The notes: generated by a model from the letters alone, not told the origin. A stretch of 64,000 nt of DNA from an uncultured delta proteobacterium (GCA_963715335.1 CAVQRZ010000033.1:25254-89253), one strand, 5' to 3'; shown: positions 1 through 64,000, counted from the stretch's first letter. Numbers and translations are program-made.

Positions 1-847
1 GTTCGTCAACGAGCAGGTCCATGGGCTTAATGTGGTTCAGCCTGTGATCTTTATTAAAGCTGCAGAAATGACACCGATGAGGGCACCCCGTGCTTGCCCG
101 TACCGGAACGACCTTATGCACAAAAATCTCGTCCGGCAACCCCAGCCAGTCGATGGGGGCCTCCTTGTAGCCGGTCACATCATCAACCCGGGGGGAAAAC
201 TGATATTGGCCCTCCACCACCTGTGCAGTGTTCGGCTGGTTTCTCCAGAGCTCATTGCCGGCCAGCACATTTTGAATGACCTCATAAAGGGTGTCTTCAC
301 CGAGCGTGCTGATGACATAGAGATCCGCAGGATCGCTGTTCGCGCTAAAAAACAGGAACTGCTGCCTGATTTCCTCTGTATCATAGAGAGGGTCATTGCC
401 TGACCTTGCAAAAATCCGCCAGGAAAGTTCCACGAAAGGTCCACCGATAACAATGATTGCGCCCGGACAGCTTTGCCTGACTTCCGTTACGAGCTGAAAG
501 ATCGCCTTGCGTTGAATCAGGTAGGTTGTTGAAATTGCAACGACCTTGGGATTTCTTTCGGCCAGACGTTTGAACCTCTGTTGTTCTTTTTGAAAGTTGT
601 TGATCAGGGTGGTCCTGACTCCACGTTTGGTCAAATAATTGTAGAGGTAGATCCCGTTCAACTTCGGTGCAGACTCCCAGCTACACTCGCTATTTCCCGC
701 AATCGGCGGGACAACCTTGCCGCCGTGCTCGACAAAGTTGCGCACCACCTGGATATTTGCCGGATAGCCATCCAGGACCAGGCGCAGCGGGTTCGAGGCA
801 CTGAGCGAATCGACACCATTGTCCGCTATAAGAATCACATCACTCAT
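1..847 (-). CDS. Cobalamin-binding (class B) radical SAM protein, PhpK-like; runs off the left window edge
   Basis: Not in the ORF track (no stop in window). Manual translation from ATG at 847: MSDVILIADNG...IYLYNYLTKRGVRTTLINNFQKEQ...KVVAISTTYL...IIVIGGPFV...ADLYVISTLGEDTL...VPVRASTGCPHRCHFCSF. B12-binding-domain motifs precede a CxxxCxxC motif. Confidence 0.85.
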   Translation of the reverse strand, partial: MSDVILIADNGVDSLSASNPLRLVLDGYPANIQVVRNFVEHGGKVVPPIAGNSECSWESAPKLNGIYLYNYLTKRGVRTTLINNFQKEQQRFKRLAERNPKVVAISTTYLIQRKAIFQLVTEVRQSCPGAIIVIGGPFVELSWRIFARSGNDPLYDTEEIRQQFLFFSANSDPADLYVISTLGEDTLYEVIQNVLAGNELWRNQPNTAQVVEGQYQFSPRVDDVTGYKEAPIDWLGLPDEIFVHKVVPVRASTGCPHRCHFCSFNKDHRLNHIKPMDLLVDE

Positions 848-945
848 TCAGACCGTTCCAGAAACTTCATGATATGGCATAAAGGGCCATCATGGCCGTT
901 TGCGACACCGGCAAAACCTCGCCGGGGCTACTGGCCTCGACAAGA

Positions 946-1745
946 TCAGCAACCAATTCCGTAGTCCTCCGGCAGAATCCATCGAATGCGGCCTAGGGCT
1001 TTGCTGTAATCCTGGCCAGGATAGATGAGGCCCAGGTTCGTTGCCATGCAAATCAGCTGCTGGCGGTTATCGCAGCCCAGCTTGAATTGGGCCGAGGCAA
1101 TATGAGCATCGATGGTCCGCTTTGAAATCCCCAGTTTTTGCGCCGTTTGCCGTGAGGTCAGCCCGTCGGCGATGTACCGTATGACGTCTGATTCCCGCAG
1201 TGTGAGTCTGGCATTCAGTGGTGACTTCTGGTCATCCCGTTCGAGCCATATCCGCAAGGTTGCCTCGTGGAAATATTTTATCAGCAGCGAGCCCATGGCC
1301 ACGTTGACCAGTCCCAATTCCGAATGACTCATTGACACTCAGGTTAACAAAGCCGCGGGTGCATTCCCGTGAAAAGACCGGGATACACACCCCTGCGAAA
1401 TAGCCCGCACCTCTAACCGCCGCCATAAACTCGACCGCATTCTCGCCGTACGGATGTTTTGACCAGTCGTCATCGACATGCCAGAATAAAGGGGTCGTAT
1501 GATGCGTGTAATGATACATGATGGGGTCGTTCAATGAGTAGTTGTTGGCCATGTATTCCGCAATCCATTCTTCTTTCATAGGTTGAATAGACAACCATCG
1601 GAGGGGTTTTGAAAGACTCCAAGATCTGGAACCCGTAACCAAAACAATCGAACCCGATTGCGCTGAATTCACGCCTCATCACGACGAAAACGGCTTGATA
1701 ACTTTTACAGCCAGCGAGTTCTGTTTGTAATTGTTTAAGATCCAT
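946..1745 (-). CDS. LuxR-family regulator (autoinducer-binding domain + HTH), split by two +1 frameshifts (~1577, ~1325)
   Basis: ORFs 1470..1745, 1232..1672 and 946..1338 join to give STY-KEEWIAEYMANNYSLNDPIM...PLFW...GVCIP and LTLRESDVIRYIADGLTSRQTAQKLGISKRTIDAH. Confidence 0.85.
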
Positions 1746-1951
1746 TCAGGTCGGTCCATATCGTCGAGCAGGTGTGACAAACGTATTAAAATCACCCAGC
1801 GGTTAATAATGACGAAAAGCTGGTTGTTTTTCAAGGTTTCCTTTTACCGCAGGAGCCTTTGGTCGACACACTTGTGCCGTTGAATATCTCCTCATACCTG
1901 CTAGGATAGTCTGCAGTTGTTGAATATTTATCCCTGCTGAGGAGGCTCATC

Positions 1952-2368
1952 ATGGCCAGACCCGCCTGTTACATGATTATCTGCGTACTCCTGACAACTC
2001 TGCCGGGCCTCGCCTTCGCCGCGCCCGACCTGCAGCCCGGCCGTTGGGAAATCACCTCGACCCTGGAAATGCCCGGCATGGCTTTCACCATGCCGGCGAC
2101 CAAGCACACCCAATGCATCACCGCCGAAGAGCTTGTTCCGCAGGCCCAGCAGGAGAACAGTAAATGTCAGGTCGTGGACCAATCGATTGACGGCAACGTC
2201 GTCACCTGGCAGGTCCGATGCGAGTCCGGTGGCGGGACGATGGACAGCCAGGGTAAAATCACCTATCACGGCGACAGCTTCGAGGGCACGGTGGTCACAA
2301 ATGGCAGTCAGATGCCCTCTGCAATGACCCAGAAAATGACCGGCAAGCGCATCGGTCAATGCAATTGA
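1952..2368 (+). CDS. DUF3617-family secreted protein
   Basis: Signal peptide, LQPGRWEIT motif, conserved Cys residues, C-terminal GKRIGQC; RBS GGAGG. Confidence 0.8.
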   Translation: MARPACYMIICVLLTTLPGLAFAAPDLQPGRWEITSTLEMPGMAFTMPATKHTQCITAEELVPQAQQENSKCQVVDQSIDGNVVTWQVRCESGGGTMDSQGKITYHGDSFEGTVVTNGSQMPSAMTQKMTGKRIGQCN

Positions 2369-2399
2369 TGCCAGCCTGGCGCAAGGAAAGGAAGACGTA

Positions 2400-2582
2400 A
2401 TGGGAAAGAAAGACCATGACTGCTGGAAACCTGAGAAACATCCCAAGCACATGTGCAAACTATATAAGAACGGTATGATGATGGAGTACGATCAACAGGC
2501 CAAAAACCCGACCGTCTCCTGCGCCAAATGCGGAGCAAAAGCGGACCTGCCGGAGGCGGTCTGCCAGCCGACCCCCCTCTAA
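2400..2582 (+). CDS. Small Cys/His-rich hypothetical protein (possible metal binding)
   Basis: 60 aa; HPKHMC, CAKC and VCQP motifs; purine-rich RBS upstream. Confidence 0.65.
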   Translation: MGKKDHDCWKPEKHPKHMCKLYKNGMMMEYDQQAKNPTVSCAKCGAKADLPEAVCQPTPL

Positions 2583-2669
2583 CACTTTATATCACGGGTG
2601 CAATCAGATCCGATTTATGCCACAATTTCGAGTGACGGCCCATATTCAGAACAGGTTACGAGGACAGCC

Positions 2670-3755
2670 ATGAATGAATCACAGGAAAAAGACCTGGTCA
2701 GGAACATCCTGGTCATTGCCCTCATCGGTGCCCTGTTGACGGCCAGCTTCTGGGTCCTGAGGCCATTCCTGCCGGCGCTGATCTGGGCCAGCATGATCGT
2801 TATTGCGACCTGGCCGCTGTTGCTGATGGTCCAGGAGAAAGTTCGCAGCCGACGCGCCGCAGTGATCGTAATTATTGGCCTCCTGGTCCTGGTCTTCGTG
2901 ATCCCCTTCTCCCTCGCCGTCGGCACCATTGTTGACAATGCGCCCCAGATTGGCTCGCTCGGCAAGCAGCTCGCGACATTCACGGTTCCGGCACCCCCGG
3001 ATTGGGTCGAAAGGATACCGCTGGTTGGTAACCCGGCCGCTGAAGCATGGCAAAAGGCCGCCGACGCCGAACCGGGGGAATTCGCCACACGCCTTTCTCC
3101 CTACATCAAAAATGTTGCCGGATGGCTGGTCGCCCAGGCCGGCAGCTTCGGTATGATGCTGATTCATTTTGTCCTGACCTTGATCTTCTCGGCGCTACTT
3201 TATATGAACGGAGAGATGGCTGCTGAGGCGGCCTGTAGAATGGCCCGTCGGATTGCCGATGAGCGTGGCGAGAATTCCGCAATCCTGGCGGCCAAGTCGG
3301 TCCGCGCCGTCGCCCAGGGCGTGGTGGTCACTGCCCTGGCCCAGTCGATCCTGGCCGGGCTTGGTCTTGCCGTTGTCGGGGTCCCCTATGCATCGCTTCT
3401 GACGGCAGTGATCTTTATGCTGACCATTGCTCAGATTGGTGCCGGACCGATTCTGATTCCCGCAGCCATCTGGTTGTTCTTGAAAGGCAGCACAGGCTGG
3501 GGAATCGCCTTCTCTGTCTGGGCGGTTTTCGTCATGAGCATGGATGGTTTCATGCGCCCGATCCTGATCCGCCGCAACGCCAACCTGCCCCTCCTGCTGA
3601 TCTTTGCCGGGGTTATCGGCGGCCTGATCGCCTTCGGCATAATCGGGCTGTTCATCGGTCCGGTGCTGCTGGCAGTCTCTTATACACTGATGAAAGTCTG
3701 GGTGGACGAGGACGGTGCGGGGGAGGATGCCGTCCCGGCAGCATCCGAAGAGTAG
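2670..3755 (+). CDS. ydiK: AI-2E family transporter (YdiK-like)
   Basis: Multi-TM protein with PFLPALIWASMIVIATWP, RPILIRR and GLFIGPVLLAV motifs; start moved to ATG 2670 after RBS GAGGA. Confidence 0.85.
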   Translation: MNESQEKDLVRNILVIALIGALLTASFWVLRPFLPALIWASMIVIATWPLLLMVQEKVRSRRAAVIVIIGLLVLVFVIPFSLAVGTIVDNAPQIGSLGKQLATFTVPAPPDWVERIPLVGNPAAEAWQKAADAEPGEFATRLSPYIKNVAGWLVAQAGSFGMMLIHFVLTLIFSALLYMNGEMAAEAACRMARRIADERGENSAILAAKSVRAVAQGVVVTALAQSILAGLGLAVVGVPYASLLTAVIFMLTIAQIGAGPILIPAAIWLFLKGSTGWGIAFSVWAVFVMSMDGFMRPILIRRNANLPLLLIFAGVIGGLIAFGIIGLFIGPVLLAVSYTLMKVWVDEDGAGEDAVPAASEE

Positions 3756-3863
3756 ACGATGTCCTGTTGATTGCTACGAGTTTCTGTCGACAACCCGTCT
3801 TGCTCTCGCGTGCATCACGTGCTATATCTGCCTGCCCAAATACTTTACAAAGGAGACGCATAA

Positions 3864-4382
3864 ATGTCCGAAACAACCAACCCGATCGCCCGCATCGAAA
3901 CCAGCAAGGGAGATATCGTTCTCGAACTTGATGCGGTCAATGCGCCGGTCACCGTAGCCAACTTTATCGCTTATGCCAACGACGGCTTTTATGAAGGGAC
4001 CGTCTTTCACCGGGTTATCGATGGCTTCATGATCCAGGGCGGAGGTCTCACGGCAGACATGCGCGACAAGGTCAACAAGAAGGCCCCGATCAAGAACGAA
4101 GCCGGCAACGGCCTGAAAAATGCCCACGGCACCGTCGCTATGGCCCGCACCCAGGTCGTCGACAGCGCTACCAGCCAGTTCTTTATCAATGTCGGCGACA
4201 ACGACTTCCTCAACCATACCGCACCGACGGCGCAGGGTTTCGGTTATGCTGTATTCGGCAAGGTAACCGACGGCATGGAGACGGTCGATGCGATCCGTAA
4301 GGTCAGGACCGGCAGCAGCGGCATGCACCAGGATGTCCCTGTCGAAGCGATCACCATTCGGAAAGTCACCGTCGAGGGATAG
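3864..4382 (+). CDS. Cyclophilin-type peptidyl-prolyl cis-trans isomerase
   Basis: FHRVIDGFMIQGGG, GTVAMART, SATSQFFIN, GYAVFGKV motifs. Confidence 0.95.
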   Translation: MSETTNPIARIETSKGDIVLELDAVNAPVTVANFIAYANDGFYEGTVFHRVIDGFMIQGGGLTADMRDKVNKKAPIKNEAGNGLKNAHGTVAMARTQVVDSATSQFFINVGDNDFLNHTAPTAQGFGYAVFGKVTDGMETVDAIRKVRTGSSGMHQDVPVEAITIRKVTVEG

Positions 4383-4425
4383 AACCCGAGGCGCGAGGTG
4401 CGAAGCACGAACAAGCTCAAAAAGA

Positions 4426-4461
4426 GGCCAGGACACTCATAAAGGGTGTCCTGGCTTTTTT
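4426..4461 (+). terminator. Intrinsic terminator after the cyclophilin gene
   Basis: GCCAGGACACTC-ataaa-GGGTGTCCTGGC followed by a T run. Confidence 0.8.
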
Positions 4462-4524
4462 CAATCCTTCCAGCTCCCAGCCTCCGCCCTTTAAATTATT
4501 AATCTTTTTAATTCATCTGCTATA

Positions 4525-6330
4525 ATGGGCGCCGTGGAGATTCAGCCCATGGCCCCTCGCTCTCTAACCAGATGGTTATCAGGCTTTTATTACGGTCTCA
4601 AGCTGTTCCCGTTCCGCAAGGAGCGCCGGAAGCGTCTCGCGCACGGCCGGATAAAAGGTTTTGTCGGCATCCAGATCGACGGCCTGGCTTTCCCGTATCT
4701 GCAACAGGCCCTGGACCGCGGCTACCTCCCGCACCTGGAGCGTTATCTGCGCCGCGGCCACAAGCTGGTCGAGTACCGGGCCGGCCTGCCCAGCACGACC
4801 CCCGCAGCACAAGCGGTCTTTTTTTACGGCAGCGATCACGCTATCCCGGCCTTTCGCTGGTTTAACAAGGAGACCGGGCAGGTCATCTCGTGCAACGACC
4901 CCGACCATGTTCAGATCTTCCGGGAAAAGCTTTTCGGCGACAAGCGGGGGTTACTGTTCGGCGGGGCATCCTACTCTAACATTCTCGACGGCGATGCCGA
5001 ACGCAGCATCTTCACCGTCTCATCACCACACCCCCAGACACTCTTCGGGCGCCTGGGCGGCCTTCGCATCCTGCTGCTGCTGTTGGTCAACCCTCTGCGC
5101 ACGTGTCGCATGTTTTTCGCCACGTTTCTTGAATATTCGGCCAATCGCAAAGACGAATGGCATCACCGGCGCAAGGGACGCTGGCACACCCGTGAAGGGC
5201 TTTTCCCCCTGATACGTATTTTCTGCAATGTCATCCTGCGCGAAATGCAGACCTTTGGCGTGATTTCCGAGGTCTATGCCGGAACGCCGCGCATCTACAC
5301 CACCTACAGCGGCTACGATGAAATCGCTCACCATTTCGGCCCGGAATCCTGGCCGGCCCTGAAGAACCTGGTTTATATCGACCGGCGTATCGGTGAGATC
5401 GTCCGTGCTGTCGACCATATCCCCGGGGCCGACTACCTGCTGGTCATCCTCTCCGACCACGGCCAGACTCCTGGCTATCCGTTCCAGAACCGTTTCGGTG
5501 CTACGCTCGGCGATGCGGTCAGCGCCTTTCTGCGGGAGAACCAGACCGCTGCGGTGTCAGGCGGTCCACTCGAATTTGCCCGCGCACAGATCGGTTACCT
5601 GCAGGATGAACTGGGAGCCCGCGAGAAAAGTTTGCGCTACCGCGTCTATCGGCGGACAAAGAATCTTTTCCAACGGAAAATTCAAGACCTGGTGCCGGAA
5701 ACCTTGAGGATTGATCCTGAGGGCGGCGTGGTCATCACCTATTCAAGCAGCCTGGCCCATCTTTACATTACCGGTTCAAGCGAACCACTCAGCTACCAGG
5801 AAGTTGAACAGGCACAACCGATGCTGCTGCGTTTTTTGCAGAGACACAAAGGAATCGGCTTCGTTCTGGCGCGAGGGACGAACGCCGGCGAACTAATGAT
5901 CTTTCATCGTGACGGTCAGATCTGTGTGACGGAAAATCCCCGTTTCAAGCAGTACGAATTGGCCTTTCTGAGGCCTTACGGGGCGCCTTACGACACGCTC
6001 GAGGCCCTGTATCGTTTTGGCCTTGGCCGCCGCTGTGGCGACCTGGTCCTGTTCGGAGCAATCGACGAAGAGGGGATCGCCTGCTTCGACGACCAGGTTG
6101 GTGGGCATGGCTCGGTCGGTGGCGAACAATCGCGACCCTTTTTGATTCTGCCGCTCGGCCATCCGGTCCTGGCAAAAGAACGCCTGCAAGGCTACGAATT
6201 CCTCTATCACGACGTCTTCCGGGCCCAGGTAGGTGAAGATCCTCCAAAGAAAAAAGGGCCTCCGCCCAATAACCCCAGTCACACTTTCAACCAGCCCCTG
6301 GCAGGTTCAAAGTTTTTCCTGCACGACTGA
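4525..6330 (+). CDS. Alkaline phosphatase superfamily / type I phosphodiesterase-like protein
   Basis: IQIDGL, PSTTPAAQ (Thr nucleophile region), YDEIAHHFGP, ILSDHGQ and GGHG metal-ligand motifs. Confidence 0.8.
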   Translation: MGAVEIQPMAPRSLTRWLSGFYYGLKLFPFRKERRKRLAHGRIKGFVGIQIDGLAFPYLQQALDRGYLPHLERYLRRGHKLVEYRAGLPSTTPAAQAVFFYGSDHAIPAFRWFNKETGQVISCNDPDHVQIFREKLFGDKRGLLFGGASYSNILDGDAERSIFTVSSPHPQTLFGRLGGLRILLLLLVNPLRTCRMFFATFLEYSANRKDEWHHRRKGRWHTREGLFPLIRIFCNVILREMQTFGVISEVYAGTPRIYTTYSGYDEIAHHFGPESWPALKNLVYIDRRIGEIVRAVDHIPGADYLLVILSDHGQTPGYPFQNRFGATLGDAVSAFLRENQTAAVSGGPLEFARAQIGYLQDELGAREKSLRYRVYRRTKNLFQRKIQDLVPETLRIDPEGGVVITYSSSLAHLYITGSSEPLSYQEVEQAQPMLLRFLQRHKGIGFVLARGTNAGELMIFHRDGQICVTENPRFKQYELAFLRPYGAPYDTLEALYRFGLGRRCGDLVLFGAIDEEGIACFDDQVGGHGSVGGEQSRPFLILPLGHPVLAKERLQGYEFLYHDVFRAQVGEDPPKKKGPPPNNPSHTFNQPLAGSKFFLHD

Positions 6331-7524
6331 TACCACGTACTTGAGATAGTGCCCTTCCGGAAAACCTGTCATAAAAGGGAAATCTTCCGCCTGCCCGGCC
6401 ACCTTGATGACCTGGAGCTGACGTCCGGACGCCAGGCTGCCGTTGCGCAATTCTTTCAGGTAAGATTCCAGGGGCATTTTCTGTAAATTTGACGAGGTCA
6501 CCAGCAAGCCCCCCGCAGCGAGTACCCCGAGAGTTTTCTGCACCAGTTCCGCCGTTCCGCCGCTGGTCGCAAAACGGCTTTTGCGGGTTGTCGAGAAACT
6601 AGGGGGGTCCATGAGCACAAGGTCGAAACAGCGCCCGGCCTTGAGCAGTCGGTCGAGTTCCGCAAAACAGTCCCCGCTCATAAATTCATGGTCTTCTGCG
6701 GCAATCTGATTGAGGCGAAAGTTCCTGCGCGCCCAATCGAGATAGCGCCCCGAAACGTCAACACTGGTGACTCGAATCGCGCCGCCAGCGGCAGCGGCGA
6801 CAGAAAAAGCGCCGGTATAGGCAAACAGGTTCAGCACACGGCAGCCCGCAGCGAGCCTACGGAATTCCAGTCTGTTTCGCCGCTGGTCATGGAACAACCC
6901 CGTATTCAGGTCCCTGACCAGGTCGACGTGGTAGAGGAGCCCGTGTTCACGAACAGCAAGATCGTCCGGAGCAGCAGCTCCTGCCAGCAGGCGGCCCTGC
7001 TGCATCTGTTGTTTGTCGGCTGCCAGCTTGCGGGTCTCCTGCGTCCGGAACTTGGCATAAATGCCCAGGGGTGCATAGACCTCCTGCAGGGCGGATATGA
7101 TCGTCGGCAGGTATCTTTCCCAGGCCGGGGTATAGTATTGCACCATCAGGTAATCAGCATATCGATCTACGGTCAGACCGGGCAGGCCATCACCTTCCGC
7201 GTTGACCAGGCGAACAACGTTGGTATCCCCGAAATCGATCAGGCTTCGGCTCCTTCCGGCTCTCTCCAGGCAGGCCACAAACCATCCCTGATCGATTGCG
7301 ATAACCGCTGGGGACAGGCGCCGCGCAACGATACGAGCACCCGGCTCATAAAGGGCGGTCCCGAGGCTGTGGCCCTTTTCCGTCACCAATTCAACGAGGC
7401 TGCCGCATCCCGCTTGCGGCCATTGGCGGGTGTAACGGTCGGCGATCACCCAGGGATGACCAAGGTTGAGCATGCGTGCGGTTTCAGGGCCAATGGTGCA
7501 GCGCAGTTGCTTGGTTCTGTTCAA
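6307..7524 (-). CDS. Class I SAM-dependent rRNA methyltransferase, RlmI/RlmK-like
   Basis: GHPWV, EGDGLPGLTVDRY, TGLFHDQR, VLNLFAYTGAFS, DPPSF motifs. Likely start is TTG at 7524 (RBS GAGG); the longer ORF runs through a heptamer repeat. Confidence 0.85.
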   Translation of the reverse strand: MNRTKQLRCTIGPETARMLNLGHPWVIADRYTRQWPQAGCGSLVELVTEKGHSLGTALYEPGARIVARRLSPAVIAIDQGWFVACLERAGRSRSLIDFGDTNVVRLVNAEGDGLPGLTVDRYADYLMVQYYTPAWERYLPTIISALQEVYAPLGIYAKFRTQETRKLAADKQQMQQGRLLAGAAAPDDLAVREHGLLYHVDLVRDLNTGLFHDQRRNRLEFRRLAAGCRVLNLFAYTGAFSVAAAAGGAIRVTSVDVSGRYLDWARRNFRLNQIAAEDHEFMSGDCFAELDRLLKAGRCFDLVLMDPPSFSTTRKSRFATSGGTAELVQKTLGVLAAGGLLVTSSNLQKMPLESYLKELRNGSLASGRQLQVIKVAGQAEDFPFMTGFPEGHYLKYVVSVVQEKL

Positions 7525-7561
7525 GAGAATACCTCGCGAGAAGCGGTGTGGTTCTATCCGG

Positions 7562-7670
7562 GAATACAGCATCGGGAATACAGAATACAGAATCCAGAAT
7601 CCAGGAGAAAGGCAAAAGACAAAATGTGGGCCCCATTCTGGATTCTGGATTCTGGATTCTGGATTCTGAT
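7562..7670. repeat. Inverted heptamer tandem-repeat hairpin (CAGAATM)n ... (ATTCTGG)n
   Basis: gaatacagaatacagaatccagaatccag upstream and ~5 x attctgg downstream are reverse complements of each other. Confidence 0.8.
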
Positions 7671-7735
7671 ACTTAATACCCGGCCGCAGATCACATGTGC
7701 TATGATGCCACCCCATTCCTAGTCAGGAGGCGACC

Positions 7736-8377
7736 ATGGCAGAAACAGCCCAAACCAAGGGTGGTCAACATATCGAACAGCTCATGCGGCAACTGCCGCC
7801 GGACTCTGAGCGTTACAAGGTGCTCGCATCGGCCAGACAATTCAAATCATCCTGGGTTGAATTGGGAGAGTGGCTGGCTCGGGTCAGCAACAACAACCAG
7901 TTTGCCGATTGGGGTTATACGACATTCGAGGACTACTGCACCAGGGAGGTCCGCATCCGCCGAAAGACGGCAGAGAAGCTGCTGCTTGCTTATCGTTTTC
8001 TCGAACGAAAGGAACCGGGGCTTCTCGAGCGCAGGGAAGGCCGCCCTTTGCCTGACTACCGCTCGGTTGACCTGCTGCGCCAGGCTGACGAGGAAAAGCC
8101 TTTCAGCATGGCAGAATACGGCGAACTGCGTCAGGCCATCATCGAAGAAGAGCGCGGTCATCCGTCAGTCGCCAGACAGTTTCGCGACATGGACCACGGC
8201 CACCGACCGGAGCAGAGGACCTCTCACCAATACCGTAACGCGCTGATCTCGGCAAAACGCCTGTCGACCAGCCTGCAGGAACTCCCCGATGTCCCGGATG
8301 ACTTATCCCGAGCCCTGGGACAACTGGTCGATTTCCTTGAGGCAGCTTGTGTCACGGGACAGGAACCCCTTGAGTAG
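7736..8377 (+). CDS. Hypothetical protein
   Basis: 213 aa, RBS AGGAGG, plausible codon usage; WGYTTFEDYCTREV segment; function not recognised. Confidence 0.75.
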   Translation: MAETAQTKGGQHIEQLMRQLPPDSERYKVLASARQFKSSWVELGEWLARVSNNNQFADWGYTTFEDYCTREVRIRRKTAEKLLLAYRFLERKEPGLLERREGRPLPDYRSVDLLRQADEEKPFSMAEYGELRQAIIEEERGHPSVARQFRDMDHGHRPEQRTSHQYRNALISAKRLSTSLQELPDVPDDLSRALGQLVDFLEAACVTGQEPLE

Positions 8378-8565
8378 AAAAAGTTCTGAACGCTGCGTCA
8401 AAGTGATGGTTCGCGGTCCATCCAGCAGTTTCACCTTGCCAAGTCGGTTTCAATGCATTAAAAAGCCTCATTGCAAGTCGCCTTTATTACCGAATGGCAC
8501 TTTTCCTGGCGAGCATTTTCCAAGACTGGTGTTATAATCGGTTGTCTGGCAAGGAGGAAATTCGA

Positions 8566-9354
8566 ATGTCACGTGAATTCAAAAATAGAGTCAGGGAACA
8601 ATTCGGTCGCGCGGCGGACGGCTATATCCATGACAAGGGCTTTGCCACCGGCGATGACCTTGAGATGATGGTTCAGCTGCTGAAGCCAATGCCTGACGAC
8701 AATATGCTTGACGTCGCCTGCGGCGGCGGGCATACGGCTTTGCGTTTTGCTCCTCTGGTGCGCAGCGTGGTTGCCTCTGACCTGACCATGGTCATGCTGA
8801 AGAAGGCCCAGGAATTCATCAGCGAGGAAGGTGGAGTTGACAATGTCACTTTTCGCGAAGCTGACGCCGAGGACCTGCCCTTCCCCGCCGGAGCGTTTAC
8901 CCTCCTGACCTGCCGCATCGCGCCACACCACTTCCCCGATGTCAGCCGGGCCTTGAGTGAGTTTCACCGCGTTCTCCGTCGCGGCGGACGCATAGCCATA
9001 GTCGACACGGTGCTGCCGGACGACCCTGAAATTGCGGCCTGGTACCAGGAAATGGAGAAAATGCGCGACCCGACCCATATCCAGGCCTATACTGAAGAAG
9101 ATTGGAAAGAAAGGATCCAGAACGCCGGCTTCATCCTGCACCAGACGGCGACCATCCCGAAAACCCACGATTTTCCAGTCTGGGCCAAACGGGCCGGACT
9201 GAACCGCAAGGGGATTGCGGAGCTCAACAAGTTCTTTGTCGAGGCTCCGGACAAGGTTCAGGATTACTATCACATCGAAACTTTTGCCGGTGAAGTCGAA
9301 GCTTACACTGACCGCAAAGTTCTCGTTTATGCGAGCCGGCCGCCCAAGAAATAG
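8566..9354 (+). CDS. Class I SAM-dependent methyltransferase (UbiE-like fold)
   Basis: LDVACGGGH, ADAEDLPF, APHHF, RVLRRGG motifs; start ATG 8566 after AAGGAGG. Confidence 0.9.
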   Translation: MSREFKNRVREQFGRAADGYIHDKGFATGDDLEMMVQLLKPMPDDNMLDVACGGGHTALRFAPLVRSVVASDLTMVMLKKAQEFISEEGGVDNVTFREADAEDLPFPAGAFTLLTCRIAPHHFPDVSRALSEFHRVLRRGGRIAIVDTVLPDDPEIAAWYQEMEKMRDPTHIQAYTEEDWKERIQNAGFILHQTATIPKTHDFPVWAKRAGLNRKGIAELNKFFVEAPDKVQDYYHIETFAGEVEAYTDRKVLVYASRPPKK

Positions 9355-9382
9355 TCAACGAAAAGAATTCTTTAAAAAACCG

Positions 9383-9415
9383 AAGCGCCCCCTGATTTGG
9401 GGCGCTTTTGTTTTT
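9383..9415 (+). terminator. Intrinsic terminator
   Basis: AAGCGCCCC-ctgattt-GGGGCGCTT followed by Ts. Confidence 0.7.
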
Positions 9416-9509
9416 TAAACAGCTTTACAGCTTTAAGGCCTTACAGCCTCCTCTGTTGATTTGTGCTATTCTTCAAACAGTCTGTATCATTTCAAAACCG
9501 GAAGAGGTC

Positions 9510-10265
9510 ATGAGCACTGAACGCGCAGCAAGGCTTTTCTCCATACTGTTTTTACCAATCGTCCTGCAACTGTTGACCAGTCCTGCCTTCGCCCTCGATG
9601 TTGAGGCACTGGTCCGCAACGTCGAGCAGCAATACATGGGCGCATCGTCAAGGGCGCTGACGACCATGCAGGTCAAAACCAGCCACTGGGAACGGTCCCT
9701 GGAGATGGAAGCATGGTCGCTGGGCCGCGACTATTTCCTGGTGCGCATCATCGAACCGGCCAAGGAACGCGATGTCGCCACCCTGAAGAGGGCTCGGGAA
9801 GTCTGGAATTATCTGCCCAAAGTCGACCGGGTCATCAAGATCCCGCCATCAATGATGGGCGGCAGCTGGATGGGCAGTCATATAACCAATGACGATCTGG
9901 TCAAAGCCAACCATATCGAGAAGGATTACGACCTGCGCCTGATCGAGGAAACCGAAACCCATTTCCTTGTCGAATGCCTGCCGAAAACCGATTCGGCAGT
10001 CGTCTGGGGGAAAATTGTCTACAAGATCAACAGGACTCCCCAGGTCCCCGAACAAATCGATTATTATGACGAGGAGATGGTTCGCGTCCGTGAAATCCAT
10101 TTTGACGATGTCCAGCAGATCGGCGAGCGTACCGTGCCGTTGCGCCTGACCGTTCTGCCCCTGGAGAAACCTGACGAACAGACGATCCTGCATTATCGGC
10201 AACTGGTCTTCGACCTGCCCCTCGACGAGACCTACTTTTCCCTGCGCAATCTCAAAAAACCCTGA
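9510..10265 (+). CDS. Outer-membrane lipoprotein-sorting protein (LolA-like)
   Basis: Signal peptide (PAFA|L); VWNYLPKVDRVIKIPPSMMGGSWMGSHITNDDL; C-terminal FSLRNL. Confidence 0.85.
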   Translation: MSTERAARLFSILFLPIVLQLLTSPAFALDVEALVRNVEQQYMGASSRALTTMQVKTSHWERSLEMEAWSLGRDYFLVRIIEPAKERDVATLKRAREVWNYLPKVDRVIKIPPSMMGGSWMGSHITNDDLVKANHIEKDYDLRLIEETETHFLVECLPKTDSAVVWGKIVYKINRTPQVPEQIDYYDEEMVRVREIHFDDVQQIGERTVPLRLTVLPLEKPDEQTILHYRQLVFDLPLDETYFSLRNLKKP

Positions 10266-10267
10266 CC

Positions 10268-11491
10268 ATGCTGCTGACCCTGGCTTTTCGCAACCTCTGG
10301 CGCAACCGACGCCGCACCCTGCTGACTCTCTCGGCAATGGTGGTCTCAGCCGCATTGCTGATCCTCGCCCTCGGCGTCTTTTCCGGCATGTTCCGGGATA
10401 TGCTGGCTTCCGCTACCGAGCAATATTACGGGCACCTGGTCCTGGCGCATGCCGACTATCATGAACGACGCGACCTGTTTGCCAATCTCGACGAAGAGAT
10501 CGCATCCCGGTATATCTCCAGAGAAGACCCCGAAATCATCGGCATGTCGCCGCGGCTGCGCAGCTTCGGCCTGATCTCGCTTCTGGAGACCAGTCAACCG
10601 GTGGAAATACTCGGCATCATCCCCGATAAGGAGAAGCAGGTCACGTCACTACAAACCAAGCTAATTGCCGGCGTTTACCCCTCTGATGCGGTAAGCAACG
10701 GTGCACTGATCGGCCAGGGGCTTGCCCGCAAACTGAGAGTGAAGACCGGCGACGAGATGGTCTTCGTCACCCAGGCGGCTGACGGCTCAATCGGCAACGA
10801 CCTGTTGATTATCACCGGCATATTCGCAACGGGCGACAGCCGTAACGACAACAACCTGGTCCTGGCCCCCTTGCAGTGGGTCCAGAAGATCATGGTTCTG
10901 CCGGGGCGCATTCACGAAGTTGCCATAACCCTGGCCGATCCGATGCTGGCGGCCCGGGCTGCAGACCGGCTCAACCCACACTTGCCGGACAATGTGGAGA
11001 TCCTCGACTGGGGCGACCTGCTGCCGGAAATGCGCGAAGTCATTGCGGCTTACGATGTCAGCCGCATGATCATTGTCACCATCCTTTACCTGGCCACCGG
11101 TCTTGGCATTCTCAATACCTTTTTCATGTCGGTCATGGAACGGACCCGCGAGTTTGGCATCCTCATGGCACAGGGGATGCGTCCCTGGACAATCCGCGGC
11201 CTGGTCCTGCTTGAGACCTGCTTACTGGGCTGCATCGCTCTGGCGATCGGCTTGACATGCGGCGCGCTTATGACCCTTTACATGCAGCAAATCGGAATCG
11301 ACCTGGCTGAATACATCACTCCGGTTACTTATGCAGGCGGTACGATCCTGCCGCGCCTGCATGCCGTGTTTGAGGCGGGCAACTTCTACGTTCCTGCCGG
11401 CATGTTGCTGCTCGTCAGCCTGATCGCCGGTTTCCTGCCAGCCAACCGGGCGGCACGCCTCGATCCGGTCCAGGCAATCAGGGAGGTGTGA
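10268..11491 (+). CDS. ABC transporter permease, LolE/FtsX-MacB type
   Basis: AFRNLWRNRRRTLLT, MSVMERTREFGIL, PANRAARLDPVQA motifs. Confidence 0.9.
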   Translation: MLLTLAFRNLWRNRRRTLLTLSAMVVSAALLILALGVFSGMFRDMLASATEQYYGHLVLAHADYHERRDLFANLDEEIASRYISREDPEIIGMSPRLRSFGLISLLETSQPVEILGIIPDKEKQVTSLQTKLIAGVYPSDAVSNGALIGQGLARKLRVKTGDEMVFVTQAADGSIGNDLLIITGIFATGDSRNDNNLVLAPLQWVQKIMVLPGRIHEVAITLADPMLAARAADRLNPHLPDNVEILDWGDLLPEMREVIAAYDVSRMIIVTILYLATGLGILNTFFMSVMERTREFGILMAQGMRPWTIRGLVLLETCLLGCIALAIGLTCGALMTLYMQQIGIDLAEYITPVTYAGGTILPRLHAVFEAGNFYVPAGMLLLVSLIAGFLPANRAARLDPVQAIREV

Positions 11492-11494
11492 CGC

Positions 11495-12727
11495 ATGGAT
11501 CTCGTCAGACTGGCCTGGAAGAATATCTGGCGCAACCGGCGCCGCACGCTTATCACCCTGACCGCCATCGCCTTCAGCATCATGCTGGTGCAGGCGTTGC
11601 ACAACCTGTCTTACGGTGTCTACGCGGGGATGGTCGACAGCGGTGTGCGCGCCGGCTCGGGGCATATTGCCATCTACCGCAACAACTATCTTGAGAGCCG
11701 CGACGAAACCCTGCATTTCAGGGATGGCTCCCTGATTGACGACATCTCGCAGATCGACGGCGTCGAACAGGTCCTGCCTCGCCTGTATATCCCCGCGCTC
11801 GCTCAATCAAGCCGGGAAAGCCGGGGAGTAATGCTGATCGGGGTTGATCCGGAGCGGGAACGCCGGATCAACCCTTTTCTTAAAACAATCCCTGCCGACA
11901 GCATGATTCGTGCTGTGGATTCCCGCGACGCAGTGATCGGGGCCAGGCTGCTCGACGAACTGCAGATCCTGCCTGGCCAGAAATTCGTTGTCACGGCACG
12001 GCATGAGGACGGGACCCTGCACAGCGAACTGCTGCGCGTGCGCGGTGTCGTCAACTCCGGCATGAAGGATATCGACAGTTCACTGATCCTGGTCGGCCGT
12101 GGACGTGCGGCCCTGTTGACCGGCAACTCCGGTTCGGTCCATGAACTGGCTGTGATTCTCACGGAGGCAGGGCTGGAGGCGGCGGTCCATCGACAGGTTG
12201 CGGCAATGCTGTCGGCGGAACAGGATATCCTGGCGGTCAGCTGGGAAGAGGCGATGCCGAATCTTGCAAACGCCATCAAGCTGGACTATGCAAGCCAGAA
12301 GTTCATCTTTATGATTATCCTGCTGATCGTCGCGATTGGTGTCATCAACACCCTGCTGATGTCCGTCATGGAGCGCATGCGTGAGTTTGGCGTTATCCTT
12401 GCCCTGGGCTCGAAGCCGATGACCCTGCGCTGCATGATCATGCTGGAAGCCATGATCCTGGGGTTGCTCGCCGCGGCCGTTGGCACGGTACTCGGGTGCC
12501 TGGCAACCTGGTACCTGGTTGCGGTGGGTATTGACCTGGCTGACCTGGTCCCGGAAACCCTTGAATTCGGCGGGGTTGTTTTCGATCCGATCATGCGGGC
12601 CAGCTGGGACCCGACATGGATGTTCCGCATAGCCGTTTATGTGGTCGGCCTGACTCTGCTTGCGGCAGCCTATCCTGCCATCAAGGCCGGGCGCACCACG
12701 CCATTGGAAGGGATGCGCCATCATTAA
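11495..12727 (+). CDS. ABC transporter permease, LolE/FtsX-MacB type (second)
   Basis: AWKNIWRNRRRTLIT, MSVMERMREFGV, YPAIKA motifs. Confidence 0.9.
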   Translation: MDLVRLAWKNIWRNRRRTLITLTAIAFSIMLVQALHNLSYGVYAGMVDSGVRAGSGHIAIYRNNYLESRDETLHFRDGSLIDDISQIDGVEQVLPRLYIPALAQSSRESRGVMLIGVDPERERRINPFLKTIPADSMIRAVDSRDAVIGARLLDELQILPGQKFVVTARHEDGTLHSELLRVRGVVNSGMKDIDSSLILVGRGRAALLTGNSGSVHELAVILTEAGLEAAVHRQVAAMLSAEQDILAVSWEEAMPNLANAIKLDYASQKFIFMIILLIVAIGVINTLLMSVMERMREFGVILALGSKPMTLRCMIMLEAMILGLLAAAVGTVLGCLATWYLVAVGIDLADLVPETLEFGGVVFDPIMRASWDPTWMFRIAVYVVGLTLLAAAYPAIKAGRTTPLEGMRHH

Positions 12728-12735
12728 ACAAGGAA

Positions 12736-12798
12736 GCGCGTGGCGCGTAGCGAGTAGTGCGATTTTTCTCGCCACTCGCCACTCGCCATTCGCCACGA
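12736..12798. repeat. Inverted heptamer repeat hairpin (GCGMGTR)n ... (CTCGCCA)n
   Basis: gcgcgtggcgcgtagcgagtag ... ctcgccactcgccactcgccattcgcca between the permease and ATPase genes. Confidence 0.7.
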
Positions 12799-12802
12799 GA
12801 AA

Positions 12803-13492
12803 ATGTCTCTGATTGAACTGCAGAATGTTTCAAGAATATACCGCCTTGGCAACCAGGAGATCCGGGCCCTCACGGACGTGTCCCTGACTTTCGAGGCCGG
12901 AGAGTTCGCCGTATTCGCCGGACCATCCGGCAGCGGCAAGACAACGGCTTTGAACCTGATCGGCTGCCTTGATCACCCGACCTCCGGGCACGTCATCGTC
13001 AATGGGCTCGACCTCGGTACGGCCAGCAAGAGAGCGTTGGCAGATTTTCGTCTGCAGAACATCGGCTTTATCTTCCAGTCGTACAACCTGATTCCGGTTC
13101 TGACCGCCGCCGAGAATGCCGAATTCACCCTGATGTTGCAGAAAGTCCCGAAACCGGCGCGTCGGCAGAAAGTGCTCAGGTTGTTTGCCGAACTCGGCAT
13201 CGATGGGCTGGAAAACCGTCGCCCCGTTGATCTGTCGGGTGGCCAACAACAGCGGGTGGCGATTGCCAGGGCCATGGCGGCAGACCCGCACGTCATTCTG
13301 GCGGACGAGCCAACAGCCAACCTCGATTCCCGCACGGCCGAGGAACTTCTGGAGCTGATGCGACGACTCAACCGGGAGCAGGGCACCACCTTCATCTTCA
13401 GTTCCCACGATGACAGGGTCATCGCACAGGCGCGCAGGGTCATCCACTTGCAGGACGGCGGCCTGACCGATGACGTAACGACCAGCACATGA
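12803..13492 (+). CDS. ABC transporter ATP-binding protein (LolD/MacB-like)
   Basis: Walker A GPSGSGKT, LSGGQQQRVAIARA, ILADEPTANLD. Confidence 0.95.
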   Translation: MSLIELQNVSRIYRLGNQEIRALTDVSLTFEAGEFAVFAGPSGSGKTTALNLIGCLDHPTSGHVIVNGLDLGTASKRALADFRLQNIGFIFQSYNLIPVLTAAENAEFTLMLQKVPKPARRQKVLRLFAELGIDGLENRRPVDLSGGQQQRVAIARAMAADPHVILADEPTANLDSRTAEELLELMRRLNREQGTTFIFSSHDDRVIAQARRVIHLQDGGLTDDVTTST

Positions 13493-14715
13493 ATTTCATC
13501 AAGCTGAAGATCGCACGCTGTCTGTACAGTATAATCTTCTGCCATGCGGTGGTCTTGCTACCCGTGCCTGCTCTGGCTGAGGGGCTGCAATGGAGCGGCT
13601 TCGTCAAGTCGCTCAACGTGTATATCGAGGAGGCGCCTGCCGGCCTGGCACCCGAATACTGGATCAGCAGCAATAATGCCCGGCTGGATGTCACATGGCA
13701 GTTATCTGATACCTGGCAGCTTGAGACGGCGCTTGACTACCAGTACCTCTGGAGCGATCCTGCCGGGTTTCACGGGCTTGAAACCATTGATTATAATCGC
13801 AGGCTTGACCTGGAGAAGAGCTGGCAACACGACGAACATGGCGCCAGCCGCTTGCAGGTCGATCGTATCAACCTGCAGCGGCAGAACGGAGCTGTCGATA
13901 CGACTATTGGTCGGCAGGCAATCGGCTTCGGTCGCATCCTCGTCTTCTCACCACTCGATGTTATTGCCCCTTTCGCTCCTGATGCAATTGACACGGACGT
14001 GCGCAGCGGCGTCGATGCCCTGCATACGATCTTCAATTACGGCATTGATGGACAGGTCGGTGCCATCGCGGTGTGGGGGGAGGAGGCTGAGTTCAACTCC
14101 TATCTCGGCACCTGGTCGGATAACCGGGCCGGGCTCGACCTCCTGATGATCGGTGGCAAACTGCGCGGCCGCAACATGATTGGCACCGGGCTTGCCGGCA
14201 GCCTCGGGACACTTGGCCTGAAGGGTGAAATCAGCGTCTATGACGGCAAAGACACCGGCGAAATCGACGGCGACCTGCATGATTCTTTCACGGTTGCAGC
14301 AGTTGAGGCGTGGTACCGCTTTGCAAATGGCCTTTCACTGGTCACCCAGTATCTTTATAACGGCCCCGGAGTCAATGACCCCGAAGATTATCCTGCAGCT
14401 CTCGCATCGGCCCCCTTGCAGGAAGGGTTGACCTACCTGCTCGGTCGGCATTACCTGATTATTGCGCCCGCCTACGAGATCCACCCCCTGGCAACATTAC
14501 AGGGGCTGATTATTTACAATATCGACGATGAATCAGCGTTGCTGCGTCCCACCCTCGACCTCAGCCTGGCTGACAATCTTTCCCTGCAGGCGTTCTGGAC
14601 CTGGCATTCCGGAGAATCCCCGGAAGCTGTCTCGTCGTTGCTGCCGGCGCTGCCACGCAGTGAATTCGGTACGTTCGGTGACAGTGGCGGGGTCTTTATC
14701 AAGTGGTTTTTTTAA
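13489..14715 (+). CDS. Putative outer-membrane beta-barrel partner of the ABC system
   Basis: Signal peptide, alternating amphipathic strands, GRQAIGFG motif, C-terminal aromatic end (IKWFF). Confidence 0.7.
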   Translation: MNFIKLKIARCLYSIIFCHAVVLLPVPALAEGLQWSGFVKSLNVYIEEAPAGLAPEYWISSNNARLDVTWQLSDTWQLETALDYQYLWSDPAGFHGLETIDYNRRLDLEKSWQHDEHGASRLQVDRINLQRQNGAVDTTIGRQAIGFGRILVFSPLDVIAPFAPDAIDTDVRSGVDALHTIFNYGIDGQVGAIAVWGEEAEFNSYLGTWSDNRAGLDLLMIGGKLRGRNMIGTGLAGSLGTLGLKGEISVYDGKDTGEIDGDLHDSFTVAAVEAWYRFANGLSLVTQYLYNGPGVNDPEDYPAALASAPLQEGLTYLLGRHYLIIAPAYEIHPLATLQGLIIYNIDDESALLRPTLDLSLADNLSLQAFWTWHSGESPEAVSSLLPALPRSEFGTFGDSGGVFIKWFF

Positions 14716-14799
14716 GTCCCATCCCCCCCCAACAAAAAAAACGCGTCGAGCTGTTGCAGGCACGTAAATATCTGTTAGTATTAGTTAATATTGCTCTAA

Positions 14800-15102
14800 G
14801 TTGCAGTTCTGAAATTCACCATCCAGATCGAGTTCGATTTCGACCGAGCCGGGGTATGCCCCGCATATCGAGACGTCCTCCGTAAAGCAGCTGCGTTCAT
14901 CAACAAGTACCCGGACACCCAGTTCCTGATTGCCGGGCACACTGACAGCAGGGGGGTCGAAGAATTCGGCATTGCGGCCCATTTGATGACACCGCGCGGC
15001 TATGGCGAGAGTCAACCGGTTGCAAGCAATGACACCGACGAAGGTCGTCAGGCTAACCGCCGCGTCGAAGTGATCTGCTGTGTGATCCTTCCACCAGCAT
15101 AA
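14800..15102 (+). pseudogene. OmpA/Pal C-terminal peptidoglycan-binding domain remnant
   Basis: Manual translation IEFDFDRA...FLIAGHTDSRG|VEEFGIAA, then frameshift to RGYGESQPVASNDTDEGRQANRRVEVICC. No start codon; the NxxLSxxRA helix is missing. Confidence 0.75.
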
Positions 15103-15248
15103 AAATTTATTGCAGGCAACAGAGGGACAAAGGGCCGACAATGGGGTGTCGGCCCTTTTATTTTATCGATGCCAGTCGAGCTTCTGCAGCGCTCACCGCG
15201 AGGCAGAATGGCATTGCAGTGAACGGGTCGCGATCGGGGATTAAATCA

Positions 15249-15896
15249 TCAGCGGAGACGCTCGGCTACCATCAGGTAAGGGGCCTGGTCGCGATTGGCA
15301 ACGCGCAACAGGAGAACTTGCCATATGTCGCGCGGCAGGGTGGTGAACAAGTTGTCGACCCTCTGCGCCTCTTCCATCCCCCCGCAGTGGCCAGGGTAAA
15401 CCGTAACCGCAAGGCGACCACCAACCGACAACAGGTCAAGCGACTGCGTAATGGCCGAAAGAGTCGACTCGGGACGGGTAATCAGCGTGCGGTCGCCTCC
15501 GGGGAGATACCCGAGGTTTGCCGTAATTGCCATGGCACGGCGCGACAGCAGTCTCTTCAGGGAACTGTGACAGGCATGCACCAGGACGATCTCATGTCCT
15601 GTCGGGATCTCCCGGTCCTCTGTCCAGCTCTCTACAGCATAGCCATGGCCCTGCAGCAATTCACCAGTCTGTTGCAGTGCTCCGGCCTGCGTATCGAATG
15701 ACACCACCTGCCCTGCATGCCCAACCGCTTCTGCAAGGGCAAGGGTATCACGACCTTTACCCGCAGTCAGGTCAATGGCCAAGTCGCCAGGGTTGAGAAC
15801 CTCGCAGACCAGCTTCTGGCTCCAGGTGACAATGCGGATCAGGGAAGAACGGTTTATTGGTAGAGCGCGTCCCTCACTTCGCGCTTCGCACTTCAT
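15249..15896 (-). CDS. SAM-dependent methyltransferase, YtqB/MnmM-like (true start probably ~30 nt downstream)
   Basis: AIDLTAGKGRDT, NLGYLPGGD, ITRPEST, VYPGHCGGMEE motifs. Confidence 0.8.
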   Translation of the reverse strand: MKCEARSEGRALPINRSSLIRIVTWSQKLVCEVLNPGDLAIDLTAGKGRDTLALAEAVGHAGQVVSFDTQAGALQQTGELLQGHGYAVESWTEDREIPTGHEIVLVHACHSSLKRLLSRRAMAITANLGYLPGGDRTLITRPESTLSAITQSLDLLSVGGRLAVTVYPGHCGGMEEAQRVDNLFTTLPRDIWQVLLLRVANRDQAPYLMVAERLR

Positions 15897-16332
15897 CCAG
15901 TACCTTCAGCTTGCGATCAATCACATCCTTGTGATCAAGACGCAGCAGGGCTGCCAGTTGTCGGGCCAGTGCATCCTCGAATTTATCGAGCGTGCCGTCT
16001 GCATAAATCACTCGCCAGATCCCTTCCATGACATCCGCTTTTTCCTCGCGGCTGAAATGGGCATTGATCTCCCGGGCAAATTGAAAAAGGTCTGCACTCT
16101 CTTCACGATGCTGGTGAGAATAATCGATCAACTCGGCAACCGCTGCTGGCGAAAGGTTGAATGTGTTGGCAAGCAGTTCGTGGACAATTTTTGCCTCGAC
16201 GGACTGGTAGTGCCCATCACTGTGGGCAACCTCCATAAGCAAAGCGCAGGTGGCCACCTGGACCCTCTCAAAGCGGCCTTCCTCGGCAGACACAGCGTCA
16301 GCCTGCAATAATGACATGATCCGGTCGAACAT
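15874..16332 (-). CDS. TerB-family tellurite-resistance-like protein
   Basis: ALLMEVAHSDG and WRVIYADGTLDKFE motifs. Confidence 0.8.
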   Translation of the reverse strand: MFDRIMSLLQADAVSAEEGRFERVQVATCALLMEVAHSDGHYQSVEAKIVHELLANTFNLSPAAVAELIDYSHQHREESADLFQFAREINAHFSREEKADVMEGIWRVIYADGTLDKFEDALARQLAALLRLDHKDVIDRKLKVLDEVRSAK

Positions 16333-16337
16333 CTGCT

Positions 16338-16676
16338 TTACGCATCCTTGTGAAAGTTGATAATCCGGGCCTTTTCCAGGGTAACCAAGCCGCCCTGGAG
16401 CATATCTTCGATAAGTGGTAGCACGTCATCAATCTTGTCCTGGCGATCAACGACTTCAATGACCACCGGCAGATCGCTGCTTAAACGCAAGAAGCGGTCG
16501 GAATGCACCTTACTCCGGCCACCGTAGCCCATGGCACCCTTTATGACCGTGGCTCCGGCCACCCCCTGATCACGAAACAGCTCAATCAGGGCTTCGTAGA
16601 GAGGCTGCTTCTGGAAGCGATCGCTCTCGCCGACAAAGATTCGCAACAGCACCATCTCTTCCTGTTTTAACATCAT
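16338..16676 (-). CDS. DUF190 (PII-like) protein, CrcB-associated
   Basis: LLRIFVGESD, GATVIKGAMGYG, LSSDLPVVIEVVD; start ATG 16676 after GAGGAG. Confidence 0.85.
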   Translation of the reverse strand: MMLKQEEMVLLRIFVGESDRFQKQPLYEALIELFRDQGVAGATVIKGAMGYGGRSKVHSDRFLRLSSDLPVVIEVVDRQDKIDDVLPLIEDMLQGGLVTLEKARIINFHKDA

Positions 16677-16686
16677 CTCCTCGCTT

Positions 16687-17061
16687 TCATATCTGGCGCG
16701 CCAGATAGATGCCGACAACAGCGGCCGCGACACAAACTATCACATTGAGCAGGATATTTGCCCCGGCAGCAACCAGGCTCCCCTCTTCCAGCAGCCGAAC
16801 GGTTTCGTAGGAAAAGGTTGAAAAGGTTGTGAACCCACCCAAGAAGCCAACTGTCAGGCCGATGCGCAGATCCGGGCTCAGGAGCGTACTGCGCAGGCTG
16901 CCTTCCATGATCAGGCCGAGCAGCAGAGAGCCGATCACGTTGACGGCCAGGGTACCATAAGGGAAGGTTCTTCCCGCGAGGTTATACATCCAGCCAGAGA
17001 TCAGGTAGCGGGTGACGCAGCCAAGTCCACCGAATATGCCAAGATAGAAAATTTTCACCAA
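16687..17061 (-). CDS. crcB: Fluoride efflux channel Fluc/CrcB
   Basis: GGLGCVTRY, FPYGTLAVN, GFLGGFTTFSTF motifs. Confidence 0.95.
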   Translation of the reverse strand: MVKIFYLGIFGGLGCVTRYLISGWMYNLAGRTFPYGTLAVNVIGSLLLGLIMEGSLRSTLLSPDLRIGLTVGFLGGFTTFSTFSYETVRLLEEGSLVAAGANILLNVIVCVAAAVVGIYLARQI

Positions 17062-17072
17062 AACCGTGCTTT

Positions 17073-17219
17073 CTAGAAATGTTTTTGAAAAAGTGCGTCG
17101 AATTCAGAGCCGCAAGCCGGGCAAAGAACTCTCCCCCTCTCCCTGTCCGGATTGGTAGCGCACGCAGATGCCAAAGCTATCAAGGCAAGACCCACAATCA
17201 ACCAGCGAAAGATGTGCAT
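17073..17219 (-). CDS. Unlisted 48-aa small lipoprotein with a CxxC motif
   Basis: RBS AGGAGG, then MHIFRWLIVGLALIALASA-CATNPDRERGRVLCPACGSEFDALFQKHF*; ends 11 nt before the crcB start. Confidence 0.7.
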   Translation of the reverse strand: MHIFRWLIVGLALIALASACATNPDRERGRVLCPACGSEFDALFQKHF

Positions 17220-17357
17220 GGCTTTCCTCCTGATCCCGTTTCGACCACAAAGCAGATTTCGCAGACATTATGCGGGGGGGCCTGCAAAGTGTCAACTGAT
17301 CCGGCAGGATTTTCATTGATTGCCCTTGCGCAATGACATTCAATTTGGTATATATAT

Positions 17358-17384
17358 TTGGCACTCTCCATACATGAGTGCCAA
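17358..17384. promoter_or_regulatory. CIRCE operator (HrcA site) upstream of rpoH
   Basis: TTGGCACTC-N9(TCCATACAT)-GAGTGCCAA, a perfect inverted repeat matching the CIRCE pattern TTAGCACTC-N9-GAGTGCTAA. Confidence 0.9.
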
Positions 17385-17411
17385 CACATCGATCTTAAAA
17401 GGTAAAAACGC

Positions 17412-18257
17412 ATGAATACACTAAACTTACCCGTCACATCCGATACTTTCGAGCACTACATGGTGCAGGTAAACAGGTTTGATCTGTTAAGCGCCGAAGA
17501 AGAGTACGATCTGGCAGTCAGGCATATGCGCGATGGTGACATGGCCTCCGCCCATCGCCTGATCTGTGCCAACCTGCGTTTTGTCGTCAAGGTTGCCAAC
17601 GAATACCGTGGTTATGGTCTGCGCCTGCTCGATCTCGTTCAGGAGGGCAATGTCGGACTGATGATGGCCGTCAAGAAATTCGACCCGGCCCGTGGCACGC
17701 GCCTGATCACCTATGCCGTCTGGTGGATTCGCGCCTACATACAGAGCTACATCATGCGCAACTGGTCGCTGGTCAAAATCGGCACGACCCAGATGCAGAA
17801 GAAACTTTTCTTCAAGCTTGCCCAGACCCGTAATGCCCTGCTCAACCATACCGGGACTGAGGATCTTGGGGAGATCGCCCGGGAGCTTGATGTTAATGAA
17901 GAGGTCGTTAGCGAGATGAGCCAGCGCATGGGCCGCCGGGACGCCTCGCTCGATGTCGAACTAACCGAAGGCGAAGGCTATACATTGCTCCACACTCTGC
18001 CTGACAGAGCCGACAATCAGGAGACTCTTCTGCTTGCAAACGAGGAACACCGGCTGAACAAGGAGAGGACGCAGACGGCCCTGTCAATTCTGAACGTGCG
18101 TGAACGCCATATTATCAGGCAACGGATTCTCGCTGATTCCCCGTCCACCCTGCAGGACATTGCCGATGAATACGGCATCAGTCGTGAGCGTGTCCGCCAA
18201 ATAGAACAGAACGCCCTGCAGAAACTGCGCAAGGCAATGACAGACGAACCCGGCTGA
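17412..18257 (+). CDS. rpoH: RNA polymerase sigma-32 factor
   Basis: Sigma-70 regions 2 and 4; RpoH box SLVKIGTTQMQKKLFFKL. Confidence 0.95.
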   Translation: MNTLNLPVTSDTFEHYMVQVNRFDLLSAEEEYDLAVRHMRDGDMASAHRLICANLRFVVKVANEYRGYGLRLLDLVQEGNVGLMMAVKKFDPARGTRLITYAVWWIRAYIQSYIMRNWSLVKIGTTQMQKKLFFKLAQTRNALLNHTGTEDLGEIARELDVNEEVVSEMSQRMGRRDASLDVELTEGEGYTLLHTLPDRADNQETLLLANEEHRLNKERTQTALSILNVRERHIIRQRILADSPSTLQDIADEYGISRERVRQIEQNALQKLRKAMTDEPG

Positions 18258-18372
18258 AAACCGCTTCCGCCATTGAAGAAACCATTGACAAACTGCTTGT
18301 GATACCGTTATTTAGTGGCTTCACCTTCAAGCAGCCTGCGTATTACCAATCTCATCGTCGGGGTAAGTCAGA

Positions 18373-19119
18373 ATGTACAAAACCATAATCGCTCTTTTTG
18401 TCCTGGCGCTTGCTCTGCTCCCTGCATGCTCGTCGAAAACGGCTGTTCCTGTGGAGAAAAATGCCGGTTATTACTTTCAGGAAGGGGAAGAGTTTTTTGA
18501 AAAAGGGCTCTACAAGGATGCGATTGCCTCATGGGAGAAGGTCCGGGACAGCTACTATTCCCCCGAGTTGAACACGCTCGCGGAACTGAAAATTGCCGAA
18601 GCCCATTTCCTTTCCGAGGAGTATATCGAAGCGGCTGTCGCCTACGAGGCGTTCCTGCAGAATCATCCTGACAACCCCCGCATTCCGGACGTTCTTTATC
18701 AGGTCGGGCTCGCTTACACGTACCAGATGTTGGTCCCTGACCGGGATCAGAGTACGACCACTTATGCACTGAACGCTTTTCAGACCCTCAAAGAACGCTA
18801 TCCGAAGGATCGCCGCATCGAAGAAGTCCAGCTGTATATCGATCGCTGCCGCAACATGCTTGCAGCAAGTGATCTCAACGTAGCGAACTATTACCTGCGC
18901 ACAGGGCACTATTATGCATCGATCAGTCGGGTCGAAGGCCTGCTGGCGAAATACCCCAATTACTACCAGCGCGACAAGGCCTATTACATTCTGGGCCAGG
19001 CCTATCTGCTCATCGGCGAAAACGAAAAGTCCGCCACCGCATTCAATACCCTTTTCGATGAGTATGTAGGCAGTGAATACGCTGCGGACGCCCAGAAATT
19101 CATCGAAGAGAACAACTGA
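18373..19119 (+). CDS. bamD: Outer membrane protein assembly lipoprotein BamD
   Basis: Lipobox LPAC; TPR repeats; DRDQSTT motif; YY.R.G.Y.A region. Confidence 0.9.
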   Translation: MYKTIIALFVLALALLPACSSKTAVPVEKNAGYYFQEGEEFFEKGLYKDAIASWEKVRDSYYSPELNTLAELKIAEAHFLSEEYIEAAVAYEAFLQNHPDNPRIPDVLYQVGLAYTYQMLVPDRDQSTTTYALNAFQTLKERYPKDRRIEEVQLYIDRCRNMLAASDLNVANYYLRTGHYYASISRVEGLLAKYPNYYQRDKAYYILGQAYLLIGENEKSATAFNTLFDEYVGSEYAADAQKFIEENN

Positions 19120-19142
19120 TTTTTGCTGTCATGACAAGATTA

Positions 19143-19172
19143 AAAAGCCCGTCTGTGAAGACGGGCTTTTTT
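19143..19172 (+). terminator. Intrinsic terminator after bamD
   Basis: AAAAAGCCCGTC-tgtgaa-GACGGGCTTTTT. Confidence 0.8.
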
Positions 19173-19231
19173 GGTTTGCAGATTATCCGGTTACTGACCA
19201 GGGGCACATACAGTATACAGTATATTTTCCC

Positions 19232-19260
19232 TTGACTTGCCGGTATCCCCATACTATAAA
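19232..19260 (+). promoter_or_regulatory. Candidate sigma-70 promoter of the CoA-transferase gene
   Basis: TTGACT-N17-TATAAA. Confidence 0.55.
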
Positions 19261-19494
19261 AATGTTCTATTTTCTATGAGTGGATAGCTGAAAACACAGG
19301 GTGAGATCACTGGGCTTCTGCTGAATCGGCCATCTCGCATCAACCCGATACATTGAGGCTCCCTGCAGGCTTACGCTTTAACTGGCACAGTCATCGTCGG
19401 GATCAAGGACACTGTTTTAACAGCACCCCCTGGCCCGGCAAACGATTCAAAATTCGGAAACATTCCGAATAAATTCCATCATTGGAGGAGAGAG

Positions 19495-21081
19495 ATGTCC
19501 GATTACGGCACACTGGAAAGTCGCGTTCGTCGCAAGTCGCTGCTCAAAAAAGTTATGAAGCCTGAAGATACTGTTCAGTTCTTCAAGAATGGGCAGAACC
19601 TGGTCTGGTCCGGTTTCACTCCGGCCGGTTATCCCAAAGCGGTACCCATTGCGTTGGCCGACCACGTCGAAGCCAACAAGCTGCAGGGGAAGCTGAAGTT
19701 CAACCTCTTCATCGGAGCCTCCGTCGGTGCCGAGACTGAAGACCGTTGGGCAACCCTCGACATGATCGACCGTCGCTGGCCTTACCAGACCGGCAAGAAT
19801 ATCGCAGCCGGCATCAACGCCGGTCGCATCCGTATGGGTGACAAGCACCTCGGTCACTTTGCCCAGGATATCAGCTACGGCTTCTACACCGAAAATGGCC
19901 GTTACGATATCGGCATTTTCGAAGTTTCCGCTATCACCGAAGACGGTGGTCTGGCCCTGACCTCCTCCTGCGGGATCGTCGCCGAAGCTATCGGCCTCTG
20001 CGACAAGATCATCCTTGAGGTCAACACCGGTCAGCCTTCCTTCGAAGGGATGCACGACATTCACATGCAGCAGAAGCCGCCGCACCGCGCGCCCTTCCTG
20101 ATCACCGCAGCCGACACCCGCATCGGTACTCCGTACGTTCCTTGTGACACGGAAAAGGTTATTGCCGTGGTCGAGTCCAAGAACCGTGACAAAGGCCGCG
20201 CCTTTGCCGACATGGACGATACGTCGGAAGCGATCGCCGGTCACATTATGGAGTTCTTCGCTCACGAAGTGAAGCGCGGCCGTCTGCCCGAGAACCTGCT
20301 GCCCCTGCAGTCCGGCGTCGGCTCCATCGCCAACGCCGTCGTTGGCGGTCTCGCCAAAGGCCCCTTCCGCAACCTGTCAGTCTACACCGAGGTCCTCCAG
20401 GACACCATGCTCGACTTCATTGATGGCGGCAACCTGAACTTTGCTTCGGCCTGCTCACTCTCACTATCTGAAAAGCCGGGCTTCCCGCGCTTCTTCGAAA
20501 ACTGGGACAAGTATGCTGACAAGGTCATCATGCGCCCCCTGTCGATCGCCAACGCTCCCGAGCCGATCCGTCGTCTCGGTTGTATCGCCATGAACACCCC
20601 GGTTGAATTCGACATTTACGCCCACGCCAACTCGACCCTGGTCGGCGGTACCCGGATGATCAACGGCCTCGGCGGCTCCGGTGACTACCTGCGTAACGGT
20701 TACCTGAAGATCATGCACTCACCTTCGACCCGTCCGAGCAAGACCGACCCGCTCGGCATCACCTGCGTCGTACCGAAGTCTCCGCACATCGACCACACCG
20801 AGCACGACCTCGACGTGCTGGTCACCGAGCAGGGTCTGGCTGACCTCCGCGGCGTGGCACCGAAGGACCGCGCCAAACTGATCATCGCGAAGTGCGCCCA
20901 TCCCGAGTACAGGCCTATCCTTACGGACTACCTGGAGATGGCGACCAAGGATTGTATCGCACGTGGCGTCGGTCACGAACCTCAGCTCTTCGACCGCGCC
21001 TTCAAGATGCAGTTGAACATGGTGCAGAACGGCACCATGCGCATCAAGAACTGGGACTTCAAATTCGATCTCTGCGAATAA
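19495..21081 (+). CDS. Acetyl-CoA hydrolase/transferase (succinyl-CoA:acetate CoA-transferase, Geobacter Ato-type)
   Basis: SGFTPAGYPKAVP, LPLQSGVGSIANAV, YTEVLQD, NGLGGSGDY, VTEQGLADLRG; strongly biased codon usage typical of highly expressed genes. Confidence 0.92.
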   Translation: MSDYGTLESRVRRKSLLKKVMKPEDTVQFFKNGQNLVWSGFTPAGYPKAVPIALADHVEANKLQGKLKFNLFIGASVGAETEDRWATLDMIDRRWPYQTGKNIAAGINAGRIRMGDKHLGHFAQDISYGFYTENGRYDIGIFEVSAITEDGGLALTSSCGIVAEAIGLCDKIILEVNTGQPSFEGMHDIHMQQKPPHRAPFLITAADTRIGTPYVPCDTEKVIAVVESKNRDKGRAFADMDDTSEAIAGHIMEFFAHEVKRGRLPENLLPLQSGVGSIANAVVGGLAKGPFRNLSVYTEVLQDTMLDFIDGGNLNFASACSLSLSEKPGFPRFFENWDKYADKVIMRPLSIANAPEPIRRLGCIAMNTPVEFDIYAHANSTLVGGTRMINGLGGSGDYLRNGYLKIMHSPSTRPSKTDPLGITCVVPKSPHIDHTEHDLDVLVTEQGLADLRGVAPKDRAKLIIAKCAHPEYRPILTDYLEMATKDCIARGVGHEPQLFDRAFKMQLNMVQNGTMRIKNWDFKFDLCE

Positions 21082-21107
21082 TTTCGACTGTTATATCTGC
21101 TGCAATC

Positions 21108-21140
21108 AAAGCCCCGCCGTAAATGGCGGGGCTTTTTTTC
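21108..21140 (+). terminator. Intrinsic terminator
   Basis: AAAGCCCCGCCG-taaa-TGGCGGGGCTTTTTTT. Confidence 0.8.
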
Positions 21141-21229
21141 ATTTTGAAGGATAGAACAGGCCTGCGTCATCTCTCATTAAAGTAACCATCGGAGCACCCT
21201 TTAAAACCTGACGGCAATAATCCTCATTT

Positions 21230-21245
21230 CGGCATAGACCTTGCT
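21230..21245 (+). promoter_or_regulatory. Candidate sigma-54 (-24/-12) promoter of the DUF11 operon
   Basis: CGGCATAGACCTTGCT has the GG-N10-GC spacing with TTGC. Confidence 0.55.
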
Positions 21246-21354
21246 AAATCATTACTTTAGAAGCTTTCGAAGTATCGCGCACACCCTTGAATCGATGAGG
21301 AAAGCCACGCCTTTTCTCATTAGGTTAACAGCCCTGAGTTGCAGGGCCTTATAA

Positions 21355-21450
21355 CTTCTCCGATAAGAGCAAAACCGGGGCAACTCGGTGACGCAAAGCT
21401 AAGAGTCCGGAAACACACAGGGTTTTCCGGTCAGTCTGGCTGCCGAAGAG
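21355..21450 (+). ncRNA. GEMM-I (c-di-GMP-I class) riboswitch, A20 variant (cyclic AMP-GMP type)
   Basis: GATAAG-A-GCAAAACCGGG-GCAA-CTCGGTGACGCAAAGCT...GGCTGCCGAAGAG: GCAAA, GNRA-capped P2, GACGCAAAG junction, P1 pairing; position-20 equivalent (21368) is A. Confidence 0.85.
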
Positions 21451-21491
21451 ATGGTGTCACACGTAGTGTGGTCAACCGACAATGTTCGGAC

Positions 21492-21524
21492 ACCCGGTTT
21501 CGGCTCATCGAAACCGGGTTTTTT
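21492..21524 (+). terminator. Riboswitch expression-platform terminator
   Basis: ACCCGGTTTCG-gctcat-CGAAACCGGGT-TTTTT between the aptamer and the first CDS. Confidence 0.85.
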
Positions 21525-21640
21525 CGTATCCGATTCGGATGACCAAATTTGGCACTCAACTGGTGCGCTTGGTCACTTTGCGGCTTTTTAACTCATCTTA
21601 AAAAGGCTCGTGAAACGGGACAACAGGGAAAGATTTATTC

Positions 21641-24600
21641 ATGGCCACTTTATTTTCCGTCGTCAGCCCAGGCAAATCGTCTTTCATGGCATTAGCGCAT
21701 ATGGCAACAAGTCTTTCCCTGTCAGTGTTGCTGCTATTCGTTACGACCCCTGTATTCGCCTACGGTATAAACGAATGCGCCGCTTCTCGTTACGGCGCTG
21801 ACCTTAATTGCACCGCCGGCGACGTCGCCATCACCGGTATTGCAATTGCACCGGGCAGCCCGACCAAATGCGTCGGCGGTGAGACCTTCACCGTTGATCT
21901 CGACATCACAGTCAACTTTGCCACACCCGACCGCTGGGACATCGGAATTTTTCTTTCTGAAGACGGCAATGACCCTCAAAACCTCATCGGCAACGGCGGC
22001 GCTTCAAGCTGTTCGGTCGGCATCCTGCCGAACTCAAGCCCCTTTCTCGATCTCGACTCAAACGTCGGCACTGACACCTGCGGTGACGGCAACGGCGCGA
22101 TCAACGGAGGCACCGGTTCCGGTGTCGTCCGGATGAATGCAGTGCCATTGGCCTGTCAGTCCACCGACATGAGCAATGGCAACCTCTTTATCCCCTTCGT
22201 CGTCACCTGGGACAATCAGAAGAGCCCTACGGGTGCTACCTGCACCTCGATCGCTGACCCGTTCCCGAACACCAAATCCAAGTGCAATGCTCCAGACGGA
22301 ACGGTCGCCGCGGAAGTGCAGTACGGTACGATTCAAACCATTGTCCTGCCGGACATTACCAAGAACGACGGCATCTCCGCCATCACTGCGGGAGGCAGCA
22401 GCACATATAACGTGGTCATTACCAACACCACGGGCTCAACCCTCGTCAATGCCATCTTCAGAGACCCTGCGGTACCCAACCTGACAGTCAACAGTCTTAG
22501 TTGCTCCGCATCCAGCGGTACAATCTGTCCGGCAAGCTATCCGATAGCGGTCATGCATGGCGGCGGTATCCTTCTGGAGCCGATGGCCCCGGGCAGCAGC
22601 GTGACTTTCTCCGTCGGAGCAACCGTTGACGCCGCCACCCCGGCCGGCACCATCACCAACACTGCCTCGGTGATTGTCCGCGGCGAAAGCAACTCGGCCA
22701 GTGATACCAACGATGTGACCACCAAGTTCAACGTCGCCAAGGAATTTGCCCCGTCCGCCATCAACGCCGGTGAGACCACGGTCGTGAGTATCACGCTGGC
22801 AAACACCAACCTGAGTGTTGCAACCAACGTCGCCTTTAACGACAACTATCCGGCCGGCCTTGTCAACACCGCGACTCCAGCTGTGACCAACAGCTGCGGC
22901 GGAACGGCAACGGCAGCCGCGGGAGGGAACTCCCTGGTCTTGAGTGGCGGGACGCTTGCCGCCGGGGCAACCTGCACCGTCACTGCCAACGTGACCAGCG
23001 CAGTCGCCGGTGCCTACAGCAACAACACGGGGGCGATTTCCAGCGATCAATACGCCGGCGCGGCAGCCACTGCAAACCTCGCAGTCGGGGTCTCGAGTCT
23101 GCAGACTGCGACCAAGACCTGGCAGAATCTTAACAGCGGCGAAGCGGATCCCGGCGACACCGTCCGCTACTCTATTATCATCCCGGAGACTGCCGGTTCG
23201 GCTGCCAGCGGCGTATCGTTTTCGGACACACTGCCTGCAACCCTGAGCGGGGCAACCGTTGTGTCCTGCCCCATAGGTGCAACCTGCAATGTCAGCAGGG
23301 CAAACCGTTACAGCGACGAATATCACGATTCCCCCGAACGGTTCAGTGGCCATTGTTTTTGATGCGACCATTCAGCCAGCGACACCGCCGGCAACCGCCA
23401 TCAACAATTGCGCCAGCATCAGCAATCCCACTGGTATAGGCGCCTCACCCTGTGCGTCCACGATCACGGTTTCACCTTCAGCTGTCGCCCAAACCGGCAA
23501 CAAGCCGCTCTATCTCGACAGCAGCACCACCATGTCCCGAACCATGCCGTCGGCAACGCCGGCCCCGGTAACCATAACCAGCGGCGCTTCGCAAACCTGG
23601 TCGCTTAACCCGACCCTGGCCATGCCGGTCACCATCAGCCCGACCATCACCCCGCTGGCCATTCTCCCAGTCAACCTCTACCTGGCCAGCGACGTGGCGA
23701 ACGCGAAGCGGACCGCGCAGGTCACCTTGTCCTGCTCCGGCGGCGGCACCAGTTATGCCCAGACGATGATCTTCGACGGCACCGCTCTCAACAACCCTTA
23801 CCTGCCAACTACGCCGACCCAGGTGCTGTTCAACAACCTGCCCTTCTCTGCCAACCAGACCTGCGCTGCCGGTCAGACCTGGAATTTGTCCGTCAGCAAT
23901 GCCTCCGGGTCCGGGAACGTCATAGTCTATCCGGTGAGCGGAGGAAACAACTCTTACATCTCGCTGCCATCGTTGAGTGTCATCAACGTCGACAGCATCA
24001 CCTTCCACACCGATTCCTACGCCAACGGCGGCGGCAGCACCGTCACCTCGCTCGTCGCAGGGAGCCCGGTCTGGGTCCAGAGCACAGTGAGCGACCCCTT
24101 CGGCAGCTACGACATTACAGGTGCCAGTCTGCTTCTGACTGATTCCAACGGCACCGTGCAACTCGGCACCGCACCCGCCACTCCCGTCGCCATGTCTCAG
24201 AGATTCGATTCGAATGGCGCAACCAAGATCTATGAGTACGGCCCCTACAGCATCCCGTCCGCAGGCCCCGGCGGGGCATGGACAGCACGCGTTGATGCGG
24301 CCGAAGGAACCGAGGGAACGGTCAGTGACTATGGACTGGGATCCTTGACCGTCACCTTGCCGATGCCGGCCCTGACGTTCCTCAAGTCCTCCCTGGTCGA
24401 ACGCGACCCGGTGAACGGCACCACGACCCCCAAGGCGATCCCGGGCGCCGACGTGCTGTACACCCTGCAGGCTGTCAATTTCGGCACCGGTGCCGTGGAT
24501 AGCAACAGTCTGCGGCTTGTCGATCCGATCCCGACCAACAGCCGCCTGTTCGTCAACGATCTCGGCCAGGGGTCACCGGTGCTGTTCGCCGACGACGATA

Positions 24601-24809
24601 ACGACAGCGGCTTCGCACCGCCGCAACCCTTCACTCTCGACTACTTCAGCGATGCGTCTTGTGCAACCGTCACGACGCTGACCCCGGACGCCGATGGCTT
24701 CGACGCCAACGTCCGCTGCCTGCGCATCAACATGACCGGCAGCTTCAGCGCCGCGGCCGGTGCCGTGACCCCGGATTTCGACCTGACCTTCCGGGTGCGC
24801 ATCGAATGA
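21641..24809 (+). CDS. Secreted multi-DUF11 adhesin-like protein (putative tip subunit); one +1 frameshift near 23297
   Basis: ORFs 21641..23362 and 23277..24809 join at CNVS/GQTVTAT. Signal peptide, Cys-rich N-terminal domain, repeated K...Y.I...N...D.LP...NTA Ig-like domains. Confidence 0.8.
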
Positions 24810-24863
24810 TGATTAACAATGATTAATAGAGCGCAAACCCTGCGTACGAAAGGAGTATCACCC

Positions 24864-25349
24864 ATGAAGAAGATTTTGTTACTTACCATCAGCCTGCTGC
24901 TACTGCTGGCACCACTCACCGCCTTCGCGGCGGAGGATTTGCGCTTCAGTTCGACCGCCGAGGTCGAAAGACCGCGGGTCAACGCCAAGGGGGAGAAGGT
25001 CATGGTACGTGAACCGGCCACCCTGTTGCAGCCCGGCGAGATCGCGATCTACACCAACATCGTCACCAATATCGGCCAACAGCCGGCAGAGGAGATCGTG
25101 ATCGATAATCCGTTGCCTGAGAACACCGAGTACCTCGGCGGCAGTGCAACGGAAAACGGTTATGTCGTGCTCTTTTCGGTCGATAAAGGCAAGAGTTTCG
25201 GCGGTCAGGATGAGTTAACCGTACCGGACGGCCAAGGTGTTCAGCGACCGGCCGAGCCCAAAGATTACACCAATATCCGCTGGACCATGCAGTCCCGGCT
25301 CCAACCGGGAGCAACCGGCATCGTCGAATTCCGCGTCCGCGTCAGGTGA
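24864..25349 (+). CDS. Small secreted single-DUF11-like protein (putative chaperone/cap)
   Basis: Signal peptide (AFA|AE), PGEIAIYTNIVTN, IDNPLP, FSVDKG, IRWTM...LQPGATGIVEFRVRVR; RBS AAGGAG. Confidence 0.8.
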   Translation: MKKILLLTISLLLLLAPLTAFAAEDLRFSSTAEVERPRVNAKGEKVMVREPATLLQPGEIAIYTNIVTNIGQQPAEEIVIDNPLPENTEYLGGSATENGYVVLFSVDKGKSFGGQDELTVPDGQGVQRPAEPKDYTNIRWTMQSRLQPGATGIVEFRVRVR

Positions 25350-25581
25350 TGACGGACCGCAACCAATCAACCGAACCAGGATTTTGACCAGATAAGGAGT
25401 GACACCATGATCATGCAACAAACGCGCGGCCTGCCGCCGCCCAGACAACCAACCAGCAATTGCGCACCAGGTCAGGAGGCTGCCTATGGCAATCAGCGAC
25501 CGCCGTAATTACGACGTACCCATAACAACATTGGCAACATTACTTGAAACAGATGCAGTAACGACTAAAGGAGATAGAAAG

Positions 25582-26913
25582 ATGAAGAACTTTCAAAACA
25601 TCGGCATCGGGCTGCTCACTGCAGTCCTCATGCTGGCCAGCTTTACCAGCAACGCACTGGCTTTAACCGAAGCCTGCACCCCGATCAACAACCAGGCCAC
25701 CTTGAGTTACAAGGTCGGCACCGTCGATCAGACCCCCATCGCCTCCGACGGTGACAGCGGCACCGCTGGCGCCCAGGCAACCACATTCAGCGTCGCCACC
25801 AAAGTCGACCTGACTGTGGCCGGCGGCACAGTACTCTCTGTGGTCCCCAACGCTGTGGACCAGGTCCTCACCTACAGCATCACCAATACCGGTAACGACC
25901 AGCAGCGCTACAACCTGCGCGTCTGGGCCGCTGACGGCACTGAAGTGGTCTCAGGCCACACCGACAACTTCAATATGAGCAACGTCGATGTCTACACCGA
26001 CGACGACAACGACTATACCACCGGCACACCAACCCTGATTGCTTCCAACGTTGCAACCGACGGTAGTAACTTCTCCGGCTACACAGCCGTGGTCGAGCCC
26101 GGCGCGACTATCTACGTCCACCTGGTCGCTGATGTCCCTGGGGCTCAACCCAACGGTGACGCCGCCGTCTACGCCCTGCAGGCAATCACCCATCAGCCCA
26201 CCGGCCTCGACGGTATAGACATTGGCGATGGCACCGATGGCGGCGAGACCGACGAGTCAGCCTCCACCACAAACGGTTGTGGCGATGTCGTGGTCCTGGC
26301 GGATGGCGATGTTGACGGCGCTAGTGTTTTTGAAGCCGGAACAACCGATCTCTCCGACGCCGCCAAGAACGGCTACGGCTATGCCGTCGGCGTCTACCAC
26401 GTCACAAGCGCAGCCATCTCAGTGACCAAATCCCAAGTAACCCTCTGGGATCCGATCAACTTTGGCACCAGCCCGCAACCGATCCCCGGCGCTTATGTGA
26501 CCTACACCTTAACGATTGCAAACAATGGCGCCTCCTCGGCAACCTTGAGCCAGATCGTCGACGATCTACAAGACACCGTGCTGGCCCTCGACGTCGACTT
26601 CTACACCGGCGGAGATACCGATCCAGCTGGTGGTCCCTACACAAATGGCGCCGCAGGCAGATCAGTTGAGATCGATTATGGTGGCACCAGCACGCGCGTT
26701 GACACCTACGGAACGGCAGCTGATTCCGGCTCGGACACGGATGGGGTCGAATTCTCTGGCGGCCTGGGCGGAGTCCTGACGGTGTACTTCACCGATCCAG
26801 GTTCGGAAGGCACCGTGCTGCCTGCCGGAACCTACGGTGGAACCCTCTATACGCAAGGGGAGTTGAAGACCGGTGAATCAGTGGCCATCAGCTTCAACGT
26901 AATCATTCAGTAA
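25582..26913 (+). CDS. Secreted DUF11 protein (putative major fibre subunit)
   Basis: RBS AAAGGAG, signal peptide (ALA|L), N-terminal TPINNQATLSY, C-terminal VTKS...DPINFG...IPGAYVTYTLTIAN...ISFNVIIQ. Confidence 0.85.
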   Translation: MKNFQNIGIGLLTAVLMLASFTSNALALTEACTPINNQATLSYKVGTVDQTPIASDGDSGTAGAQATTFSVATKVDLTVAGGTVLSVVPNAVDQVLTYSITNTGNDQQRYNLRVWAADGTEVVSGHTDNFNMSNVDVYTDDDNDYTTGTPTLIASNVATDGSNFSGYTAVVEPGATIYVHLVADVPGAQPNGDAAVYALQAITHQPTGLDGIDIGDGTDGGETDESASTTNGCGDVVVLADGDVDGASVFEAGTTDLSDAAKNGYGYAVGVYHVTSAAISVTKSQVTLWDPINFGTSPQPIPGAYVTYTLTIANNGASSATLSQIVDDLQDTVLALDVDFYTGGDTDPAGGPYTNGAAGRSVEIDYGGTSTRVDTYGTAADSGSDTDGVEFSGGLGGVLTVYFTDPGSEGTVLPAGTYGGTLYTQGELKTGESVAISFNVIIQ

Positions 26914-26929
26914 ACGACATCACTCACTA

Positions 26930-29900
26930 ATGCTCAGAACGTTCCGCCATATTTCGCGCTTCGCGCGGCTCGGGACCGACCTTCGGGTCGGCACCCTGGC
27001 CGTGCTCTGCGCGCTGGCGGCCAACAGTATGTTCATCTTCAAACTCCAACCCGGTCGGTCGGTCGGTCGCGCAAGCGGCCGGCCGGCCCGTCGGCCCGAA
27101 GGGATGGCATTCTGCCGTAGCTTCGGGCGGGCGTTCGGTCTTTTAACGACCATTTTGGCCCTGATAGCAAGCCTGAATACAACCGCCCATGCGGCAACGC
27201 CGCCCGGCACACCGATCAACAATCAGGCCGTGCTTGACTACGCAATCGGCGGCGCGACACAACCAGCGGCACATTCGAACCTGGTCAGTTTCACCGTGCG
27301 TAGCCCGGCGCTGATTGAATTCCTGGCTTATGCGCCGACACTTCCTGCTGCCGAAGCGGTGCCTGTGCCTGACACCGACTACCGGAACGGTGGCAGCTTC
27401 GTGTCGATTCCGGCGCCACCGGAGACAGCCATCCAGCCGATGCCGTTGACCCCGGCCGAGCTTTACCACGGCGGCAACCCCTTCTACCTGCGCCTGACTG
27501 ACCTCGACCAGAACAGCGACCCGGCCACGGTCCAGACGGTATTAATCACCGTCACCTGCATTGAGACCGGCGATACAGAAGTTCTGCGGCTCACTGAGAG
27601 CGGTCCGGATACCGGTGTATTTACCGGCTACCTCCCCTCCATCAGCAGCGGTAACGCGGCGGCGGACGGGATGCTGTTCGTGATTCCGCAAGGCCGTGTC
27701 AGAGCGACCTATACCGACGTCTTCGACGGCACCGATTCAACGATCGCTGCAGCGCTGGTCGATCCCTACGGTTACGTCTTCGACAGCGCCACCGGCGACG
27801 CAGTAGATGGCGTCACCGTCACCCTGATCGACCTGGCCACCGGCCAGCCCGCCGCCACCATCGTCGGAGACAACGGTGCCCCCGGCTTCCCGGCTAGCAT
27901 TGTCACCGGCAGCAGCTTCGATTTCGGCGGGCTCACCTATAGCAACCCGCCAGGTGGTTACCGCTTCCCCTTCGTCCCGTCTGGCAGTTACCGTATGGTG
28001 GTCACCAATGCAGATAACTACACCGTGCCCTCGAGTCTTAGCGACAGTGAGTTGCAGAGTCGTTCCTGGTGGGCCAGCTCAGGCTATGTCGTCGGCGACG
28101 GCTGGCAGAGTGGCCAGTGGACAGGTGTGTTCAACGTCAACCCCGGCCCGGCGATTCGCCTCGATATCCCGGTTGATCCGCTGGTCACCTATCTCTGGCT
28201 GCAGAAAGATGTCAACCGCGACTACGCCTCGACCGGTGATTTCCTGCAATACACGCTGACCCTGGAAAACAATAACAAGCTCTCTGCGGCACCGGGAGTA
28301 ATAATCTCCGACCAGCTGCCGCTCGGCTTCCGCTACCAGAAGGGTTCGACCCATATTGCCGGTCGCAAACGGACCGATCCAACGGTCAGCCCTGACGGCC
28401 GGACTTTGACCTTCACACTCGCCGACATGCCTTCAGACAGCAGCATTGAAATCAGCTACGTGGTCGAGGTTGCAGCAGGCACGAAACTGGGCGAGGCCGT
28501 CAACCGCGCTCAGGCCAGCGACGGCAACGGTATCTACTCGAATATCGCCAGGGAGACGGTTGAGGTCCAAGACGCCTTCTTCCGCAACACGGTGATCCTC
28601 GTCGGGCGGGTCCTCGAAGGAGCCTGCGCCGAGGCGGACACAGTGCAAAGGGGCGTCCCCGGCGTCCGCGTCTACCTCGATGACGGCAGCTACGTGGTCA
28701 CGGATAAGGATGGCAAATACCATTTCGAAGGGGTCACACCAGGGCTGCATGTCGTTCAGGTCGATACGCTCACTCTGCCGGACGGCTATGAGATGACCTC
28801 CTGCGAGCAGAGCAGCCAGTTTGCCGGGAGGACCTTCTCCCAATTCGTCGACCTCCAGGGCGGAACCCTGTGGCGGGTCAACTTCTACACTGCGCGAAAA
28901 GCACCGCCAACCGGCGCGGCCGGGCTTGTACTCGAGGCCAGCATCGACAGACATCAGGCCAGCTTCAGCGTTGACTTGTCGGCAAAGACTATACCGCTCA
29001 GCAACCTCCGTACGACTATCATGCTCCCCACCGGGGCCCGTTATCTCGCCGGCACAGCAGCCCGCGACGGTCAGCCCATCGACGATCCGCAGATCTTCAA
29101 TGAGACTGTAACCTTTCGTTTCCCGGCACTGCTGGTCGATCAGCATAGCGTCATCACCTTCAATGCTGACATGACCGGGACGACCACAGGAGAGCTGCCG
29201 GCCAGGGCGCTACTGACCTTTGATACCTTGTCTGAGAAGAACCAGCGCACACCGTTGGCCGAGGTGCGCTTCCAGCGAACCAATGAAGAGCTGGTGATGA
29301 CACATCCCTCCAGCCCAGAACAGTCGATCGCTACGACTGGTCTGATGGTGGAAGGTGTCCCCGCACCGGTACAAAAGACTTTACCGCCGGCCGCTACTAC
29401 GCCGCCCAAACTTGACCAGAAGCTGCTGACAACGACCCCGCACGAGCGCAGTATCGTCTGGCCGGCAGAGGGTTTTGTGCCGGAGATTCCGAACATCGAG
29501 GTGATGGTCCAGTTCCAGCGTGGCGAACAGGTTGCACTGTTTCTCAATGACGAACCGGTCCCGGCGCTCAACTTCGACGAAAGCAAACAGGTTCCAAACA
29601 GCACCATGATGATCTCCAGCTGGGCCGGGGTTGACCTGCGCGACGGGCTCAACAGGCTCGAAGCGGTGCTGACAGACGCCGGCGGCAAAGAGGTGACCCG
29701 ACTGCGCCGCGACATCTGGTTCGTCACCATGGCGGAAAACCTGGAGTATTTTCCCGAGCAGTCGACGCTGGTCGCCGATGGCCTGAAACCGCCAACCTTT
29801 GCGATTCGTCTGACAGACCGTGACGGCCATCCACTGCGCCCGAAGCAACAAGTGCAGTTCCGGGTCTCGGCACCCTACCTTGCTCTGCACAACAATGGTG

Positions 29901-32528
29901 AGCGGACGCTCAATCCAGCGGAAGCACAGGGAAGCTTTGCAAGCGGTGCCGATGGCCTGGCTTACCTGCAGCTACAGCCAACTACCCAGGCTGGCGAAGT
30001 GACAGTGGCGATCATGATGCCGGATGGACCACAAGAGATCACCGCCTGGCTTAACCCGGCCCCTCGCGACTGGATCCTGGTCGGCTTCGCCGAAGGCACC
30101 GTCGGCCACAACACCATCAACGACAACCAGGTCAGTGCCGAAGAAGCCGGAATCGACGAGGACAGCTATAGCGATGGGCAGGTCAAGTTCTTCGCCAAGG
30201 GCGCGATCAAGGGGGATTGGCTGCTGACCCTGGCCTACGACTCCGACAAACCGGACCTCGATGGCGACAGCCTGTATCAGATTATCGACCCCGACACCTA
30301 CTACCCGCTCTACGGGGACGAAACCCAGCAGGGGTACGAAGCCTCCAGCGCCGAAAAACTCTACGTCAAGCTGGAGCGCGACCAGTTCTACGCGCTGTTC
30401 GGCGACATGGACACCGGCCTGAACCAGACCGTGCTGTCGCAGTACAGCCGCAGCATGACCGGCTTCAAGTCGGAGACTGCAGAACGAGCGCTTCACCTAC
30501 ACGGTTTTTGCCGCCGAAACCAAGCAGGCCTTCAGGAAGGACGAGATTCGCGGCGACGGTACGGCTGGCCGCTACTCCCTGTCGCAGTCGGAACTGGTGA
30601 TCAACTCGGAAGAAGTGGTCATCGAAACCCGCGACCGCTTCCACAATGAACTGATCGTCAAGGAAGAACGACTGTCACGCCACGTCGATTACGACATCGA
30701 CTACGATGCCGGCACTCTGTACTTCAAACGCCCGGTGCCGAGCAAAGATCAGGATTTCAACCCGGTCTTCATCGTGGTCCGCTACGAAACCAAGGCTTCA
30801 TCCAATACCAACCTGAATTATGGTGGCCGTGCCGCGCTCAGGGTACTCAACCAGCAGGTCGAGGTCGGCGGCAGTATGGTCCACGAAGAGAACGGCGACG
30901 AGAAAGGCGATCTATACGGTGTCGGACGTCACCGTCAGGCTGACTCCGCAGACCACTCTGCGCGCCGAGGTCGCCACCTCCGACATTGACTCCATTGATG
31001 ATGGGAGACCTCAGTGGCAACGCATACCTGGCCGAGCTCGAGCATCTCGGCGAGAGCTATGACCTCGTCGCCTGGTTCCGGCAACAGGATGCGGAGTTCG
31101 GTCTCGGGCAGCAGAATAGTGGCACTGAGGGGATGCGCACCTACGGCACACATGGCAGCTATCGCTTCAATCCGAGGTGGAGTCTGAGTCGGTGAGGCCT
31201 ACCACGAGGACAACCTCGATACCGATGCCACCCGCGACGTCGAGACCGTACAGGCACTGTACCAGACGGAACGCTACGGTCTGAACGCCGGTGTACGCGA
31301 GGCCCGTGACAAATTTGACGATGGCGAGACACAGACCAGCCGGCAGATGCTTGCCGGCGCCAATTGGAGCACACCGGACCGCAAGCTGACCCTGCGCGCC
31401 ACCCACGAGCAATCGCTGGAGGGGCAGGAACGAGAACAGTCGACTACCCGACCCGGACGATGCTCGGCGCCGATTACCAGCTGACCCGTAAGATCAGCCT
31501 CTTTGCCGAGCAGGAATTCACCTGGGGCGAGCAGGAGGATACCGAAGGGACGCGAGTCGGACTCAATGCCACGCCCTGGAAGGGTGGCGAAGTGCGCACC
31601 TCAGTGGAGCGCTACAACGTGGAGAACGCGGAACGGGTCTTCGCCCTGTTCGGGGTCGGCCAGGTCTGGCAGGTGACCCAGAAATGGAGCGTCGATCTGT
31701 CCATCGATCGCAGCTACACGGTTAAAAATGAGCCGGCCGGAGAGCGGGTCAACGGCAACGTGCCGACCGGCCAGCGGCGGCGACGACGATTTCACAGCCG
31801 TATCGGTCAGGCGCCGCCTATCGCACTGAAAGATGGTCGTGGTGGAACCGCCTGGAAACGCGCCAGGGGGACAGTGAGGACAAGGTTGGAATCAGCTCCG
31901 GCGTGGTTGGCTGATCTCCAGGAAGGGGTAGCGGTTCTCCGCCCGTTTGATGGCCTTCATCAACAATTCGCAAGACGGCAGCGACAGTGACGAGGAAGAA
32001 CATCACGCTGGCCCTGGCCTACCGCCCCGACCGGAGCCGCTGGATCCTCCTCGAACGTCTTGACCTGTCCCTCTACAACGAGAAACGGCGAGAGTGTGGA
32101 CAACGACAGCATGCGCATCGTCAATCATCTGCACGCCAACTTCCGTACCGCCGATCGCAAAGTGGCAGACGTCCTTTTACTACGGCCTCAAATATGTGCG
32201 TGAGAGTTACAACGGCGACCACTACGATGGTTACACCGATATGATCTCAGTCGAAACCCGCTACAACATCAACCGCAAGTGGGACATCGGCGTACACGGT
32301 GCACTCCTGCACTCATGGAACAGCAACCAGCTTGACCATAGTCTCGGCGCCGACATCGGCTATCTGGTCATGACCAACGCCTGGGTCAGTCTCGGTTATA
32401 ACGTGGTCGGCTTCGAAGACAAGGACTTCTCGGATGCCAACTACACCGCCGCAGGTCCCTACCTGCGATTCCGAGTCAAGTTCGATCAGCAATCGGTGCG
32501 TGAAGCGGCTGCATGGCTGGGTCGATAG
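26930..32528 (+). CDS. Very large outer-membrane protein: Ig/DUF11/SdrD-like domains plus a C-terminal beta-barrel (putative usher-like platform); several frameshifts from ~30480 to ~32160; start may be ATG 27104
   Basis: ORF 26930..30649 continues in ORFs 30597..30989, 30986..31195, 31364..31990, 31987..32244 and 32094..32528. Motifs GVPGVRVYLDDG...TDKDGKYHF, WLLTLAYDSDK, YYPLYGD, KLYVKLE, LGYNVVGFEDKDF...GPYLRFRVKFDQ. Confidence 0.75.
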
Positions 32529-32693
32529 ATCATGATACAATTAATGACCCCACCATCCCGGTGGTTTTTTATCCTGACTTCTTGACAGCCATCGTTTTCC
32601 GGATAGATTAGAAGATATTACTTTACATGCAGGGGACTGGTGGCCGTTACCTGACGAGCATCGCCTTCTGCTCTGTCGACAAAGGAGAATGCA

Positions 32694-33017
32694 ATGGATG
32701 GTAAAGAGCTGAAGAAGGTTCTCGCCAGCCTCGGCATCGCGACGCTGGTGACTGCCGTCGGGGCAATGGTTCCAGGCCACCTGCAGGCCGCAAGCGGCTG
32801 AGGTGGCAAAACAGACGGCACAGTTGGTGCCGGCAAAGCAGCCAGTTCAGGAGCCAGCGGCTGCAGCGGGAAAGATGCTGCGGCGACGAAGGAAGAGGTC
32901 TGTACTGAGAAGATGACCGAAGAAGAGTGTGCCAAGGCGATGGCGGAGAAGGCCAAGGCTGCTGCAGAGGCAGAAAAAAAACCGAGCGGAGGCAGTGGCT
33001 GAGGTGGTAAAAAATAA
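32694..33017 (+). CDS. sbtA: Selenocysteine-containing RiPP precursor, SbtA/selenobacteriocin-like (107 aa, 2 Sec)
   Basis: Manual translation: MDGKELKKVLASLGIATLVTAVGAMVPGHLQAASG-U-GGKTDGTVGAGKAASSGASG-C-SGKDAAATKEEVCTEKMTEEECAKAMAEKAKAAAEAEKKPSGGSG-U-GGKK*. TGA at 32799 and 33000 in frame; RBS AAAGGAG; radical SAM gene adjacent. Confidence 0.85.
32816..32832 (+). promoter_or_regulatory. SECIS-like hairpin for the first UGA
   Basis: CGGCAC-AGTTG-GTGCCG starting 14 nt after the UGA; G at loop position 2 followed by U. Confidence 0.7.
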
Positions 33018-33036
33018 GTGGTGCCGTGAGCACCAC
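33018..33036 (+). promoter_or_regulatory. SECIS-like hairpin for the second UGA, located in the 3' UTR
   Basis: GTGGTGC-CGTGA-GCACCAC starting 15 nt after the UGA and immediately after the TAA stop; G at loop position 2 followed by U. Confidence 0.7.
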
Positions 33037-33077
33037 AAAACTTCCTGACTGAAAAACTTTAAGGAATCACTTATGAT

Positions 33078-33116
33078 CGGATTGGCCTTGCGCATTGCCA
33101 GGGCCAATCCGTTTTT
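33078..33116 (+). terminator. Terminator-like hairpin between precursor and maturase genes
   Basis: CGGATTGGCCTTG-loop-CAGGGCCAATCCG-TTTTT. Confidence 0.65.
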
Positions 33117-33128
33117 CATGGTGGACCG

Positions 33129-34706
33129 ATGAGGCAAAAGATCAAGAAAATATTTCCGATGACATGCGGACACCTCCCGGAAGAAATCGGCAGAGACGGG
33201 TCCACCGCACTGATCTGGTCAGATGCCGACAGCTTCGTCGAGCAACTCATGCTGCTTGCGGAATCAGCTGATCTCCCTGCATACCTGCCCGACCTGGCGC
33301 GGGCGGAACGGGCTCGATATGAGCTGAACAACGGCAGCCGACAGATCCCTCTGGAACGGCCTGATGATTCGATTGAAATAAACCCTACACTGCTGCTGAT
33401 AGAAGTCGGCTGGCAGCCGCTGCTGGCCATGCTCGACGGCGCGGACCTCAAACCGGAGCCTGCCGCACAGATTCTGTTGTTCTGGCGGCACCCTGTAAAC
33501 GGCACAGCCGAGATGACCACGGCTGCACCAGCAGAGCTGCTGGCCCTGAAAATAGTGGCTGAACAACTTGAGCCGATTGATGTCGCGGCTAGCCACAACC
33601 AGCCCGTCGGTGTCATCGACGGAGCAATCGACAGCGCGATTCGCAAAGGCCTGCTGCTTTCGCCGACAACAAAGCTGCGCCGTGGGCTTTCAGCGGGCCA
33701 GATCACGGAGGTCTCAGCCGGAGCGCTTATCGAAGCCGAGGTATTCACTCTACAGTGGCATATCACTCATAGCTGTGACCTGCATTGCCGGCACTGTTAC
33801 GACCGCAGCGACCGCAGCGATGTCGACGTTGCGCAAGGGCTAAAAATCCTCGACCAGATGCGCCAGTTCTGCCGTGATCACCAGGTCGCCGGCCAGGTCT
33901 CATTTTCCGGCGGCAACCCATTCCTGCATCCAGGATTTCTGCAACTTTACCGGGCTGCTTTTGATCGAAACCTGAACCCGGCGATCCTAGGCAACCCGGT
34001 CAGCGAGGCGCAAATCGACGCTGTCATGGAGATTACCAAACCGGCTTTTTTCCAGGTCAGCCTCGAGGGGCTCGAGGAACACAATGACCACATCCGTGGT
34101 AAAGGCAGCTACCGGGCTGTTCTGGAATTTCTGGAAGTTCTGAAGCAGAAGCAGATCTACTCCATGGTCATGTTGACCCTGACCCGGGCCAATCTTGACC
34201 AGGTATTGCCCCTGGCAGAGAGGCTGCGAAACCGGGTTGACCTGTTCACCTATAACCGCCTGGCCATGGTCGGTGAAGGAGCCAACCTGGAGTCACCTCA
34301 GCCAGAGGAATATCACAGGTTCGTCATCGACTACCTCGAAGCCCGTCGCACCAATCCGATCCTGGCCCTCAAGGACAGCCTGATCAACATCGAGCTTGAG
34401 CGGCGACAGCAAGACCTCTTTGGCGGCTGCACCGGCTACGGCTGTGGTGCTGCCTTCAACTTTGTTTCTCTGCTCCCGGATGGGCAGGTGCACGCTTGCC
34501 GAAAATTCCCTTCGCCGATCGGCGACCTCAACAGGCAGACCCTTCACGAGATTTACCACTCACGGGATTCGCAAAAATATCGTGACGGATGCCATGAGTG
34601 CTCTTCCTGTCATCTGCGTCTTGCGTGCGGCGGCTGCCTGGCTGTGACTCACGGCTGGGGACGCGACCCCTTGCAAGAGAGAGATCCCGATTGCTTCATA
34701 ACATAA
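33129..34706 (+). CDS. sbtM: Radical SAM/SPASM peptide maturase, SbtM-like (thio/seleno-oxazole forming family)
   Basis: TLQWHITHSCDLHCRHC, FSGGNP, GGCTGYGCGAAFNF, CRKF, CxxCxxxxxCGGC...DPDC SPASM; N-terminal extension; directly downstream of the Sec/Cys precursor. Confidence 0.85.
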   Translation: MRQKIKKIFPMTCGHLPEEIGRDGSTALIWSDADSFVEQLMLLAESADLPAYLPDLARAERARYELNNGSRQIPLERPDDSIEINPTLLLIEVGWQPLLAMLDGADLKPEPAAQILLFWRHPVNGTAEMTTAAPAELLALKIVAEQLEPIDVAASHNQPVGVIDGAIDSAIRKGLLLSPTTKLRRGLSAGQITEVSAGALIEAEVFTLQWHITHSCDLHCRHCYDRSDRSDVDVAQGLKILDQMRQFCRDHQVAGQVSFSGGNPFLHPGFLQLYRAAFDRNLNPAILGNPVSEAQIDAVMEITKPAFFQVSLEGLEEHNDHIRGKGSYRAVLEFLEVLKQKQIYSMVMLTLTRANLDQVLPLAERLRNRVDLFTYNRLAMVGEGANLESPQPEEYHRFVIDYLEARRTNPILALKDSLINIELERRQQDLFGGCTGYGCGAAFNFVSLLPDGQVHACRKFPSPIGDLNRQTLHEIYHSRDSQKYRDGCHECSSCHLRLACGGCLAVTHGWGRDPLQERDPDCFIT

Positions 34707-34734
34707 CAAAAACTCCGCAAAAGGCTGTCCCTTT

Positions 34735-35088
34735 CAGACTGTTGTCAAGTTCGGGTTGTGTTTAGAGTCAGCAACAAAGCGTGAGAGCTGCTCTGGAAGA
34801 CTGCATTGATAGTCATGCTTTTCAGGCTTTTCCCTCGTAAGTCTCCTGCGAGGAAGGCCCCCTGTAACGGGCCGGCTTCTTGAGCAGTATCGTTTGTTGA
34901 TGCCACAGAAATCTGGCAAAGGAGATGCCCTCCGCAAGGAGAAAGGCGTTTTTTGCATACTTTTTGTCGCCGTTTGGACAAAAAGTATGGCGTCTGGCGG
35001 GACGCGACCCGCCGGTTTTGAACTTGCCAATCGTCATCGCAACTTTTACAAACCCGCATCAATCCTGGTGAAGGGCTTATCACGAAGC
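34735..35088. mobile_element. Non-coding palindromic MITE-like element, short copy
   Basis: Shares GGAGATGCCCTCCGCAAGGAGAA...TTTTGCATACTTTT...CAAAAGTATGGCGTC.GGCGGGACGCGACCCGCCGGTTT and both end regions with 40580-41230. Confidence 0.6.
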
Positions 35089-35128
35089 AGAAGCGGGCCG
35101 GAAATTTTTCCGGCCCGCTTCTGCTTTT
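35086..35128. terminator. Bidirectional terminator between sbtM and ahpC
   Basis: AGCAGAAGCGGGCCGGAAA-t-TTTTCCGGCCCGCTTCTGCT. Confidence 0.8.
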
Positions 35129-35154
35129 GTTTGTTTGAACTACGCCCTAGTGCG

Positions 35155-35757
35155 TCACAGTGAATCGGCCTTGTTTTTCAGATAAGAGGCAACGCCGGCT
35201 GCATCAGGCTTCATCCCCTCTTCTCCCTTGCTCCACCCCGCCGGGCAAACCTCACCATACTTCTCGGTAAACTGGAGCGCGTCGATCATACGCAGCATTT
35301 CGTCAACGTTGCGGCCAAGCGGCAGGTCATTGACGACCTGGTGGTGAACCTTGCCGTCTTTGCCGATCAGAAAAGAGCCGCGGAAGGCAACCCCGGCCGC
35401 TTCGAATTCGACATCATAAGCGCGGCAGATCTCGTGCTTGACATCCGCCACCAGGGGATAGGCAACCGCACCGATACCCCCTTCGTCAACCGGGGTGTTG
35501 CGCCACGCAACATGGGTAAACTGTGAGTCGATGGAGCAGCCGATCACCTGTACATCACGGCTTTCAAATTCCTTGATCCGCTTGGAAAATGCGATCAATT
35601 CGGTCGGGCAGACGAACGTGAAATCAAGGGGGTAGAAAAACAGCACAACATACTTGCCCCGGTAGTCTGCGAGGCTGAACTTGGGATTAATGCTACCGTC
35701 AGCCATAACGGCTGCCGCGGTAAAATCAGGGGCCTGCTTGCCAACCAAAACACTCAT
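35155..35757 (-). CDS. ahpC: 2-Cys peroxiredoxin (AhpC/TsaA)
   Basis: FFYPLDFTFVCPTE and GEVCPAGW motifs. Confidence 0.95.
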   Translation of the reverse strand: MSVLVGKQAPDFTAAAVMADGSINPKFSLADYRGKYVVLFFYPLDFTFVCPTELIAFSKRIKEFESRDVQVIGCSIDSQFTHVAWRNTPVDEGGIGAVAYPLVADVKHEICRAYDVEFEAAGVAFRGSFLIGKDGKVHHQVVNDLPLGRNVDEMLRMIDALQFTEKYGEVCPAGWSKGEEGMKPDAAGVASYLKNKADSL

Positions 35758-35954
35758 CTAAAAACTCCTTTCAAAGAAAACCGGTTAGTTACATCAAATT
35801 GCGCCCTAGTTTACCGACTCGAACCTGACTGTCAAGACATTTATAACCATTTCAGTCATTTATCTGCACAAGACCTGCAAGGAACCGGAAGACCAGGACA
35901 ATGGATTAGAGTTGTGGCGGGCTTGATCGCTTGCGTTTCGCACCGCGCGATTGG

Positions 35955-36845
35955 TTATTTCTTCTTGCTCCGCGGATGGGCCTTGTCGTAGACGGACAAC
36001 AGTTGGTCGACGCTGACCTGAGTGTATTTCTGTGTTGTTGACAGAGAAGCGTGACCAAGCAGTTCCTGGATGGCACGCAAGTCGGCGCCACCGTCGAGAA
36101 GGTGAGTGGCGAAGGAATGGCGCAGGGCGTGGGGGCTGATATCCTTGACTATCCCGGCCTTGATCAGGCGGGTCTTCAGATTGCGTTGCACGCTGCGGGG
36201 AGTAAGGCGTCCGCCCTGGGCATTCAGGAACAGGGGGACATCGTCTCCAGGCGTTCCCCTGGCCTCAAGATACAAGCCAAGGGCTTCATGGGACTTGCGT
36301 CCGATCGGCAGGATCCGTTCCTTGCGACCTTTACCGACCACCCTCACCAATCTTTCGCGCAGGTCTAGCGAACCAACGTTAAGCTCGGTGAGTTCGCTGA
36401 CACGCAGGCCACTGGCATAGAAGAGTTCAACAATAGCACGATCGCGAAGATCGAGAAGACTGTTGCTGTAGCCCCGCTCCATTAGCGCCGTTGCTTCATC
36501 AACAGAAAGCGTCTTCGGCAAATACCGGTTCAGCTTGGGAGTCGATAAACCTTCAGCCGGGTTACCGGGCAACTGACCTTCACGAACCAGGTAACGGAAG
36601 AAGGTTCTCAATGCGGAAAGCTTGCGGGCAATCGATGTTCTCTGGTTGCGTTTGTGGAGTTCTGCCAGGTAGCGTCGCAGGAGGAAACTGTCGATTTTCA
36701 ATAGCGCGGTCCGATCGGAGCCACCGTTCTGGTCGAGGAACGCGCGGAACTCATGCAGGTCACGCAGGTAGGCCGCCCTGGTGTGTGGTGACAGGTTGCG
36801 CTCATCGGCAAGATATCCGGCAAAATGATCAATCCATTTCTGCAT
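35955..36845 (-). CDS. xerC: Tyrosine recombinase XerC
   Basis: SPHTRAAY, RKLSALRTF, GLRVSEL, SPHALRHSFATHLL, LGHASLSTTQKYT. Confidence 0.9.
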   Translation of the reverse strand: MQKWIDHFAGYLADERNLSPHTRAAYLRDLHEFRAFLDQNGGSDRTALLKIDSFLLRRYLAELHKRNQRTSIARKLSALRTFFRYLVREGQLPGNPAEGLSTPKLNRYLPKTLSVDEATALMERGYSNSLLDLRDRAIVELFYASGLRVSELTELNVGSLDLRERLVRVVGKGRKERILPIGRKSHEALGLYLEARGTPGDDVPLFLNAQGGRLTPRSVQRNLKTRLIKAGIVKDISPHALRHSFATHLLDGGADLRAIQELLGHASLSTTQKYTQVSVDQLLSVYDKAHPRSKKK

Positions 36846-37022
36846 GATCCACCTCCGTGCAAATCTACCATAGACAGCCCTGATTCATAAACGTTTTCTG
36901 GCTAACCAGTTAGCGAACTAAAGGGTGGAACAGTGCACAAGACGGGAAAAATTGCGCCGACTTCAGGCCGGGGAGTACGTCTCCTGTTGACGCTCTCAAA
37001 CGCATGGGATAATCTTCTTTAC

Positions 37023-37868
37023 ATGGCAACGATCCTCTCCTTATTGTTAATTCTGATAAAATTGACTGTCTGCCTGGCCGCCCTCTCAGTCCTGCTGAGC
37101 TATACCGTCGCGTGGTACGAACGAGCCAATGCCCAGCCCGATCTCATTGAGCGCCGCTTCACCACCCGCGGCTTCGGTATCGCGATCTGGCTTTTAATCC
37201 AGGAGACAGCCTGTCTCCTGCTGACCATTGTCATGCGTCCGTTTGGCTGGGCTGCAACCAGGGTGCCCGAAGCCGGGCAGTCAGATCGTCCTCCGGTCAT
37301 TCTTCTGCACGGCCTGTTCCAGAACCGCGGCTGTCTTTTCTGGTTGCAGTTCCGCCTACGTTCTGCAGGTTATCTGCAGACCATGAGCATCAGCACTCCT
37401 CCATGGCGAGACATAGAGACCCTGACCGAGATCCTGGCAAAAAAGGTCGATGAATTGCGCATCAGGCTGAAAGTTGACAAGGTTGTCCTGGTTGGGCACT
37501 CCATGGGCGGAATGATCGCCCGTAATTACATCCAGAATCGAGGCGGGGCGGCAAATGTCTACGGCGTGGTCACTCTCGGCTCTCCGCACCATGGTTCCAA
37601 GCTTGCGCCTTTTGCCATTTCGCCGATCGGCAAGACCCTGCTTCCCGGCTGTGATTTTTTGGCAAAATTCAACAGCATGCCCTGGCCTGAACAGGCCCGA
37701 GCCATCTCAATCTACACCCGCTATGACAATATCGTGCTGCCCGCCGACTCGGCAAAGATGACCGGTGCACAGGTTGTTGAGCTGGATGGCATGGGACATA
37801 CCTCACTGCTTTTCCATCCACGCTCCCTGCAGGCGGTGATTGAGGCCGTAAATCAGATCACGACATGA
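37023..37868 (+). CDS. Alpha/beta hydrolase (lipase/esterase-like)
   Basis: ILLHG, GHSMGG nucleophile elbow, TLGSPHHGS; N-terminal TM segments. Confidence 0.85.
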   Translation: MATILSLLLILIKLTVCLAALSVLLSYTVAWYERANAQPDLIERRFTTRGFGIAIWLLIQETACLLLTIVMRPFGWAATRVPEAGQSDRPPVILLHGLFQNRGCLFWLQFRLRSAGYLQTMSISTPPWRDIETLTEILAKKVDELRIRLKVDKVVLVGHSMGGMIARNYIQNRGGAANVYGVVTLGSPHHGSKLAPFAISPIGKTLLPGCDFLAKFNSMPWPEQARAISIYTRYDNIVLPADSAKMTGAQVVELDGMGHTSLLFHPRSLQAVIEAVNQITT

Positions 37869-38260
37869 AAACCCTGCCAGTTAAAAGTCATAAACAGGTT
37901 GAGCTGATCGACATCACTGACGCTGTCCTCAACGCCATTCTGGAAGATGACATTGTCGAAGGACTGGCCGTCATTTACACGCCCCATACCACTGCAGCGA
38001 TCACAATCAACGAGAATGCCGACCCGGATGTCGGCCGCGATATCATCATGGGGGTCAACAAGCTGGTCCCTATGCACGATGATTACCATCACCTCGAGGG
38101 CAATAGCGCAGCTCATATCAAAAGCAGCCTGTTCGGTGCCAGCGAAACATTGATTATCAATAACGGCAAAGCTGTGCTCGGAACCTGGCAGGGGATCTAT
38201 TTCTGCGAGTTCGATGGCCCCCGCCAGCGCTGCGTCCACATCCAGACTGTCGGCACATGA
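37865..38260 (+). CDS. yjbQ: YjbQ/UPF0047 family protein
   Basis: HTTAAITINENADPDV, HLEGNSAAHIKS, LGTWQGIYFCEFDGPR. Confidence 0.92.
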   Translation: MKTLPVKSHKQVELIDITDAVLNAILEDDIVEGLAVIYTPHTTAAITINENADPDVGRDIIMGVNKLVPMHDDYHHLEGNSAAHIKSSLFGASETLIINNGKAVLGTWQGIYFCEFDGPRQRCVHIQTVGT

Positions 38261-39402
38261 ACCTGCCCGTCTCCCTCCAGTCGCTGCCGGATTACGATCC
38301 GGGACGCGTGAATGAAGCCCTGCATCTTCTCCTGGAACCACTTGGGGGAATCGAAAATTTCGTCAAGCCTGGTCAGAAAGTCTTGATCAAGCCCAACCTG
38401 CTGGCCGGCAAGAGCCCGGAAAAGGCCGTTACGACTCACCCGGAAATTGTCCGGCAGGTCATCCTGCTGGTCCAGAGCGCCGGCGCTGTAGTGACAGTCG
38501 GTGATTCTCCGGGGCTTGGCAAGCCGGAGAATGTGGCTCGCAAGTGCGGTATTTACGATGTTGTCGAAGCAACCGGGGCGCGTTTTGCAGCCTTTGAGGA
38601 ATCCGTACCGGTTAAATTCGGTTCCGGGACCTTTCATCAACTTGAAGTAGCCAGGGAAGCACTCGATACGGACATCATTATCAACCTGCCGAAACTCAAG
38701 ACCCACCAGATGATAGGCTATACCGGTGCGGTCAAGAACCTTTTCGGCCTTGTCGTCGGCATGCGTAAGGTTCGACTGCACTTGCAAGCCGGAACCGACA
38801 AAGCATTTTTCGCCCTGATGCTGCTGGAGCTTGCCGAGCGCTTCGAACCGGCATTGTCAATTATGGACGCGGTAGTCGGTATGGAAGGCAACGGGCCCGG
38901 CAACGGCGACCCCGTACAGATAGGAGCGCTCCTCGCCTCGCCGCACACCCTGGCCCTCGATACGGTTGCCACAACCATGGTCAACCTGCCGGGAGAGCGG
39001 GTCTGGACACAAAAGGTCGCCCGCGAATCGGGTCGTCGCGGAGTATCACTGGACGAGCTCGAGCTGCACGGTACTCCGCTGGAGATGTTGCAGACCGACC
39101 GTTTTCGTCCTGCCAAGACATCTGACATCAATTTCGGCTTGCCGACACCGCTGAAGAACCTGTTGAAAAATGCAATCACTGCGCAACCTGAAATCAGCCA
39201 CGCATGTCAACTATGCGGGCACTGCGTCACCCATTGTCCACCCCAGGCAATGAGCATGCATGACAATGGCGTGCGGATTGATTATGGCCGCTGTATACGC
39301 TGTTTCTGTTGCCAGGAGCTTTGTCCCCACGCGGCTGTCATAACCCGTCAGGGAGCCCTGCTGCGACTATCCGAATTCATCCACGGACATCGCCGGGAGT
39401 AG
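38257..39402 (+). CDS. DUF362 domain protein with C-terminal 2x[4Fe-4S] ferredoxin domain
   Basis: VLIKPNLL, TTHP, NLPKLKTH, MEGNGP; CxxCxxCxxxCP twice. Confidence 0.88.
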   Translation: MNLPVSLQSLPDYDPGRVNEALHLLLEPLGGIENFVKPGQKVLIKPNLLAGKSPEKAVTTHPEIVRQVILLVQSAGAVVTVGDSPGLGKPENVARKCGIYDVVEATGARFAAFEESVPVKFGSGTFHQLEVAREALDTDIIINLPKLKTHQMIGYTGAVKNLFGLVVGMRKVRLHLQAGTDKAFFALMLLELAERFEPALSIMDAVVGMEGNGPGNGDPVQIGALLASPHTLALDTVATTMVNLPGERVWTQKVARESGRRGVSLDELELHGTPLEMLQTDRFRPAKTSDINFGLPTPLKNLLKNAITAQPEISHACQLCGHCVTHCPPQAMSMHDNGVRIDYGRCIRCFCCQELCPHAAVITRQGALLRLSEFIHGHRRE

Positions 39403-39488
39403 AATAAAATGGGCCATTCCAGATTGGCTTGCCATCAAAAACAGTCTGACCGGGGATACTTTAGGAGGCCGCAAGGAAGGCGAAGATA

Positions 39489-39974
39489 ATGAATTTGACA
39501 AGAACCGTGATCGTAATCCTTTTCGCCGCAGCTCTCGCCTCCTGTGCCGGCATGCGTCCGGCGCCGCCAGAAGTGCAGCTGTCAGGTCTCGAGATTACCG
39601 ATTTATCGCTAAGCCACGCCAACTTTCTCGCCAGGCTGCAGGTTTACAACCCAAATGGCGTCAGTCTCGACATCAAAGGCTTGAGATTCACCCTCTTCCT
39701 GAATGATGTCCGAGTTGCCGATGGCCAATCCACAAAACCTCTGGCGATTGCTGCCGAAGAGAGCGGCGAAGCTGTAATCCGCCTCTCGAGCAGTTTCATC
39801 AGCCTTTTCCAGTTGACCCGAAAATTACAGGATCAGGATCAGATCGCATTTCGTATCGACGGCGAGGTCATAGTCGGCGGGATGGGGTTTCTCAGTACGA
39901 CCATTCCGATCGAACGTGAAGGCGTCCTGCCTATAACCGGCACCCTGAATCAATTACGGCCAGACCCTCGTTAG
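39489..39974 (+). CDS. LEA type 2 / WHy domain lipoprotein
   Basis: Lipobox LASC; VYNPN motif. Confidence 0.8.
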   Translation: MNLTRTVIVILFAAALASCAGMRPAPPEVQLSGLEITDLSLSHANFLARLQVYNPNGVSLDIKGLRFTLFLNDVRVADGQSTKPLAIAAEESGEAVIRLSSSFISLFQLTRKLQDQDQIAFRIDGEVIVGGMGFLSTTIPIEREGVLPITGTLNQLRPDPR

Positions 39975-40129
39975 AACGGTTTCCTGTCTAGACCCGCAGC
40001 ATCGTAACCACAATTTCTGCAAAAAAAATAAATCACAAACACTGTTTTACAATTTATTTTTTTAGGTTATATTTTAGTATGTACATCTGACTGGATTCCC
40101 GCTGTTTAAAATGAAGAGAGAGGGATAGC

Positions 40130-40534
40130 ATGCTGTTTGTCTGGGACGATAACTACAATACGCACATTGAGGAAATAGACCGGGATCACATGAAGCTGGT
40201 CAACTTGATCAATGATCTTTACGAGGCCATGCAGGACGGCAGCGGAGGGGCTCTGCTACTGCCGATCTTTTCCGCTCTGAAGCATTACACGGAGACCCAT
40301 TTCAACCGGGAAGAGCGATTCATGGTTGACTGCGACGCACCGGATCAGGAGCGACACTTCCAGGAGCACAAACAGATGATGGCCAAGCTTGCCGACCTGG
40401 AGGACAGGCATCGCAAGGGTGAAGCAGCCATATCCCTGCAGACGTTGACCTTCCTCCGCGATTGGCTGCGAAATCACATTTGCGTTGTCGACCAGGCTAT
40501 GGCCAACCATGTGCAGGAGAAAAACCCCAGCTGA
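40130..40534 (+). CDS. Bacteriohemerythrin
   Basis: IDRDH, HFNREE, H...EH, WLRNHICVVD iron-ligand motifs. Confidence 0.92.
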   Translation: MLFVWDDNYNTHIEEIDRDHMKLVNLINDLYEAMQDGSGGALLLPIFSALKHYTETHFNREERFMVDCDAPDQERHFQEHKQMMAKLADLEDRHRKGEAAISLQTLTFLRDWLRNHICVVDQAMANHVQEKNPS

Positions 40535-40579
40535 TCCAAGCGATAAAAAAACGGGAGGCCTGAATGGCCCTCCCGTCAT

Positions 40580-41230
40580 GCGGCTGACAAAGTTCAGCCA
40601 AACTTTATGATTTAGAGGGCAACAGATGGTTAATCAGTTGTCCTTTTTCATTGGACGTTGGAATTCAAAGACAAAAGCAAAACCCGGGGGTCGCGCCCCC
40701 CGACTGCGCCTGACTCTTTTGCTGGCCCAAAAGAGTAAGCAGAAAAGGGCCTGCGCTGCGCTGGGCATGTCTGGCTCGTCAAGGCGGCGACCTCAATCCG
40801 GATGGTTCTAAACGATCAGGAGCCTACGCTTCCCCCGCAGGAGCCGAGGCTCTTGAGAGCCTCTCCATTTGTAGAGAGGTGTATCAGTTGTGATGTTTTT
40901 ACGCTTTTCCCCTGTAAGTCACACGGAAAGGTCAGGCCCTTTGACACAGGGCCGGATCCCCATCAGTAAAGGTTTTGAAGTCACAGACATCCGGCCAAGG
41001 AGATGCCCTCCGCAAGGAGAAGGCACTTTTGCATACTTTTGTTGCCGGACAAAAGTATGGCGTCGGGCGGGACGCGACCCGCCGGTTTTACTCTTAAAAG
41101 TCCGATTTTACTCTTATAAATAAAGGCTTAGGGCAACAGATGGTTCATCTGTTGCCCTAAGCTTCATGGAAACTCCACCTGCCAGGCAAAAAACCAAACC
41201 CCGCATCGGTGCGGGGCTTATCAACAATCT
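40580..41230. mobile_element. Non-coding nested-palindrome MITE-like element, long copy, flanked on both sides by related terminator hairpins
   Basis: Internal inverted homology (40680-40752 vs 41020-41090; 40617-40643 vs 41131-41157); flanks GGGAGG..GGCCCTCCCGT at 40553-40577 and 41234-41258; homologous to 34735-35088. Confidence 0.65.
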
Positions 41231-41288
41231 AATGGGAGGGCCGTTTCGGCCCTCCCGTTCTCACGCTTGACGACCGCGGCCTGGCGGA

Positions 41289-41483
41289 TCACTCCTCGTA
41301 AACCAGCACGCGAATCAACCCACAGGTATTGCCTGCCTCAACCGTCGTTGAATCACTGACCGACAAAACTCTGGCAATCCCGTTTGCAACGATAAACCGG
41401 TTGACGCGCGCGTCCAGTTCATCGAGTTCCCGTTGCGCCTTGAAAGGCTGTAAAGGTTCACCGAACGTTTTCACCTTGACCAT
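41289..41483 (-). CDS. Small hypothetical protein
   Basis: 64 aa with RBS AAGGGAG; co-oriented with the nifU-like gene. Confidence 0.7.
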   Translation of the reverse strand: MVKVKTFGEPLQPFKAQRELDELDARVNRFIVANGIARVLSVSDSTTVEAGNTCGLIRVLVYEE

Positions 41484-41506
41484 GACTGGCTCCCTTGCGG
41501 CCAGGA

Positions 41507-41728
41507 TCAGACCTGGACCACCTCTTTAACCTCAGGAATCTTTTCCACGAGGGTTCTCTCGATACCCATTTTCAGAGTCATGGTTGACATCGGGCAGGAG
41601 CCGCAAGCGCCGGTCAGCCTGACACTGACAATACCATCATCAGTGACATCAACCAGTTCAACGTCACCGCCATCGGCCTGCAATGCAGGGCGAATCAACT
41701 CCAGGACTTCCTGTACCTTTTCTTTCAT
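41507..41728 (-). CDS. NifU/Nfu-like Fe-S cluster carrier
   Basis: [23 protein letters not shown]. Confidence 0.92.
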
Positions 41729-41877
41729 CGATTTATTCTCCTTAGATTGAGCATGTAGTCTTTGAAGTATACCTGCTTTGTATGCTCCCAGTAAACATGT
41801 CGGGTAATTTTAACAGAAAAGTCTCGAACGACCAGGTGACAATCCAAGGGTCACTTTTTCTGGCCATGCATAACTGG

Positions 41878-43047
41878 TCAGCCAAGCGGGATCGCCGCAA
41901 CCGGTCGACTGCACAACAACTCCGGGGTGCCGACATCTTTCCCCTGCACGAGGACCTTGAAGGTCTCTCCCATACCGGTTTCCGGCATGATCAGGTTTTT
42001 CAGTGTCAACCGCAGCGCCCGGGCATCATTTTCATCGGTTGCGGCAGCCTCCAGTCGAACCAGTTCTGCAAAGAAGCCGAGGCCGAGCAGAAACCGGTAC
42101 TGCTCGCCGAACCATAAGGTCTCGAGGCCCACTTCCCTGCCCGCCTCCTGCAGTGCGGTAAAATCGACATGGGTCGTGATGTCTTTTTCCCCGACACTGT
42201 CATAGGGGTTGTCGTCCGCCTGGTGGCGATGATAGCACATCAGGGTTCCGGTTCTCCGGTGGGGGGCATACAGCTCTTCAACCGGATAACCATAGTCTAT
42301 AGTCATGACAAAGCCTTGTGCGATGCGCTCGCCAACCTTGCGCATCCACTCCGTTGCCAGCAGGTTGGCTTCGGCCCGGTTGCCTTCAATCGGCTCGTGG
42401 CCAAGCCAGGCGAAATAATCTGACAACTTGGTGTCGCACTCCTCAGCCAGAGACTCCGAGAAGAGAGACCCGTCGCTGTCAACAAAAACTTCCTGGATTT
42501 TTCCGGCCCGTTTTTCAACCAGGTGCACCGGAAACGCGTCGACCAGTTCATTCGACAGGAAACAGCCTGAGCTTATCGTCCACGCCTCCTCATCACACCA
42601 GGTGACCTTGTCAGCGTGACCGGCAAGGTTGCCGGCCTGGCGGTTGCGATTGTCCTGGCTTACCTCGATCAGGGTATAGCTTAACCGGCTGTATAGTTCG
42701 GGAGACTCCACTGCCAGTGCATCCAGAACATCGAGGGCCAGATGTCCTTCTCCGGCACCCTGCTCGACGATCTGGAATCCTCTACCCGTCAGAATGCTAT
42801 CCATTTCAGCCAGCTGCCGGGCCACCAGACGCCCGAACAGGGCATTGACACTGCTCGAGGTAAAGAAATCCCCGGCCTTGCCGATCCGGTCGCGCGGGGC
42901 CATGTAATAGCCGTATTGCTGATGATAGAGGGCCTGCGCCATGAATTCTGCAAAACTGACTTTGCCGGACCGCAGAATCTGTCGGTGCAGCAGGGACGCC
43001 AGTTGCGTTGTATTTGGTTGTGGGGGGATACTGTCGCTCATGATCAA
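41878..43047 (-). CDS. SAM-dependent methyltransferase, MidA/NDUFAF7 family
   Basis: FAEFMAQALY, GDFFTS, EQGAGEG, NELVDAFP, IDYG, DITTHVDF, MGETFKVL. Confidence 0.9.
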   Translation of the reverse strand: MIMSDSIPPQPNTTQLASLLHRQILRSGKVSFAEFMAQALYHQQYGYYMAPRDRIGKAGDFFTSSSVNALFGRLVARQLAEMDSILTGRGFQIVEQGAGEGHLALDVLDALAVESPELYSRLSYTLIEVSQDNRNRQAGNLAGHADKVTWCDEEAWTISSGCFLSNELVDAFPVHLVEKRAGKIQEVFVDSDGSLFSESLAEECDTKLSDYFAWLGHEPIEGNRAEANLLATEWMRKVGERIAQGFVMTIDYGYPVEELYAPHRRTGTLMCYHRHQADDNPYDSVGEKDITTHVDFTALQEAGREVGLETLWFGEQYRFLLGLGFFAELVRLEAAATDENDARALRLTLKNLIMPETGMGETFKVLVQGKDVGTPELLCSRPVAAIPLG

Positions 43048-43118
43048 ATTCGCCTCTGGAAACAGGCGGCAGTTTAACGCAGCAAAAACTGCAGCACAAG
43101 AGTGGATTACGGACAGGA

Positions 43119-43833
43119 TTAAGCGGGCAAGGTGACCTGGCGGAGCACCAGCGGGTCATTGGTAAACACACCAGCGACCCCGGCCCTGAACAGGCTCCGT
43201 GCGCCCCCCGGTTCATCAACTGTCCAGACGTAAACCGGCAGCTTCACCCTTGCGGCAGGCTGAAATCATTGGGCGGGTCACCTGGCCACCCTCGGGGTGG
43301 AAAGCAACGGCCCGCAATCCGCTGGCGAGCCTCACAGCATGCCGCCAGTTGCCGGATTCAAACAGGACGGCAATCGGCAACCCGTCATCTGCAGAACGCA
43401 ATCGCGCCAGCAGCCGGTAGTCAAAGGAAGAGATCACACAGTCGGCATCGGGATGACGCTTCAGCAATTCGAGGACCGCCACCCCGGCACCGAACTCCTT
43501 GATTTCCAGATTGAGGCGCACCCGGCCAGCGAAGGCTTTCAGGACATCTTCAAGGGCAGGGATCGATTCTCCCGCAAACTCCTCTGAAAACCAGCTGCCG
43601 GCATCATATGTCTGCAGCTCTTGCCAGCTCTTGGCCCTGACTTGTCCGTGACTATCGGTTGTTCGCTCCAGCGTCTCATCATGGATAACCACCGGGACGC
43701 CGTCGCGAGAGAGATGGATGTCGAGTTCGAGTCCATCGGCACCGCAATCAACTGCAGTGGAAAATGCCGCCATGGTGTTTTCAGGTGCCAGGGAAGAGGC
43801 GCCGCGGTGAGCCCAGAGGACTGGATGATTCAT
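43119..43833 (-). CDS. Glycerophosphodiester phosphodiesterase; +1 frameshift near 43248
   Basis: AHRGAS, PENT, ELDIHLSRDG, HD, NLEIK; continues in another frame as KLPVYVWTVDEP...GVFTNDP to the TAA at 43119-43121. Confidence 0.88.
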
Positions 43834-43881
43834 ATCTGCTATGCTTTCTCAAAGGCAACCATGAACTGGTCGGGAGAATTG

Positions 43882-44022
43882 ATGCGGCTGGACTTTTTTA
43901 TAATTATTATCGGCATACTATTGGCTGTCGCCATGGTGTTGACCCTGCTTTATGGTGAAAAGTACAGCCTTCACGGCTATGGGTCAAAAGTACCGGCGAC
44001 ACAGGTTCATCCTTTAGGCTAG
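43882..44022 (+). CDS. Putative 46-aa single-TM small protein
   Basis: RBS GGAG, MRLDFFIIIIGILLAVAMVLTLLYGEKYSLHGYGS... Confidence 0.5.
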   Translation: MRLDFFIIIIGILLAVAMVLTLLYGEKYSLHGYGSKVPATQVHPLG

Positions 44023-44086
44023 CGGTTCTAGTCCTCTCTGTCGGTCTTCGGTGTGCCACGTCAGGCGCTTCACACTGCATAGCTCT

Positions 44087-44479
44087 CTACATCCCCCCCT
44101 GAAGGATTGGATAGCCTTTTTGAGCCCAGGAAAAAATTCCGCCATACAGGTTATAAACCTCGGGGTAGCCTTGCCGCGCCAGATAGTTAACGACCTGGGC
44201 ACTCCGTGAACCAACCGCACAATAAACCAGGATTGGCTGGTCTCTCGGCAGTTCGGAAAGGCGGTTGACCAGCTGGTCGATGGGGATCAGACGTGCTCCT
44301 TCAAGCCTGGCCTGTTGATATTCACCCGGAGTGCGTACATCCAGGAGATAGAGCCCCTCTCTCTTGCTGACCAACCCGTAAGCATCCTCGGGGGTAACAT
44401 TTCGAGCCGTAGCCGCAACAACAAGCGCCGGCAACAAAACCAGCAGGGGGATGATGGTGAAAAGAGATTTCCGCTTCAT
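44087..44479 (-). CDS. Secreted rhodanese-like domain protein
   Basis: Signal peptide, LLDVRTPGEY, VYCAVGSRS, NLYGGIFSW. Confidence 0.9.
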   Translation of the reverse strand: MKRKSLFTIIPLLVLLPALVVAATARNVTPEDAYGLVSKREGLYLLDVRTPGEYQQARLEGARLIPIDQLVNRLSELPRDQPILVYCAVGSRSAQVVNYLARQGYPEVYNLYGGIFSWAQKGYPILQGGM

Positions 44480-44625
44480 AATTTCCTCTCATGGTTTGAG
44501 ATCTTAGCGCTTTCATTGTATGCAGAAAACAATATAATTTCACCCTGAAAAAAATTTGTCTTTGCCCATGAAAGATGTCATCATACCGAGCGCTGCCGGA
44601 CAGTATTGATTATAAGGAGTATCAA

Positions 44626-45579
44626 ATGGATCGCAACCTCGCACTGGAACTGGTCAGGGTCACGGAAGCCGCCGCTCTCGCCTGTGGCCGATGGGTCGGC
44701 AAAGGCGACAAGACGGCAGCCGACGAAGCCGCTACGCAGGCAATGCGTCGCACACTCGACTCGATCGAGATTTCCGGAACGGTTGTCATCGGCGAAGGCG
44801 AAATGGATAAAGCTCCGATGCTTTACATCGGCGAGCAGCTTGGTAGCGGCAATGGCCAGGATGTTGATATCGCTGTCGACCCACTCGAGGGTACGAACAT
44901 TTGCGCCAAGGGACTCAACGGTTCCATTGCAACGATCGCCCTGGCGCCAAAGGGTGGTTTTCTGCACGCCCCCGATATGTACATGGAAAAGATCGCTGTC
45001 GGCCCGACGGCGAAAGGCGCCATCGATATAAACGCCTCGCCGACTACCAACCTGCAGCGGGTTGCCGATGCGAAAAAATGTTACATTGAAGACCTCACCG
45101 TGGTTATTCTCGATCGCCCCAGGCATGACAAGATCGTTGCAGAAATCCGCAAGGCGGGTGCACGCATCCACCTTATCACCGATGGCGATGTCGCCCCGGC
45201 CATCGCCGCGGCTGTCGAAGGCAGCGGCGTTGACATGTTGCTCGGCATCGGTGGCGCCCCGGAGGGCGTGCTCGCAGCCGCAGCTCTTAAATGCATGGGC
45301 GGGGATATGCAGGGACGCCTGGTCTTCTTGAACAATGAAGAACGGGATAGAGCAAAAGGCATGGGCATCGACGACTTTGAAAAAGTCTACCAGTGCGAGG
45401 AGATGGCCAACGGCGACGTGGTCTTTGCAGCAACCGGCGTCACTAACGGAGACCTGTTGCGTGGCATCCGTTATTATTCCGGCGGCGCGGAGACACACTC
45501 CATAGTCATGCGCTCCAGAACGCGCACGATACGATTTGTCGAAACCCGGCACAGCTTCGATTTCAAACCGAAATACTGA
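44626..45579 (+). CDS. glpX: Class II fructose-1,6-bisphosphatase
   Basis: RVTEAAA, VIGEGEMD, DIAVDPLEGT, DRPRH, GGAPEGV, FAATGVT. Confidence 0.95.
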   Translation: MDRNLALELVRVTEAAALACGRWVGKGDKTAADEAATQAMRRTLDSIEISGTVVIGEGEMDKAPMLYIGEQLGSGNGQDVDIAVDPLEGTNICAKGLNGSIATIALAPKGGFLHAPDMYMEKIAVGPTAKGAIDINASPTTNLQRVADAKKCYIEDLTVVILDRPRHDKIVAEIRKAGARIHLITDGDVAPAIAAAVEGSGVDMLLGIGGAPEGVLAAAALKCMGGDMQGRLVFLNNEERDRAKGMGIDDFEKVYQCEEMANGDVVFAATGVTNGDLLRGIRYYSGGAETHSIVMRSRTRTIRFVETRHSFDFKPKY

Positions 45580-45666
45580 ACAGGCAGCGCAGGCTTTGTA
45601 CTTGTCAGAAGCCAGACAAGTTGGTACTATTACTCCTGTTTTTAATGCATGAGGTGAGGTTGAGCG

Positions 45667-46494
45667 ATGGCAATTATTACGATTTCACGCGAAATGGGCA
45701 GTGGCGGCATCCCGATTGCCCACAAGGTTGCCGAAAAATTAGACTACAAACTGATCGACGGTGAAGCGATCATGGACGCCGCCGTTGCCTACGGGCTTTC
45801 CCCGGAAGCGGTGGAACAGGCTGATGAAAAACCCCCACATTTTGTCGACACCCTCGACACCAAGCAATTCCTCGACCTGCACCTAATAGAGCTGATTATT
45901 CTTGAGGCGGCCCTGAAGGGCAATGTCGTTATATACGGTCGCGGCGGTCAGGACCTGCTCAAGGAGGTCAGCAGCGTTTTGCGGACCAGGATTATCGCAC
46001 CTTTTGAAGATCGCGTGGAACGCTGGGCGGAACGTGAATGGCTCGATCCGGACCGTGCCCGTTACCTGGTTCGTAAAAGCGATCAGCAAAGAGCCGGGTT
46101 CATCAAATACTATTTCGATCGCGATTGGGATGACTGCGTCCACTATGACCTCGTCATCAACACCCAGCGGCTCTCCGAGGATATGGCAGTCAAGCTCATC
46201 TGCAACAGCGTCAAGGACGAAAACCTTGAAGGGATCAAGGCCGACAGCAAGAAGATCCTTTCCGACCTGATCCTGCGCAAGCGGGTGGAAATTGCCATTC
46301 TGTCCAACGACCACGTCGACCCCTACCTTCTCGAAATCAGCGTTAAGCAAGGCATTGTCGTCCTCTCAGGCCAGGTCCACTCCGCAGTGGAAAAAAAGGC
46401 AGCAGAACAGCAGGCCCGCACCGCCGACGGCATCCGCGAGTTGAAAAACAACATCAAGGTGGTTGCATACCGGACAACCCCGGATGACCACTAG
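45667..46494 (+). CDS. Cytidylate-kinase-like protein with C-terminal BON domain
   Basis: IITISREMGSGG, VIYGRGG, YDLVINT; C-terminal G.VVLSG.V...GI....NNIKV. Confidence 0.8.
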   Translation: MAIITISREMGSGGIPIAHKVAEKLDYKLIDGEAIMDAAVAYGLSPEAVEQADEKPPHFVDTLDTKQFLDLHLIELIILEAALKGNVVIYGRGGQDLLKEVSSVLRTRIIAPFEDRVERWAEREWLDPDRARYLVRKSDQQRAGFIKYYFDRDWDDCVHYDLVINTQRLSEDMAVKLICNSVKDENLEGIKADSKKILSDLILRKRVEIAILSNDHVDPYLLEISVKQGIVVLSGQVHSAVEKKAAEQQARTADGIRELKNNIKVVAYRTTPDDH

Positions 46495-46518
46495 ATCTTG
46501 CCGCACAGATACTTTTTG

Positions 46519-46548
46519 GAAGCCGACCCTTGAGGGTCGGCTTCTTTG
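46519..46548 (+). terminator. Intrinsic terminator
   Basis: GAAGCCGACCCT-tg-AGGGTCGGCTTC-TTTG. Confidence 0.75.
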
Positions 46549-46651
46549 TTTCGCAAACCGTTCAACCCTGCTGGTCAGGCTTGTTCCCCGGCAAGTCTGT
46601 ATGCTAGGATGAAACGTTTTTCAAGACCAATCGCAAGCCAAGGAGACAAAC

Positions 46652-47395
46652 ATGGCCGGACACAGTAAATGGGCCAACATCAAGCACCGCAAAGGCGCCC
46701 AGGACGCCAAGCGCGGCAAAGCTTTCACCAAGATCATCAAAGAACTTACAGTGGCGGCCCGAATCGGCGGCGGAGACCCGGATGCTAATCCCAGACTTCG
46801 CACCGCAATCGACAAGGCGAAACAGGCCAACATGCCGAAAGACAATGTTGACCGGGCGATCAAGAAAGGGACCGGCGACCTGGATGGCGTCAACTACGAA
46901 GAGGGCATCTTCGAGGGGTACGGCCCGGGGGGCGTTGCACTGATCGTGGAATTCCTGACTGACAACCGGACCCGAACCGTCGCCGACGTCCGGCATATAT
47001 TCAGCAAATATGGAGGGAATCTCGGAGTCAGTGGTTCCGTGGCCTTCCTTTTCGACCGTAAAGGGTTGATCTCGTTTTCAACCGATAACGATTTCGAACG
47101 GCTCTTCGAAATCGCCCTTGAGGCAGAAGCGGAAGATGTCAAAAACGAGGGGGACATTTACGAAGTGATTACGGATTCGGGCAACTTCATCGAAGTCCGC
47201 GATGCCATGGCGGAAGCCGGACTGCAGTGGGAGACTGCGGAAGTCACAATGATCCCGCAGAACCAGGTTCGCCTTGAAGGAAAGCCGGCAGAGACCATGC
47301 TGAAATTAATGGATGCCCTTGAAGATAATGACGATGTTCAGAACGTCTACGCCAACTTCGACATCAGCGAAGAGGAGTTGGACAAAATCATGTAA
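46652..47395 (+). CDS. yebC: YebC/PmpR family protein
   Basis: [37 protein letters not shown]. Confidence 0.95.
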
Positions 47396-47472
47396 CCGGG
47401 AAAGGGGTTAGAGGCGAGAGGTAAAAATTGACTATCCCCTAGCCCCTTCCCTCTATCCCCTGGCCTGCTTTT

Positions 47473-47967
47473 ATGAGAATACTAGGCATCGACCCCGGCA
47501 CGCGGATCACCGGCTACGGCATCATCGATGTTGAGGGCAACCGCCTGCGCCATGTCGACAACGGCAGCATTAAAACTCTGGGCAGCAATCCTTTGCCGCT
47601 CAGGTTGAAAACCATCTACGATGGCCTGACAACTATTCTCAAGGAGTTTTCGCCGCAAGCAGTTGCTGTCGAGCAGGTATTTTTGGCGAAAAACCCACGG
47701 TCGGCACTGACCCTGGGACATGCCCGTGGCACCGCGGTTATTGCAGCGGTCAATATGGGTCTTGAGGTCCACGAATATTCTGCTCTCCAGGTCAAGAGTG
47801 CCGTGGTGGGCTATGGCCATGCGGCCAAACAACAGGTCCAGCACATGGTCAAGGCATTATTAAACCTGCCGGAGGTTGCCCAAGAAGATGCTGCCGACGC
47901 TCTGGCTGTTGCCATCTGTCACGCCAACAGCCGCACCATGAAACAGGCCATCAACAGCAAACGATGA
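47473..47967 (+). CDS. ruvC: Holliday junction resolvase RuvC
   Basis: [25 protein letters not shown]. Confidence 0.95.
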
Positions 47968-48017
47968 CTTCAACCTGGATTCAACAACAGCTCACGGGAT
48001 AACGGATTACGCATATC

Positions 48018-48620
48018 ATGATTGCTCTGGTTCGCGGCACCCTGGCTTACAAATCGACTGACCACGTCATTATAGACGTCGGCGGTGTCGGCTATCGCCT
48101 CTTTATCCCGCTGTCAACCTTCTACTCTCTGCCCGAAACCGGAGAAGCGCGCCTCTATACACACACGCATGTACGTGAAGACGCCCTGCTACTATACGGC
48201 TTCCTGACTATCGAGGAGAAAGACCTTTTCTGTATCCTGATCGGGATATCGGGAATCGGTCCTAAGCTGGCCATTAATATCCTTTCACACATCCCGGTGG
48301 CAGATCTAAAAAATGCCATTGCTGCAGGGGATGTAAAACGGCTCTCCGGACTGCCGGGGATCGGCAAGAAAACTGCCGAGCGGCTGGTCCTGGAACTCAA
48401 GGACAAGGTCGGCCCGGTGGACGCCAATCGCACCGAGACAGGGGCCTCTTCTCTGGCCGGCAAGTCGTCCGGTGATCTGATCAACGACGTGATTTCCGCC
48501 CTGGTCAACCTGGGCTACAAGGAGAGCCAGGCACGCAAGGTTCTTGAGAATATGGAACTGGCGCCGAATCTACCGATGGAAGACGTTCTGAAAGGAGCAC
48601 TGAAAGTCCTGGTCCGCTGA
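48018..48620 (+). CDS. ruvA: Holliday junction branch migration protein RuvA
   Basis: [35 protein letters not shown]. Confidence 0.95.
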
Positions 48621-48636
48621 CTTTTGGTTAAAAGCT

Positions 48637-49665
48637 ATGGACGAAGATCGCCTGATCACAGCAGTAGGGACTGAAGAAGATGGAACCTTTGACGTCTCGC
48701 TTCGACCCAAAATCCTCACGGAGTATGTCGGTCAGAGCAAGGTCAAGGAGAACCTCAAGGTGTTCATCAGCGCCGCCCGCAGTCGCGGAGAATCCCTGGA
48801 CCATGTACTTTTCTACGGCCCTCCCGGTCTGGGAAAAACCACCCTCGCCCACATCATCGCCGCAGAGATGGGCGTCAACATCAAAAGCACTTCCGGACCC
48901 GTAATAGAAAAGCCGGGAGACCTGGCCGCGGTTCTGACCAACCTGGAACCGGGGGACGTCCTCTTTATCGACGAAATCCACCGACTTTCACCAGTCGTCG
49001 AAGAGATCCTTTATCCGGCCATGGAGGACTATCAACTCGACATCATGATCGGTCAGGGCCCTTCGGCACGAACCATCAAACTCGACATTCCGCGTTTCAC
49101 GCTGGTCGGGGCAACAACCCGCGCCGGGCTGCTATCATCGCCATTACGTGACCGCTTCGGCGTCCTGAACCGCCTCGAGTTCTATACCCACGCAGAACTG
49201 GCCACCATCGTTACCCGTAGCGCCGGAATCCTAGCCGTAGCCATAAACGATGAGGGAGCAGGTGAAATTGCCCGTCGTAGCCGTGGAACGCCCCGAATTG
49301 CCAACCGTCTGCTGCGACGGGTACGGGATTTCGCACAAGTTGATGGTGACGGGTCAATTTCCAAGAAGATGGCAGACCAGGCTCTGGTCCGCCTGGAAGT
49401 CGACGGACAGGGTTTTGACCAGATGGATCGACTGCTACTGGAAACAATTATTGACAAGTTCAGCGGCGGACCGGTCGGCCTTGACACTCTCGCGGCAGCG
49501 ATCGGTGAAGAAAAAGACACTATCGAGGACGTCATTGAACCGTTCCTGCTGCAACAGGGGTTCCTCAACCGTACTCCACGCGGACGGGTCGCCACCCACC
49601 AGGCATACTCACATCTCGGCCGCACCCCCGGGTCAAAGACCGGTTCGGGGCCACTTTTCTCGTAA
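48637..49665 (+). CDS. ruvB: Holliday junction branch migration ATPase RuvB
   Basis: [43 protein letters not shown]. Confidence 0.97.
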
Positions 49666-49979
49666 AACACTAACCGTGAATCGATTTTCCCTGTTACACG
49701 GATAAAGGTTGTGATAGCTTGGCCGTCTGGGGGGTGAATCACGCACTTGCCCTGCTGACACACCCCGAGGGCCGTCATGGTGACGGCCCTCAGTCGTTTC
49801 AGCCGTGAAAAGATCTCTGTTTAAAGCACCGTACCAGGGCCATAAATTGCCCGATTCAGTGCTTTGCTTTCCACAACTACGGATCTTTCATGCTCTTGTA
49901 AACTTTGCCTTAATCACCGTTGAGCGCGCCTGTTTTTTCAGCGAGCCCTTACCTGCGCGGCACGATGCCTATCTAAGTC

Positions 49980-52298
49980 ATGGACCAGAACCTTCTGCAA
50001 CAGTTTCGCCAGCAACTGGCTACATGGATTGACCTGCAGATGGGGACCCATCGCCTGCCCTTTCAACGGCTGGAAATCTGTCCCGAATTGCTGACTGAGC
50101 TGGGGAGACAGGTCCCGGACCTCGTGCTCTGGATCAATCGCGACAGCCTGTTGGCAGGCAGCATGGTCCTTTTGCCGGACAGGGTTGACAATCAACTGCT
50201 TGACGAAGCTGTTGCCATGGCACAGGCGCTCGGATTGGGGCACTTCACAACCTGGGCCGCCCGGGACGTGATCATCTGGCAAATATCTGACGACGTCCCG
50301 GCCCCGCTGCATATTTTTCCCCTGCCACCGGCGAACCGGATTGTCCCGGAGGACTTTCAAAACACTCTCAATGACCTGCTTGAGAAGCTTAAAATCATTT
50401 CCGTCACAACGGCCCTTTCGGCAACCGGGTTCACGCTGTATTACTATGCGAACCTCTGTTTGCGGAACCTGCAGGAACTGGCCCCAGGTCTGACTGTCAG
50501 CGCACGTCTGACTGCAGGGCAAACAGCGGCCGACGAATGGCTGGAACTCGCTCCCCAGGAAAAAGCCTGGATGAGCTTGTGGCGCATGCTTTTTCTGATC
50601 TGCAGAAAACACCTGCCACCCGGACTGCAGCCGGAAAGACTGGAGCAGGTCCTGCATTATGCCCTGGCAGACTTCATTGACAGAGACGAAGGGCTTGCAT
50701 GGCTCGAGATTCACAATGATGAGCCGCCACTGCAGGACCAGGAAGCCGTGCGCCTGCATCACCTGGCCAGCAGAATGCGTCAACTCGGTTGGCCAAGCAG
50801 CGAAAGTCAGGCCGTTGCATTGGTCGAGCTGCTGCTGTTTGAAGTTTCCTGCCGTTATGACCTTGACCCTCCTCAACTGCCATGGCAAACCGATGACACG
50901 ACACTCTGGGTGAACTGCACTCCTCCGCGCACAGCAGGCAATTGCACACTGGTCGTACCACGCCCATGCCTGGCGGGGTGGGCATTGAAAGCTTCACTGA
51001 TGGAATCCCCGCAGCAACTTATATACGAAAAAGACCTTTTCTCACTCATTCCTGTAAGGAAATTTGCATCGGCCGTTGCGGTTCTCTGCCACCCACAGAT
51101 CCTTGATCGCGGCGAAAGGGAGGCTCGCCTGATCCGGTTGCGCCAGGCGTGGCCGAACAGACGGTTCGATCTCCCGAACAGAACTCCGGCCTGGATTTGG
51201 GAGGCACTTTATCTCGCCGGTCAAGTATCCAACGAACTGACTCTGGTTCTGCCGCATGCGTGGCACAAGGCTCCGGGGATAGCGGTTTTATGGTCAATTC
51301 TGACTGAGCATTATCAGCTCACCGACGCTACCGGTTATGACTTCGGCCGGCCGGCGCTTCAACTGACTCGGGCCGGCAGAACCGACACACCTGTTAAAGT
51401 TCACCTGTGCAATACAGCCTTCGAGATTCCGGCAACCGCAATCTACAAGGAGCCTGGTACCGTACAGACATGGATGAACGTCCCGCAGGAAATTCTGGAA
51501 CTGCTACGCGACAAGGGCATGGCCGCTGCCGGATCGCAATGGACTGAATGGACGGAACCCCTGAAATGGGGGACATACATTTTTTTGCATACCCGTTTCG
51601 GCAGATATCTATGGGATCTGTGCAGCGATCGGGAAGACCTCCCGGAACCGGGGAAAGCCCATGAGGAAGCACTGGTCCATGGCATGTTGCTGCTCGATGA
51701 GAACAGCCTTACGGATCTGAGCCTCTCGGCTTCGCAGCGGTCGGGGGAAATCCCTGAAACGCAAAGCCTCGAACGGGAATTCGTCAGCATCTTCGGGCCG
51801 CTGCCGGAGATTCCGCTAACTCCGGCAGAGATCGTTACAGATCAACCAAAGGTCCGACGTACGGGGAAGTCTCATATCGAGAGTATTGTCAGAACCGTCT
51901 TTGTCGACGGTGTTCCACATTTCCCGGAACATTACCTGATGAATATCTATCGACCGGAACTGATTCGCTACGACCTGCGCGGGCCTCTTCATGTTGCGGA
52001 GGAATTCTTTGACCGGATATCCCTGCAAACCCCTGAAGCTGAACATTGTGTCGAGGTCTCCGGCAAGTCCGTCGCCGAAGCACTGATCCTTGTCTCTCAT
52101 TCAGACCGGACCGGCGTTGATTTGCCAAAGGATGAACAGCTTCTGGAGGAATTGCTCATGAAATACCGTGCCGACCTGAAACTTCTCTGGAACAAACTGG
52201 TCAGAGAGTGTCGTCGTGCAGAACCACATCGACAGGCGGCCATAAGACTGGCGCGGAGGATATGGCGGCAGCAGGGGTTGCCGCCGGATAGCATCTAA
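49980..52298 (+). CDS. Large hypothetical protein (772 aa)
   Basis: Long ORF with plausible codon usage; no recognisable catalytic motif. Confidence 0.7.
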   Translation: MDQNLLQQFRQQLATWIDLQMGTHRLPFQRLEICPELLTELGRQVPDLVLWINRDSLLAGSMVLLPDRVDNQLLDEAVAMAQALGLGHFTTWAARDVIIWQISDDVPAPLHIFPLPPANRIVPEDFQNTLNDLLEKLKIISVTTALSATGFTLYYYANLCLRNLQELAPGLTVSARLTAGQTAADEWLELAPQEKAWMSLWRMLFLICRKHLPPGLQPERLEQVLHYALADFIDRDEGLAWLEIHNDEPPLQDQEAVRLHHLASRMRQLGWPSSESQAVALVELLLFEVSCRYDLDPPQLPWQTDDTTLWVNCTPPRTAGNCTLVVPRPCLAGWALKASLMESPQQLIYEKDLFSLIPVRKFASAVAVLCHPQILDRGEREARLIRLRQAWPNRRFDLPNRTPAWIWEALYLAGQVSNELTLVLPHAWHKAPGIAVLWSILTEHYQLTDATGYDFGRPALQLTRAGRTDTPVKVHLCNTAFEIPATAIYKEPGTVQTWMNVPQEILELLRDKGMAAAGSQWTEWTEPLKWGTYIFLHTRFGRYLWDLCSDREDLPEPGKAHEEALVHGMLLLDENSLTDLSLSASQRSGEIPETQSLEREFVSIFGPLPEIPLTPAEIVTDQPKVRRTGKSHIESIVRTVFVDGVPHFPEHYLMNIYRPELIRYDLRGPLHVAEEFFDRISLQTPEAEHCVEVSGKSVAEALILVSHSDRTGVDLPKDEQLLEELLMKYRADLKLLWNKLVRECRRAEPHRQAAIRLARRIWRQQGLPPDSI

Positions 52299-52426
52299 AA
52301 AGTAGAACCCTGCATGGAACCAGCATTGCAAGTAACTCGTTTTCTGGTCTTTTTTTGCAGATTGTATTAACATGGCCAGACTTGACCGGGAGTCATCCCC
52401 AATCAGAAACTGCAAAGGCTCGTCAA

Positions 52427-52966
52427 ATGAACATTCTCCTGCATATCTGTTGCGCCAACTGTGCCATATACCCGGTCCGTACTCTTCGGGATTCAGGGCA
52501 TGACGTCGACGGTTACTTCTTCAATCACAATATCCACCCATATCAGGAATATTGCCGTCGACTGCAGGCCGTCGAGGAATACGCCTTAGCCAATGACCTC
52601 AAGGTTATCTACCGGGACGAGTACCTTTTGGAGGACTTTTTGGCCCAGGTTGCCTCTGAACCGGCAGGACGTTGCACCTACTGTTACCAGTCACGCCTCA
52701 AAGAAGCTGCGGCTTATGCCGCCGGCTCAAACTATGATGCATTTACTACCAGCCTGCTGTACTCGCGATACCAGAACCATGAGCTGATTCGCAAACTCGG
52801 TGAAGAGCTGGGTCGTCATTACGGCATAGAGTTTCTCTACGATGACTTCCGGGCCGGCTGGCAGGAAGGGATCAAGGCATCCAAGGCCATGGGTCTCTAC
52901 AGGCAACAGTATTGCGGTTGCATCTACTCTGAAAAGGACCGCTACCACCCCAGCAGAAACAATTGA
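52427..52966 (+). CDS. queH: Epoxyqueuosine reductase QueH
   Basis: LLHICCANC, NHNIHPYQEY, RCTYCY, LYRQQYCGCIYS. Confidence 0.9.
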   Translation: MNILLHICCANCAIYPVRTLRDSGHDVDGYFFNHNIHPYQEYCRRLQAVEEYALANDLKVIYRDEYLLEDFLAQVASEPAGRCTYCYQSRLKEAAAYAAGSNYDAFTTSLLYSRYQNHELIRKLGEELGRHYGIEFLYDDFRAGWQEGIKASKAMGLYRQQYCGCIYSEKDRYHPSRNN

Positions 52967-53181
52967 TGGGCAGCGACCTGGGCAAGACATTGATTGTCGC
53001 CGGCCTGCTGTTGGTCGCTGTCGGCCTGTTCATGACCTTTGGCGGGAAACTCAACTTCATCGGCAAACTGCCGGGGGATATTCGTATCGAACGGGATCAT
53101 TTTTCCTTCTTCTTTCCGCTCGGAACCTGCCTGTTGGTCTCACTGCTGCTCTCGCTGATTTTCTGGATATTCAGACGCTGA
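52963..53181 (+). CDS. DUF2905 family small membrane protein
   Basis: GKLPGDIRIER...FFFPLGTCLLVSLLLSL. Confidence 0.85.
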   Translation: MMGSDLGKTLIVAGLLLVAVGLFMTFGGKLNFIGKLPGDIRIERDHFSFFFPLGTCLLVSLLLSLIFWIFRR

Positions 53182-53212
53182 CGCGTCTGAACGACCGGCT
53201 TCCGGAGTCCCC

Positions 53213-54157
53213 ATGCATACCGCTTCATCCAAACCCAGGCTCGGCCTTGCTCTTGGCAGCGGTGCAGCAAGAGGGCTCGCCCATATCGGCGTCCTGAAAG
53301 TCCTTGAGGAAGCCAAAATCCCTATCGACATCATTGCCGGCACGTCCATGGGAGCATTTATCGGTGCCATGTACGCGGCTGGCGTGCCAATCGACCATAT
53401 GGAAAAAGCCGCTCTCGAGATTGATTGGCGCAGTATGGCCAGATTGCTTGACCCGGTTTTGCCGACCTCGGGGCTGACCGACAGCAAGAAGCTGGTCTCC
53501 TTCATGGCCGAGCTGCTGCCGGCACGTGATTTTGAGGATCTCAACCGGCCACTGGCAGTCACGGCAACCGACATCAACACCGGCGAGGCGGTCATCATCA
53601 AACAGGGAAACCTGCTGGAGGCATTACGAGCCGGCCTCGCGTTTCCGGGAATTTTCTCTCCGGTACGTTTCGGTCAACGTTTTCTGGTTGACGGTGGCCT
53701 GTGTAAACCGATCCCGACCGACGTCGCCCGTCATCTTGGCGCAGACAGGGTCATCGGAGTCTGCACCATCCCGGCAGTCAACAAACAAACCCCTGAGACC
53801 TTCCTGCCCGCTGTTCATGGCCAGGGAAAGCCTGCCGGCCGCTGGCGCGGCCTGTTCAGCGCCCGCAGCATAGAACAGGCATTCCGCGCCGCGATCGGGC
53901 AGGAATCAAAAGAAGATGCGCGTGGTGACCTGAAAGCGCCCAACATCTTTCGCGTCTGCGCCCAGAGCGTGGTGATCATGGAAAATGTCATAAACGAACT
54001 GCATCTGCGCCAGAATCCCCATGACCTGCTCATCAGACCGGCACTGGATGGCATCACCTTGCTGGAGTTTTATCGCGCCAAAGAAATCATGACGGCGGGT
54101 GAAGCCGCGGCCAGGGCAGCCCTCCCCCAAATCGAATATCTTCTGCGAAACGCTTGA
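53213..54157 (+). CDS. Patatin-like phospholipase
   Basis: LALGSGAARGLAHIG, GTSMG, LVDGG. Confidence 0.92.
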   Translation: MHTASSKPRLGLALGSGAARGLAHIGVLKVLEEAKIPIDIIAGTSMGAFIGAMYAAGVPIDHMEKAALEIDWRSMARLLDPVLPTSGLTDSKKLVSFMAELLPARDFEDLNRPLAVTATDINTGEAVIIKQGNLLEALRAGLAFPGIFSPVRFGQRFLVDGGLCKPIPTDVARHLGADRVIGVCTIPAVNKQTPETFLPAVHGQGKPAGRWRGLFSARSIEQAFRAAIGQESKEDARGDLKAPNIFRVCAQSVVIMENVINELHLRQNPHDLLIRPALDGITLLEFYRAKEIMTAGEAAARAALPQIEYLLRNA

Positions 54158-54232
54158 AAGCCCCTCTCGCTCTGCTAACATGTTGATATAATTGTTTCAA
54201 TTCACCAAATGGCAACAGACAAGGAGGCTATC

Positions 54233-54526
54233 ATGATTGAGCTGCTCGAGAAGACCGTGCTGACGGCTGTTGGCGCAATGACCCTCACCCAGAAAAAAGC
54301 CGAAGAACTGATTCAGGAGCTACGGGAAAAGCTTGATGTCAGCGAAGATGAAGGCAAGGCATTCCTGCAGAAAATCCAGGAAGCAGCGAGCAAGAATCAG
54401 CAAAAAATGCAGGAGCAGGCGCGTGACGAAGTCAAAAAGGCCTGCGAGCGCATGGGCGTGGTCACCAGCGAAGAATTTGACAAGCTGAAGAAAAAAGTCG
54501 CCTCTCTGGAGAAAAAACTAAAATAG
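54233..54526 (+). CDS. Phasin-like coiled-coil protein
   Basis: Short helical protein, RBS AAGGAGG, VGAMTLTQKKAEE...EGK pattern; upstream of an ABC1 kinase. Confidence 0.7.
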   Translation: MIELLEKTVLTAVGAMTLTQKKAEELIQELREKLDVSEDEGKAFLQKIQEAASKNQQKMQEQARDEVKKACERMGVVTSEEFDKLKKKVASLEKKLK

Positions 54527-54552
54527 GGCATTGAGATGCCCCGAACTTAACC

Positions 54553-56245
54553 ATGCTGCCAATTCTTCGAGTAAACAGAAATATCCGAACGATCCGCCGT
54601 TACAGAACCATTCTGGGCGTTCTGATCAAATACGGGTTCGGCCATTTTGTCGAACAACTCAACATCGACTACTACCTGGAACTCGGCAAACGCATCGTTA
54701 CGCGCGACAAAATGCACAGGGAACTGGAGCGACTCAGTCAACCCCGACGACTGCGCATGGCCATGGAAGAACTCGGACCAACCTTCATCAAACTCGGCCA
54801 GCTGCTTTCGACCCGCCCCGATGTCCTCGACCAGGAGTTTATCCGGGAATTCAGTAAACTGCAGGATGAAGTCCCTGCTGTCCCGCTGGATCAAATCAAA
54901 ACCCAGGTCCAACGCGAGCTGGGCTATCCCGTGGACGAACTGTTCGCTGAATTCTCGGCAGAGCCGCTCGCTGCGGCGAGCATTGCCCAGGTGCACCGCG
55001 GCAAGCTCAGAAGCGGTGAAGAGGTTGTTTTCAAAGTCCGGCGGCCAGGCATATCCAGAATTGTAGAAACCGATATCGACGTCCTGATGGGCCTGGCTTA
55101 CCTCATCGAGCAGCACGTTCCGGCCATTGCGCTTTACGAACCGGTCGGGCTGGTCAAGGAATTTCGTCGCAGTATCATGCGGGAGATGAATTTTACTCGT
55201 GAGGGTCACACTGTTGAACGTTTTGCGGCCAACTTCACCGACAGCGCAACCGTTTACATTCCGAAAATATTCTGGGATTGTTCGGGTGAAATCGTCCTCA
55301 CCATGGAGTACGTTCCCGGCATAAAAATCTCGCACATGGAAGAGCTCAAGGCACAGGGCTACGATCTCAAGGAGATTGCACGACGGGGCGCGGATGCTTT
55401 TCTGAAACAGGTGCTCGATCATGGCCTGTTCCACGCCGACCCACACCCGGGAAACATCTTCGTCCTGCCTGACCAGGTTATTTGCATGATCGACTTTGGC
55501 ATGGTTGGACGACTCGGGCAAGACCTCAAGGAACAACTTCTTGATCTGTTGCAGGCACTGCTTGAAAGAGATGTCGATCGCATCATCTCACAACTTCTTT
55601 ACTCCGGAGAGTTGACCGACACGGCAGACCTGAAGAACCTCAAACGAGACCTGCACGACTTTATCGAAGATTATTACGACCTGGTGTTGCAGGACATCAA
55701 GATCGGCAGGCTTTTCGCCGAATTCATCGAAATCCTGACCCACCATCGCATCCACTTTCCACCAGATTACATGATACTTGCCAAAGGCCCTTGTGGTCAT
55801 GGAAGGCGTTGGCCGGCAGCTGGATCCAAATTTCAATATGATTTCCCACATGCGCCCCTATGTGAAAAGGCTTCTTGTCGAGCGCTTCAGCCCAAAGAAC
55901 ATCACTGCGCAGGCTGGCCGGATCGCCCTGGCCTACACGTCACTGGCAAAAAATCTGCCGCATGACATCAAGGAATTCATCAATCGCCTGAATCGCAACC
56001 AGTTCAAGATCGACCTTGAACATCGCGGCCTGGAGAAACTGGTCACCGACCTTGACCGCTCCAGCAACCGGGTGTCTTTTTCCCTGGTCATCGGCTCACT
56101 GATCGTTGGCTCTTCACTCGTCATGCAGATCGACAAGGGACCAATGGTCTTCGGCTTTCCGTTGCTTGGTTTACTGGGATATTCCATCGCTGGACTGCTC
56201 GGCCTCTGGCTGGCGGTAGGCATCCTGCGTTCCGGCAGGTTGTAA
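54553..56245 (+). CDS. UbiB/AarF (ABC1) atypical kinase; +1 frameshift near 55785
   Basis: LGPTFIKLGQLLSTRPD, AAASIAQVH, FHADPHPGN, IDFGMVG; continues LAK/ALVVMEGVG in ORF 55778..56245. Confidence 0.9.
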
Positions 56246-56438
56246 TATCTGCCAGGCCACGGGCACTGTGGTTACAAAAACACACCCGTTGCAAAAAAAA
56301 GACTTTCCTGCAGGCCATGTCATGAAACATATTATATAAAGTTAATATTTTCAGATAGTTAGTAATCGTTTTGTTCTGGCAAGATAATTGCATGAGTAAT
56401 ACCCTTTAATAATTTAAGCACAGGAAGCTAAAAGCACC

Positions 56439-57371
56439 ATGGTCATGATTTGCCAGACAACTATCGCCCGCCCGACTGCAATCTCCGGGATCGGACTACA
56501 CACCGGACAACGCATCAACATGACGTTGCGCCCTGCAGCCGCTGGCGTTGGTATTGTCTTTCATCGTCAGATGAATGGCGACAGGGTCTCCATTGAGGCG
56601 AAGTCAGCCAATGTCGTTGATACCCGTCTGGCCACAGTGCTCGGCAAAGGTGATGTTCGTGTCTCAACCGTTGAACACCTGCTTGCGGCGCTTGCCGCAT
56701 ATGGTGTAGACAACCTGCACATCGACATTGATGGACCGGAAGTGCCGATAATGGACGGTAGTGCCGCACCTTTCGTTTCGGTCCTGGAAGAGGCCGGACT
56801 GACCCGCCATACAGCAAGCCGTAAGTTCCTGGCCATCCGCAAACCGCTCTCGGTCATTGATGGTGAAAAGCGCATTAGCATCATCCCTTCGCGCTTCTTC
56901 CGTATCACCTTTGACATTGCGTTCCAACATCCGTGCATAGCCTTGCAGCAGCGCTCGGTAAAGGTAACGACCTCAGGGTTCCGTAAAGAGTTGGCTCCAG
57001 CGCGCACATTCGGTTTCCTCAAGGATGTCGAAATGCTCAAGGCTGCCGGGCTTGCACGAGGGGGCTCCCTGGAAAATGCTATCGTCGTCGATGACGAAAA
57101 AATCCTCAATCCGGAGGGTCTGCGCTTTCAGGATGAATTTGTCCGTCACAAGATTCTTGATGCCATCGGCGACTTGAGCCTGATCGGCTATCCGATCCTA
57201 GGCCACATTCGTGCTTTCAAAGCCGGACATGACATCAATCACCAACTGGCAGAGAAAATTCTCGACACCCCTGACAGCTGGCAACTTCTCGAATTCAGTG
57301 AAGAAGACCTCGAAGCAGCCTTGCAAATGGCACCGACCTTTGCCACCGACATGGCGCTATCAAAGGCCTGA
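56439..57371 (+). CDS. lpxC: UDP-3-O-acyl-GlcNAc deacetylase
   Basis: GIGLHTG, TVEHLLAAL, EVPIMDGSA, ARTFGF, HKILDAIGDL. Confidence 0.96.
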   Translation: MVMICQTTIARPTAISGIGLHTGQRINMTLRPAAAGVGIVFHRQMNGDRVSIEAKSANVVDTRLATVLGKGDVRVSTVEHLLAALAAYGVDNLHIDIDGPEVPIMDGSAAPFVSVLEEAGLTRHTASRKFLAIRKPLSVIDGEKRISIIPSRFFRITFDIAFQHPCIALQQRSVKVTTSGFRKELAPARTFGFLKDVEMLKAAGLARGGSLENAIVVDDEKILNPEGLRFQDEFVRHKILDAIGDLSLIGYPILGHIRAFKAGHDINHQLAEKILDTPDSWQLLEFSEEDLEAALQMAPTFATDMALSKA

Positions 57372-57393
57372 TCCTAAGTGTACCAAGACTGAC

Positions 57394-57422
57394 AAGGCAG
57401 CCTATTTCGGCTGCCTTTTTTG
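57394..57422 (+). terminator. Intrinsic terminator after lpxC
   Basis: AAGGCAGCC-tatttc-GGCTGCCTT-TTTT. Confidence 0.75.
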
Positions 57423-57580
57423 TTTATGCGTTCTGATAGTGTCCTACTGACAGTTCCCGGCACACTCGGCCATTCAGCGTGCGGCTCTGACATGGTAGAC
57501 TTCGCAATTCACATGGCAGCCAGTTGTGGCTTGCAAAAACATCAATTTTACGCTTAAATTACGCAACGATAGACTTACTC

Positions 57581-59836
57581 ATGCCAACAACGAAACCGGT
57601 CAAGACAGCAGATACCCAGAACACCGAATCCCGCAAACGACGCCGCGAATGGTTGCTCGTAGCAGGCATCGTCGGACTGGTCGCGTTGTCTCTGCGCTAT
57701 CAGGGTCAGCTTTTCGAACTAACCTCGGAAATCCCCCTTTCCGCCAACATCCTGGTCCTTGCCCTGATCAACCTGAACATCCTGTTGATCATCCTTTGCC
57801 TTTTCCTGGTCATGCGGAACATTTTCAAGCTGCTGTTAGAGCGAAGGCGTGGGATACCTGGGGCAAAACTTCGAAGCAAACTGGTCTTGTCGTTTATTGC
57901 CCTGTCATTGATTCCGACCATGCTGCTCTTTTTTGTTTCGGCCGGCTTTATTACCAACTCAATTGAAAACTGGTTCAACAGTCAGATCGAGGAGTCACTC
58001 AAGGAATCACTCGAGGTTGCACAGACTTATTACAAGAATTCTGCCAGCAACGCGCTCTACTACGCCGACCAGATCTCGCAAACCATCAAGCACGAGAAAC
58101 TCCTCAACGAGGTCAATCTACCGGTCCTGGTGGAGCACATTCACCAGAAGCAAAAAGAGTATAACCTCGGCATTGTCGAGGTCTTTTCATCAACCCTCGA
58201 AGAACTTGTCCGGGCTGTCAATCCACAAGTCCCCGCCGCGGAGTTTACCGATCCGGGCTCAGACAGCATCCGCGAGGCTCTCCAGGGCAATCGCTTCACG
58301 CGCATTAGCCCGATCGGCCGGGCCGACCTGATCAGGGGGATTGTTCCGGTATATTCCAACTGGAACCCAGATGACGTCGTCGGAGTTGTGGTCGTCAACT
58401 ACTACGTTCCATATTCACTGGTCAACAAGATGAAGGAGATTAGCAATTCCTTCGAACAGTACAAATCTACCAAACTGCTAAAGGGAAAAATCCAGAAAGG
58501 CTACGTGCTCTTTCTGCTGCTGATTGCTTTAGTCATCATTTTTTTATCGACGTGGGCAGGCTTTCATCTGGCTCGCGGCATCACTGAGCCGATACAGGAC
58601 CTGGCCGTGGCAACCAATCGTGTCGCTTCAGGTGACTTGGACGTAACTCTGGAGAGTCACAGCAATGATGAAGTCGGCGACCTGGTTGAAGCTTTCAACA
58701 CGATGACAGCGGACTTGCGCAAGAGCCAGGAGACCATTCGCATGGCGAACCGTGAGTTGCAGTCATCGAACCTGGAACTCGAGCAGCGTCGGCGATACAT
58801 GGAAATTGTTCTCGCCAACGTAACGGCCGGGGTTGTTTCCATCGACAGTCGCGGGCATGTCACCACGATCAACAAGTCAGCGGAAAAATTACTCGGGTTA
58901 AAGACCTCGAAAATTATCGGCCGTAATTTCCGGGACATCGTTCCCCAGGATTACCTGCCGATGATCAAGGAGATTCTCAAGGAACTGGTCGGTTCGGGCA
59001 AGGATTCGATTCGCAAACAGATTACTCTGCCAACTGGCGGCAACAAGGTTGTTTTACTGGTGAACGTGACCACACTCAAAGACGAGAACAATGAGTTCAT
59101 GGGGACTGTTGTGGTATTCGACGATTTGACCCAGTTGCTCAAAGCACAACGCATGGCGGCGTGGCGAGAAGTTGCTCGTCGTATCGCTCACGAAATCAAG
59201 AATCCGCTGACCCCGATCCAGCTCTCTGCACAACGCCTGCGCAGACGGTATCTTGACAAGTTTGACGCTGAAGATTCGGTTTTTGATGAATGCACCGGAA
59301 TGATCATCAAGCAGGTCGATGATTTGAAAAACCTGGTCAACGAATTCTCCAGTTTCGCTCGCATGCCGGCCAGCAACCCCAGTCCGAACAACCTTAACGA
59401 AGTTGTCAGCCAGGCTCTCGTTCTCTTTCAGGAAGGCCATAAGGAAATCGAGTTCAAGTTGATGCTGGATTCGGATGTGCCGATGTTCAACCTCGACCAT
59501 GAACAGATCAGGCGGGCTGTCATCAATCTGCTGGACAATGCCGTGTCCGCTGTCGATGGCAACGGCAAAATCAGCATCGAAACCTCCTTCAACTCTGTTC
59601 TCCAGATTGTTACGCTAAAGATCAGCGATAATGGTTGCGGTATCCCGGCAGAAGACAAGCCCCGACTTTTTGAGCCCTATTTTTCCACCAAGAAATCTGG
59701 AACCGGGCTGGGTCTGGCTATTGTATCGACGATCATTTCCGATCATAATGGCTATATCCGAGTTCGTGATAACGAGCCGCAGGGAACGCACTTTATTGTT
59801 GAACTGCCGATAACCACAGATACCGCTCAAACCTGA
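57581..59836 (+). CDS. ntrY: NtrY-like sensor histidine kinase (TM, HAMP, PAS, HisKA, HATPase)
   Basis: AWREVARRIAHEIKNPLTPIQLSA, NLLDNA, DNGCG, GTGLGL. Confidence 0.88.
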   Translation: MPTTKPVKTADTQNTESRKRRREWLLVAGIVGLVALSLRYQGQLFELTSEIPLSANILVLALINLNILLIILCLFLVMRNIFKLLLERRRGIPGAKLRSKLVLSFIALSLIPTMLLFFVSAGFITNSIENWFNSQIEESLKESLEVAQTYYKNSASNALYYADQISQTIKHEKLLNEVNLPVLVEHIHQKQKEYNLGIVEVFSSTLEELVRAVNPQVPAAEFTDPGSDSIREALQGNRFTRISPIGRADLIRGIVPVYSNWNPDDVVGVVVVNYYVPYSLVNKMKEISNSFEQYKSTKLLKGKIQKGYVLFLLLIALVIIFLSTWAGFHLARGITEPIQDLAVATNRVASGDLDVTLESHSNDEVGDLVEAFNTMTADLRKSQETIRMANRELQSSNLELEQRRRYMEIVLANVTAGVVSIDSRGHVTTINKSAEKLLGLKTSKIIGRNFRDIVPQDYLPMIKEILKELVGSGKDSIRKQITLPTGGNKVVLLVNVTTLKDENNEFMGTVVVFDDLTQLLKAQRMAAWREVARRIAHEIKNPLTPIQLSAQRLRRRYLDKFDAEDSVFDECTGMIIKQVDDLKNLVNEFSSFARMPASNPSPNNLNEVVSQALVLFQEGHKEIEFKLMLDSDVPMFNLDHEQIRRAVINLLDNAVSAVDGNGKISIETSFNSVLQIVTLKISDNGCGIPAEDKPRLFEPYFSTKKSGTGLGLAIVSTIISDHNGYIRVRDNEPQGTHFIVELPITTDTAQT

Positions 59837-59856
59837 TCGTTCTTGATAGAGGAAAT

Positions 59857-61227
59857 ATGCAATCCATCCTGATCGTTGATGATGAAATTAGTATTCGAGA
59901 AAGTCTCACAGGCATACTGCAAGACGAGGGGTTCACTCCCATCTCGGTAGACAGTGGCGAGAAAGCAATAGAAAAGATCATTGAAGACAGACCTGACCTG
60001 ATTCTGCTCGACATCTGGATGCCCGGCATGGACGGGCTGGAAACGTTAACGAAGATCCGCAACAGCTTCCCTGACCAGCTGGTTGTCATGATGAGCGGGC
60101 ATGGGTCAATTGAAACCGCTGTCAAATCTACCAAGCTTGGAGCCTATGATTTCATAGAGAAGCCTCTCTCTCTCGAGAAAGTACTCCTATGCATCCAAAA
60201 TGCCATCAAGACCAGCCAGCTCGTGGAAGAGAACCGTGAGCTCAAGGCCAAGATCGGCAAAGAGCACGAGATGATCGGCAGCAGCAAGCCGATCAGAGAG
60301 ATGAAAAAGCAGATCAAGATTGCTGCACCGACATCCGGTTGGATACTGATTACCGGTGAGAATGGTACCGGCAAGGAACTCGTCGCGCGTTCAATCCACC
60401 ACAACTCGCACAGGCAGGACCAGTCGTTTGTTGAAGTCAACTGTGCAGCCATACCCGAAGAATTAATCGAATCAGAGCTTTTCGGCCACGAAAAAGGTTC
60501 CTTTACGGGTGCAACAACTCAGCGTCGCGGGAAATTTGACCAGGCACACCGGGGGACCCTGTTTCTCGACGAGATCGGGGACATGAGTCTGAAAACCCAG
60601 GCCAAGGTCCTGCGCATCCTCCAGGAACGTAAATTCGAACGCGTCGGCGGCAACAAGACGATAGAGGTCGACGTGCGCGTGATAGCAGCTACGAACAAGG
60701 ATCTGGAAAAAGAGATTGCCGCAGGAAATTTTCGTGAAGACCTTTACTACCGCCTCAACGTCATCCCTTTTCACGTCCCGCCATTACGGGAGCGTAGTGC
60801 AGATATCCCTCACCTTGCGACACACTTCCTTGAGTACTTCTGCAGCAAGGAATCCCGTGAGACCAAACGTCTTGATGATGATGCGATGCAGGCTATCCAG
60901 AGTTACTCATGGCCGGGCAACGTCCGTGAGCTCAAAAATCTCATCGAGCGGCTGGTGATCATGTCTCCCGGGAACACTATTACCCGAGCCCAGCTTCCAC
61001 AATCCATCTGCGGCAAGCCGCACTCAGCCAGCACAGAACAGAGTTCCATCACCCTATCTGCAGACACCTTCCGTTGCGCGAAAGAGGAATTTGAAAAAGA
61101 ATTTCTGACCCAGAAACTCGAAGAGAACGAATGGAACATTTCCCGCACAGCTGAATCGATTGAAATTGAGCGCTCCAACCTGCACCGCAAAATCAAGTCT
61201 TACGGGATTGAGCTGAAGAAAGGGTGA
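59857..61227 (+). CDS. ntrX: NtrX-like sigma-54-family response regulator
   Basis: Receiver LDIWMP, GENGTGKE, ESELFGHEKGSFTGA, WPGNVREL, Fis-type HTH. Confidence 0.88.
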   Translation: MQSILIVDDEISIRESLTGILQDEGFTPISVDSGEKAIEKIIEDRPDLILLDIWMPGMDGLETLTKIRNSFPDQLVVMMSGHGSIETAVKSTKLGAYDFIEKPLSLEKVLLCIQNAIKTSQLVEENRELKAKIGKEHEMIGSSKPIREMKKQIKIAAPTSGWILITGENGTGKELVARSIHHNSHRQDQSFVEVNCAAIPEELIESELFGHEKGSFTGATTQRRGKFDQAHRGTLFLDEIGDMSLKTQAKVLRILQERKFERVGGNKTIEVDVRVIAATNKDLEKEIAAGNFREDLYYRLNVIPFHVPPLRERSADIPHLATHFLEYFCSKESRETKRLDDDAMQAIQSYSWPGNVRELKNLIERLVIMSPGNTITRAQLPQSICGKPHSASTEQSSITLSADTFRCAKEEFEKEFLTQKLEENEWNISRTAESIEIERSNLHRKIKSYGIELKKG

Positions 61228-61278
61228 CGTTTTCTCCTCAGCATATGCGGGTTGAGCCTGCAGGTGTTTAAAGGACAC

Positions 61279-61315
61279 AAAAAAAGGCCCCGTCGCAAAT
61301 GCGACGGGGCCTTTT
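61279..61315. terminator. Bidirectional terminator between ntrX and the rRNA operon
   Basis: AAAAAAAGGCCCCGTCGCA-aa-TGCGACGGGGCCTTTT. Confidence 0.85.
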
Positions 61316-61322
61316 GAATAAT

Positions 61323-61439
61323 TTCGGCGGCGACCTACTTTCCCACATAGTCACCCATGCAGTATCATCGGCGCAATAGGGCTTAACTTCTGTGTTCGAG
61401 ATGGGAACAGGTGTGACCCCTATGCTATAGCCACCGAAA
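61323..61439 (-). rRNA. rrf: 5S rRNA
   Basis: Reverse complement of the conserved 5S sequence (CGGCGACCTACTTTCCC...CAGTATCATCGGCG...CTTAACTTCTGTGTTCGAGATGGGAACAGGTG). Confidence 0.95.
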
Positions 61440-61555
61440 ACCGTAAACTGGTTTTCAATTGCCTAGAGTTATTTATTGATTGATGCTGGCATACCGCAAA
61501 CTTATGGAAGTTGGGGGGAGGAGAACCTCCCCCCGCCTTCACGTAAAACTTTTTA

Positions 61556-64000
<2,445 letters not shown>

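Follow-up and report, generated by a model that had tools for sequence, protein, structure and literature searches.

The window analysed here is a stretch of 64,000 nucleotides from an uncultured delta proteobacterium (GCA_963715335.1 CAVQRZ010000033.1:25254-89253), and one of its plus-strand gene pairs raises the question of what is made by a short gene interrupted by two TGA codons and by the radical SAM gene that follows it. The initial annotation took the pair for a hidden precursor with two selenocysteines (Sec) and its maturase, of the SbtA/SbtM type, whose product might bind metal or serve redox chemistry. According to the available part of PMC9204691 the biological role is open for most such clusters. 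The locus matters because the homology of the maturase to PME1 proteins gives a testable answer on the role of the family.

With TGA read as Sec the hidden gene is borne out: sbtA encodes a precursor of 107 aa (32694..33017, +; TAA at 33015). Under translation table 11 the frame ends after 35 aa and does not appear in the ordinary ORF list, which is how the gene track missed it. The two TGAs, at codons 36 (32799..32801, +) and 103 (33000..33002, +), stand in an identical Ser-Gly-[TGA]-Gly-Gly-Lys context and form cores 1 and 3 of the peptide. Between them Ser-Gly precedes Cys57 (TGC, 32862..32864, +), which is core 2, and two further cysteines, Cys70 and Cys79 (32901..32930, +), are found in the spacer. 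The SPASM radical SAM gene reported to follow is sbtM (33129..34706, +), which begins 111 nt downstream and encodes 525 aa. Both genes score above the curated thresholds set for two paired families, TIGR04081 (39.3 bits for the sbtA product, cut-off 30.5) and TIGR04082 (652 bits for SbtM, cut-off 350), in agreement with the proposed identity, and the genome contains one copy of each. Since these cut-offs are passed, both TGAs are kept in relatives and a SECIS-type hairpin follows each TGA, the resemblance to sbtA/sbtM is more than chance.

Both TGAs are likely to be read as selenocysteine, to judge from the open frame, its conservation and the downstream hairpins. The SECIS-type upper stem-loop for Sec36 (32816..32832, +; 6 bp, 5-nt loop) lies 20 nt past its codon, and the stem-loop for Sec103 (33018..33036, +; 7 bp, 5-nt loop) lies 22 nt past its codon and entirely beyond the TAA. 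They have the same shape, with G at the second loop position, and fit the bacterial SECIS model given in the available part of PMC13188914; Rfam returned no gathering-level match. In 50-nt folds the z-scores were -2.84 for Sec36 and -2.34 for Sec103, whereas no SECIS-type hairpin was found downstream of the Cys57 codon (z -0.82). Among relatives a hairpin of this type followed 139 of 154 core TGAs, one of 48 Cys codons at cores and 77 of 2000 TGAs drawn at random from the genome, with a loop pattern that was fixed after inspecting the hairpins; with the published SECIS criteria (PMC13188914, in part) the numbers were 135/154, 7/48 and 317/2000, and as kin are not independent these counts are descriptive and are not tests. 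The position of the last stem is shared, since it coincides with the stop or lies beyond it in 34 of the 49 related precursors whose stop is within eight codons of the last Sec. A short gene can thus hold several Sec codons, each with its own hairpin and the last hairpin beyond the stop codon.

The second core was Cys in nine and Sec in three of the 12 loci from the same taxonomic family. The hairpin was present at all three Sec sites, and one of the nine Cys sites passes. This exchange identifies Cys57 as a true, homologous third core at which codon and SECIS change together, and the three potential modification sites (Sec, Cys, Sec) that had been put forward are thereby upheld. The machinery for Sec insertion is also in place, as tRNA-Sec, selA, selB and selD were all found in the genome. 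The selD gene carries an in-frame TGA of its own; selA has small indels and a TGA on contig C6 and is intact on the overlapping contig C40, and it occurs in 172 of 185 genomes of the order. That the TGAs are true stops, with the 35-aa peptide as sole product, is hardly credible: the frame and cores are conserved beyond the first TGA, the hairpins go with TGA and not with TGC, aligned cores carry now a TGA and now a Cys codon, and the genome has the Sec machinery.

The relatives show how far this layout is peculiar. SbtM was carried by 15 of 61 near relatives; in the order it occurred in 27 of 185 genomes, and in a sample of the phylum in 34 of 401. Sixty-five loci were compared and a leader was detected in 59; five of the other six have short or missing upstream sequence, and in the sixth (L112) this sequence is neither short nor missing. 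The frameshifted precursor L109 was not counted anywhere, and for nine precursors the end was placed manually at a TGA stop. Among the 60 precursors with cores, 53 have at least two Sec, 31 at least three Sec and 48 at least three cores, and two Sec with one Cys, as in the window, were found in 11 and only Cys in three; with related loci these numbers too are descriptive. A single precursor can hold up to five Sec, and the spacers are variable and of low complexity. That the layout is special, as the initial annotation had implied, is not supported, because two Sec per SbtA are already in print (PMC13188914 and PMC9204691, available parts) and three or more cores are normal.

A structure model of the precursor (mean pLDDT 52) has a predicted helix at residues 76-95 and places Sec36 in a low-confidence region. 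The suggestion that the cores sit at opposite ends of a helix holds for Cys57 and Sec103, which flank it, and fails for Sec36, which lies further up. The Cys70-x8-Cys79 pair is outside the core context and occurs, together with the helix, in 12/12 own-family precursors and in 0/50 others. Because of this restriction a helix-spanning multidentate geometry cannot be a general principle of SbtA. By analogy with bufferin and oxazolin, the two spacer cysteines are likely to form an unmodified disulfide after export.

The leader (residues 1-32 approximately, 32694..32789, +) is a predicted Sec-pathway signal peptide, as had been supposed from its appearance, with a hydrophobic core (best 12-residue Kyte-Doolittle mean 2.2) and a cleavage site after Ala32 assigned by pattern. 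Ala32 is nearly invariant among related leaders, 39 of 43 pattern-matching precursors have Ala or Gly at -1, and 15 of 62 related precursors have lipoprotein-type leaders. The latter two observations argue that the leader is an export signal, and SbtA is thus predicted from the leader pattern to leave by the general Sec pathway. The leader may also double as the recognition site of the maturase. A profile of SbtA leaders did not detect MNIO-type precursors and thus gives no support for homology between the two kinds of leader. No exporter or protease was conserved beside sbtM in the 65 loci. These observations bear on the older name "selenobacteriocin", which implies an antibacterial peptide and is used in the selenoproteome table of PMC13188914 (available part). 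The patchy spread of the genes (27/185 order genomes) would suit such a role, but none of the 65 loci shows a conserved dedicated exporter, protease or immunity gene of a bacteriocin-type cluster, lipoprotein-type leaders would tether the product to its producer, and spacer charge and length vary freely. We regard an antibacterial function as very improbable.

Upstream of sbtA a sigma-70-like promoter is predicted (32582..32609, +; 10/12 match, 16-nt spacer). The search returned three sites against 1.0 +/- 0.9 in shuffled sequences, which is weak alone; a similar -35 hexamer was seen by eye upstream of most order-level precursors, and the first of the RNA contigs begins at 32637. A Shine-Dalgarno-like site (32681..32687, +) was recognized from the sequence and has purine-rich counterparts at the same place in relatives. 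Between the two genes there is a terminator-like hairpin with a T run (33078..33116, +; z -3.9), which would favour precursor RNA over maturase RNA. An ATCG-N7-CGAT palindrome was considered as an operator; it is present in 11 of 59 upstream regions and absent from the window. No operator-like motif common to the relatives and the window promoter was found in the 59 regions, and the promoter looks constitutive.

Contigs that are 90-99% alike were recovered from four sediment metatranscriptome runs; they span parts of sbtA from 32637 to 33063, and both TGAs are unchanged in them. Those of three runs stop at 33049-33063, immediately ahead of the intergenic hairpin, which gives a weak hint of a discrete sbtA transcript. 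One run also had two short contigs within sbtM, with one difference each. As the contigs were retrieved from RNA libraries with the sbtA locus as query, they indicate presence only, and the sparse cover over sbtM says nothing about expression level. The RNA over sbtA in four sediment runs, the number of Sec per precursor (up to five, with at least three in 31/60) and the low-complexity, variable spacers are what would be expected if an abundant disordered peptide served as a store or sink that fixes selenium, outside the cytoplasm, in a stable ring. Nevertheless the exchange of Sec for Cys at core 2 with loss of the SECIS, together with the all-Cys precursors, yields less selenium while the core is kept, and no uptake gene is found nearby. 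Such a store is improbable.

The 11 cysteines of SbtM formed by Cys216/220/223 (CxxxCxxC) and eight in the SPASM region are invariant in 51 sequences, and its structure model has a pLDDT of 91. Residues 1-181 (33129..33671, +) are PME1-like (HvfC/BufC; the C-terminal half of DUF2063 plus an RRE) by profile, BLAST and structure comparison. PME1 is described as a dedicated partner of MNIO enzymes, almost always encoded beside one (PMC12668002, available part). In family scans the HvfC model was matched by 12 of 49 SbtM N-terminal domains (best E 3e-6) and DUF2063 weakly by four of 49; none of the 49 reached the HvfC cut-off, and the window domain gave no direct match to either family. A profile of the N-terminal domain run against 1.84 billion representatives gave 487 matches. 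Among the best 150 of these, 21 stand alone, with lengths of 234-260 aa and an additional N-terminal part, 43 run on into the catalytic part of SbtM and 86 stayed unassigned, being mostly short and probably fragments. Seventeen of the 21 stand-alone relatives match HvfC at E<=1e-8, all under its cut-off. Nine were checked further: two clusters, from Corallococcus and Myxococcus, bear the names HvfC/BufC or DUF2063, a third is a planctomycete DUF2063 protein and the remainder are unnamed or hypothetical. Residues 1-185 of the window SbtM align to all 21 with 25-36% identity. The profile-profile match between the SbtM domain and the stand-alone PME1 set has an E of 1.5e-42, which is partly circular because the set was picked by the SbtM profile.

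The structural comparison points the same way. Residues 1-181 of the model match NGO1945 (3DEE_A; Z 12.5, rmsd 3.6 A over 163 residues), which is the PME1 of the gonophorin cluster according to PMC12668002 (available part), and the TglI-containing 8HCI_C (Z 11.2), and among the 50 structure rows only these two span residues 1-181. By sequence the N-terminal profile matched no solved structure; 3DEE was reached only via the stand-alone PME1 profile and the SbtM model. As profile, BLAST and structure comparisons agree, this domain is homologous to PME1. The same type of fold is used by TglI, outside any thiooxazole system, an observation that counts against the captophorin reading given below. 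A connection of SbtM with PME1 did not turn up in the openly accessible papers searched or in two supplementary files of PMC13097082. The homology goes beyond the searchable papers, and Haft and Basu 2011 and Lewis 2021 may already describe the RRE of SbtM.

The stand-alone relatives also indicate what kind of cluster is nearest. In all three metagenome loci of one of them the order is precursor, MNIO and PME1, and these precursors are of lipoprotein type with repeated Gly/Ser-Cys-Gly cores. Of the MNIO loci retrieved from the same phylum, 10/10 have a partner that scores 9-60 bits on the SbtM profile. The top-scoring partner (L140) adjoins an export-type, repeat-core precursor with Gly/Ser-Cys-Gly cores, and five weaker-scoring partners adjoin precursors that are bufferin-like by eye. 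A quick tree of 59 rows, with 25 of the 49 SbtM domains and no bootstrap, placed the SbtM domains on one branch (support 90) and grouped them with PME1s of the repeat type, apart from nine other partners (support 100). Its sampling favours SbtM-like PME1s, and the direction of change is therefore suggested and not shown.

Because the front end of SbtM is related to PME1, the product is likely to be an exported, oxygen-free counterpart of copper-binding peptides. The fuller claim, that SbtA/SbtM makes an oxygen-independent selenium counterpart of the captophorins which binds soft metals such as Cu(I), is drawn by analogy and in our estimate stands about even. In the mechanism proposed, both TGAs would be decoded as Sec by way of the SECIS-type hairpins and the Sec machinery of the genome. 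The PME1-like domain would hold the precursor in the cytoplasm and present each core to the radical SAM site. According to what has been published for the family, SbtM would remove four hydrogens per Gly-Cys/Sec and leave an oxazole ring that bears a free thiol or selenol, so that the three cores would become seleno- and thio-oxazoles. Signal peptidase would then cut after Ala32, and the resulting 75-residue peptide would reach the periplasm with Cys70 and Cys79 joined. There, by analogy, Cu(I) or another soft metal may be chelated by two selenolates and one thiolate together with the ring nitrogens, which would serve to buffer or detoxify it.

In the gene neighbourhoods 213 flanking ORFs were scanned, of which 115 are immediate neighbours and 98, out of 104, stand in second place. 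No metal-related neighbour was conserved beside sbtM in the 65 loci; the isolated cases in the 213 ORFs were one cupredoxin-like, one MerR-type and one MauE/DoxX gene, and a CusB-like gene at L121 adjoins an MFS pump. The CopA-type and CusA-type genes of the genome are on contigs other than that of sbtA/sbtM. Four neighbour clusters were discarded as antisense shadows of sbtA or sbtM. A link to mercury was also considered and rejected, hgcA being present in 13 of 27 SbtM-positive and 88 of 158 SbtM-negative order genomes (p 0.53). MNIO (PF05114) was found in 0/185 order genomes, own genome included, and was detected in a Caulobacter control. In the phylum sample (n=401) MNIO occurred in eight and SbtM in 34 genomes with an overlap of 0, where 0.68 is expected by chance, and mutual exclusion is not significant. 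The lack of a conserved metal gene, the constitutive-looking promoter, the nonsignificant exclusion and the missing hgcA link all count against the metal reading.

Sec in proteins usually serves redox catalysis, which also counts against a metal chelator, and the replacement of sulfur by selenium suits redox chemistry. With the same biosynthesis and export, the peptide might thus be a periplasmic redox buffer or peroxide scavenger whose aromatic selenols cycle through a diselenide or selenyl-sulfide. The constitutive-looking promoter agrees with this, as do a peroxiredoxin gene downstream in seven own-family loci and the ties of captophorin clusters to oxidative stress (PMC12668002, available part). 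The peroxiredoxin gene, however, is convergent and limited to close kin, and is thus plain synteny. No reductase is conserved nearby in the 65 loci, all-Cys precursors exist (3/60), and the characterised peptides with the same ring bind copper (available parts of PMC11626156, PMC12668002 and bioRxiv 10.64898/2026.06.05.730506). The homology to PME1 likewise favours, by analogy, metal binding over a redox role, and we consider the redox function rather unlikely.

For the origin of the putative metal-binding product we tentatively propose, with somewhat less confidence than for its function, that SbtA/SbtM is an anaerobic selenium branch of the captophorins in which MNIO was swapped for a fused radical SAM/SPASM enzyme and the cores were then recoded to Sec. 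A repeat-core captophorin cluster would have retained PME1 and an exported precursor while the new catalyst made the same ring. If this is true, sediment anaerobes have gained a chelator in the periplasm that binds Cu(I) and other soft metals through selenolates, and one substrate-presenting module has served two unrelated catalysts in oxic and anoxic life.

Compared with described members, the locus is an ordinary SbtA/SbtM pair. It shares the family cut-offs, the adjacency of the genes and the Ser-Gly-Sec-Gly cores with SECIS hairpins, and differs in minor points, namely a third core that is Cys (11/60 precursors) and a spacer Cys-x8/9-Cys that is limited to its own family. A 2026 selenoproteome table lists TIGR04081 with the motif SGUG and two Sec (PMC13188914, available part), and multi-core precursors may already be in Haft and Basu 2011 or Lewis 2021; the available parts of PMC4289311 and PMC12452194 make no mention of SbtA/SbtM. 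That a thio(seleno)oxazole forms at Gly-Cys/Sec, with a loss of 4 Da, is described for another SbtM-family member in the available part of PMC9204691 and repeated in those of PMC11002830 and PMC13638132. The catalytic part of SbtM resembles the RRE-bearing radical SAM/SPASM maturases SkfB, SuiB and CteB-type 5WGG, and also anSME (Z 23-25), but at 15-18% identity, and none of them spans SbtM residues 1-181 in a wide search.

The captophorins (bufferin, oxazolin, fontiphorin and gonophorin) combine MNIO, PME1 and a Cys-rich precursor, and bufferin, oxazolin and fontiphorin carry a copper-binding 5-thiooxazole ring (available parts of PMC11626156, PMC12668002 and bioRxiv 10.64898/2026.06.05.730506). 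Bufferins are stress-induced, and bufferin is Sec-exported, retains one disulfide and has a KD of about 7e-20 M for Cu(I) (PMC11626156, available part); in oxazolin the cores are repeated and a disulfide lies apart from them, and MNIOs require oxygen (bioRxiv 10.64898/2026.06.05.730506, available part). In common with these systems SbtA/SbtM has the same 5-thiooxazole ring, as far as the available parts of the papers describe it, a predicted signal-peptide precursor, repeated cores and a homologous PME1-type domain, and in common with bufferin and oxazolin it would have a disulfide separate from the cores. Unlike them, it has mostly Sec cores, no conserved DoxX or ECF-sigma neighbour and, in place of a separate oxygen-dependent MNIO, a radical SAM/SPASM catalyst fused to a PME1-like domain, from which the first 40-55 residues of captophorin PME1 are absent. 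Since it has no MNIO, SbtA/SbtM is not a captophorin by definition, and by analogy it is likely to work like one.

The sbtA genes, which encode the multi-core Sec/Cys precursors, differ among relatives in the layout of their Sec codons. In six of them (L098, L103, L107, L115, L105 and L095) paired Sec codons are spaced 3 or 5 codons apart, and a single downstream SECIS-type hairpin appears to be common to both members of each pair. With the 5-codon spacing the hairpin lies at about +33 to +36 from the first Sec codon and at about +18 to +21 from the second. In eight loci (L084, L085, L086, L126, L127, L091, L092 and L093) a TAA or TAG stop comes immediately after the final Sec codon, which would make Sec the C-terminal residue; a hairpin is present there all the same. 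Of 59 loci, 11 have an ATCG-N7-CGAT palindrome upstream of sbtA, which could form a hairpin in the 5' untranslated region or else serve as a binding site for a regulator; the window's own sbtA (32694-33017) has none upstream.

The architecture of the locus also varies. Four loci (L097, L105, L116 and L119) have two precursor genes, five (L100, L104, L110, L117 and L120) have the precursor downstream of the maturase gene sbtM, and genome G245 holds two sbtM loci. Core loss was seen in single genomes, namely a deletion of the last core (L082, G006), middle cores without Sec or Cys (L087, G083) and a frameshift ahead of the last core (L021, G003).

In the window, a large DUF11/adhesin-like gene (26930-32528) is broken across several frames. 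These breaks are probably assembly errors, because the relative L090 has an open frame of 1801 aa at the matching place. On the other side, a peroxiredoxin gene (35155-35757) is convergent with sbtM (33129-34706), a position that is the same in seven loci of the window's taxonomic family, and a long two-way terminator-like hairpin (35084-35127) lies between the two genes. A short stretch (34897-34964) is probably a small dispersed repeat, since numerous RNA contigs that are otherwise unrelated match it, with loose ends.

Elsewhere in the same genome, selA was found on two overlapping contigs, intact on C40 (6614-7981) and with small indels and a TGA on C6 (149754-151046), which is consistent with mixed strains in the assembly. 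The genome also encodes the mercury methylation protein HgcA (C21, 35880-36857), as do 101 of the 185 genomes of the order.

Four further loci (L130-L132 and L140) are clusters of the oxygen-dependent thiooxazole-forming enzyme MNIO and its partner PME1, which is homologous to SbtM residues 1-181. The three precursors of L130-L132 matched no Pfam family; the precursors of all four clusters are of the export type and carry repeated Gly/Ser-Cys-Gly cores.
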